A stretch of 32,000 nucleotides of DNA from Pseudoalteromonas tetraodonis (GTDB lineage: Bacteria; Pseudomonadota; Gammaproteobacteria; Enterobacterales; Alteromonadaceae). Below, in pieces: positions 1 to 32,000 of the stretch. Numbering within the stretch: the first letter of the stretch is position 1; the number at the start of each line of letters is the position of its first letter. The DNA lies in the NCBI RefSeq assembly GCF_002310835.1, contig NZ_CP011041.1, forward strand, positions 570,001 through 602,000, written 5' to 3'. Made by a program: the position numbers and the translations under genes. Under the pieces are notes generated by a model, which was given only the letters and a program-made list of their open reading frames with translations, was not told the DNA's origin and did no database searches.

Positions 1-2829
1 GGGCCAAGCCCAGCGCAAGTAAACGACATGCTTAGCGCTCTTGAAGTATCGAGCGTTGAAGAGCTGATCGGTCAAACTGTACCTGCTGGTATTCGTCTTG
101 AGCAAGGTCTTAATATCGGCGAAAGCCGTACCGAAGTTGAAACACTAAGCTACTTAAAATCAGTAGCAAGCAAAAATAAAGTTTTCAAATCGTATATTGG
201 CCAAGGCTACCACCCAACTCACGTACCGCACGTAATTTTACGTAACGTACTTGAAAACCCGGGTTGGTACACAGCGTACACACCGTATCAGCCAGAGATT
301 GCACAAGGGCGTTTAGAGTCACTATTAAATTTCCAGACTATGACCTTAGACATTACCGGCCTAGATTTAGCAAGTGCTTCACTGCTTGACGAATCAACTG
401 CTGCAGCCGAGGCAATGGGCCTTGCAAAACGTGTATCTAAAGCTAAAAAAGCCAATGCGTTCTTTATTGCCGACGACGTACACACGCAAACCATTGACGT
501 AGTGAGCACCCGTGCAGAGCAATTTGGTTTTGAAATTATTGTAGGTAAAGCCGCTGATGCCGTGAACCACGACATTTTTGGTGCGTTATTTCAATACCCG
601 TCAACATCAGGCGAAATTGTTGATATAACTGACCTAATTGCTGGCGTACAAAGCAAAAAAGCGATTGCCTGTGTGGCAGCCGATATCATGAGCTTATTAC
701 TGTTAAAAGCACCAGGTAAATTAGGTGCAGATGTAGTACTTGGCTCTGCTCAGCGTTTTGGTGTGCCAATGGGTTACGGTGGTCCACATGCTGCATTTTT
801 TGCAACACGTGATGCATACAAACGTTCATTACCAGGGCGTATTATTGGTGTATCAAAAGACCGTTTAGGTAACGATGCACTGCGTATGGCAATGCAAACC
901 CGTGAGCAACACATTCGTCGCGACAAAGCCAACTCAAACATTTGTACTGCGCAAGTATTACTAGCGAACATGGCGGCGTTTTACGCGGTATACCATGGCC
1001 CGCAAGGCTTAAAAACCATTGCACAACGCATTCACCGTTTTGCTGATATTTTAGCAACTGGCTTAAAAGCAAAAGGCGTGGCACTTAAGCACACTACCTG
1101 GTTTGATACATTAACTGTTGTTGATGAAAACAAAGCTGACGTGATTGCCCGTGCTGTGGCTAAAGGTGTTAACTTTGCTGCTAACCATGCAGTCGAGTAC
1201 TCAATTTCAGTATCAGAAACCACAATACGTGCAGACATTGCCGAGTTATTTGATATTATTTTAGGCGAAGGCCATGGCCTAAGCGTAGATGCGATTGCCG
1301 CTGATATTGAAGCAAATGGCAGCGACTCTATTCCTGCAAGCCTAGTGCGTGATGATGAAATTCTAACGCATCCAAACTTTAACAGCTACCACAGCGAAAC
1401 AGACATGCTTCGCTATATTAAGCGACTTGAAAACAAAGATTTAGCGCTTAATCACTCTATGATCTCGTTAGGTTCATGTACCATGAAACTAAACGCGACC
1501 GCTGAAATGATTCCAATTACCTGGCCTGAATTTGCAAACCTTCACCCATTCTGCCCGCTAGACCAAGCAGAGGGTTATCAAGTAATGATTAACGAGCTAC
1601 ACGATTGGCTAGTTAACATTACCGGTTACGATGCGGTTTCACTGCAACCAAATTCAGGTGCACAAGGTGAATACGCAGGCCTAATCGCCATTCGTAAATA
1701 CCACGAGTCACGAGGGGACGCGCACCGTAACGTATGTTTAATTCCAAGCTCTGCGCACGGTACTAATCCAGCGTCGGCACAAATGGCGAGCATGAAAATT
1801 GTGGTTGTTAACTGTGATAAACACGGCAACATCGACATGGAAGACTTAAAAACCAAAGCTGCTGAGGTGTCTGAAAACCTATCATGTGCCATGGTAACGT
1901 ACCCATCTACACACGGTGTATACGAAGAAACAATTCGTGAGCTATGTGAAATTGTTCACCAGCACGGTGGCCAAGTTTACATGGATGGCGCAAATATGAA
2001 CGCCCAAGTAGGTGTTACTAGCCCGGGCTTTATTGGCTCAGATGTATCGCACTTAAACTTACACAAAACCTTCTGTATTCCACACGGCGGCGGTGGCCCA
2101 GGTGTTGGCCCAATTGGTGTTAAATCGCATCTAGCGCCATTTATGCCAAACCACAGTGTAATTAACGTACCAGGTACTAATGCTGGTAACGGCGCAGTAT
2201 CGGCAGCGCCTTACGGCTCTGCAGCTATTTTACCTATTTCATGGGCTTACATTGCCATGATGGGCTCTGAGGGCTTAAAACAAGCGACAGAAATGGCGAT
2301 TGTAAATGCTAACTACCTAAGCAATGAGCTTAGCAAGCACTTCCCAATTTTATACCGTGGCCGTAACAATCGCGTTGCCCACGAATGTATTATTGACCTA
2401 CGCCCATTAAAAGAAGCCTCAGGCATTACTGAAATGGACGTTGCTAAGCGCTTACAAGATTATGGTTTCCACTCACCAACAATGTCGTTCCCAGTAGCGG
2501 GCACATTAATGATTGAGCCAACTGAATCTGAGTCTAAGGGCGAGATTGACCGCTTTATCGAAGCGATGGTATCGATTAAAGGTGAAATCGATAAAATCAT
2601 TTCAGGTGAATGGTCTATCGAAAACAACCCATTGGTATTTGCACCGCACACGCAAGCCGATGTGTTAGGTAATGAATGGGACCGCGCGTATGACCGTTTT
2701 TACGCTGCCTTCCCAGTACCAGCAGTTGCTAAAGATAAGTTCTGGCCAACGGTTACACGTATCGATGACGTATACGGCGACCGTAATTTAGTATGCGCAT
2801 GTCCTCCGATTGAGACATACCGCGACTAA
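1..2829 (+). CDS. gcvP: Glycine dehydrogenase (decarboxylating), glycine cleavage system P protein; 5' end lies outside the window
   Basis: The frame is open to base 1: codons 1-27 read GPSPAQVND in frame with the listed Met, so the true start is upstream. Over 930 aa are collinear with single-chain GcvP. The PLP-lysine region [25 protein letters not shown] and the [10 protein letters not shown] motif are present. A strong terminator follows. Confidence 0.95.
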
Positions 2830-2888
2830 TTTTTGAACTTTAATTGGTAGTAAGTTCCACTGTAGAGTGGGGATTTATCGAAATTATG

Positions 2889-2919
2889 AAAGCCGTTGCA
2901 GCAATGCAACGGCTTTTTT
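2889..2919 (+). terminator. Rho-independent terminator of gcvP
   Basis: Perfect 10-bp stem agccgttgca / tgcaacggct (2891-2900 / 2905-2914), 4-nt loop, then a T-run (tttttt). Confidence 0.85.
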
Positions 2920-2950
2920 GTGTGAGGTGATTCGCCATAAATTATATGGG

Positions 2951-3380
2951 GTAGGTTGGGTAGAGTGAAACGAAGCCCAACGATTCTCCAATATCATTAC
3001 CATCTCCCAAGCACGTAAATATGCATTGTTTGTAGGTCGTCCTTTAGGGCGAAAAAAGCGAGAAAAAGAATTTCACCACAGAGATCATAGAGGCGCTTCG
3101 CGCTACACTGAGGGTAAATTTTGTTATAGGAGTCGGTTTTAGCCGTGAATGGTTTGTAGGTTGGGTAGAGCGCAACGAAACCCAACGATTCTCCAATATC
3201 ATTACCACCTCCCAAGCACGTAAATATGTATTGTTTGTAGGTCGCTCTTTAGGGCGATAAGTGAATTTCACCACAGAGAACTCAGAGGCGCTTCGCGCTG
3301 CACCGAGGTTAAAGGTATTTCTGTAGGAGCCAAGCTTGCTGGCGTGCGTGGTTTGTAGGTTGGGCTTTAGCCTGAAATGG
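2951..3380. repeat. Tandem cluster of REP-like hairpins (BIME-like): about 2.1 copies of a roughly 200-205 bp unit
   Basis: The unit restarts at 2951, 3156 and 3355 with gtaggttggg. Each unit holds several (t)gtagg-headed hairpins: gtaggttggg..cccaac, tgtaggtcg(c/t)c.tttagggcga, (c)tgtaggagccaagcttgctggcg / ttataggagtcggttttagccgtga, and gaggcgcttcgcgc. Copies 1 and 2 are near-identical over long stretches. Confidence 0.85.
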
Positions 3381-3399
3381 CTGATGGTTTTTATTGCTA

Positions 3400-3835
3400 A
3401 CTTTTGTCTGGATAAATCCGTGACCTAAATTAGAAACCTTATTCAAGGTTTTGTCGCGCTGGCGACGGCAGCCAAAGAGGGATCTATTTTCAAATTGACT
3501 CTGCTGCAAGCAATTCATCCCTGAAGCTGGGTTACTGTCGGCATCCATGCCTCCACTTCCTCATACTGCGAAGCTGCGCTTCGGTTATTCGTCATCTCCC
3601 TGCGCACCCGAGCATCACGCTTAATCCTTCAAATAATTAATTGATGTGAACGTAAACGGCGAAGATAGGCCATCTTTCACATCCCTGTACGCTCCCCAGT
3701 TCAGCCATCCATGGCCTCTCGTTCAAAGCTGCGCTTTTCACCCATGGCCTAGTTTCGCCTTATCGCGCATCCATGCGCGATATTACTCATCAATTGCTTA
3801 TTTTCAGGGCGTGATGACGGGGGGAGGGGATTAAA
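3400..3835. repeat. Second structured repeat block: short hairpins with a conserved CATCC(A/C)TG centre
   Basis: Hairpins ggcat-cc-atgcc (3540-3551), gccat-cc-atggc (3704-3715), cgcgcat-cc-atgcgcg (3764-3779) and ttca-tccc-tgaa (3514-3525). Recurring words gcgaagctgcgc and tcaaagctgcgc. The ORFs listed here (3309..3548-, 3646..3834+) have repeat-derived, non-protein-like composition. Confidence 0.7.
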
Positions 3836-3970
3836 CGTGAGGTTGGTGTTTGGTCTTGGCAAAGTGTAATGTTTATTGGTTAATATTTTTATGTATGTAG
3901 TAAAGTTTTGATTCCTTTGGTTCTTAGAATAGGTCTTAATAATTTATTGGACTAAAGACTAAATAAATGG

Positions 3971-4016
3971 CTCATAAACTGGATTTGTCATGCTGGTGGT
4001 AAATCCAGTTTATGAG
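3971..4016. repeat. Perfect 16-bp inverted repeat with a 14-nt spacer
   Basis: ctcataaactggattt (3971-3986) and aaatccagtttatgag (4001-4016) are exact reverse complements. It sits about 165 bp upstream of the first island gene, and no T-run follows. Confidence 0.8.
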
Positions 4017-4182
4017 GATGATAATCACTGTAAAGTTGTTTTTATCAGTGGGAGCTATAGAGCTTTTCTGTTAGATTAAATTAAAAAGACACAAAAATAC
4101 AAGGAGCTAGCTAATTTAGGTTTACAATTTTAAACCTAGGAGTATTGATTAGACAAAGTTAAATTAATTGCTGGAGTGTTTT

Positions 4183-5076
4183 ATGAATGGAACCTGCAAA
4201 CTATGTAAAAACCCAAGCGCTCTTGAAAAGAGCCATTTTATTCCCAAATTTATAGGTAAATGGTTAAAGAAAACATCCATAACAGGTTATATCAGAGAGA
4301 AAAATGAGGTTCATAAACGAGCTCAAGATCTTGCTAAAGAATATTGGTTATGCGGCAAATGTGAGGATCTCTTCTCTGATTGGGAAAGAGAGTTTTCTCT
4401 AAAAATATTTTACCCGTTTATTAATGATTCAACTACAAGAATGCCTTATGGCAATTGGTTGTCAAAGTTTGCTGCGTCTCTTTCATGGAGAACTCTAACC
4501 TTTATCAGAAGTAAAAATTTAAAAGATGAAACAAGCAAAAGTAAAGATTACTTGAAAAATTTAGACGGCGCAGAGTTAGCTTTAGCTAACTACCTCTTAG
4601 GTAAGACTGATAACCTTTTTCAATACGAACAACACATTTACCCTGTAGAAGCAATTGATACGCATAATGTAGATAATTTACCTAGGAATATAAATCGATA
4701 TTTTCTACGTAATATAGCAATGGATATCATAGGCAATGATAGTGAAACTTATATCTATACAAAGTTACCTAGCTTTATAATTTTAGGGGTTATTAAAACA
4801 AACGCCTCGAAAATTATTAGGAGCAGTCGAATATCAATCAAAGGAGATGTTCTAAAGCCAAGGGATTACACTTTTCCAGATGGCATAGCTGAATACATTT
4901 TCGAGAAAGCTGAAGAAATATCAAAAATTTATGATGAGATTCCAGTAAAGCAATTGGAGAAAATTAATAAGTTTATAAGTGATAATCCTGACAAAGTGAT
5001 TGAGTCAAAATTATTTCAAGCTATACAGCATGATTATGATCAATTTGGTTCTGAAGCATTTAAGAAAGAGAATTAA
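4183..5076 (+). CDS. HNH_5-like zinc-ribbon protein with an uncharacterised C-terminal domain of about 200 aa
   Basis: I place the start at ATG 4183 (GGAG at 4172-4175) rather than TTG 4168. The N-terminus reads C-x2-C (CKLC), x9-SHFIPKFIGKW, then LCGKCEDLFSDWE. This resembles the CxxC..EH[IV]IP..LGG..CxxCN layout of standalone HNH_5 nucleases, but with Glu where the Asn is expected. The remainder is not recognisable. Confidence 0.7.
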   Translation: MNGTCKLCKNPSALEKSHFIPKFIGKWLKKTSITGYIREKNEVHKRAQDLAKEYWLCGKCEDLFSDWEREFSLKIFYPFINDSTTRMPYGNWLSKFAASLSWRTLTFIRSKNLKDETSKSKDYLKNLDGAELALANYLLGKTDNLFQYEQHIYPVEAIDTHNVDNLPRNINRYFLRNIAMDIIGNDSETYIYTKLPSFIILGVIKTNASKIIRSSRISIKGDVLKPRDYTFPDGIAEYIFEKAEEISKIYDEIPVKQLEKINKFISDNPDKVIESKLFQAIQHDYDQFGSEAFKKEN

Positions 5077-5077
5077 G

Positions 5078-5170
5078 ACCAAAGTGGTCACCCATTAGAA
5101 ATTTCCAGTCAAGCAGGCACCTGCTGACCTTTTCATTCAAAAAAATCAAGTGTTCTTATTTTAAACTCTA
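5078..5170. repeat. Dispersed intergenic repeat, copy B (related copies near 3420, 9353 and 10455)
   Basis: accaaagtggtcacccATTAGAAAtttccagTCAAGCAGGcacctgctgaccttttcATTCAAAAAaatCAAGTgtt aligns with 10455-10540 (gtgacATTAGAAAgttccatTCAAGCAGGcagctg...tttttATTCAAAAAcCAAGTatt). Confidence 0.65.
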
Positions 5171-5255
5171 TTTATTAAGTGCTTAGTACTGATGAATAAG
5201 TACAATAGTTAAAATTTATTTATTTTAATTTTATATTTACAAGGAAGTTGTTTAT

Positions 5256-5564
5256 ATGAATGATGTAACGCCATTTTTATATATTGCTATTTTAGCTTTT
5301 TATTTTTTACACAAAAACGAAGAAGGTAAAATACTAGTACCGATTGTTGCTTTTGCAGCAATACCGTTATTTAGTAACGATTACTGGCTGTGGTTTAAGG
5401 TGAGTATAGGGCTGAGCATCTATGTTTTAATGGTAGAAAAAGCTAAAGCCGGATATACAGGAGGTGGGGCCGTTTCAGCATTCGCCGCATTTTTTATAGG
5501 GGCTTATATGGTCAGTATTGTTATTAATACAGTTATATTTGTAATGGCTAATGGAATTTTTTAA
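5256..5564 (+). CDS. Small integral membrane protein (about 3-4 TM), no recognised family
   Basis: AAGGAAG Shine-Dalgarno sequence about 9 nt upstream of the ATG. 102 aa, dominated by hydrophobic segments. Confidence 0.6.
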   Translation: MNDVTPFLYIAILAFYFLHKNEEGKILVPIVAFAAIPLFSNDYWLWFKVSIGLSIYVLMVEKAKAGYTGGGAVSAFAAFFIGAYMVSIVINTVIFVMANGIF

Positions 5565-5665
5565 CTGTTATTTCGACTTTTTTGTATTACTGTTCAAGCA
5601 AAAATGAAGCGGCTGCAACAAAGGAGTTAATTTTGAGAGGTTTAATTAAACTGGAAGATATTTAA

Positions 5666-5932
5666 ATGATATTAAAAGGCTGCGTAGTAATATTTTGCTT
5701 AGTATGTATTAATCTTTTTGCTCGACATAATATGACTCAAAAGAAAGCTAATGGCTATTCTAATAAGGATTTGTTAAAAATATCATTTGTTTTTTCAAGT
5801 TTACTAACGATATTAACATTAGCTATGATAACTATTGGCACTGAGTTTTCCGGTTCGATTCAATCTATAGGCTTGTTTATTATATATTGGAGTAATATAT
5901 ATGGTTTGCTTAAGGTATGGAGAAATGCATAG
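5666..5932 (+). CDS. Small membrane protein, no recognised family
   Basis: 88 aa with two or three hydrophobic segments. GGAAG lies upstream. Its stop overlaps the next gene (TAG/GTG at 5930-5934), which suggests coupling. A start at Met23 is also possible. Confidence 0.5.
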   Translation: MILKGCVVIFCLVCINLFARHNMTQKKANGYSNKDLLKISFVFSSLLTILTLAMITIGTEFSGSIQSIGLFIIYWSNIYGLLKVWRNA

Positions 5933-6345
5933 TGAGGTTAATTAAGCTTTTTTGTTTACTAAGCGCCATATTTTTTAGTCATCTTGCTACAGGAAATGAT
6001 TTATATTTTGATGTAGGTAAAGCTACACCCTATCTTAGTGTTTGCTCACTTAAAAATGACTTGTCTGAAAGTAATACCATTGTTGATTTTACCAATGATT
6101 TATTAGGTAAAATCTATCATTCATCTGGAGAGACAGAGAAAGATGTTATTGCTTTAGGCACTAATGAATACTTTGATCAGTTGAGTTATCAATCTGCGCT
6201 TGGTGTTACTGAGGAATATGAGTTGTATACATTGTCAAGGTGCGAACGCTTTGCAGTCAATTTTTTAAATAAGTTATGCTCAGACAAAGTGAGTAAACTT
6301 CCATTACCTAAGCTTACATGTACAAAGGCAAAGCAGTATCTTTAA
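5917..6345 (+). CDS. Secreted Cys-containing small protein, no recognised family; has a decayed paralog at 15853-16132
   Basis: N-terminal signal-peptide-like segment (R)LIKLFCLLSAIFFSHLATG|ND. An alternative in-frame GTG start at 5932 has GGAGA 8 nt upstream. The C-terminal half is conserved at protein level in the remnant copy near 16 kb, which supports it as a real gene. Confidence 0.7.
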   Translation: MEKCIVRLIKLFCLLSAIFFSHLATGNDLYFDVGKATPYLSVCSLKNDLSESNTIVDFTNDLLGKIYHSSGETEKDVIALGTNEYFDQLSYQSALGVTEEYELYTLSRCERFAVNFLNKLCSDKVSKLPLPKLTCTKAKQYL

Positions 6346-6853
6346 ATAAAAAACAAATTTAATAAAACTACATTACAAATTAATTTAGAATATTTTTTAA
6401 GGTTTTATTTTCGATTGGCTTTAAAAACCAAAGGGTCATACTTCTGGTTTTAGACATAAAAGGCCTAGATTTATAGTTACCATTGTTGGTGAATTAATGT
6501 ATCTAGATCTCTGCGTATTGAGTCTATGAATGCATTTTATTATTTAATGAATTGCGTAAGAGGGCATGCAAAACACCTTTTTGAATGGTGACTGCTTTAA
6601 GTCTTTTTACATTATATTGAGCAAGCCTACGTTTAATATTTATGTATATTGTCCTGTTTAATGACCAGTCACAACCACCTGCGAATCGAAATCCCCGTTA
6701 CTAATTTCAATACTATAAAACTGTAGCCAACATGGCCAAAAACCTGAAAAGGCGGGTATGTTGGAATTGTGCTGATAGGGTTGAGGCAAGCGAAGCTGGA
6801 GGTTATTCTGGAGGGGGTGCAGGCGAGTTAATATATGAGGTTGTTGAAAAGTA

Positions 6854-7213
6854 ATGGAGCCTATTAAGTTGTGGTTTTTAACTCTGTTTCTTACATCTGC
6901 GGGTCTTTTCTTTTTTATAATATTACCAATTTTAATAGCTATAAAAGATAAAAAAACACGGTTGGTAGAGGATGTTCTAGATGATGGAAATCGTTTTTAC
7001 TCATTAAATATCATAACTGCTGGTAGCGGAGCATTGCACTACGGTTCTATATTTCTATTCGATTGGTATGCTAGACGTTATAAGGTAATAGAGGAGAGAG
7101 ATAAAGTACCCAAAAATTTGCAGATGTGGTTTAAGCTTTATTATATTTTATTTATAACATTTAGCTCTATGTTTTTATTAGCATGCCTCATGGCGTACTT
7201 TTGTTTAGATTAA
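6854..7213 (+). CDS. 3-TM membrane protein, paralog 1 of a tandem pair (possible immunity-type protein)
   Basis: 119 aa. Shares about half its residues with the next ORF, for example VEDVLDDGNRFYSLNI..LHYGSIFLFDWYARRY..RDKVP versus VEDILEHGNRYYSLNI..LHYGSVFLFDWYAKRY..RDKVP. Confidence 0.7.
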   Translation: MEPIKLWFLTLFLTSAGLFFFIILPILIAIKDKKTRLVEDVLDDGNRFYSLNIITAGSGALHYGSIFLFDWYARRYKVIEERDKVPKNLQMWFKLYYILFITFSSMFLLACLMAYFCLD

Positions 7214-7240
7214 CTGCTTTTCTTTTTTGTTGATTAAATA

Positions 7241-7567
7241 ATGGATTTGATATTTTTTGGTGTTGGCTTAAGTGTTATTTTTATCATTCTTTTACCTTTA
7301 GCTTTTTATTTAAAAGCAAAAAAGCTCAGAACGGTTGAAGATATTTTAGAGCATGGAAATCGCTACTATTCCCTAAATATTTTTATGGCGCTTCATGGTT
7401 TACTTCATTATGGCAGTGTATTTTTATTTGATTGGTATGCAAAACGGTATAATTTATTAAGTGATAGAGACAAGGTACCAGCTCACGTCTCGAGATTATT
7501 TAAAGTGTATTTTGTAATTTTTATGCTTTGCGCACTATTAATGTTTTCATCTGTATTCTTTGAATAA
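7241..7567 (+). CDS. 3-TM membrane protein, paralog 2 of the tandem pair
   Basis: 108 aa, collinear with 6854..7213 and separated from it by 27 bp. The conserved core motif is given above. Confidence 0.7.
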   Translation: MDLIFFGVGLSVIFIILLPLAFYLKAKKLRTVEDILEHGNRYYSLNIFMALHGLLHYGSVFLFDWYAKRYNLLSDRDKVPAHVSRLFKVYFVIFMLCALLMFSSVFFE

Positions 7568-7773
7568 AGACTTAGATTTTAAAGAGCAAAGGACTAAATA
7601 AAAGGAAAAAAGGTCAATGGATGAGCTTGTTAGGTCTCTTTTGGTCTATATAAATAAACTCCGTATTTTGACAAAGTAGTTTTGAGTGAGATTTAGTAAC
7701 TCTATTTCAAAGGTGTACATTAATTGGGGAAATATATAATATTGTTAATATCTAATATTAAACGGATTTAATT

Positions 7774-8202
7774 ATGGAAGAAGTTACATTTTTTTCAGAA
7801 AATAAAGTTAAAGAAAAATTACAAGTACATTTTGATGGCCTGCAAAACCAACAAGTATTATATGGAAAGAAGGTAGAAAAAATATTTAAAAGAAAAAATT
7901 GCACGTATATATTCTTTACCTCCGATGATTCTCCATACGAGGAGACATTATATATTACTTTGATTGATTCAAAAGGTGAGGTTATTGAAAGTGTTGAACT
8001 CTCGAAGCCGTATTCTCCAGGGATTTTGAAAGATTTAATAATTAAAAATGATCAAACGATTGAATTCAAATTTTGGGGGGATTCGATAAATAATTTAATT
8101 ATTGCCGACAAAAAAAAAGTGCATATTTCTCATGCAATACCTTCAAATGGCCTTCGTTACTCAAATAAATTATCACCAAGTTATCTAACAATAAAAGATT
8201 AA
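7774..8202 (+). CDS. Soluble 142-aa hypothetical protein, probably co-transcribed with 8214..9242
   Basis: Long ORF in AT-rich DNA, which would otherwise be rich in stop codons. Only 11 bp separate it from the next gene. No hydrophobic segments. No clear Shine-Dalgarno sequence. Confidence 0.55.
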   Translation: MEEVTFFSENKVKEKLQVHFDGLQNQQVLYGKKVEKIFKRKNCTYIFFTSDDSPYEETLYITLIDSKGEVIESVELSKPYSPGILKDLIIKNDQTIEFKFWGDSINNLIIADKKKVHISHAIPSNGLRYSNKLSPSYLTIKD

Positions 8203-8213
8203 GGTTTACAAAC

Positions 8214-9242
8214 ATGGACTCGTTTATTTCTGACAAAGATGTAGAAACTAGTATTAGGCAAATGGAAGTAGCAGCAATTAACTTTGGTAGTCGTTTCATA
8301 AATGATTCAAAAGTAAGGGCGCTATATATGGAACAGACAAAAAAAATGTCTTTGGAATTAGTTAATGCTTATAAGACTGGAGTCATAACACCTAAACAAG
8401 CTGCTGTAGCTGCGAATGAAATGCGAAATGAAATCATGGCTGTCTCTCGCAGTAAAACTAGTGATATTGGTAAAGCTAAGGTTGTTAAGTTAAAGGCCAG
8501 TGGTTTGAATTTAGAGGTATTACTAGATAAATATGCAAAAAGCCAGTTCGGTAAAGGTTTTGGCGAGCTAAATGAATCAGAAGCTTCATCTATTTATAAA
8601 AAGATAGTTCAAAGTGCAGGGAAGGCAAACCCTAACGTTAGCGCCAAAGCAAACAACTTAGGCAAAGCAGGGCGAAGCTTATGGGTACTTTCTATATGTA
8701 TCGCAGTTTATAATATTAGTAGTTCAGATAATAAACTCAAAGCGGCAGGACGTGAAGCAACTAACATTGGAGGTGGCTTTGCTGGAGGCGCCGCTGGGGG
8801 CGCGACTGCTGGCATCTGGTTTGGGCCTATAGGTGTAGCAGTAGGTGTTGTTGTTGGTGGAGTTTTGGGTTCTATTATATCTGATCAAGTATATATTGAA
8901 CTTGCAGGCCCAGATGGGGAGTTTGCCAGAAGCTTTATACCTCGCTTTACTAATGTTTTTTCTACTAATGAGAATAAAATGGCGAGTGCTTTAATTACTG
9001 AGTGTACATATGAATTAGATAAGGTAATGGCTGTTTTTATACAGTTGAATGATAAGTATTTTACAGATGTTGATGACATAGCAATTGCTTATATAGAGTT
9101 GATTAGAACAGGTAGGTATCCTCTTATTAAGCAAGCTCTATCACTAAATAAAGCTCTGAAAAATTATCTTATTCAGATACTGGGTAGCGGCTGGACATCG
9201 TCTTCTGAGAAAGAATGCATAAGGTACCTTCGCCATGTTTAG
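8214..9242 (+). CDS. Glycine-zipper membrane-hairpin protein (candidate pore-forming or membrane-active protein)
   Basis: 342 aa. An amphipathic helical N-terminal half comes first, then AKANNLGKAGRSLWVLSICIAVYNI, then NIGGGFAGGAAGGATAGIWFGPIGVAVGVVVGGVLGSII (repeated GxxxG/A), then a soluble C-terminal region of about 110 aa. Confidence 0.75.
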   Translation: MDSFISDKDVETSIRQMEVAAINFGSRFINDSKVRALYMEQTKKMSLELVNAYKTGVITPKQAAVAANEMRNEIMAVSRSKTSDIGKAKVVKLKASGLNLEVLLDKYAKSQFGKGFGELNESEASSIYKKIVQSAGKANPNVSAKANNLGKAGRSLWVLSICIAVYNISSSDNKLKAAGREATNIGGGFAGGAAGGATAGIWFGPIGVAVGVVVGGVLGSIISDQVYIELAGPDGEFARSFIPRFTNVFSTNENKMASALITECTYELDKVMAVFIQLNDKYFTDVDDIAIAYIELIRTGRYPLIKQALSLNKALKNYLIQILGSGWTSSSEKECIRYLRHV

Positions 9243-9352
9243 TTACAGGGTCTAATTTAGTCAAACAGTGCTTTTTCCATTTGACCTAAATACCTCCTTA
9301 TAATATTGAGGAGGTTAAAATATCCAAACATATTCTGAATATTCAGTAGAAA

Positions 9353-9398
9353 ACCAAAAGCCGAAGGGCGGCCATTGATAACCTCTGGTCAAGCAGGG
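9353..9398. repeat. Dispersed intergenic repeat, copy C (degenerate)
   Basis: accaaaagccgaagggcggccattgataacctctggTCAAGCAGGg shares the accaaa(a)g head and TCAAGCAGG core with copies at 5078 and 10455. Confidence 0.45.
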
Positions 9399-9624
9399 AT
9401 GTTTGTCTTTGCCTTGAATACAATACGACATATCCAGCCTTAATATACCCATCTTAAAGACACATAAAAGTATTAATTGCTGTAAACACCCTGTTTGTAC
9501 CTAGAGTGCTTACCTCTTTTATAACTAATTGTTTAACAGTACCTAATTTAGGATTAGTATTAGGTACTACTTAAAACAATAATAAAATAAGTGCTAGAAA
9601 TAGCCTTTTATAAAAGAGGTATTC

Positions 9625-10371
9625 ATGGAAGATCTATTTATAAGTTTATTTGCAAATGTCGGCGTTATATTACTTTTAGTTTTGATATTAAAAGCAATTA
9701 AAAAAGTTGATTTAAATCTAATGTGGTCTTTGATTTCGTTAGGTATTTTAGTTTGCTACTTTTTTGCTTTGTTTAAAGGTGGAAAGGTTATTCTCTTGGA
9801 TATGCTTTTTCCTGATATGTCGTGGAATTGGTCTGGAAAAGTAGCGGCAATAATCCTTTGGTTAGTCGTACTATTAGCTTTAGTTAAATTTAAAGCTAAC
9901 TTTCGTATTGCAGATGCTGGTTTTACTTTTAAGCAAAATGAAAATTCTATAAAACCCGCTTTTACAGTTATGTGCTTGTTTATCATTTTACAGATAGTTG
10001 TATCACTTTTTTGGAGTGGTGAACCTAATTACGATTTAGAAACCTTACTTTATCAAGCAACAATGCCAGGCTTTGATGAAGAGCCTATGTTTAGAGGGAT
10101 TCTTTTATTTTGTATATCTTTGGCAATTATATCTGAACGCTACAGTTTAGGTGGTGCGTCAATTAACATTGCAGGGTTGCTCTTAGTGGTGTTATTTGGA
10201 CTAGTTCATGGCGTTATGTTTAATGGTGGAGAGTGGCACTTTTCTTTCCCCGCTATTTTATTAACAGGTGGCTACGGTTTTATTTTGCTTTGGCTAAGAG
10301 AGCGCACAGGGAGTTTGGTGTTCCCTATTTTAGCCCATAATAGTGTTAACTTTGTTGGGCAGCTAATTTAA
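9625..10371 (+). CDS. CPBP family (CAAX/Abi-type) intramembrane glutamic metalloprotease
   Basis: All three family motifs occur in order inside a polytopic membrane protein: EEPMFRG (EExxxR), LFGLVHG (FxxxH) and ILAHNSVNF (HxxxN). AGAGG Shine-Dalgarno sequence upstream. Confidence 0.85.
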   Translation: MEDLFISLFANVGVILLLVLILKAIKKVDLNLMWSLISLGILVCYFFALFKGGKVILLDMLFPDMSWNWSGKVAAIILWLVVLLALVKFKANFRIADAGFTFKQNENSIKPAFTVMCLFIILQIVVSLFWSGEPNYDLETLLYQATMPGFDEEPMFRGILLFCISLAIISERYSLGGASINIAGLLLVVLFGLVHGVMFNGGEWHFSFPAILLTGGYGFILLWLRERTGSLVFPILAHNSVNFVGQLI

Positions 10372-10387
10372 TTAAAAGTTTAATTTA

Positions 10388-10422
10388 AAAGAGATAAAAT
10401 CTTATTTAAGTTTTATCTCTTT
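10388..10422 (+). terminator. Hairpin terminator after the CPBP gene
   Basis: aaagagataaaa / ttttatctcttt: 12-bp perfect stem, 11-nt loop, AT-rich tail. Confidence 0.6.
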
Positions 10423-10454
10423 ACCAAGAGTTCTCAAAGAAGGCTCGTTTTGCA

Positions 10455-10540
10455 AGTGACATTAGAAAGTTCCATTCAAGCAGGCAGCTGTGTTTTCTTG
10501 ATGTTTTTATTCAAAAACCAAGTATTGTTACTTTTTCAAC
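10455..10540. repeat. Dispersed intergenic repeat, copy D, at the distal edge of the island
   Basis: See copy B. The ATTAGAAA..TCAAGCAGG..ATTCAAAAA..CAAGT blocks are shared in the same order and orientation. Confidence 0.65.
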
Positions 10541-10877
10541 CAATTTAAATATGGCTATGGACCTAGTAATGGCCTCGATTGGTGAGAATATGCGCTATGG
10601 CTTGGGTAAAGAACGCCCTATGAATTTGAGCCTTTGGTTATCGGCTCTGTCATCGTTTAGTGTCAGTATTATTTTTAGCCACATTCACGCATTCAGCCAT
10701 ATCAATTGAGCCTGTAAACGGTGTCTTTCCTTCATAACAAAACGAGCCGTTTTATATAGGAGACTGTTAAAAAAGCACTAAAACTGATAAAACTGTACTT
10801 TGCAAAATTTTAATTGCATTGAATGTATAGGCATTAACTTTATTAAGTGCATGCCATACCAAGCAAAGGGAGAAGCA

Positions 10878-11927
10878 ATGAGCTCTGATAGCAACTATAT
10901 TCGCAGACTATTAGCAACCATTGGCATTACAGCTTTAGCAATAGGCTTATTTATGCTGCTGTGGCAATTATCGTATGTGTTATTGCTTATATTTGGCGGG
11001 ATTTTATTTGGTGTTTTTTTAATAGGGCTTGCGAGCCTGTTACAGCGTTGGCTACCTTTACCCAGATGGGGACTGGTAATGCTTGTTACTGCTACCGTAT
11101 TGGGGTTATTAATACTTGCTGGCTACTTGGTTGGTCCCGCTATTATGGATCAGTTGTTACAGCTTAGAGAGCAAATAACTGGTGGGGTAAAACAGTTAGA
11201 AGGTTACTTGAAGGGTAAAGAGTGGGGCGAGGCTCTGCTTCAGTGGGCGCAAGGGCAATGGGAACAAGCACCACTTTCACCAAGAAAGCTGATGGGGGAA
11301 GTTTCCGGGGTCTTTTCTACTTTATTTGGTTCACTTGCTGATATATTTGTTATTTTATTTATTGGTTTTTACCTCGCATTGCACCCTAAACCTTATAAAA
11401 AAGGGGTGCTATTTTTATTTCCAAGTGATAAACGCAGCCGCATAAATGAAGTAATGCACAGTGTATATTATGCATTGAAGTTATGGTTAATGGGCCGTGC
11501 AACATCAATGATTGTGGTCGGGCTTTTAACCGCGTTAGGTTTGTGGCTTATTGATATGAAATTGATAATGGCGTTGGCATTGCTTGCGGGTTTGTTATCG
11601 TTTGTGCCATTTATAGGACCTATTGCCGCTTTGATACCTGCGGTATTAGTCGCGTTACTCAATAGCCCAACCCAAGCTGCGTATGTACTAGTCGTGTACG
11701 GTGTTGTACAAGTGCTCGAGAGTAATGTAATAACACCGTTTGTACAAAGAACAGCTGTTTCATTGCCGCCAGCAGTTATGCTTGGTGGGCAATTATTGAT
11801 GGGCGCTATGTTTGGAATTCATGGCTTGGCGCTTTCAACGCCGTTGTTAGTATCAATTATTGTCACAGTGCAGATGCTCTATATACGGGATGTTTTAAAA
11901 GAGAAAATCCAACCATTAGGGCAGTGA
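10878..11927 (+). CDS. AI-2E family transporter (PerM/YhhT/TqsA-type, UPF0118)
   Basis: I place the start at ATG 10878 (GGGAGA upstream) rather than the listed TTG 10800. Polytopic membrane protein with the family-typical GLLSFVPFIGPIAALIPAVLVALL segment and overall layout. Confidence 0.85.
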   Translation: MSSDSNYIRRLLATIGITALAIGLFMLLWQLSYVLLLIFGGILFGVFLIGLASLLQRWLPLPRWGLVMLVTATVLGLLILAGYLVGPAIMDQLLQLREQITGGVKQLEGYLKGKEWGEALLQWAQGQWEQAPLSPRKLMGEVSGVFSTLFGSLADIFVILFIGFYLALHPKPYKKGVLFLFPSDKRSRINEVMHSVYYALKLWLMGRATSMIVVGLLTALGLWLIDMKLIMALALLAGLLSFVPFIGPIAALIPAVLVALLNSPTQAAYVLVVYGVVQVLESNVITPFVQRTAVSLPPAVMLGGQLLMGAMFGIHGLALSTPLLVSIIVTVQMLYIRDVLKEKIQPLGQ

Positions 11928-11937
11928 TACGTTAAAG

Positions 11938-11975
11938 AAAGTGGCAAGTTATATAAATATAATTTGCCACTTTTT
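11938..11975 (+). terminator. Rho-independent terminator of the AI-2E gene
   Basis: aaagtggcaa / ttgccacttt: 10-bp perfect stem, then ttttt. Confidence 0.7.
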
Positions 11976-12065
11976 ATGCCTATTAATTAACAAGTTACTC
12001 TTGTGTAGCCAACATAAAACATATTGGTTAGATGGCTGTTTAATGTTGAGCGGCGAGGTTTGCTT

Positions 12066-12803
12066 TTACTCTGCAGCATGGGGTAAAACAAATGAGAGTG
12101 TGGCTAAATGCTCTGTTTTATCAAATACATTTAAATTTGTGCTTTTTTCGTCATAGATTGCGGCTACTACGTTTAAGCCTTGGTTACGCAATGGCAATGT
12201 GACCAAGCCGTCATCATTACTAATTATTGGCTCTTGATCTGGGTCGTTTACTAAATCATTGATTACTTTAGCGCCTTGAACCGCTTTGCTATTGAAAGTT
12301 ATGCGGTAGCTGACTATTGCGCCTTTTTGATCTGAAAATTCGTTACCTACAGGTAGGATTTGTAATTGCTGATTTTTAAGTGCAGGTACTTGGGCAAGCG
12401 GGCCACGCAAATGTACTGCGTACTTTTTAGTATGTTCGCTTAATAGTGCATTGGGGATTTCATCTCGACCTTTAGCAAACCATTCACCTTCTTTTGTTTT
12501 ACTCCACAACCCATTATCGAGCATACCAGTAATCGCATAAACGCTTTTATCACTTAGCAGCATCATAGGCCCTGATTCAATAAGTTTTACGTTTTTTAGT
12601 TGCCAGTTTTTATTATAGCCAGTAATGCTTTTAATTTTATTTTGTCGTTTTACGGTATCTAAATCTTGTGCGCCTTCGCCATATATAAAGGCTACCTGTG
12701 ATGAGCGCTCTGCAAACCATATTGCATGAGCCTGTGCTTGTTCGCTGTATGCGCTTGATATTGAAGTGACTAATGCCATGCAGGCGAAAGGTAATATTTT
12801 CAT
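12066..12803 (-). CDS. DUF4198 domain periplasmic protein (accessory protein often found with TonB-dependent metal uptake)
   Basis: Signal peptide MKILPFACMALVTSISSAYS. The mature N-terminus AHAIWF resembles the H-x-H/W start typical of DUF4198. About 245 aa, beta-rich. Divergent from a TonB-dependent receptor gene. Confidence 0.7.
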   Translation of the reverse strand: MKILPFACMALVTSISSAYSEQAQAHAIWFAERSSQVAFIYGEGAQDLDTVKRQNKIKSITGYNKNWQLKNVKLIESGPMMLLSDKSVYAITGMLDNGLWSKTKEGEWFAKGRDEIPNALLSEHTKKYAVHLRGPLAQVPALKNQQLQILPVGNEFSDQKGAIVSYRITFNSKAVQGAKVINDLVNDPDQEPIISNDDGLVTLPLRNQGLNVVAAIYDEKSTNLNVFDKTEHLATLSFVLPHAAE

Positions 12804-12940
12804 TTTTTTCTCTAAATTTAAGGAGGTATTTATTTTTCGATGTTGAATACGTTTAACTCAAAAATAAAAACAACCCCTAATAACTTTGTAAAATTTGTTG
12901 CTGTAGGGTAGCTCTTTTTATTCTGCTTGTATATTATTGC

Positions 12941-12961
12941 AAATAACAATTGTTACCATTT
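12941..12961. promoter_or_regulatory. Palindromic operator candidate (Fur-box-like) in the divergent DUF4198/TBDR promoter region
   Basis: aaataacaattgttaccattt is a 21-bp near-palindrome centred on AACAATTGTT. The overlapping 19-mer gcaaataacaattgttacc (12939-12957) matches GATAATGATAATCATTATC at 12 of 19 positions by hand alignment. It lies about 90 bp upstream of the receptor ATG. Confidence 0.35.
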
Positions 12962-13050
12962 GCATTTCGTACTTATTTAATCGGCTCTAGTTAAAAAATT
13001 TTTTAGTGAAAACTTAACCGATTAAGCTTGTATGATATCTAAGAGATAGA

Positions 13051-15159
13051 ATGAACTTAATAAATCGATACCAAATATCAGCCCTAACAATTGCTATAAG
13101 TACCATTTTAGCGCCTTCTGTATACGCAGCTTCAGCATCAGATAACATTGAGAAAATAGCGGTTTCGGGGGTTAGACAAGCTTTTCGTGGCGATGTGCCT
13201 TTAAGCGAGCAACCACAAAGTATTGAGTTTATATCAGCAGAAAACCTCGATGACGCAGGAGTGACTACACTCACCGATATATTTGATTTAACGCCGAGTA
13301 TTTCTGAACAAAATGATTTTGGTGGATTGTGGGAAAGCTTTGCAATACGTGGGTTAGTAGGCGATGAGAATATTCCTTCAGGCTTTTTAATTAATGGTTT
13401 TTCATCGGGTCGAAGTTTTAGTGGTACCCGCGATACTAGCAATATTGATTATGTAGAAGTGATGAAAGGGCCTGGCTCTGCTCTTTATGGCCGTTCTGAG
13501 CCTGGCGGTACTATTAATATCATCACTAAAAAGCCACAGTTTGAAGAACAAGGCTCTTTGAAAGTATCAGCCGGTAGCTGGCAAAGTTATCGCGCTGAAG
13601 GCGACTACACTAATGCAATTAATGATCAAGTTGCTTTTAGAATAAACGGTGCAATTGAAGACGGTGAGGGTTTTAGAGACTACCACGAAAATAAAAAAAC
13701 AGTGATCACACCTTCAGTTCTTTGGTTAATATCCGACACAACAAAATTAAATTATGAACTAGAATATGTTGATCAGAGTGTGACGTTTGACCGTGGTATA
13801 GTTGCTCTAGATGGGAAGATAGACGCATTACCTATTGAAACGTTTTTAGGTGAGCCAAGCGATGAACCAACAGAGGTTGATGCGATTTCTCATCAACTGA
13901 CCTTTGAGCATCAAATAGGGCAATGGTCACTTTTAAATGGGCTTAGCTATAGCGATTCTAAATTTATAAGCGAATCGAGTGATGCTGAACTCGCCCCTAG
14001 CAGGCAGCTTTATTTTACTGATGGCGAAACCTTAAGTCGGCAACATAACGAGCGTGATTTTCAAACTAAAAACATCTCAGCGCGCACTGAGCTAAGTGGT
14101 AGCGTTACTGCTGCTGGGTTTACCCATCACTTATTAATTGGCGCAGATGCCAGCAAGTTTGATTTTGACAAACTCTGGTACAGATACCGCCCTACGCTTG
14201 AAGATACGCGCTATGCAATCAATATGTATAACCCCGTGTATGGGCAAACAGCACCCGAAGGCTCACTTTTATTTAACAGCACTGAAGTACAGCACAGTTA
14301 CGGGGTTTATATTCAAGATCAAATCGACATCACTGAGCAGTGGAAAGTACAAGTAGGCGGTCGTTATGATTGGTTTGATCAGCAAATAGATAATCACATT
14401 GATCAAAGTCAGTCTAAAAGCAATCAGAGTACATTTAGCCCACGAGTAGGCTTAGTGTATGCTTACTCAGACGACATACAGTATTACAGCAGTTACTCGG
14501 AAGGTTTTAGGCCAAACAGTGGTTACGATATAAACGGTGATGCATTTAAGCCAGAATCAACAACCTCTATTGAGGCGGGTGTTAAATTTAGCACCGATAA
14601 CCTAAATGGCAGCTTTACTGTATTTAGCGCCGAAAAAAGTAATATGTTGACCACAGATTTGCAAGCAGGCGTGTCGACGGCGTTAGGCGAGGTAACTAGC
14701 GAAGGCGTTGAGTTTGATTTACACGGTTATATTACAGAGCGCACGTCATTTGATTTTGCCTATACCTACACCGATGCAAAAACAGCAAACTACACGGTTA
14801 ATACAGATTGGTGGGTAAAATTACCAAAAGGTAGCCCTTTACTTAATATTCCTAAACACAGTGCAAATGCGCGTATTAAAAGAGAATTAAATGATTTAAT
14901 CGATTTAAATGCGACCGTTGGTATAGCTGTTCAGTATGAGGGGGAACGCTTAGGTGAAACCATAGACCCTACGTATTTCTTACCTTCGTATACGTTGGTG
15001 AATTTGTTCGCAACTTACAACGTTAATGAAGATGTGATGGTACAACTGAACATTAATAACGTGCTTGATAAAGAATATTACTCAAACTCTTACTCTGCAA
15101 TTTGGACTCAACCCGGTGAGCCTGTTAATTATAAGCTGAGCTTAAAATATAGCTTTTAA
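13051..15159 (+). CDS. TonB-dependent siderophore-type outer membrane receptor
   Basis: Signal peptide ending VYA|AS, TonB-box-like IEKIAVSG, plug-domain motif DYVEVMKGPGSALYGRSEPGGTINIITKKP, 702 aa, and a terminal beta-strand ending ...LSLKYSF (C-terminal Phe). Confidence 0.9.
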   Translation: MNLINRYQISALTIAISTILAPSVYAASASDNIEKIAVSGVRQAFRGDVPLSEQPQSIEFISAENLDDAGVTTLTDIFDLTPSISEQNDFGGLWESFAIRGLVGDENIPSGFLINGFSSGRSFSGTRDTSNIDYVEVMKGPGSALYGRSEPGGTINIITKKPQFEEQGSLKVSAGSWQSYRAEGDYTNAINDQVAFRINGAIEDGEGFRDYHENKKTVITPSVLWLISDTTKLNYELEYVDQSVTFDRGIVALDGKIDALPIETFLGEPSDEPTEVDAISHQLTFEHQIGQWSLLNGLSYSDSKFISESSDAELAPSRQLYFTDGETLSRQHNERDFQTKNISARTELSGSVTAAGFTHHLLIGADASKFDFDKLWYRYRPTLEDTRYAINMYNPVYGQTAPEGSLLFNSTEVQHSYGVYIQDQIDITEQWKVQVGGRYDWFDQQIDNHIDQSQSKSNQSTFSPRVGLVYAYSDDIQYYSSYSEGFRPNSGYDINGDAFKPESTTSIEAGVKFSTDNLNGSFTVFSAEKSNMLTTDLQAGVSTALGEVTSEGVEFDLHGYITERTSFDFAYTYTDAKTANYTVNTDWWVKLPKGSPLLNIPKHSANARIKRELNDLIDLNATVGIAVQYEGERLGETIDPTYFLPSYTLVNLFATYNVNEDVMVQLNINNVLDKEYYSNSYSAIWTQPGEPVNYKLSLKYSF

Positions 15160-15167
15160 TTTATCCT

Positions 15168-15195
15168 TGGGGCAGGCTTAACGATGCTTGCCCCA
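15168..15195. terminator. Bidirectional hairpin between convergent genes
   Basis: tggggcaggc / gcttgcccca: 10-bp stem with one mismatch, 8-nt loop, between the ends of 13051..15159(+) and 15201..15581(-). Confidence 0.6.
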
Positions 15196-15200
15196 TCACT

Positions 15201-15581
15201 TTATTCAGGCTGTGCACCTGTTCCAAGTAAAGTGTCAATATAAGCGAGCTCTTCGCTAAAAATACCACAAAAAAATGCGCTTTGTTCAATTATTACAGCG
15301 TCATTAGGCTGGGCTTTGTAGCTTTGCTGGCATCTGGCAAGTTCGCGGGTTAACCACGAGCACTCATTACTTGCAGTGTTTATAGCTGCTTTTAAAAAAG
15401 AGGGCCATTTGATTTTTTGTAAATTAAAGCGATAGAGCATTACAGCGATACAGCCATAGGCTTGTTGTTCTTGTGATGGTGGGTTATCACTCGTTACTAC
15501 GTCGCTGTTTAACAGTTTACTGTTGATAAGTGCTTGTTGCAGTGCGACCTGTTGTGATTGACTTAAAAAGCTTGTTGTCAT
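15201..15581 (-). CDS. Hypothetical 126-aa protein
   Basis: ORF with backbone-like composition, bounded by the convergent hairpin. No recognisable motifs and a weak Shine-Dalgarno sequence. Confidence 0.5.
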   Translation of the reverse strand: MTTSFLSQSQQVALQQALINSKLLNSDVVTSDNPPSQEQQAYGCIAVMLYRFNLQKIKWPSFLKAAINTASNECSWLTRELARCQQSYKAQPNDAVIIEQSAFFCGIFSEELAYIDTLLGTGAQPE

Positions 15582-15852
15582 AATGCGTGAGTAGCCCTGG
15601 TTACAATAGAAAATAGCATTTTGTATTAAAGGCTAAGCAAGGCGTTTTATGACTCATGCAGCACCGAAAAAATGCAACAACAGTGATAACAAAATTGGCC
15701 TGACTCTTTACTGAATTATTAAAATACAATTGTAATTGATTGGATAGTTTTGAAGTATATTAGCATCAATATTTTAATATCAATGCAGCGCATAACTGAG
15801 TTAGGTAATTGACTAAATAATTACTATTAGATGCGTTTTTAAAGGAATAAAG

Positions 15853-16132
15853 ATGTTTTTATCATTTTTTAAAAATCTTTTATATTGTTTATATAGTAAT
15901 TTACTCGGTCAAATCTATCACTCATCCGCAGAGACAGATGTTATTGCTTAAGGTGCTTTATCAGTTGAGTTATCAATCTGCGCTAGGTGTTACTGAGAAA
16001 TAAGAGTTATATACTTTATCAAGGTGTGGGCGTTATGCAGTAAGCCGTTTAAAGAAACTATGCCCAGATAAAGCGAGTAAATTTTTATTACCTAAAATGA
16101 CATGTACAAAAGCAGAACGCTATTTTAAATAA
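15853..16132 (+). pseudogene. Decayed paralog of island gene 5917..6345
   Basis: Nucleotide and protein similarity to 6098-6348: NLLGQIYHSSAETDVIA* matches DLLGKIYHSSGETEKDVIAL, then QLSYQSALGVTEK*ELYTLSRCGRYAVSRLKKLCPDKASKFLLPKMTCTKAERYFK* matches QLSYQSALGVTEEYELYTLSRCERFAVNFLNKLCSDKVSKLPLPKLTCTKAKQYL*. There are in-frame stops at 15949-15951 and 16001-16003, plus internal deletions. Confidence 0.8.
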
Positions 16133-16430
16133 GAATAAAGCCGAGTAACATTTACGTTCAAACCTTTCTGAGCCCTCAATAAAGACAAAGTCCTCACTAA
16201 ATCTATCATTGTAAAAATACAGTAATAATGAAAATCAGAATAAAATGATGCTCTGGGGAAAGCTTACATTAGTTGTGTAATTTTTATAGTTTGTATTGGT
16301 AAAATATTTTCATTCCTTTCTTAGTTATTGATTTTAAAGCTATTTAGATATGGTCTTTTTTTTGCTTGGTTGTTGTTTTTTAACCCTTTAAAAATATAGC
16401 AATCAAAAAATCATTTAAGGAAGAAAAGTT

Positions 16431-18497
16431 ATGGCAGAGTCATTTAAGTACGCAAATAATAAAGGACATGCAGGAGAGCTTCATCAAAAAGCTAATAAAG
16501 ACCATCCCGTAATGACAACCGCACAAGGTTGCCCTATTAGTGATAATCAAAATTCATTAAAAGCAGGTCAACGCGGACCAGGACTATTGGAAGATCATGT
16601 GTTACGAGAAAAGTTGTTTCACTTTGATCACGAGCGAATTCCTGAGCGAGTTGTTCACGCAAGAGGGTATGGAGCACATGGTTACTTTGAAACGTATGAT
16701 GCTTTAGATGATTTGACCTCTGCTGATATTTTTCAACGTAAAGGTGAAAAAACCCCTGTTTTTGCACGTTTTTCAACAGTGGCGGGTAATCAGGGCTCGC
16801 CTGATTTAGCACGCGATGTGCGAGGCTTTGCCGTTAAGTTTTATACGCAGGAAGGTAATTGGGATCTGGTAGGCAATAATATCCCAGTTTTTTTCATTCA
16901 AGACGCGATGAAGTTTCCCGACCTTATACATAGCGCAAAAGCAGAACCAGATCGTGGTTTTCCACAAGCGCAAACAGCCCACGATAATTTTTGGGATTTT
17001 GTAAGTTTGTCGCCAGAATCCATGCACATGGTTATGTGGGCAATGTCAGATAGAGCTATCCCGCGCTCATTAAGGTTTATGGAAGGATTTGGCGTTCATA
17101 CTTTTAAGTTTATTAATGCACAAGGTGAAGAAAAATTTGTTAAGTTCCACTGGAAACCTAAAGGCGGTATGCAGTCAGTGGTTTGGAATGAGGCATTGAA
17201 ATTAAATGGCGCTGATCCTGATTTTCATCGTCGTGACATGTGGGAATCAATTAATAATGGAGACTATCCGGAATGGGAGTTGGGCATTCAAGTATTTGAT
17301 CAAAAATTTGCTGAAGAGTTCGAGTTTGATGTTTTTGATGCCACTAAACTGATACCCGAAGAGCAAGTACCAGTTAAAATTATTGGTAAAATGGTGCTCA
17401 ATCGAGTCGTAGACAACTTCTTCGCAGAAACCGAACAGGTTGCATTTTGCACACAGAATATAGTACCAGGACTTGATTTTACTCCTGATCCTTTATTGCA
17501 AGGCCGTAATTTTTCTTACCTAGATACACAAACCAAACGCCTAGGTGGGCCTAATTTCACACAAATTCCTATTAATGCAGCAAAATGCCCGATGAGACAT
17601 TTTCTTCAGGATGGCCACATGGCAATGCAGAACCCTAAAGGCCGGGTTAACTACGAACCTAATTCATTCAGCGGGGGTGAAAACAACCCGCGAGAGTGCC
17701 CTGTACACGGATTCAAAAGCTCAGAATCTGAAACTGACGGTGGTAAATTACGCTATCGCTCAGAAACATTTAGTGATCACTATAGCCAAGCACGACAATT
17801 TTATTTAAGTCAAACCGACGTTGAGCAAACGCATATTCAAGACGCTTTAATTTTTGAGTTATCTAAAGTAGAGCATTTACGTATCAGAGAACGCGTGGTT
17901 TCTCATCTGTTAAACATTGATAACAAGCTTGCTGAGAAAGTTGCATTGGGTTTAGGTTTACAAACTATGCCAGATGCGGCAGAAGCGGCGCTTGATACCC
18001 GTCAAGATTTACCAGTATCTGATGCGCTAAGCATTTTAAAAAATGCGCCAAATACATTTAAAGGCAGGAAGCTTGGTATATTAGTAAGTGATGGTTTTGA
18101 TGCTGAAACCTTTAATTTATTAATACAAAGCCTTAAAGAGGAAGGTGCAAGCCATGAAGTTATTGCGGCTCAAGTTGGTGGTGCTAAAAATAGTAAGGGC
18201 GAGATTGTTGAGGCCGATCAGGTGATTAACGGCGGACCTTCGGTGCTTTACGACGCAATAGCTCTGCTTACCACTAATGAAGGCGCCAAAAAGCTTGCTG
18301 AAATACCTGAGGCGAAAGATTTTGTCAGTGATGCTTATGCACATATGAAGTATATCGGCTTTAGTGATAAAGCAGCTCCTTTAATCGAGGCTACTGGTTT
18401 AAATGGACAACTTGATGATGGCTGGTTGGATTTAAATAAAATTTCCGCAAGTGAGTTTGTCTCAAAAATTCGTAACCTTAGGTATTGGAGTCGATAA
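16431..18497 (+). CDS. katE: Large-subunit (clade 2, HPII-type) monofunctional catalase
   Basis: Distal His motif [15 protein letters not shown] and proximal Tyr motif [10 protein letters not shown]. 688 aa, with the extra C-terminal flavodoxin/DJ-1-like domain ([13 protein letters not shown]...). AAGGAAG Shine-Dalgarno sequence. Confidence 0.93.
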
Positions 18498-18502
18498 ATC
18501 GT

Positions 18503-18536
18503 ATAACAAGGGCTAGTGAGAACTAGCCCTTGTTAT
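18503..18536 (+). terminator. Terminator hairpin after katE
   Basis: ataacaagggctagt / actagcccttgttat: perfect 15-bp stem with a 4-nt loop. The T-tail is weak. Confidence 0.75.
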
Positions 18537-18583
18537 TGATGGCACCGTTTTATTTGAGGATTACAAAAATTTAAAGGAATAAA

Positions 18584-19567
18584 ATGAAACTAATTTATGT
18601 CGATGATAACTTGCCGGGCATTACTCGAAAGAGGCATGAAAACCAATGGGTTTATTATGATCCTGCAGGAAAGAAAATACATGATAACGATGAAATAAAG
18701 CGGTTAGACAATCTCGCTTTTCCCCCCGCATACAAAGATGTATGGTTATGTCCAGAAGAAAATGGGCATATTTTAGCTACTGGCTACGACAGCAAAGGCC
18801 GCAAGCAATACTTTTATCATCCCGAGTTTAGGGAGCAGCAAGAGCTTAAAAAGTTTGAAGCATGTGCTTTATTTGGAAATAAACTGCCTTTGTTAAGAGC
18901 AAAACTATCGGAATATTTGCGAGGTAATGAGCTTGATTACCAGCGCACAATTGCAGCCGTTGTACGTTTAATGGATCTTGGAGCCCTGCGCGTTGGCTCT
19001 AAAAAAAATGCCAAACATAATAATAGTTTTGGTGCTACAACATTGCGTAGCCGGCATGCAAAACTAACGGGTAAAAATATTCGCTTAAAGTATAAAGCAA
19101 AATCCGGTAAGCAAAGAGAAGTGAACATAACAGATAAAGTGCTTAGCTCTATCATACAGCAGTTGCAAGATTTGCCTGGGCAGAGCTTATTCCAATATAT
19201 CGATGAAGGCGAGTATTGTGATGTTACCTCCAAAGAGGTGAATGAGTTTATTCAAAGTGTTATGGGCGAGCAATTTAGTGCAAAACATTTTAGAACATGG
19301 CGGGCCAGTGTTTTGGCATTTGAAGTCTTACATAAATCAAACGGCCAGCTTTCGCTTAAAGATATGTTAGATAGCGTTTCAAGTAATTTAGGGAATACCC
19401 CAGCAATAGCTCGTAATTCATATATTCATCCAAAGTTGATTGAGCTGTGTAAAGGAGGCAAGGAAGCTCTAAAGGACTTTAATAACTTAGACAAACTACC
19501 CCGTAAGACTAAGTACCTGAGTCGCTATGAACGTGGGTTGTTGATATTTTTAGAAGAACAATGCTAA
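18584..19567 (+). CDS. DNA topoisomerase IB (poxvirus-like bacterial TopIB)
   Basis: 327 aa. Core motifs RVGSKKNAKHNNSFGATTLRSRH and HFRTWRAS, plus the catalytic-tyrosine motif NTPAIARNSYIHP. AAGGAA Shine-Dalgarno sequence. Confidence 0.85.
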   Translation: MKLIYVDDNLPGITRKRHENQWVYYDPAGKKIHDNDEIKRLDNLAFPPAYKDVWLCPEENGHILATGYDSKGRKQYFYHPEFREQQELKKFEACALFGNKLPLLRAKLSEYLRGNELDYQRTIAAVVRLMDLGALRVGSKKNAKHNNSFGATTLRSRHAKLTGKNIRLKYKAKSGKQREVNITDKVLSSIIQQLQDLPGQSLFQYIDEGEYCDVTSKEVNEFIQSVMGEQFSAKHFRTWRASVLAFEVLHKSNGQLSLKDMLDSVSSNLGNTPAIARNSYIHPKLIELCKGGKEALKDFNNLDKLPRKTKYLSRYERGLLIFLEEQC

Positions 19568-19780
19568 TAACGTTAGTCTCTTTGTAATTCTACTCATATT
19601 TCAATCGCTTGAGTGATACCTATGTGTGTGAACTTTTTACAACTTCTAGCAACTTTTACTTTAAAGCCTAGAGTTTTACTCTACTTTTTTATTTATCTAG
19701 CTGATTTTAAAGGATTAAAACTTTGGTTTGAATGTTGCTAATTACTAAGCGTACTTTCTTAAACAAATAAAGGAGTTATT

Positions 19781-20275
19781 ATGAGTACTGTTATTACTGG
19801 GTTATTCGATAATGCATCACAAGCAACATTAGCAATTTATAGATTAGAAGCTTTAGGTGTAAGTGAGGCGGATATAAGCATTGTCGCTAACGACTCGTAT
19901 ACAAAGGAAGACTTTGCTGTAGATGAAGGGACCAAAGCTGCAGAGGGCGGTTTGTTGGGCGCTGCATCTGGTGGCGTGTTAGCGGCAATTATTGGTGGTT
20001 TTACCGCTGTTGGAGCAGTCGCTTCTGGTGGTGCCGGCTTATTAGTTGCAGGTCCTTTGGTTTCAGCACTTGCAGCTGGTGGCGCAGGTGCTGCCGTTGG
20101 TGGGACTTTAGGCGCAGCAATCGGCGCATTTATTCCAGAACATGAAATTAAGTATTATGAAGACGCAATTGAGAAGGGTTCAATACTCGTCGGTGTTAAA
20201 TATAACAGCGATAACAAAAATAGTGTTGAAGAAATTCTTGATAATGCTGGTGCAAGCAAGGTTTCAAAAGCGTAA
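19781..20275 (+). CDS. Stress-protein-like membrane protein with a Gly/Ala-zipper segment
   Basis: The N-terminus VITGLFDNASQATLAIYRLEALGVSEADISIV resembles the YflT/general-stress-protein-17M-type domain. The middle is GGLLGAASGGVLAAIIGGFTAVGAVASGGAGLLVAGPLVSALAAGGAGAAVGGTLGAAIGAF. Strong AAAGGAG Shine-Dalgarno sequence. Confidence 0.7.
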   Translation: MSTVITGLFDNASQATLAIYRLEALGVSEADISIVANDSYTKEDFAVDEGTKAAEGGLLGAASGGVLAAIIGGFTAVGAVASGGAGLLVAGPLVSALAAGGAGAAVGGTLGAAIGAFIPEHEIKYYEDAIEKGSILVGVKYNSDNKNSVEEILDNAGASKVSKA

Positions 20276-20310
20276 TATTTTAGAATGCGCTATCAGTATC
20301 TAAAATGTAT

Positions 20311-20337
20311 AAAGGTGGAACTGCGTTCCATCTTTTT
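20311..20337 (+). terminator. Rho-independent terminator
   Basis: aaaggtggaac-tgc-gttccatcttt stem with one mismatch, followed by tttt. Confidence 0.65.
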
Positions 20338-20393
20338 ACGTGTTTGAATTTAAAACTATCTGAGTTTGGTATATTAATCTATATTGGCAACCA

Positions 20394-20987
20394 ATGAATT
20401 ACTTAGCCCACCTTTATTTAGCACAGCCTACGGCTGATTCTCATTTTGGCAATTTGCTGGGAGATTTTGGTGGCCAACGACAGGTAACGCATCTACCTAC
20501 AACTGTAAAAAGTGCGCTAGATAACCATTATTTAGTGGATAAATTTACTGACACACATCCATTAGTAAAAGAAGCTAAGCAGCTTTTTTCAGCCAAGCGC
20601 AGGCGCTTTGCAGGTGTGGCAGTTGATGTGGTGTTTGATTATTTTCTTATTGCGCATTGGCAGCAGTTTAATAACCAATCACTAATTGATTTTAAGCACA
20701 CCAGTTATGACCTTTTGGACAGGCGTATACCTGTAATGCCACAGAAAATGCAGCGTGTAGTAACCAGTATGACGAAAAACGATTGGTTTAAGGAGTACGA
20801 AAGCATTGATGGGGTAGGGCGGGCGCTTGATAATATTGCTAAACGTATTCGCTTTACTAATAATTTTGCAGGTACCGCTGAAGATATAATCCGCCATTAT
20901 AGTGAGCTAGATGAGCTCTTTTTAGCGTTTTTCCCTGAGCTGATTAAGCACGTTAATGAGTTTAATTTGGAAAGCGCACCAAAGTAG
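20394..20987 (+). CDS. acpH: Acyl carrier protein phosphodiesterase
   Basis: 197 aa. The N-terminus MNYLAHLYLA....GNLLGDF is characteristic of AcpH, and the length matches the family. Confidence 0.85.
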   Translation: MNYLAHLYLAQPTADSHFGNLLGDFGGQRQVTHLPTTVKSALDNHYLVDKFTDTHPLVKEAKQLFSAKRRRFAGVAVDVVFDYFLIAHWQQFNNQSLIDFKHTSYDLLDRRIPVMPQKMQRVVTSMTKNDWFKEYESIDGVGRALDNIAKRIRFTNNFAGTAEDIIRHYSELDELFLAFFPELIKHVNEFNLESAPK

Positions 20988-21010
20988 AGTGCGCTTACAA
21001 AATAAGTGGT

Positions 21011-21331
21011 TTAGTCGTCTGGTCCTTTTAGGGTAAATACTAAATGTTTGCGCATATCTTTTAAAATTACGCCTTTTTTGAGCATGGCACCGCTTAAGCG
21101 TTTTTGCCACTTTAGTAGCTCCGGCTCTGCGGCTGTAAGTGCTTGTTGGTTTTCAAATTGAAAACACATTAGTAAAGAACCTGGAAATAAATGATATTCC
21201 ACATCAAACCAGCATTGCAGCATACCTGGGATTTCAGCGCGGCCTTGCTCTTCTATTTTGTCAGCAACATTGAGAACGAGAGCTTGTTGTTTTACTTGCA
21301 CAGCAGATAGTTTTTTCATGTGGAGATCCAA
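21011..21331 (-). CDS. Hypothetical small protein (about 102-106 aa)
   Basis: ORF with backbone-like composition. The listed start is TTG 21331; the ATG at 21319 (MKKLSAV...) is more likely. No recognisable motifs. Confidence 0.55.
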   Translation of the reverse strand: MDLHMKKLSAVQVKQQALVLNVADKIEEQGRAEIPGMLQCWFDVEYHLFPGSLLMCFQFENQQALTAAEPELLKWQKRLSGAMLKKGVILKDMRKHLVFTLKGPDD

Positions 21332-21492
21332 TTTAGAGGCTAAAAATACAGCCGGAATATTGCATTATACCCAAGCTTTCAGGGTGATAACAATGTTAGC
21401 CATACTTTAAATTAGATGGCTCACTGTGAATATTGATTGTGGTTAGTTTGGTAGTACAACCAGTTTGAATACACTATTTATCAAGGGAAATT

Positions 21493-22605
21493 ATGAATTA
21501 TATAGCTGTTTGTTTCGTTATTATTTTTATGTTGTCAGGGTGCTCTGAAGAGCAAGTTTCTGAGCAAAAATTAAAACCTGTTTCTGTCATAGAGTTAAAT
21601 AAAACTAAATCGTTTGATAGTCGTATTTTATCAGGTGTTATCCAACCTGCTAACACAGCCACTTTAATGTTTGAGGTTAGCGGAAAGGTCGAAGACGTTT
21701 TTTTTGAAATTGGTGAGGCTTTTGAAAAAGGTGAGCCGTTAGCTAGGCTGGAACAAACAAAGTATTTATTGGCAGTGCAAGAGGGCGAAGGGCAGGTCTC
21801 TAATGCGAAGGCTATGCTGCTAAATGTTAAGCAAGATTTTGAGCGCAAAGCATCACTGGTTGATGATGGCGCTGTGTCACGCGCGCAATACGATGTAGCA
21901 AAGTCGCAATATGAGAGTGCCAAAGATAAAGTCGAGATTGCTAAAGTTCGACTAGCGATGGCAAAAGAAGAGTTACAAGATACCACGCTAATTGCGCCCT
22001 ATGCAGGGACTATTTCAAAACGTAATATTGAACCTTCACAACAGGTAAGCCCAAATACGTCTGCATTTATAATTCAAGGTAAAGAAAATTTTGAAGTCTC
22101 TACCCTTGCCCCTGAAGCGATTCTCTCCTCATTAGCTATTGATAAGCCTGCTAAAGTGACTATTTCAGCATTAGATAAAACGTTGAATGCCAAAATTAAA
22201 GAAATTGGCACAGCTGCTCAAGGCGCGAATGCGTTTCCTGTTATTTTAAAGATATCTGAAAATGATGTTGCAGACATTAGAACGGGTATGAGTGCTGAAG
22301 TACAATTTAAACAACAGCAGGAAGCCACAGATGCTTTTGTAGTACCTGTAAGTGCCATTATGGCGCAAGAAAATAATCAGCATTTTGTTTTTAAGCTGTT
22401 ACCTACAGCGCAAGCTGAATCACAACAAGCAGGTTATGTTTTACAAAAAATAACCGTGGACGTAGTAACGTTTTTTGCGCAGAAAGCGCAAATTAAAGGC
22501 GATTTAAAAGAAGGGGAGCGAATTGTTAATGCGGGAATGGCTTTTTTACACGATGGGCAAAAAGTGACGCTTATCGAGGGTGAAATCAAGCGCCTTAATC
22601 CATAA
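21493..22605 (+). CDS. Efflux RND transporter periplasmic adaptor subunit (MFP/HlyD_D23 type), lipoprotein
   Basis: Lipobox FMLSGC, coiled-coil hairpin region (QYDVAKSQYESAKDKVEIAKVRLAMAKEEL), the LIAPYAGTI lipoyl-like motif, and a position immediately upstream of an RND pump. Confidence 0.9.
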   Translation: MNYIAVCFVIIFMLSGCSEEQVSEQKLKPVSVIELNKTKSFDSRILSGVIQPANTATLMFEVSGKVEDVFFEIGEAFEKGEPLARLEQTKYLLAVQEGEGQVSNAKAMLLNVKQDFERKASLVDDGAVSRAQYDVAKSQYESAKDKVEIAKVRLAMAKEELQDTTLIAPYAGTISKRNIEPSQQVSPNTSAFIIQGKENFEVSTLAPEAILSSLAIDKPAKVTISALDKTLNAKIKEIGTAAQGANAFPVILKISENDVADIRTGMSAEVQFKQQQEATDAFVVPVSAIMAQENNQHFVFKLLPTAQAESQQAGYVLQKITVDVVTFFAQKAQIKGDLKEGERIVNAGMAFLHDGQKVTLIEGEIKRLNP

Positions 22606-22626
22606 CCCGTGACGGAGATTTAAACG

Positions 22627-25600
22627 ATGAAAATCCCTACTATTTCAGAGCTTGCTCTTGATCATAATCGCTTGATGCTGGCCATCGTCTTTGGCCTTAT
22701 GCTATTTGGCGCATTTAGTTATTATCAACTACCCAAACAAGAAGATCCTAAAATAAAAATTCGTGAGGCGGTTGTAACAACCGCTTACCCTGGCATGAGC
22801 GCAAAAAAAGTAGAGCTGTTGATCACTAAAACACTCGAAGAAGCGATACGTGAAATGCCCAGTATTGCCGAAATTCGCTCAGTATCTATTCCAGGCCGCT
22901 CTATTATTCACGCAGAGCTCAAGCAAAGTGTTGAGCAAAGTGAGTTTGATCAGCAGTGGGATATCCTGCGCGATCAAATTAACGCGGTTCGAGGCGAGCT
23001 ACCCAGTGGTACTTTACCTTATGTAATTAATGATGATTTTGGTGATGTTGCCGTGTTAACGGTGGCACTTATTGCAGATCCCGCTTATAGCATGGGGGAT
23101 CGGCAAGATGTGGCGCAACATATTGCTGATATGATGCATCAAGTCGAAGGCACAAAAAAAATTGATATTTTGGGTATTCAACAAGAGCGTATTTTTATTG
23201 AAACTAAAAACGCTAAGCTCGCTCAATTAGGGATTGCACCCACACAATTGATTGCGGCTTTAAAAAATCAAAATATTATACGTCCCAGTGGCATTATTGA
23301 TGCCGATGGTGAAAACTTTATTATCCAGCCTTCTGGGAATTACCAAAGCCTAGCTGATATACGCAATACGCTGATCACTGTTCCCAATCAATCACAAACC
23401 ATCTTATTACGTGATATTGCTAAAATAAGCCGTGAAGTGATCGACCCCCCATCAAGAACAAGTTACTACAATGGCCGTCAAGCCATTATTTTTGCAATCT
23501 CTAAGGATGAACAAGCGGATGTGCTGAAATTCACTCCTAAAATGGAAGCGATGATAGCTCAAATTAATCAAACTATACCTGCGGGCTATCAATTAAAAAA
23601 TATTACCCGCCAAGCCGATGTGGTTGCCGATGCTGTATTTGGTGTGAGCTTTAGTGTGTTACAAACCATTGTTGTTGTCTCTATTGTGGTTATTATGTTT
23701 TTAGGTCTACGCACCGGCTTAATTGTAGGTTCGATTGTACCTTCAGCTATTTTAATCACGCTTTCAATTATGAACTTTATGGGTATTCCGCTGGAGCGTA
23801 TGTCGCTTGCCACGTTAATTATAGCGCTTGGGCTACTGGTTGATGATGGCATAATAATGGCTGAAGATTTCAAAAAGCGTATCGAAGAGGGCGAAACGCG
23901 TGACGAAGCTATTCGTAATACCTCGGGTACGCTTGCGATACCCTCTTTAACCTCATCGTTGACTACTATTCTTGTGTTTTTGCCATTGATGTTGGCGCAA
24001 AGTAGTGCGGGTGAATATACACGCTCTATTTCGCTGGTGGTGTTAATTGCATTGCTTATTTCATGGGCGTTGAGCCTAACCTTTACTACTTACTTGTGTC
24101 ATCGCTTTGTGAAAAAGGAAACGAGGCAAAAGCAAAATATTATTCGCCGTAAAATTAATGGATTTTTCGATAGCCTTAGTCCGCTTTATGAAAAAGTATT
24201 AAGACGAATTATGCGCGCTCGCATAATTTTTGTTGTTGTGATATTAGGGCTGTTTTTTGTTGGTGGTTGGGCTATGAGTTTAGTGCCTGCTAAGTTTTTT
24301 CCAGACTCCGACCGCGCGCAAATTTTAGTGTATTTAGATATGCCAGCCGGCACGTCAATGCGTAAAACTGATGCAACGATACAAGCCATTTTAAAAAAAT
24401 TGGATGATAAAGCGCGTTTTCCGCATATTAAAAAATATGCTGCTTATGGTGGATTTGGCGGGCCACGGTTTGTTTTGTCACTCACACCGATTGATCCTGA
24501 GCCTTCAAAAGCATTCTTTATGATTGATGTTGGAGAGCGAAAACTAGCTGAGCCAACAATAAATAGCGTGCGCGACATGTTTGCTCAAGACTTTCCTGAA
24601 GTTATGGGGCGCGCTACTAAAATGTTTTTAGGGCCCTCAGATTCTTCACTGATAGAGATTCAAATTAAAGGCCCAGATAGTAATTATATTTATTCTATTG
24701 GCGAGGAAATTAAAACCTTATTGCGCAATACAGACGGCGCATTCGATATTAAAAGTGATTGGGAAAACCGCATTACTACACTTAAAGTTGAGGTTAACCA
24801 GCAAAATGCTCGTCGTGCTGGGGTTAGTTCAAACGATGTTGCCCAAGCATTAGAAACCTACTTTTCGGGACGCACAATCTCTGAGTTTCGTGAAGGTGAT
24901 GACATATTCCCCATTGTATTAAGGGCACAAAACAGTGAACGTTACGATCTGGACCGTATTAACAGCGTAAATGTTTATTCTTCGGCTCGAGGCGTTAATG
25001 TTCCTTTAATGCAAGTGGCCGACATTCGCTATGAAACGCAATTTGCGCGTATTGCGCGTGAAAATTTATTTCGTACTGTAACAGTACAAGCTAAAAACCA
25101 GATTATGTCGGCGCAAAGTATGGTGCCATTAATTGAAGGAAAGCTTGATAAAATAAGAGAAAAATTACCACCTGGTTATGAAATAGAATATGACGGTGTA
25201 ATTGGAGACTCTGCGGAATCGCAAGCGTCAATTTTAGCTAACTTACCGCTGTGTATTGCCATTATGGTGTTTATTATTATTGCGCAATTTCGCTCTTACC
25301 GTGCAACTAGTATTGTGTTTTTGACTGTGCCATTGATCATCATTGGTGCCGCTTTTGGTTTGTTAATTATGCAGGCAAATTTTGGGTTTATGGTTATTTT
25401 AGGTCTATATGCGCTTGCCGGTATTATCATTAATAATGCGGTTATATTAATTGACCGTATTAATATTGAACGTAAACAAATTGAGCACAGTGAACAACAA
25501 ACCGCTGAGCAGTATAATCAACAAAATTATGAGGCGGTGATCAGCGCTTCTTTAAGACGTTTACGACCTATATTAATGTCTACTTGTACAACAATAATAG

Positions 25601-25788
25601 GCTTATTGCCGCTCATTTTATCTAAAGATGTTTTGTTTTATGGCCAAGCAAGCACTATTGCGTTTGGTCTTGCAATGGGAACAATTTTAACATTAGGGTT
25701 TGTTCCGGTTGTGTATACTTTTTTCTTTAAAATAAAGCCGGTTAAAGCAGATAAACAACAAACCCAGCGTGAGTTAGAGCAGGCTTAA
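22627..25788 (+). CDS. Efflux RND transporter permease (AcrB/AcrD/AcrF family)
   Basis: 1053 aa with the 12-TM, two-large-loop layout. Typical TM4 region ALGLLVDDGIIMAED. 21 bp downstream of the adaptor gene. Confidence 0.93.
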   Translation: MKIPTISELALDHNRLMLAIVFGLMLFGAFSYYQLPKQEDPKIKIREAVVTTAYPGMSAKKVELLITKTLEEAIREMPSIAEIRSVSIPGRSIIHAELKQSVEQSEFDQQWDILRDQINAVRGELPSGTLPYVINDDFGDVAVLTVALIADPAYSMGDRQDVAQHIADMMHQVEGTKKIDILGIQQERIFIETKNAKLAQLGIAPTQLIAALKNQNIIRPSGIIDADGENFIIQPSGNYQSLADIRNTLITVPNQSQTILLRDIAKISREVIDPPSRTSYYNGRQAIIFAISKDEQADVLKFTPKMEAMIAQINQTIPAGYQLKNITRQADVVADAVFGVSFSVLQTIVVVSIVVIMFLGLRTGLIVGSIVPSAILITLSIMNFMGIPLERMSLATLIIALGLLVDDGIIMAEDFKKRIEEGETRDEAIRNTSGTLAIPSLTSSLTTILVFLPLMLAQSSAGEYTRSISLVVLIALLISWALSLTFTTYLCHRFVKKETRQKQNIIRRKINGFFDSLSPLYEKVLRRIMRARIIFVVVILGLFFVGGWAMSLVPAKFFPDSDRAQILVYLDMPAGTSMRKTDATIQAILKKLDDKARFPHIKKYAAYGGFGGPRFVLSLTPIDPEPSKAFFMIDVGERKLAEPTINSVRDMFAQDFPEVMGRATKMFLGPSDSSLIEIQIKGPDSNYIYSIGEEIKTLLRNTDGAFDIKSDWENRITTLKVEVNQQNARRAGVSSNDVAQALETYFSGRTISEFREGDDIFPIVLRAQNSERYDLDRINSVNVYSSARGVNVPLMQVADIRYETQFARIARENLFRTVTVQAKNQIMSAQSMVPLIEGKLDKIREKLPPGYEIEYDGVIGDSAESQASILANLPLCIAIMVFIIIAQFRSYRATSIVFLTVPLIIIGAAFGLLIMQANFGFMVILGLYALAGIIINNAVILIDRINIERKQIEHSEQQTAEQYNQQNYEAVISASLRRLRPILMSTCTTIIGLLPLILSKDVLFYGQASTIAFGLAMGTILTLGFVPVVYTFFFKIKPVKADKQQTQRELEQA

Positions 25789-25814
25789 TACGAAGGGCTG
25801 ATAATAGTTTTATC

Positions 25815-25847
25815 CCTATTTAGTGGTAATTTTAGCCACTAAATAGG
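25815..25847. terminator. Bidirectional terminator between the RND pump and the histidine kinase
   Basis: cctatttagtgg / ccactaaatagg: perfect 12-bp stem, 9-nt loop, with T/A runs on both sides. Confidence 0.75.
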
Positions 25848-25853
25848 CCTGTT

Positions 25854-28034
25854 TTATTCATGCTTTATTTGTTTAGATAAAAACAAGTTAGTAACGTCTG
25901 CGACTTTGATTAACGACTTTTTATCAGCTTGACTCCAAGTTACCTTTGAGCCCACACTTTCACAACAAATGACACCTAACGGTTTGCTATTAAGTGTATA
26001 AATGTAATCAAGTAAAGAATAAATATCGAGTGGCTCAAAGTAAGAGTGAGAGAATGGCTTGGTTACTTCGTTATTTCTGGCATCAGAAGCGTCGAGTACT
26101 TGGTTAGCTAAAATATAGTTGAAATAAGCAGGGGAGTTTTCTGTGTATAGAACAGTTCCACTTGACACGTCATTATTTTCATCAAGGCAAATTAAGCAAT
26201 TTAATGTACTGTATTCCTTATTAAATAACCAAAGGCTCACTCGATTAGCATTGGGAATAAGCGCTTTTAACTCTTTGCATATTTGCTTTAGCTTCCGGTC
26301 GCTAGAAACATTAGGATCGCTAATTTTTACTGCTAAGTTTTTTAGGTTGAGGTTTTTAGGATTATAAACATTGAGTAAGCTATTGATCTTAGCTTTATCA
26401 AACGGTTTAGTTAAGTAGCCATCCATACCAATATCTAAATAATGCTCAATGTCTTGTTTTAGGGTATTTGCTGTCATAGCTATAATCGGAACGGTTTTAC
26501 CTGTAGGAAGCGCTCTAATAGCTTGCGTAGCTTTTATGCCATCCATTTCAGGCATTTGTATATCCATGAAAATTAAGTCTACCGAGTGCTCCTTGAAGTA
26601 CTTAACGCATTCTTTACCGTCCTCTGCGATAATTAAATTAGCATTATGTGCTTTGAGCATTTTGACAATAATAAGCTGATTTATTTTATTATCTTCGGCA
26701 ATTAAAACAGTACTACCTTGAAGGTTTGTTATATCAGTGCACTGCTTCGAGGTTGGTGGCAATAAAGCAATCTCAAAGCTTTGCTCATAGGTAAACGTGG
26801 AGCCCTTATCTATTTTGCTGGTAAAGCTAAGGTGCCCCTGCATTAACTCACTTAAACGAGCGCAAATTGATAAGCCTAAGCCTGTGCCTCCATATTTCCT
26901 TGAGGTTGATGAGTCGGCCTGATGAAACTCTTTAAATAAATGCTCTTGAACATTCTCATTAATACCAAGGCCTGTATCAATAACTTCAAAGGTGAGTACT
27001 TGTGTTTGCAATGTACTATTTTTAACACTTATCTTCAGCTCTACTTGGCCAAAGTTGGTAAATTTAATCGCATTTGAGCACAGGTTATTTAAAATTTGCG
27101 AAATCCGAAGAGGATCGCCTTTTAAATTGTCTGCTATTTTAGGGTCTATCGATGTAATCAGCTTTATGCCTTTAGCAGATGCCTGCTGTAACTGGGGTTT
27201 TATTACATCGCTAATAACCTCATTAAGACTGAAGTTGATATGTTCAATTTCTAATTTGCCAGCCTCAATTTTAGAAAAGTCTAAAATATCGTTAACAATA
27301 TTTGATAAGTAATGTGCTGACTTTAATATGCTTTTTAAGGTGCTGTTTTTTTCCTCTGTTGTGGTCTCTGAGATCGCAAACTCAGCTAAATTTAAAATTC
27401 CATGTAATGGGGTTCTCAGCTCATGAGTCATATTTGCCAAAAATTTACTCTTTGTGTTATTGGCGATATCCGCGGCTTCTTTTAACTTTTCTAGCTCTTT
27501 ATTGTGCTCTTTTTGTTTTTCTAACGCCATAAACAGCTTTTTATTATTAAGCCGAAGCTCTAATTGCGCAATGACCTCTTTGCTCAAAACCGTGAGTGCA
27601 TTTATTTGTTTGCTTGAAAGCTTTTTTGGTTTATCGCTAATAACACACAACGTACCTATAGCGTTTCCTCTTGGTGTGATGAGCGGTGCACCTGCATAAA
27701 AGCGAATATTTGGGTCGTTTGTAACTAAGGGATTATCGTGAAAGCGGGTGTCAGTAAGTGCATTTTGAACTTCGAATACTTGGTTTTCTAGAATTGCGTG
27801 AGAACAAAACGAGATATCTCGTGCGGTTTCGGCTACATCAATACCATGCTTTGACTTAAACCATTGCCTGTCAGGATCAACAAGACTTATTAGTGAGATT
27901 GGCGTTTCGCAAATATCAGATGCAAGCTGGGTTAAATCGTCAAAGGATTTTTCAGCTTCAGTGTCTAAAACGTCATACTCATATAAGTCTTTTAGCCGTG
28001 ATAGTTCATCCTCAGGTGTTGACGCTTTTATCAT
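25854..28034 (-). CDS. Cytoplasmic hybrid sensor histidine kinase: GAF - coiled coil - HisKA - HATPase_c - REC - C-terminal GAF
   Basis: N-terminal GAF (SFCSHAI..., FYAGAPLITPRGNAIGTLCV). H-box MTHELRTPLHGI. N/G boxes (NLCSNAIKFT, DTGLGI, GGTGLGLSI). Receiver domain (VLIAEDN..., DLIFMDIQMPEMDG, IIAMTAN, KP). Then RVSLWLFNKEYSTLNCL...GVICCESVG...WSQADK, typical of a GAF module. No TM segments. Confidence 0.9.
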   Translation of the reverse strand: MIKASTPEDELSRLKDLYEYDVLDTEAEKSFDDLTQLASDICETPISLISLVDPDRQWFKSKHGIDVAETARDISFCSHAILENQVFEVQNALTDTRFHDNPLVTNDPNIRFYAGAPLITPRGNAIGTLCVISDKPKKLSSKQINALTVLSKEVIAQLELRLNNKKLFMALEKQKEHNKELEKLKEAADIANNTKSKFLANMTHELRTPLHGILNLAEFAISETTTEEKNSTLKSILKSAHYLSNIVNDILDFSKIEAGKLEIEHINFSLNEVISDVIKPQLQQASAKGIKLITSIDPKIADNLKGDPLRISQILNNLCSNAIKFTNFGQVELKISVKNSTLQTQVLTFEVIDTGLGINENVQEHLFKEFHQADSSTSRKYGGTGLGLSICARLSELMQGHLSFTSKIDKGSTFTYEQSFEIALLPPTSKQCTDITNLQGSTVLIAEDNKINQLIIVKMLKAHNANLIIAEDGKECVKYFKEHSVDLIFMDIQMPEMDGIKATQAIRALPTGKTVPIIAMTANTLKQDIEHYLDIGMDGYLTKPFDKAKINSLLNVYNPKNLNLKNLAVKISDPNVSSDRKLKQICKELKALIPNANRVSLWLFNKEYSTLNCLICLDENNDVSSGTVLYTENSPAYFNYILANQVLDASDARNNEVTKPFSHSYFEPLDIYSLLDYIYTLNSKPLGVICCESVGSKVTWSQADKKSLIKVADVTNLFLSKQIKHE

Positions 28035-28097
28035 TATGTAACCTTGTTTTTGTTATGCTTAACAATGAGTAATAGAATAAAAATAATAACGCATTGG

Positions 28098-28414
28098 CTA
28101 GGGTCTGTTGACCTTTCAAGGTTAAATTTGCAGCAGTCTGTTTGGCATTTAGGCAAGGCAGCGCCTATGTGGTGTGGTTGTTCCCCATAAATAGGCGATA
28201 ACGCAGCATCAATACCAAACAGGCGCTGCCCGAAGGGTTCTGCCTAGGGGCGATTTACTCTTTGTTGCCTACATGGATGTAGGTAAGGGGCGTGAGCAGG
28301 ACGCGGAAGCTTTGCTCGGTTTTTACTTAGCCCACTAGGTTACAAACCTCGCGCCGCGATTAAACCGCCCCTAGCTTGAACAAATTTTAATCCGCAAAGG
28401 TCAACAGACCCTAG
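28098..28414. mobile_element. MITE-like non-autonomous element (317 bp) with perfect 19-bp terminal inverted repeats
   Basis: ctagggtctgttgaccttt (28098-28116) is the exact reverse complement of aaaggtcaacagaccctag (28396-28414). The interior holds nested inverted repeats (ggcagcgcct..aggcgctgcc, ctaggggcg..cgcccctag) and a cctacat-gg-atgtagg hairpin (28268-28283). There is no ORF, and GC is visibly higher than in the flanks. Confidence 0.75.
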
Positions 28415-28583
28415 TATAAAATGAAAAAATACGCGTTTAATGTCAATTTGCTTAAAGTGTATTTTTATTTACGAGTTTATCTGCTGTTGAAAATTTAAGC
28501 TAAAATATTGTGCTTAAGTATTTAGCTTATATGACCTTTTAAATTTTTACGAATTGATTTAAAGCAATCCGTCTTATAGCGAG

Positions 28584-30278
28584 TCAATCAACAATTTTAT
28601 TTCGACCACTATTTTTTGCCTCGTATAAATAGTCATCAACGTATTTTAAGCTGCTTTGTAGGCTAATTGTGCCATCGTGGGTAAGCAGTCCAATACTGAC
28701 AGTAAAGCTAATATTTTTATTACGATAGTAAACTTTATGTTCATTCACTGCGTTTTTAATACGCTCAGCGGCTTGCTTAGCTTCGGCTTTGTTTGTGTTA
28801 GGCATAATAATTAAAAACTCTTCACCGCCAAGGCGAAATACGGCGTCATTTTTTCTGGTGAGGCCATGTAAAATATTAGCGAGTTCTTTTAAACCCTTAT
28901 CTCCAGCTTCGTGGCCGTAGTTATCATTTATGGCTTTAAAGTGATCTATATCGAGCATTAATAATGAAATATAGGTATTTTCATCTTGTGTTTTTAATAG
29001 CTCATCGGTAAGGAACCTGTATAAGGTTCGCCTATTTAAACATCCTGTAAGTGGGTCTACATTAGCCTGTTTTTCTAACTCTTTGTTAAGTGTAAATAGT
29101 TCTTGAGTGCGTGCCTGTATTCTTTGCTCTAAACTGGTATTAAGGGCTATGAGTTTGTGTTCTATGTTTATTTCTTTGCTTACATCGTTTTGCACCGCAA
29201 AGTAATAAGCGATTTTTCCATCTCTATAAATCGGCGATATTGCCAACTCATTCCAATAGGGTTCCCCACTTTTGGTGTAGTTTAAAATTCGGGTGCTTAT
29301 AGGCAGCCCTTTTTTGAGGTGAGTTTTAAGTTTAGCTATCGTTTTTAAATCAGTGTTTTCACCTTGTAAAATAGAGCCGAGCTTTTTGCCTTCAACTTCA
29401 AAAAGGCTATACCCTGTCATTTTTTCGAATGATCCATTAACCCAAATAACATGCTTATTTTTATCGGCAATGACCATTCCTACCGTAGTTTCTTTGAGTG
29501 CGGTAACTAAAAAGTCTCGTTCAAGGGCTATTTTTTCACTTCCTGTTATATCCTGAAAAATGCCGTATAGCTTAGTAATTTCACCATTTTTATTTCTTGA
29601 TACGTTACCGCTTGATATCACAGTGCGTTCTTGTTGGTCGTCATCTACAACACGTAATTTTATACAACTCCATTCTTGCCCCGTTAAAAGCGCATTTTCG
29701 ACAGCGCTGGCTATTTTGGGCTTATCATCTGCATGATAAAAGTTTATTGCAGTATCTAACTGTGGTGAATAGCGACTAGGGGCAACACCATGGATAGTGT
29801 AAATTTCATCGGTCCAAAATAATTGGTTGCTATTACAGTCGAGCTGCCAATAACCTACTTTTAAAACTTCGCCTGCGTTTTCTATGATGGTTTGTAATTC
29901 GTTATTACTAATAACAGAGGACACTTGGGAAAAATGCTGGTTAAAAACTAAAACCATATATTGGTGTTGGTTTTGATCCACATTATGTAAGCAGCAATTC
30001 AGTTTAATAGAGTAATCGGTTGCAAATGTGAGCTCAATATCAAATTGGTCTAACTCATTATGTTGCGATTTTAGTGCGAGAATTTGTTGTTGTAATAGTG
30101 TTTTGCTTTGAGTTGTACAACAGGCATACAGGCTTTCAATGGTTGGCATGTTTTTGGTTGTAATATTTAGCTCTGACCACCCATCTGAGAGATAACTGAG
30201 CTGATCATGGTTATCAAATACCATTAAAAGAAAGTTGCATTTTTCTAGCAGTGCAATATTTATGTCTTTAATATCCAT
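28584..30278 (-). CDS. PAS/PAC-domain diguanylate cyclase (GGDEF)
   Basis: I place the start at ATG 30278 (GGGAG 5 nt upstream) rather than 30329. Two PAS/PAC modules, a coiled-coil linker, and a GGDEF domain with active site RLGGEEF. An RKND (RxxD) I-site lies five residues upstream. Confidence 0.9.
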   Translation of the reverse strand: MDIKDINIALLEKCNFLLMVFDNHDQLSYLSDGWSELNITTKNMPTIESLYACCTTQSKTLLQQQILALKSQHNELDQFDIELTFATDYSIKLNCCLHNVDQNQHQYMVLVFNQHFSQVSSVISNNELQTIIENAGEVLKVGYWQLDCNSNQLFWTDEIYTIHGVAPSRYSPQLDTAINFYHADDKPKIASAVENALLTGQEWSCIKLRVVDDDQQERTVISSGNVSRNKNGEITKLYGIFQDITGSEKIALERDFLVTALKETTVGMVIADKNKHVIWVNGSFEKMTGYSLFEVEGKKLGSILQGENTDLKTIAKLKTHLKKGLPISTRILNYTKSGEPYWNELAISPIYRDGKIAYYFAVQNDVSKEINIEHKLIALNTSLEQRIQARTQELFTLNKELEKQANVDPLTGCLNRRTLYRFLTDELLKTQDENTYISLLMLDIDHFKAINDNYGHEAGDKGLKELANILHGLTRKNDAVFRLGGEEFLIIMPNTNKAEAKQAAERIKNAVNEHKVYYRNKNISFTVSIGLLTHDGTISLQSSLKYVDDYLYEAKNSGRNKIVD

Positions 30279-30498
30279 AAGCTCCCTACATATGAAAAGT
30301 ATTACAACAATATGGTTGAGTATAGACATCTTCTTTTATTTTTTCCGTTTGAAGGCAGTGTAAATAGTGGTCAGAATTTTTACTAAAAACGTATTTCAGG
30401 TTTGTTTTTGTGACTTTCCTGATAAGGTATTGGTTGTATAACAATATTTTAACGTTATTTCGTTGCTGTTAACGAAAAGCGAATCATTGGAGATTTTC

Positions 30499-31800
30499 AT
30501 GAGCATATTTCGATTGAGTGTTATTACCTCGATTTTTTTAGCCGCAAATTTTTGCGCCAGCAATGCACAAGCCAATACTAAAGTGATTCATGCGGGAGAG
30601 CTATTAAGCGTCCCTGGCGAAAAATCACAGCAAAAACAAACTGTAGTAATAGAAAATGGCAAAATAGTGTCTGTATCCGCTGGTTTTTTACCGGCCTCTC
30701 GATTTGGTGATGATGCCCAATTAATCGATTTATCGACCAGCTTTGTTATGCCAGGGCTTATGGATATGCATGTGCATTTACAAGGTGAGCTTGGGCCAGA
30801 TAATAAAAAAGAACTGGTTGAAATGTCTGATGCAGATGTTGCAATGCGCAGTGTTCATTTTGCTAATAAAACCCTAATGGCGGGATTTACCACCGTGCGT
30901 GATGTAGGTAGCCAAAGCGAGCAAATGTACGCATTACGAAAAGGGGTGGCGAATGGTTGGGTTAATGGTCCGCGTATTATTGCCGGTGCTGGAGTTACTA
31001 TTACTGGTGGGCATTTAGATGTTGATGGTATGAGTCCTGATTTACTCACCATAAAAACGCCACCAACAGTGTGTGATGGCGCAGTTGAGTGTCGTAAAAA
31101 AACACGTTATGCAATTAAGTATGGGGCGGATTTAATTAAAGTGGCCTCTACCGGTGGTGTGCTTTCTGATACCACCACGGGGACAGGTCAACAAATGGAA
31201 GACGATGAGCTCAAAGCCATTGTAAAAACTGCACATGGGTTAGGACGAAAAGTAGCAAGCCATGCCCATGCTGCACAAGGTATTAATGCCGCACTTCGTG
31301 CAGGGGTTGATAGCATTGAACACGGCAGTTACACCGATGAAGAGGGCATTAAGCTCTTTAAAGAAACCGGCGCTTACCTTGTACCAACGTTGTTAGCTGG
31401 CGATACCGTGGTTAATATGGCAAAAAATTCAGATTTTATGTCTGCACCTATTAAGGCTAAAGCAACGAGAGTGGGGGGTGATATGCTCAACAACTTTACT
31501 AAGGCTTACAAAGCCGGCGTTAAAATTGCTTTTGGTACTGACAGTGGCGTATCAAAGCACGGTATTAACGCAAAAGAAGCCGTATTGATGTATGAAGCCG
31601 GTATGAGTACCTCCGATATTTTAAAGTCGGCAACCGTCAATGCTGCTGATTTAATTGATATGAGCCAGAGTTTAGGCACTATAGAGCCTGGTAAGTTTGC
31701 CGATATTATTGCCTTAGATTCCAGCCCACTTAGCGATATTAGCGCTTTAATGGATGTTGATTTTGTGATGAAAGAAGGCGTAATTTTCAAACAACAATAA
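30499..31800 (+). CDS. Secreted metal-dependent amidohydrolase family protein
   Basis: I place the start at ATG 30499 (GGAG upstream). Signal peptide ...FCASNAQA|N. Metal-binding motif PGLMDMHVHL, later HAHA and EHGS, and GTDSG near the C-terminus, as in amidohydrolase_1 enzymes. Confidence 0.85.
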   Translation: MSIFRLSVITSIFLAANFCASNAQANTKVIHAGELLSVPGEKSQQKQTVVIENGKIVSVSAGFLPASRFGDDAQLIDLSTSFVMPGLMDMHVHLQGELGPDNKKELVEMSDADVAMRSVHFANKTLMAGFTTVRDVGSQSEQMYALRKGVANGWVNGPRIIAGAGVTITGGHLDVDGMSPDLLTIKTPPTVCDGAVECRKKTRYAIKYGADLIKVASTGGVLSDTTTGTGQQMEDDELKAIVKTAHGLGRKVASHAHAAQGINAALRAGVDSIEHGSYTDEEGIKLFKETGAYLVPTLLAGDTVVNMAKNSDFMSAPIKAKATRVGGDMLNNFTKAYKAGVKIAFGTDSGVSKHGINAKEAVLMYEAGMSTSDILKSATVNAADLIDMSQSLGTIEPGKFADIIALDSSPLSDISALMDVDFVMKEGVIFKQQ

Positions 31801-31831
31801 ACACTATATTTATTTTATTATGAATGACGTT

Positions 31832-31889
31832 ATAACGCTGGTAGGTCGTACAACAGAATGTTTGTAGACGATTGACCAGCGTTATTTTG
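31832..31889 (+). terminator. Long-loop hairpin terminator after the amidohydrolase gene
   Basis: ataacgctggt / accagcgttat: 11-bp perfect stem around a partly self-pairing 32-nt loop, then tttgt. Confidence 0.5.
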
Positions 31890-31925
31890 TTATACCGTTT
31901 TTAGGTAAAAAGGAAGTAGTTTATT

Positions 31926-32000
31926 TTGAAGAGCTTAGTGGTTTTATTTTTTAGTGTATGGCCTTTGTTAGCAAATAGTGCCTCGCAGCAACCAGTTGAA
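31926..32000 (+). CDS. Possible start of a secreted protein (3' end outside the window)
   Basis: A TTG at 31926 is preceded by AAGGAAG. The open frame to the window edge encodes a signal-peptide-like MKSLVVLFFSVWPLLANSASQ. Only 25 codons are visible. Confidence 0.35.
   Translation, partial: MKSLVVLFFSVWPLLANSASQQPVE

Follow-up and report, generated by a model that had tools for sequence, protein, structure and literature searches.

What is the stretch of DNA between gcvP and the AI-2E transporter gene of Pseudoalteromonas tetraodonis, and what might its genes do? We study this question in a window of 32,000 nucleotides (the whole stretch analysed, with positions counted from its first letter), which contains the end of gcvP at 2829 and the start of the AI-2E gene at 10878 (Pfam 1.9e-44). 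A first-pass annotation had proposed an AT-rich accessory island of orphan genes, fitted to bacteriocin or defence-type conflict rather than to metabolism. Here, we combine composition, alignment across related loci, family and profile searches and structure models, and arrive at a mosaic, strain-variable island of toxin-immunity and candidate defence cassettes, a reading to which, taken as a whole, we give a probability of about 0.6. The features are collected in Table 1.

Table 1. Coordinates of genes, gene remnants and repeats in the island
Feature	Position	Strand	Remarks
w302, 297 aa, single-gene cassette	4183..5076	+	widespread homolog family
Repeat copy a, IS110-family end relic	5079..5174		abuts half REP hairpin (ccaaagtGGTCACC followed by CATTAG...)
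w102, small membrane protein	5256..5564	+	glycine-rich C-terminal TM segment
w88, small 2-TM protein	5666..5932	+	
w142a, secreted 142-aa protein	5917..6345	+	Cys-containing, signal-peptide-like N-terminus
Degenerate IS110-end repeat, then degenerate REP (CCAAAGGGTCATAC)	6364..6440		low confidence
RAYT gene remnant, 5' part	6423..6707	+	REP-associated Y1 transposase
L340-type glycine-zipper toxin gene remnant	6708..6854	+	40-codon remnant ORF at 6732-6854
w119, putative 2-TM immunity protein of L340 toxin family	6854..7213	+	orphan copy 1
w108, w119 paralog (49% identity), putative immunity protein	7241..7567	+	orphan copy 2
w142b, soluble 142-aa partner of w342	7774..8202	+	
w342, 342-aa glycine-zipper membrane protein	8214..9242	+	
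Weak degenerate IS110-end copy after w342	9359..9403		65%, low confidence
CPBP (Rce1-like) intramembrane glutamic protease	9625..10371	+	Pfam PF02517 7e-11
Repeat copy e, IS110-family end relic	10460..10627		right border of variable region

Composition and strain variability of the interval

The island is set apart from its surroundings by composition. Between 3840 and 10545 the computed GC content is 32.6%, compared to 40.0% for all sequence outside the island, while gcvP itself stands at 45.3% and the repeat zone that follows it (2830-3839) at 46.1%. GC3 is 0.22-0.29 in the island genes versus 0.31-0.39 in the flanking genes, and the tetranucleotide distance from the remaining window has its maximum at 4-9 kb. 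The AT-richness that had previously been judged by eye is confirmed. The layout first described for the locus stands as well: nine ORFs, all intact and all on the + strand, lie between gcvP and the AI-2E gene, the structured repeats after gcvP are real (2947-3380), no tRNA is found in the window, and no integrase, recombinase or transposase ORF is present in 2830-10877, where family scans are likewise without any. Rfam families have no match in the window. Two marks of a classical genomic island are present, atypical composition and strain-dependent presence (shown below); insertion beside a tRNA is not seen, and the direct repeats of the island are IS110-end relics.

Alignment across related loci reveals that the content between gcvP and the AI-2E gene varies among close relatives. 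The first part, 3871-5568, is ~99% shared with L021, L024, L026 and L028 and missing from the SM9913-type loci (L003-L005 and L009), which instead carry an intact RAYT and a type II-A retron, recognised by PADLOC with NDT_II-A at 6e-83 and RT_II-A at 8e-121. The next part, 5569-6422, is swapped in L026 for Tae4 (Pfam 4.9e-21) with a lipoprotein immunity-like gene, and in L021 for a 245-aa gene with a histidine kinase and a LytTR regulator. Further to the right, 6773-10459 has 97-99% identity across L003-L009; L008 diverges exactly at 10460, and homology to P. mariniglutinosa (L001) restarts exactly at 10461. A metagenome contig (L056) has this hot spot too, and there the L340-type toxin is intact. 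Judged from these alignments, non-pigmented Pseudoalteromonas have a recombination hot spot just 3' of gcvP, and the island in it is a mosaic: at least three segments, of which A and B span 3871-6422 and C spans 6423-10459, are exchanged independently between strains. Composition and variability together, with a retron or Tae4 at the same place in sister strains, support the idea of an accessory island of atypical composition that is exchanged horizontally and is conflict-type rather than metabolic.

Could the island be the stranded cargo of a Tn7-like or other integrative element, which used the 3' end of gcvP as its attachment site and later lost its transposition genes? Sister loci do have TnsA/B/C, TniQ and TnsD upstream, the last homology junction of that element corresponds to 2833-2856 of our window, just past the gcvP stop, and in P. 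mariniglutinosa the right border is adjoined by 45 bp that repeat the 3' end of gcvP. However, the REP zone and island genes of L009 and L024 are found past the Tn7-like junction and hence outside the element, neither Tn7 end repeats nor tns remnants are seen in the window, and the independent exchange of segments also speaks against a single cargo. We consider such an origin very unlikely.

Mobile-element relics at the segment junctions

A repeat shared between the AT-rich spacers had been reported. Two of its copies are clear (5082-5174 and 10460-10627; 0 chance matches expected), and two are degenerate (~6364-6431 and 9373-9403). Full-length copies elsewhere explain its nature: those in L053 and L081 encode a DEDD_Tnp_IS110 + Transposase_20 transposase, and the repeat corresponds to the non-coding sequence that terminates them, 3' of this DEDD transposase gene. 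By homology, then, the shared repeat comes from the non-coding terminus of an IS110-family element that had inserted into REP hairpins. Because the window holds end fragments only and no transposase, we regard these as relics rather than an IS. A called small ORF (10551-10709) is placed by our analysis inside repeat copy e, whose RNA fold is no more stable than that of shuffled sequence (z +0.3). The RAYT remnant aligns to the beginning of the intact 324-aa Y1_Tnp gene of L003 at 74.7% nucleotide identity, with a tblastn match to aa 1-71 (E 6e-8).

The homology breakpoints between strains coincide with the outer edge of the repeat. The IS110 and RAYT relics may mark the junctions of the segments, and gene flux could proceed both by homologous recombination in the conserved flanks and by recombination at REP hairpins targeted by the IS110-family element and RAYT. 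The acquisition mechanism had been called unclear. There are now concrete leads, namely the IS110-end relics in REP at the junctions, the RAYT remnant and the Tn7-like element of sister strains, which ends just after gcvP.

Two glycine-zipper toxin families and their partner genes

The L340-type remnant keeps only ~aa 218-246 and 322-340 of the toxin, the zipper having been deleted. Its two parts have 88% and 96% nucleotide identity to 7804-7889 and 8118-8175 of L001, and both stretches lie inside an intact 340-aa gene of P. mariniglutinosa, a toxin whose PAAR-fused relatives cover 96% of it (E 1e-35 to 1e-40). The gene directly 3' of this intact toxin encodes a protein 95.6% identical to w119. 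In V. alginolyticus, the 121-aa gene 3' of the toxin homolog is related to w119 (39% identity) and to w108 (47%), and a Pseudomonas toxin homolog is followed by a weaker homolog of the two, such that a cognate small gene adjoining the toxin is conserved across genera for the w119/w108 family. Neither protein has a Pfam hit at E<=0.1, and so none to DUF1240; each has 2 hydrophobic segments. As read from these homologies, the array follows the classic orphan-immunity pattern, a toxin in decay beside immunity genes that are kept, and w119 and w108 would protect the cell from related strains in which the toxin is still produced.

The second zipper protein, w342, has helical N and C domains with a Gly-zipper hairpin (~181-232) between them; its model is all-helical and has no PDB match. 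Full-length members of its family occur in Gammaproteobacteria, Myxococcota and Planctomycetota, and a profile search returns 1337 relatives, most of which hold only the N domain and zipper, at their C-terminus. Fusions to PAAR, PG_binding_1, Hint or a nuclease occur among the relatives; P0510, for example, joins the N domain and zipper to PAAR (4.7e-18). Comparison of the w342 and L340 families by hhalign gives a probability of 91% (E 9e-7) over the zipper region, a match made mainly of glycine-rich, low-complexity sequence. Since relatives of both toxin families are fused to PAAR, a spike domain, as relatives of T6SS effectors are, we take both families to be T6SS-linked, a delivery route that we infer for a 32-kb window holding no T6SS genes.

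The pairing of w142b with w342 is conserved across phyla. A w142b homolog precedes the w342 homologs of Agarivorans (41%), a MAG (28%) and Marinobacter (33%), and in L106 a homologous 151-aa gene (E 2e-8) lies 3' of a short, 234-aa toxin relative, next to Imm51. We predict that w342 is a membrane-permeabilising toxin, which would insert into the inner membrane and depolarise it, and that w142b, probably its cognate immunity protein, would act as the antidote. A soluble immunity protein against a membrane toxin is unusual. The w342 homologs keep a fixed architecture of ~340 aa across phyla, in unrelated neighbourhoods without T6SS genes, a pattern equally compatible with a module for abortive infection or of the toxin-antitoxin type.

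The CPBP gene raises the question of whether the locus is a classical secreted bacteriocin and immunity cluster, with this Abi-type protease as the immunity determinant. The protease motif seen in the first-pass annotation is genuine: PF02517 scores 42.7 bits, where the cut-off is 22.4, EExxxR, FxxxH and HxxxN are intact as EEPMFR, FGLVH and HNSVN, and NCBIfam CPBP_Sphingo matches at 1e-47, below its cut-off. CPBP/Abi proteins are bacteriocin immunity proteins in Gram-positive bacteria, and a close homolog is called 'CAAX amino terminal protease self-immunity' in one source, both of which favour the bacteriocin idea. It would, however, require parts that the island ORFs and family scans do not contain (a leader-peptide precursor, an ABC exporter and a processing gene), and the CPBP gene has no linkage to w342 outside Pseudoalteromonas. 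In SM9913, moreover, an IS disrupts the CPBP gene, yet w342 there is identical and undamaged, which argues against the protease as a needed immunity partner. The gene is also missing from L001 and L021; by comparison of loci it is apparently dispensable and closes segment C (6423-10459). We regard a bacteriocin cluster as highly improbable, and replace this framing with putative toxins of the polymorphic, PAAR/T6SS-linked glycine-zipper type.

The w302 cassette and its small neighbours

The start of w302 is probably 4183 according to the family alignment, which corrects the earlier annotation. The gene has ~175 homologs of ~292 aa (50-87% identity), found in Vibrio, Shewanella, Alcanivorax, Methylophaga and Desulfobacter, and matches phrog_26326 over its full length (1e-51). 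Pfam scans of w302 and 38 family members return nothing, as does NCBIfam, and the AlphaFold model, although confident (pLDDT 89.5, pTM 0.89), has no structural match in PDB or BFVD. The alignment keeps only a CxxC...H...CxxC pattern across the family. The protein had been labelled HNH_5-like; with neither an HNH profile match in these scans nor a structural match for a confident model, an HNH endonuclease has no support. A type II-A retron holds the position of w302 in sister strains, which makes w302 a candidate gene for phage defence or conflict. The term 'orphan genes' also has to be dropped, because the families of w302, w142b/w342 and w119/w108 are all widespread.

Homologs of w102 are confined to Pseudoalteromonas (90% identity), and the Pfam, NCBIfam and PADLOC scans give it no family hit. 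It co-occurs with w302 in L021, L026 and L028, and repeat copies flank it in L021. The genes w88 and w142a form one segment, exchanged for other genes in L026 and L021. Because Tae4 and an immunity gene occupy the same site in another strain, w102, w88 and w142a are probably immunity-type proteins, w142a being a probable periplasmic one. Functional homology is absent for these three and for w302, so the roles proposed for all four are read from position only. A decayed w142a paralog lies at 15853-16126.

Should the whole island, then, be read as anti-phage defence? In such a reading the glycine-zipper proteins would be abortive-infection effectors that depolarise the cell's own membrane under the restraint of w142b, and w302 and the small membrane proteins would be further defence genes. 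The bona fide type II-A retron at the same locus in sister strains is what one would expect, and so is the behaviour of w142b-w342 as a compact two-gene cassette that crosses phyla in unrelated neighbourhoods. In the same direction, w302 matches a phage/prophage protein family and has a homolog that is a cassette of the Vibrio cholerae superintegron, and phage defence genes are known among integron cassettes (bioRxiv 10.1101/2024.07.02.601719). Yet no PADLOC 2.0 model of a known defence system matches the island proteins, the sole hit (w342 to LeoBC, E 0.0095) being at chance level. Both glycine-zipper families have PAAR-fused relatives and that of w342 also Hint- and nuclease-fused ones, as is typical of secreted polymorphic toxins; Tae4, at the same locus in L026, is a T6SS effector family, and the orphan-immunity array described above points the same way. 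Defence as the purpose of the whole island is unlikely, and we favour toxin-immunity modules mixed with candidate defence cassettes.

Discussion

Islands of this type are already familiar, and most of the individual genes are uncharacterised. The closest likeness of the putative toxin modules is to the Tme/Tmi T6SS pairs (Fridman et al. 2020, PMC7046647), in which a small immunity gene with several TM segments comes after a toxin with a glycine-rich, membrane-inserting end, with PAAR-fused relatives and with stand-alone bicistrons beside mobile elements. Differences are that Tmi proteins are DUF1240(-like) with 3-6 TM helices, whereas w119 and w108 have 2 TM and no DUF1240 match, and that the partner of w342 is soluble and upstream. 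With orphan immunity arrays the locus shares immunity genes kept after toxin loss.

Like defence islands and hot spots, the locus has fixed core flanks (gcvP, AI-2E), AT-rich and strain-variable content, a type II-A retron as an alternative allele and no dedicated integrase; unlike them, it mixes in interbacterial toxin-immunity modules, and no PADLOC-recognised system is present in this strain. The repeat and its full-length copies resemble REP-targeting IS110 elements (ISPpu9/ssr9, PMC12288879; Tobes and Pareja 2006, PMC1525189; bridge/seek RNAs, PMC11208160 and PMC11187229) in the DEDD transposase, the one-orientation insertion into REP hairpins, the long non-coding region 3' of the transposase and the solo copies of that region scattered in the genome. 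In contrast to ISPpu9, the window has truncated relics only, without transposase and known from sequence alone, and these coincide with cassette junctions, which is undescribed for ISPpu9. Integron arrays and CALINs also consist of small, promoter-poor, same-strand genes between recurring repeats, and in V. cholerae the w302 homolog is a true integron cassette. Here, however, the recurring repeat appears to be an IS110 end plus a REP half rather than attC, no integron integrase is present, and the cassette units are multi-gene.

For Pseudoalteromonas, these observations suggest that the site after gcvP is a hot spot at which strains swap small warfare cassettes: toxins, their antidotes and, probably, phage defence.

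Composition and layout of the gcvP to AI-2E interval

The interval between gcvP and the AI-2E transporter gene (Pfam 1.9e-44) had been singled out as an AT-rich island, and the composition profile bears this out. GC content is 32.6% in the island, compared with 45.3% in gcvP and 40.0% everywhere outside the island; GC3 is 0.22-0.29 in island genes vs 0.31-0.39 in flanking genes; and the tetranucleotide distance is maximal at 4-9 kb of the window. The island holds nine intact ORFs on the + strand and, besides these, one 40-codon remnant. Scans found no tRNA genes and no Rfam families in the window and no integrase in the island, so the first-pass annotation was right on tRNA and integrase. Searches of all island proteins against Pfam, NCBIfam, PADLOC and PHROGs returned only the CPBP match, a function-unknown PHROG (w302) and low-complexity matches in w342. 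Promoter-like sites are not enriched (26 vs a shuffle mean of 30.4), and terminator-like sites are somewhat commoner than in shuffles (9 vs a mean of 3.7, sd 1.9), which does not in itself resolve operon structure.

Several smaller features lie in or near the island (see the table). Tandem units of ~205 bp, 92% identical and made of REP-like palindromes (GTAGGTTGGG...CCCAAC, TGTAGGTCG...CGA), form a GC-rich zone (46%) between gcvP and the island, in contrast to the island itself. About 170 bp ahead of w302 lies a perfect 16-bp inverted repeat, a possible operator or terminator. Farther along, a second AT-rich islet (GC about 0.30) contains a decayed, frameshifted w142a paralog that retains 74% identity over aa 88-141. 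Upstream of AI-2E, an IS110-end relic contains a 52-codon ORF that some assemblies annotate as a gene of 46 aa; given a 14-nt indel between related copies, the ORF is probably no gene.

Features of the locus, in window coordinates
Feature	Position	Content
gcvP stop	2829	
Tn7-like junction of sister strains	2833-2856	4-27 bp past gcvP stop codon (L009 about 4244, L024 about 6472)
Tandem repeat units	2947-3380	REP-like palindromes
Island	3840-10545	
Segment A	3871-5568	w302, repeat copy a, w102
Inverted repeat	3971-4016	CTCATAAACTGGATTT, 14 nt, AAATCCAGTTTATGAG
w302, probable start	4183	297 aa
w102		glycine-rich TM protein
Repeat copies matching the 26-nt pattern	5093; 10460	
Segment B	5569-6422	w88, w142a
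w88		2-TM protein
w142a		secreted, Cys-containing protein
Segment C	6423-10459	remaining genes; 97-99% identical across L003-L009
RAYT 5' remnant	6423-6707	
L340 toxin remnant	6708-6854	codons for about aa 218-246 and 322-340 only
w119/w108 module	6797-7573	matches L001 8118-8894
IS flank overlap in SM9913 CPBP	9709-9716	8 bp
52-codon ORF	10551-10709	inside IS110-end relic
AI-2E transporter gene	from 10878	
Second AT-rich islet	15.5-16.5 kb	
Decayed w142a paralog	15853-16126	

A strain-variable hot spot

The first-pass annotation had proposed comparing the interval across related genomes. We retrieved sister loci by look-up of the exact w342 and w302 proteins and find that the gcvP to AI-2E content varies among sister strains. 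One locus (L006/L022, GCA_007991235.1 contig BJXY01000025) is 100% identical to the window over 12 kb, and backbone identity to Pseudoalteromonas sp. SM9913 (CP001796, L005) is 97-99%. In SM9913-type strains (L003-L005, L009) the stretch from gcvP to the w119 gene contains a type II-A retron (PADLOC NDT_II-A 6e-83, RT_II-A 8e-121) along with an intact 324-aa Y1 transposase, while the alternative content of sister locus L007 is a 720-aa SEC-C protein and DUF6957. In the P. tetraodonis locus L021, gcvP is followed in turn by w302, w102, a 245-aa gene, genes for a histidine kinase and a LytTR regulator, and AI-2E, without toxin modules; the L026 order is w302, w102, Tae4 (Pfam 4.9e-21), a lipoprotein gene and homologs of w119 and w108. 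The AI-2E gene of P. mariniglutinosa (L001) is 84% identical, and the content upstream of it is wholly different except for one island segment. These differences in gene content among sister loci indicate that three segments (A, B and C in the table) move independently.

At L021 9812-12317, the function-unknown 245-aa protein and a LytS-type His_kinase/LytTR response-regulator pair stand in place of the toxin modules, and two IS-end repeat copies bracket the replacement. A Tn7-like element encoding TnsA, TnsB, TnsC/TniB, TniQ and TnsD lies upstream in sister strains L008 (1-1603), L009 and L024. Because its junction falls just 3' of the gcvP stop, the gcvP 3' end may be an attTn7-like site, in a set of retrieved sister loci that did not include gcvP itself. 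In P. mariniglutinosa, the final gcvP codons recur as a 45-bp copy (84% identical) at L001 9435-9479, immediately to the left of the IS-end relic that precedes AI-2E and >9 kb from the expected gcvP position; this hints that gcvP formerly adjoined the site or that an element brought a replacement 3' end.

The spacer repeat is an IS110-family end in a REP hairpin

Two copies of the repeat shared by the island spacers match a 26-nt pattern for which 0 matches are expected by chance. Every copy has the same left edge (...GGGGTCACC / CATTAGAAAG..., the slash marking the boundary), and the right truncation point varies. A metagenome scan for the repeat gave 73 loci. Full-length copies (L053 3066-4643; also L081, L093, L069 and L095) are IS110-family insertion sequences of 1.58 kb, in which the repeat makes up the terminal non-coding ~440 nt, 3' of a 345-aa DEDD_Tnp_IS110 + Transposase_20 transposase (L053, L081 and others). 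Since the repeat is an IS110 end, we reject an integron reading of the island. At the junctions of full copies the insertion point is the loop of a REP hairpin, GGGGTCA^AATCTTGACTTCAGACATC, the same hairpin that is found 5' of the Y1 transposase (RAYT) gene. The window itself has no IS110 transposase, only end relics, together with the 5' remnant of a RAYT gene.

The repeat has a recurrent genomic setting. A same-strand ORF upstream and an AT-rich left flank accompany 48 of 65 copies, many metagenome copies are located at the same gcvP hot spot, and copies also lie 3' of the retron RT (L003), w102 (L021, L028) and the Tae4 module (L026). Backbone homology to P. mariniglutinosa L001 resumes exactly at window 10461, and L008 diverges at 10460, which is the outer edge of the relic. 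A search of viral contigs found no copy of the repeat, and on this evidence it is no obvious phage attP.

REP targeting by IS110-family elements and solo downstream modules are already known (PMC1525189, PMC12288879), as is the guidance of IS110-family recombinases by bridge or seek RNAs (PMC11208160, PMC11187229). Solo end modules of the present element are common, about 100-280 nt, and recall ssr9 of ISPpu9. The end also has GGTCAAG...TCTTGATC, a stretch similar to both arms of the REP target and a possible guide loop. RNA folding gives no structure signal for the window's repeat copy (z +0.3) and a modest signal for the full non-coding end (z -2.4); an Rfam scan of a full copy had no match.

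Two predicted glycine-zipper toxin families

The island genes had been described as orphans, a description that does not hold for w342, w302 or the L340 toxin with w119 and w108, all of which have homologs in other genera. For w342 there are about 130 full-length homologs of ~340 aa (37-91% identity) in Gammaproteobacteria, Myxococcota and Planctomycetota, hypothetical in every annotation. In Agarivorans, Marinobacter and one MAG, a 146-148-aa gene homologous to w142b is always 5' of the w342 homolog, and a CPBP gene is never 3' of it. Searching 1.84 billion representatives with a w342 profile gave 1337 relatives, most of which cover only positions of about 5-227 (N domain and zipper), C-terminal in 230-530-aa proteins. 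Among the longer relatives, an N-terminal PAAR motif is found in P0510 (4.7e-18), PG_binding_1 in three proteins and a Hint domain in one, and a protein of 1360 aa ends in a non-specific endonuclease; fusions of this kind are a polymorphic toxin architecture. In locus L106, a 234-aa short relative is followed by a 151-aa w142b homolog (E 2e-8), with an Imm51 gene nearby. We infer that w342 is a predicted membrane-inserting toxin and w142b its predicted antidote.

The structure searches that had been suggested gave little here. The AlphaFold model of w342 is all helices with the zipper unmodelled (pLDDT 66) and had no Foldseek match in the PDB at E<=0.001, and a PDB sequence search with w342, w302 and w142b found nothing. 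The HMM searches did identify the CPBP gene (Pfam 7e-11). In SM9913 (L005 11503-12797) this gene is split by an IS with a Transposase_mut (IS256-type) gene, and the upstream w342 is intact and identical; CPBP is probably not the antidote of w342.

The second family, L340, is present in the window only as a remnant, lacking the glycine zipper along with the first 217 aa. The 340-aa toxin gene is intact in P. mariniglutinosa (strain ABH-469), where a 119-aa and then a 108-aa gene lie directly 3' of it. Across the putative immunity gene pair the two species share 96% nucleotide identity, compared with 84% for the flanking backbone, a sign that the module was exchanged horizontally in the recent past. 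Members of the toxin family are widely distributed (Vibrio, Photobacterium, Shewanella, Moritella, Agarivorans); its distant Pseudomonas relatives are PAAR-domain proteins aligned over 96% of the toxin (E 1e-35 to 1e-40), and other distant relatives bear LysM. Alignment of the w342 and L340 zipper regions by hhalign gives a probability of 91% (E 9e-7, 81 columns), a score that may be partly compositional because the region is glycine-rich.

The partner genes recur as well: V. alginolyticus has a 121-aa gene 3' of the toxin (47% identity to w108, 39% to w119), and Pseudomonas has a 128-aa gene of weak similarity 3' of the PAAR-toxin. These two proteins, w119 and w108 each have two hydrophobic segments. 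A metagenome contig from the same hot spot (L056, Ga0209603_1004973) carries a w108-like gene with an intact L340-type toxin and, farther on, w102, w88, w142a, an intact RAYT, a toxin remnant, w119 and w108, so toxin-plus and toxin-minus configurations coexist in nature. We read w119 and w108 as putative orphan immunity genes, directed at a toxin that the sister species and strains sharing this hot spot continue to make. The VP1388-1390 'binary effector module' (PMC8728615) was considered as a match and rejected, its immunity protein being 375-aa and periplasmic, unlike w119/w108.

w302 and the small proteins of segments A and B

The w302 family (~292 aa, 50-87% identity) occurs in Vibrio, Shewanella, Alcanivorax, Methylophaga and Desulfobacter, and phrog_26326 matches w302 over its full length (1e-51). 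An earlier HNH label finds no support, with no Pfam match in w302 or 38 family members; conserved residues include CxxC...H...CxxC. The w302 model is confident (pLDDT 89.5, pTM 0.89), and a Foldseek search of it against the PDB and BFVD found no match at E<=0.001. In V. cholerae the homolog is carried as a superintegron cassette between VCR repeats: L110 1-3152 (contig QEDB01000073) has five of them, which set the homolog apart from other cassettes, among them an acetyltransferase and a DUF645 gene. Allelism with the retron and single-gene cassette mobility make w302, by position, a candidate conflict or defence gene.

The proteins w102, w88 and w142a are found in Pseudoalteromonas only, at 90% identity, and match no family. 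In L026, Tae4 and its lipoprotein neighbour occupy exactly the position of w88 and w142a, which suggests immunity-type roles for the latter two.

A possible route of assembly

How might such an array be put together? In one scheme each cassette would end in a REP hairpin, and an IS110-family (bridge/seek-RNA-guided) recombinase would act in trans, from full-length copies elsewhere in the genome, at REP/IS-end junctions, so that conflict-gene cassettes would be inserted, deleted or swapped downstream of gcvP; apart from this, w302 would be a new anti-phage system consisting of one gene, whose fold has no relatives among known ones. Such a recombinase would explain why strain breakpoints lie exactly at the outer edge of IS-end relics, and we infer that IS110-family elements may drive cassette exchange here. 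For the combined proposal, an undescribed integron-like mode of array assembly together with w302 as a new anti-phage system, we would give odds of only about one in eight.

Discussion

The island is confirmed: its content is conflict-related and is exchanged horizontally, and it forms a mosaic hot spot of a known kind of locus. The first-pass suggestion of a bacteriocin/immunity or defence-type island thus survives as to conflict and fails as to bacteriocins, the predicted toxins being of the polymorphic, T6SS-linked type; in this clade, a literature search found a T6SS in P. flavipulchra only (PMC3853003).

The pieces of greater interest are the w302 family, the two glycine-zipper toxin-immunity families and the IS110/REP junctions. 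An anonymous AT-rich gap now yields testable predictions: two glycine-zipper toxin families, so far uncharacterised, both of which have relatives fused to PAAR as well as a conserved partner gene. The w119/w108 pair would be a natural case of orphan immunity, with genes kept against the toxin of L056-type strains and of P. mariniglutinosa, and w302, widespread and mobile as an integron cassette, is a candidate new conflict gene whose fold is confidently predicted but unmatched and which is allelic with a retron. Finally, IS110-targeted REP hairpins coincide with cassette junctions, a possible route of cassette turnover, and REP/IS110 biology may in this way connect to gene turnover in marine bacteria.

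Follow-up and report, generated by a model that had tools for sequence, protein, structure and literature searches.

A candidate glycine-zipper membrane toxin and its putative cytosolic immunity protein form a two-gene cassette in Pseudoalteromonas tetraodonis

A tightly coupled gene pair in a variable island

The window (the whole stretch of 32,000 nucleotides that we analysed) contains, in a low-GC variable island 3' of gcvP, 2 adjacent genes on the forward strand: one for a 142-aa protein, hereafter the partner, and one for a 342-aa protein, the candidate toxin (Table 1). The partner ORF ends with a TAA at 8200-8202, 11 bp before the toxin ATG at 8214, and both the reading frame and the 11-bp coupling reported in the initial annotation of this DNA proved exact. 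An AAGG Shine-Dalgarno-like element is located approximately 10 nt 5' of the toxin ATG and overlaps the partner stop codon. Together with the short spacer, this element implies that the pair is co-transcribed and that translation of the 2 genes is coupled. A sequence scan found no terminator-like site between the partner and toxin genes, and a promoter scan of the locus returned fewer promoter-like sites than shuffled sequences, neither scan being informative. The 342-aa protein is an exact match to ADT67501.1, a "hypothetical protein" assigned by its sources to Pseudoalteromonas tetraodonis.

For the genomic context of the pair we used a non-random sample of 21 loci, obtained mostly via exact-protein look-ups; at least 4 loci came from a scan of genome contigs with a Gly-rich pattern. 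In every locus of the 342-aa type (14 of 14), a partner homolog lies directly 5' of the toxin gene, in the same partner-first order as in the window.

Table 1. Features of the gene pair, in window coordinates.
Feature	Position	Strand	Description
Partner gene	7774..8202	+	142 aa, all-beta, predicted cytosolic; proposed cognate immunity/antitoxin
Intergenic spacer	8203..8213	+	11 bp, partner stop codon to toxin ATG
Candidate toxin gene	8214..9242	+	342 aa, ATG start; N-terminal candidate toxin module and putative C-terminal accessory domain
Candidate toxin module, aa 6-227	8229..8894	+	Match boundaries in 682 representative clusters, architecture census, PAAR fusion
Hydrophobic helix, aa 154-170, RSLWVLSICIAVYNISS	8673..8723	+	From sequence; within model helix 140-170
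Predicted glycine-zipper hairpin, aa 185-223	8766..8882	+	GxxxG count versus shuffles; invariant Gly columns
C-terminal helical domain, aa 228-342	8895..9239	+	pLDDT>90; restricted to the 342-aa clade

The candidate toxin contains a conserved glycine zipper

Residues 185-223 of the candidate toxin form an uninterrupted run of 39 residues, none of which has a charged or amide side chain and 14 of which are glycines. The run contains 9 overlapping GxxxG motifs, a count reached by none of 10,000 whole-protein shuffles, while the zipper-triplet count was reached by 8 of 10,000. In an alignment of 43 homologs, the zipper glycines and the G204-P205 turn at the centre show no or almost no variation, with G187, G188, G191, G196, and G204 being strictly invariant, and the hydrophobic segment has the conserved, extended (G/A/S)xxxGxxxG motif seen in glycine-zipper depolarising toxins such as TelE, EsxX, Tse5-CT, and Tse4. 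The shuffle counts and the near-invariant glycines indicate that the zipper goes far beyond chance and is conserved, bearing out the Gly/Ala-zipper segment that had been put at 40 residues from the sequence. N-terminal to this segment lies a hydrophobic helix (RSLWVLSICIAVYNI), in which Y166 does not vary among the 43 homologs and L156 and N167 hardly do. We propose that the glycine-zipper hairpin is the membrane-inserting, oligomerising element of the protein.

The stretch preceding the hydrophobic helix had been described as approximately 170 aa of amphipathic helices. It is indeed helical, but comprises approximately 150 aa, and its hydrophobic moments are not above those of sequence-shuffled controls (p = 0.04-0.8), so that "amphipathic" applies to these helices only in a qualitative sense. 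An AlphaFold2 (AF2) model based on the 43-sequence alignment is all-helical with a mean pLDDT of 75.9 and a low global confidence (pTM 0.45). The zipper region (residues 186-231) has a pLDDT below 50, leaving the key hairpin unmodelled, as would be anticipated if this segment adopts its fold only within a membrane or a complex. Profile scans with Pfam and NCBIfam found no PAAR, Rhs, MIX, or other domain in the 342-aa protein, which agrees with the delivery regions noted as lacking from the start.

The order of the elements, in which the hydrophobic helical hairpin comes after the other helices, recalls that of colicin pore domains, and the initial annotation had likened the protein to these, with helices wrapped around one buried hairpin. 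The protein would then be a colicin-type pore-forming bacteriocin domain homologous to PF01024, i.e., a soluble helical bundle that buries its hydrophobic hairpin. However, no PF01024 match is obtained at E≤1, and a profile of the 43-member family searched against all PDB sequences (E≤10) retrieves no colicin, only ClyA at E=0.14. A Foldseek search of the model (pTM 0.45) against the PDB likewise lists no colicin pore domain (best E=0.7), and the AF2 model, which has long helices, shows neither the ten-helix globular bundle of colicins nor the wrapped arrangement, because the hairpin is unmodelled. Since receptor-binding and translocation domains and a lysis gene are also absent, and the adjoining partner is a soluble beta protein and not a membrane immunity protein (see below), we regard a colicin-type domain as scarcely credible. 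An alpha-PFT of the ClyA/HlyE type was rejected as well; the ClyA match in the PDB profile search is confined to the beta-tongue, and ClyA is not among the Foldseek matches.

The candidate toxin module is widespread and occurs as the C-terminal domain of a PAAR protein

At E≤1e-3, the module (residues 6-227) has matches in 682 clusters (50% identity). Standalone proteins of about 235 aa make up most of the carriers, and in 27 of 148 representatives, one of them a genuine T6SS PAAR fusion, the module is C-terminal, following extensions of at least 80 aa. The module belongs to no Pfam, NCBIfam, or PADLOC family, and the names of its relatives in databases are limited to "hypothetical" or "glycine zipper family protein". 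The family is not named in any curated library, consistent with the earlier impression that this is not a described system. Full-length homologs of the 342-aa protein are found in Gammaproteobacteria, Myxococcota, Planctomycetota, and Hyphomicrobiaceae.

The window protein itself has no N-terminal PAAR domain, but its homolog P0179/P0300 does. Here, the module is the C-terminal domain behind an N-terminal PAAR (Pfam PAAR, E=4.7e-18), and the N-terminus scores 143 bits against an NCBIfam curated cut-off of 124 for a T6SS PAAR protein. On plasmid pOLGA2, a PAAR CDS abuts a module homolog. In P0137, the module is followed by a pretoxin-HINT-like domain, and in P0169, a protein of 1360 aa from Mariniblastus, it is N-terminal and an Endonuclea_NS_2 nuclease is C-terminal. 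Being the C-terminal payload of a T6SS PAAR protein, the module is very probably a membrane-targeting toxin, and to this extent the original proposal of a pore-forming or membrane toxin holds. A membrane as the target is suggested by the uncharged hairpin, the invariant glycines, and the similarity to the membrane segment of phage tail-lysin/tape-measure proteins. With regard to the latter, residues ~105-226 resemble the tail-lysin/tape-measure PHROGs phrog_1047, phrog_10341, and phrog_167 (E=2.5e-12), a similarity found in 31 of 43 family members and to which compositional bias may contribute. A phage origin was rejected: no relatives were found in IMG/VR viral contigs or in 50,697 phage genomes, and a Foldseek search against BFVD gave nothing significant (best E=0.06).

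The partner accompanies the module in 3 architectures

The partner has neither a signal peptide nor a TM segment, and its AF2 model is all-beta, with 12 strands (pLDDT 89.5, pTM 0.86). Its family has no Pfam, NCBIfam, PADLOC, or PDB match, and the best Foldseek matches are partial beta-propeller blades (E=0.035, TM about 0.5). Judging from the model, the partner is a confidently predicted all-beta, cytosolic protein of a new family. No DNA-binding fold matches the model, and none was found via Pfam or PADLOC either. Identity as an Eag/DUF1795, DUF4123, or DUF2169 chaperone was rejected, there being no Pfam match to any of these.

Besides its upstream position in the loci of the 342-aa type, a partner homolog is found 3' of the short-form toxin in 2 loci (L004 and L013) and 10 bp 3' of the PAAR-fused toxin (hhalign 99.3%, E=4e-20). 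The 342-aa, short-form, and PAAR-fused loci all possess the adjacent, co-inherited cognate gene that characterises effector-immunity pairs. Moreover, the partner diverges approximately 2 times more than the toxin (24-42% versus 40-71% identity) and is present as a tandem duplicate in L009, both of which are typical traits of immunity genes. The initial annotation had considered the neighbour as a chaperone, adaptor, or immunity partner; that it is a cognate partner stands, and of the 3 options immunity fits best because the slot 3' of the PAAR-fused toxin is filled by a member of the partner family. This immunity slot, together with the upstream position in 14 of 14 loci, leads us to read the pair as a toxin-immunity cassette. 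Based on sequence, genomic context, and analogy, a membrane toxin with a cytosolic immunity protein is, in our view, the probable core identity of the pair.

The same data bear on whether the protein is a toxin at all. It could be a housekeeping or stress membrane protein, such as a membrane-anchored scaffold, with the beta protein as its assembly chaperone, which would fit the uninformative database names and the many related loci that are surrounded by housekeeping genes. However, the distribution across phyla is patchy, the window pair is in a variable island, the fusions to PAAR, HINT, and nuclease domains group the module with polymorphic toxins, and the partner shows the rapid divergence and the duplication of an immunity gene. 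A non-toxin role is therefore very improbable.

The C-terminal domain is unlikely to be a second toxin

The 342-aa clade, the length of which is strictly conserved across phyla, carries an additional C-terminal domain (about residues 233-341) that is confidently predicted in the AF2 model (pLDDT>90). E253, D285, D287, Y293, and G326-W327-T328 are invariant in this domain. It has no Pfam match in scans of 18 members, no PDB match in a profile search, and no significant Foldseek match, so that the initial description of an extra domain without a recognisable family is accurate. The domain is missing from the short and PAAR-fused relatives, though the partner is retained there. Given that the partner tracks the N-terminal module even without the C-terminal domain, and that there is no third conserved gene to neutralise it, the C-terminal domain is unlikely to be a second toxin.

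These observations also weigh on the possibility that the glycine-zipper module is a translocator that carries the 115-aa C-terminal domain, which would then be the real toxin, across the cytoplasmic membrane of the target. There is a precedent in Tde1, which permeabilises the membrane with an N-terminal glycine zipper and enters the prey cytoplasm (PMC10240207). P0169, with its N-terminal module and C-terminal Endonuclea_NS_2 domain, has a comparable layout, there is a resemblance between the module and membrane segments of phage ejection proteins, and the invariant acidic residues E253, D285, and D287 could form an active site. However, the module sits at the extreme C-terminus of the PAAR-fused proteins and of most family members, with nothing to carry. 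In addition, the partner follows the module and not the C-terminal domain, no conserved extra gene is present that would neutralise a C-terminal toxin, and the domain has no similarity to any toxin or enzyme family. We consider the translocator explanation improbable.

Orphan effector or intracellular module

No T6SS genes (vgrG, hcp, PAAR, or adaptor) were found among the window ORFs scanned against Pfam or, for those related loci that have gene calls, in the surrounding 8 kb or so, which counts against export. In favour of export, a T6SS is predicted in about 70% of Pseudoalteromonas genomes (PMC13245728). In the 14 loci of the 342-aa type, the cassette is self-contained, its surroundings are unrelated, and secretion genes are not nearby. 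Neighbours include a type I R-M system with AbiLi/AbiLii (L006), a dGTPase (L005 and L015), AbiEii (L018), and IS elements. Defence-gene neighbours occur in about 4 of the 14 loci, which is only suggestive as the count has no statistical control.

Across the related loci, there is no conserved membrane partner of the toxin. The 6854/7241 paralogs and the CPBP gene, which had been put forward as possible partners, are absent from all 20 related loci; the TM paralogs 6854/7241, CPBP 9625, ORF 4168, and others were dropped as components for this reason. A strain with a pair that is 91%/85% identical to that of the window also lacks the 6854/7241 paralogs and the CPBP gene. Assignment to a known defence system was rejected, as PADLOC gave no match beyond one to a TM segment (LeoBC, E=0.0095).

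The window copy could be an orphan T6SS cargo protein or part of an intracellular toxin-antitoxin (TA) or abortive-infection module. In the latter case, the same toxin and neutraliser would never be exported and would form a chromosomal module derived from a T6SS effector family. The beta protein would retain the toxin in the cytosol until phage infection or loss of the cassette removed or titrated it; the toxin would then insert from within into the inner membrane of its own cell and depolarise it, with the C-terminal domain as a sensor or regulator. The neutraliser-first order and the 11-bp coupling are more in keeping with a type II TA operon and count against an effector, as does a purely cytosolic immunity protein, which is atypical for T6SS pore-formers; the immunity proteins of the latter are almost always membrane proteins. 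The self-contained cassette in 14 unrelated contexts, the defence-related and IS neighbours, the position of the window pair downstream of gcvP, and the strict conservation of the 342-aa length are also consistent with an intracellular function. On the other hand, PADLOC models match neither protein, the partner lacks the DNA-binding domain of classic type II antitoxins, and no relatives are present in the viral contigs or phage genomes searched. The signal from defence neighbours comes from about 4 of 14 loci, without a statistical control, and the PAAR-fused pair shows an interbacterial ancestral logic. Taken together, we deem an unexported TA or abortive-infection module rather unlikely. 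In a bolder version, the 342-aa clade would be a two-gene system for defence or addiction that spans phyla, works independently of secretion, and arose from a T6SS effector-immunity pair, with a new beta fold sequestering the zipper and the C-terminal domain serving as the trigger sensor; this version, too, is unlikely.

Proposed function of the toxin-immunity cassette

For the toxin-immunity cassette, we propose the following model. The toxin proper would consist of residues 6-227, i.e., approximately 150 aa of helices, one hydrophobic helix, and the helical hairpin formed by the 39-residue glycine zipper. If it behaves like its counterparts in other glycine-zipper toxins, the hairpin would insert into the cytoplasmic membrane, and its GxxxG faces would pack into an oligomer, generating a channel that dissipates the membrane potential. 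The 142-aa beta protein would be translated first off the shared transcript and would bind the toxin in the cytosol, keeping the membrane of the producer free of toxin. Such cytosolic neutralisation is suggested by the strict co-occurrence of partner and module in 3 architectures, with EsxX-ExiB as the precedent for the mechanism. The window copy would be a version of the weapon that lacks a delivery domain and would act between bacteria as an orphan or cargo effector. The C-terminal domain, which is specific to the 342-aa clade, may be an accessory element for loading, solubility, or regulation rather than a second toxin. In this full form, which includes export as an interbacterial effector, the proposal is drawn from sequence, genomic context, and analogy and is tentative; we doubt it slightly more than we credit it.

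If correct, the assignment would define a large toxin domain (682 clusters) and an immunity family, both without a Pfam, NCBIfam, PADLOC, or PDB entry, and naming them would improve the annotation of T6SS and polymorphic toxins in marine Gammaproteobacteria, Myxococcota, and Planctomycetota. As a soluble protein, the putative antidote is unusual among those of membrane toxins. To our knowledge, there is a single recent precedent for a soluble neutraliser of a membrane pore-former, namely ExiB for EsxX. A soluble immunity protein raises the question of where and how membrane toxins are intercepted. The pair exists as a PAAR fusion, as a standalone form, and with the C-terminal domain in reversed gene order, and may offer a tractable case for studying how weapons become TA-like or defence cassettes. 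The similarity to phage tail-lysin/tape-measure proteins hints at a membrane-penetration module common to phage tails and T6SS payloads. Should the secretion-independent defence function prove true, the pair would represent a new abortive-infection class and the first purely cytosolic immunity to a membrane toxin in Gram-negative bacteria.

Comparison with known systems

Like the pore-forming colicins (PF01024), the candidate toxin is helical and has a hydrophobic hairpin of helices that presumably enters the inner membrane, but it differs in having no sequence or fold match to these, a soluble beta protein as putative immunity, and no receptor or translocation domains. With phage tail lysins and tape-measure proteins it has a local similarity and an association with contractile or tail-like injection contexts; however, only the hydrophobic Gly-rich segment is common to both, and the lysin/tape-measure architecture is absent.

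Among T6SS-linked toxins, the small effectors Tse4 and Ssp6 and the Rhs-borne glycine-zipper toxin Tse5-CT contain segments that are hydrophobic or rich in GxxxG, and the formation of ion-selective pores has been proposed as their mode of action. Some of these depolarising effectors are cargo and, like the window protein, lack a recognisable delivery domain. Their immunity proteins are membrane or periplasmic proteins, and their loci are usually in or beside a T6SS, vgrG, or hcp. Compared by description, the window pair is set apart by its predicted cytosolic immunity and its orphan loci.

Tme of Vibrio parahaemolyticus belongs to a widespread family of C-terminal membrane-disrupting domains in which a single TM helix flanked by Asp comes after a DxxK motif; the Tmi immunity proteins, encoded downstream, have 3-6 TM helices and are DUF1240-like, and a T6SS gene lies directly 5' of about 70% of Tme genes (PMC7046647). 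A T6SS frequency of 77% is reported for Tme. The window family resembles Tme as a modular, widespread candidate membrane-disrupting domain that is also found fused to PAAR. However, the invariant columns of the window family contain no DxxK, the partner is a soluble beta protein without a DUF1240 match, and no T6SS gene adjoins the window pair. The Tme, TpeX/VasX, and Tke5/BTH_I2691 families were set apart from the window toxin by their published definitions only.

In Tde1 of Agrobacterium, a short zipper aids translocation of an Ntox15 DNase, and an upstream-encoded DUF4123 adaptor binds the zipper-bearing region (PMC10240207). Both systems have a zipper that is N-terminal to another domain and a small protein encoded upstream. 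Unlike the short zipper of Tde1, the window module is a domain of approximately 220 aa that is usually the terminal payload, and the C-terminal domain is not a known toxin.

A functional parallel exists with EsxX of the Staphylococcus aureus T7SSb, a glycine-zipper depolarising toxin that is neutralised by the soluble, cytoplasmic ExiB, which binds the zipper (PMC12744356). In both proteins, a helical domain has an extended glycine zipper close to its end, and both have a soluble (candidate) neutraliser encoded adjacently. The two differ in that no sequence relationship between EsxX and the window toxin was detected and EsxX is delivered via an LXG domain by a Gram-positive T7SS. Furthermore, ExiA/ExiB are alpha/beta proteins of DUF5085, whereas the window partner is all-beta and belongs to no family, and EsxX also has membrane immunity proteins, ExiCD, while the window system has no conserved membrane partner. 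Nevertheless, by analogy, ExiB is the best functional analogue for the 142-aa partner, and suggests how a soluble protein might disarm a membrane toxin from within the cytosol.

Sequence and predicted structure of the putative toxin

The 342-aa ORF of the initial annotation is present with the described features, 11 bp behind a 142-aa ORF; we refer to the two products as the putative toxin and its partner. Residues 185-223 of the toxin form a stretch of 39 uncharged residues, including 14 glycines, with 9 overlapping GxxxG motifs centred on an invariant G204-P205. This motif count was matched by none of 10,000 shuffles, and the zipper glycines are invariant in an alignment of 43 homologs. The AlphaFold2 model generated with this alignment has low global confidence (mean pLDDT 75.9, pTM 0.45) and is all-helical, supporting the helices proposed initially; their supposed amphipathicity finds no backing in a hydrophobic-moment test. 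The model does not resolve the zipper (pLDDT<50) and predicts the C-terminal domain (approximately residues 233-341) with confidence. Searches of Pfam, NCBIfam and PADLOC (2023 library) gave no significant match to the toxin, just weak glycine-zipper noise, and neither a family nor a PDB entry matched the C-terminal domain, in line with the initial description.

Features of the toxin-partner pair and its neighbours in the window
Feature	Position	Strand	Remarks
Toxin gene	8214-9242	+	ORF, 342 aa
Partner gene	7774-8202	+	ORF, 142 aa; 11 bp upstream of toxin gene
Tandem paralogous small membrane proteins	6854-7213, 7241-7567	+	51.5% identical; no family
CPBP/Rce1-like intramembrane protease	9625-10371	+	Pfam E=7e-11
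Cys-rich protein, CxxC...CxxC near N-terminus	4168-5076	+	302 aa; phrog_26326, E=1e-51

A colicin-like pore domain had also been proposed. There is no match to PF01024, and a 43-sequence profile searched against every PDB sequence (E<=10) gave only ClyA/HlyE (E=0.14) and no colicin. Foldseek with the toxin model, which leaves out the hairpin, returned nothing below E=0.7 against the PDB or below 0.06 against BFVD. Colicin homology was therefore rejected, and we regard it as very improbable. The ClyA/HlyE match is a weak echo that falls on the ClyA beta-tongue. In addition, toxin residues 105-226 approximately (nt 8526-8891) match phage tail-associated lysin, endolysin and tape-measure PHROGs (E=2.5e-12), with the match to phrog_1047 recurring in 31 of 43 family members; its counterpart in phage tail proteins is their hydrophobic segment. 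Both resemblances may reflect a common segment for membrane penetration or be partly compositional. No close toxin relatives were found in phage genomes or viral contigs.

A separable module in diverse architectures

A word-indexed search yielded 129 full-length toxin homologs of approximately 342 aa, all annotated as hypothetical, from Pseudoalteromonas, Agarivorans, Thaumasiovibrio, Microbulbifer, Simiduia, Marinobacter and Hahella and also from Myxococcota, Planctomycetota and Hyphomicrobiaceae. ADT67501.1 and ADT67499.1 (source name Pseudoalteromonas tetraodonis) are exact matches to the two window proteins. An exhaustive HMMER search with the toxin gave 682 clusters (50% identity, E<=1e-3) and revealed that residues 6-227, approximately, are a separable module. 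Among the 148 best representatives of these clusters, 99 are standalone proteins of approximately 235 aa (the short form), 27 end in the module, which follows an extension of at least 80 aa, 13 have the extra C-terminal domain of the window type, and 7 have other C-terminal extensions.

One extended cluster (P0179/P0300) has at its N-terminus a genuine PAAR domain of the T6SS type (Pfam E=4.7e-18; 143 bits in NCBIfam versus a curated cut-off of 124), and some module proteins have PG_binding_1-like N-termini. Judged from sequence, these architectures and the C-terminal HINT-like and nuclease fusions described next follow the domain grammar of polymorphic toxins, which would make the module a toxin cassette deliverable by T6SS; that the protein is a non-toxin membrane protein seems improbable. 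Two further proteins hint that the module can also act as a membrane-translocation device: P0137 (494 aa) is a 342-aa-type protein plus a HINT/pretoxin-HINT-like domain at its C-terminal end, and P0169 (Mariniblastus sp., MDB2686765.1, 1360 aa) has an N-terminal module and an Endonuclea_NS_2 nuclease near its C-terminus. A Tde1-like translocator is nonetheless an unlikely reading of the toxin.

On the Paraburkholderia plasmid pOLGA2 (L008, 8352-12351), a PAAR-domain CDS abuts a toxin homolog split by IS21, with a Gly-zipper remainder detectable behind the element at 11905-12351.

The partner accompanies the module

The partner has no signal peptide or TM segment, and its model is confidently all-beta (pLDDT 89.5, pTM 0.86). 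It has no match in Pfam, PADLOC (2023 library) or PDB sequences, and Foldseek gave only weak partial beta-propeller matches. A profile search found approximately 30 relatives (117-180 aa, most approximately 145 aa) that have in common the motif (S/C)PYEE-x-LH(I/V)-x-LL. HMM searches of six-frame ORFs placed a partner homolog immediately upstream of the toxin in all 14 examined loci of the 342-aa type, which span Gammaproteobacteria, Myxococcota, Burkholderiales, Pirellulaceae and metagenomes. Thaumasiovibrio subtropicus (L009) has two tandem partner paralogs (6903-7403 and 7466-7993) before the toxin; such duplication is often seen among immunity genes. With 24-42% identity to the window protein versus 40-71% for the toxin, the partner evolves approximately twice as fast.

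In the short-form loci of Frateuria (L004) and a metagenome (L013), the partner lies immediately downstream of the toxin instead. Likewise, the gene that follows the PAAR-fused toxin after 10 bp belongs to the partner family (hhalign 99.3%, E=4e-20), and this position beside a toxin is the canonical immunity slot. Distant short forms (L007 from Eleftheria, and L014) have neighbours unrelated to the partner, as expected for polymorphic pairs. Given the adjacency and, decisively, occupation of the slot behind the PAAR-fused toxin, we conclude that the partner is putatively the cognate protein that neutralises the N-terminal module, as an antitoxin or immunity protein, immunity being one of the roles initially considered for it. 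It is taken to be neither the partner of the C-terminal domain nor a known class of T6SS chaperone. The C-terminal domain is probably accessory, since the partner tracks the module where this domain is missing and no further conserved gene could neutralise it.

At L013, an Imm51 family immunity protein and an ADP-ribosylglycohydrolase (10484-10837) lie a few genes downstream of the short-form pair, suggesting that immunity and conflict genes form a small cluster there.

Genomic context

GC content is low around the pair (29-37% versus 41-46% at the outer flanks), in a stretch that starts after gcvP (28-2829) and stops before an AI-2E transporter gene. Among 21 non-randomly chosen loci, gcvP is upstream of the pair's island in four genomes of three genera (the window, L005, L010 and L015; Pseudoalteromonas twice, Agarivorans and Simiduia), and island content differs among all four (approximately 3000-10500 in the window), suggesting that the region behind gcvP is a recurrent site of variation or integration. 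Between gcvP and the island, 2830-4167 (1.3 kb) has no convincing ORF or Rfam match; it contains direct repeats approximately 200 nt apart at 2951-3377 (105-nt copies, 92% identical, with a 33-nt core in three copies) and a perfect 16-nt inverted repeat at 3971-4016.

Beyond the pair, no gene is conserved among related loci. In Thaumasiovibrio, Simiduia, Marinobacter, Hahella and Pirellulaceae the pair sits beside housekeeping genes, and in Microbulbifer it has a type I R-M system and AbiLi/AbiLii as neighbours. Agarivorans and Pseudoalteromonas sp. A3 have dGTPase-like genes beside the pair, joined in A3 by IS110 and Y1 transposases. An AbiEii module adjoins the pair at L018, and ParDE and HigBA are near the PAAR form. 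No T6SS structural genes were seen within approximately 8 kb in loci with gene calls, nor among the Pfam-scanned window ORFs.

The small membrane paralogs (common motifs RxYSLNI...HYGSxFLFDWYAxRY...RDKVP) and the CPBP gene had been put forward as additional partners. The CPBP family is often tied to bacteriocin self-immunity; 382 bp separate this gene, which has its own promoter-like site, from the toxin gene upstream, and its NCBIfam match to CPBP_Sphingo (E=1.4e-47) falls below the cut-off. The Cys-rich protein matches a phage family of unknown function, has no hit in Pfam or PADLOC, and is a candidate defence or mobile-element gene within the island. None of these recurs in 20 related loci, including a strain with a pair 91%/85% identical, and they are therefore not part of the system.

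Mechanism, deployment and comparison with known systems

The computed elements are a conserved two-gene unit, a module also present in T6SS payloads carried by PAAR proteins, a glycine-zipper hairpin that is uncharged and conserved, and a soluble beta partner in the immunity position. The pair probably consists of a membrane toxin and its cytosolic immunity protein. By analogy with TelE, EsxX and Tse5-CT, the hairpin and helix 154-170 would insert into the cytoplasmic membrane, where GxxxG faces would drive oligomerisation into an ion-conducting channel. The partner would bind the toxin in the cytosol and block insertion, like ExiB, which counters EsxX by sequestering its zipper (PMC12744356).

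As to deployment, we slightly favour, as a tentative reading, that the window copy is an orphan or cargo interbacterial effector, because sister pairs are fused to PAAR, the partner evolves and is duplicated in the manner of an immunity gene, and T6SS are predicted in approximately 70% of genomes of the genus Pseudoalteromonas (PMC13245728). Use inside the cell as a TA or abortive-infection module is nearly as likely, if doubtful taken by itself; a gene order with the neutraliser first is consistent with it, as are the orphan character of the loci, their neighbouring defence and TA genes, and a partner located in the cytosol. Both readings rank above a translocator, a non-toxin membrane protein and a colicin.

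Membrane toxins with a glycine zipper, encoded next to their immunity genes, are already known. Functionally, EsxX-ExiAB is closest, yet it has no detectable homology to the window pair, and both secretion system and immunity fold differ. By their descriptions, Tme (motif, immunity type and T6SS linkage), the large, colicin-like VasX/TpeX, and Tke5/BTH_I2691 are set apart from the toxin family; Tse4 and Ssp6 were likewise compared by description. As initially proposed, this is not a described system: the family is unnamed, and Pfam, NCBIfam and PADLOC (2023) hold no significant match. New here are this family, the predicted soluble immunity fold and the clade-specific C-terminal domain, with homologs that, by sequence, appear in PAAR-fused, standalone and reversed-order forms.
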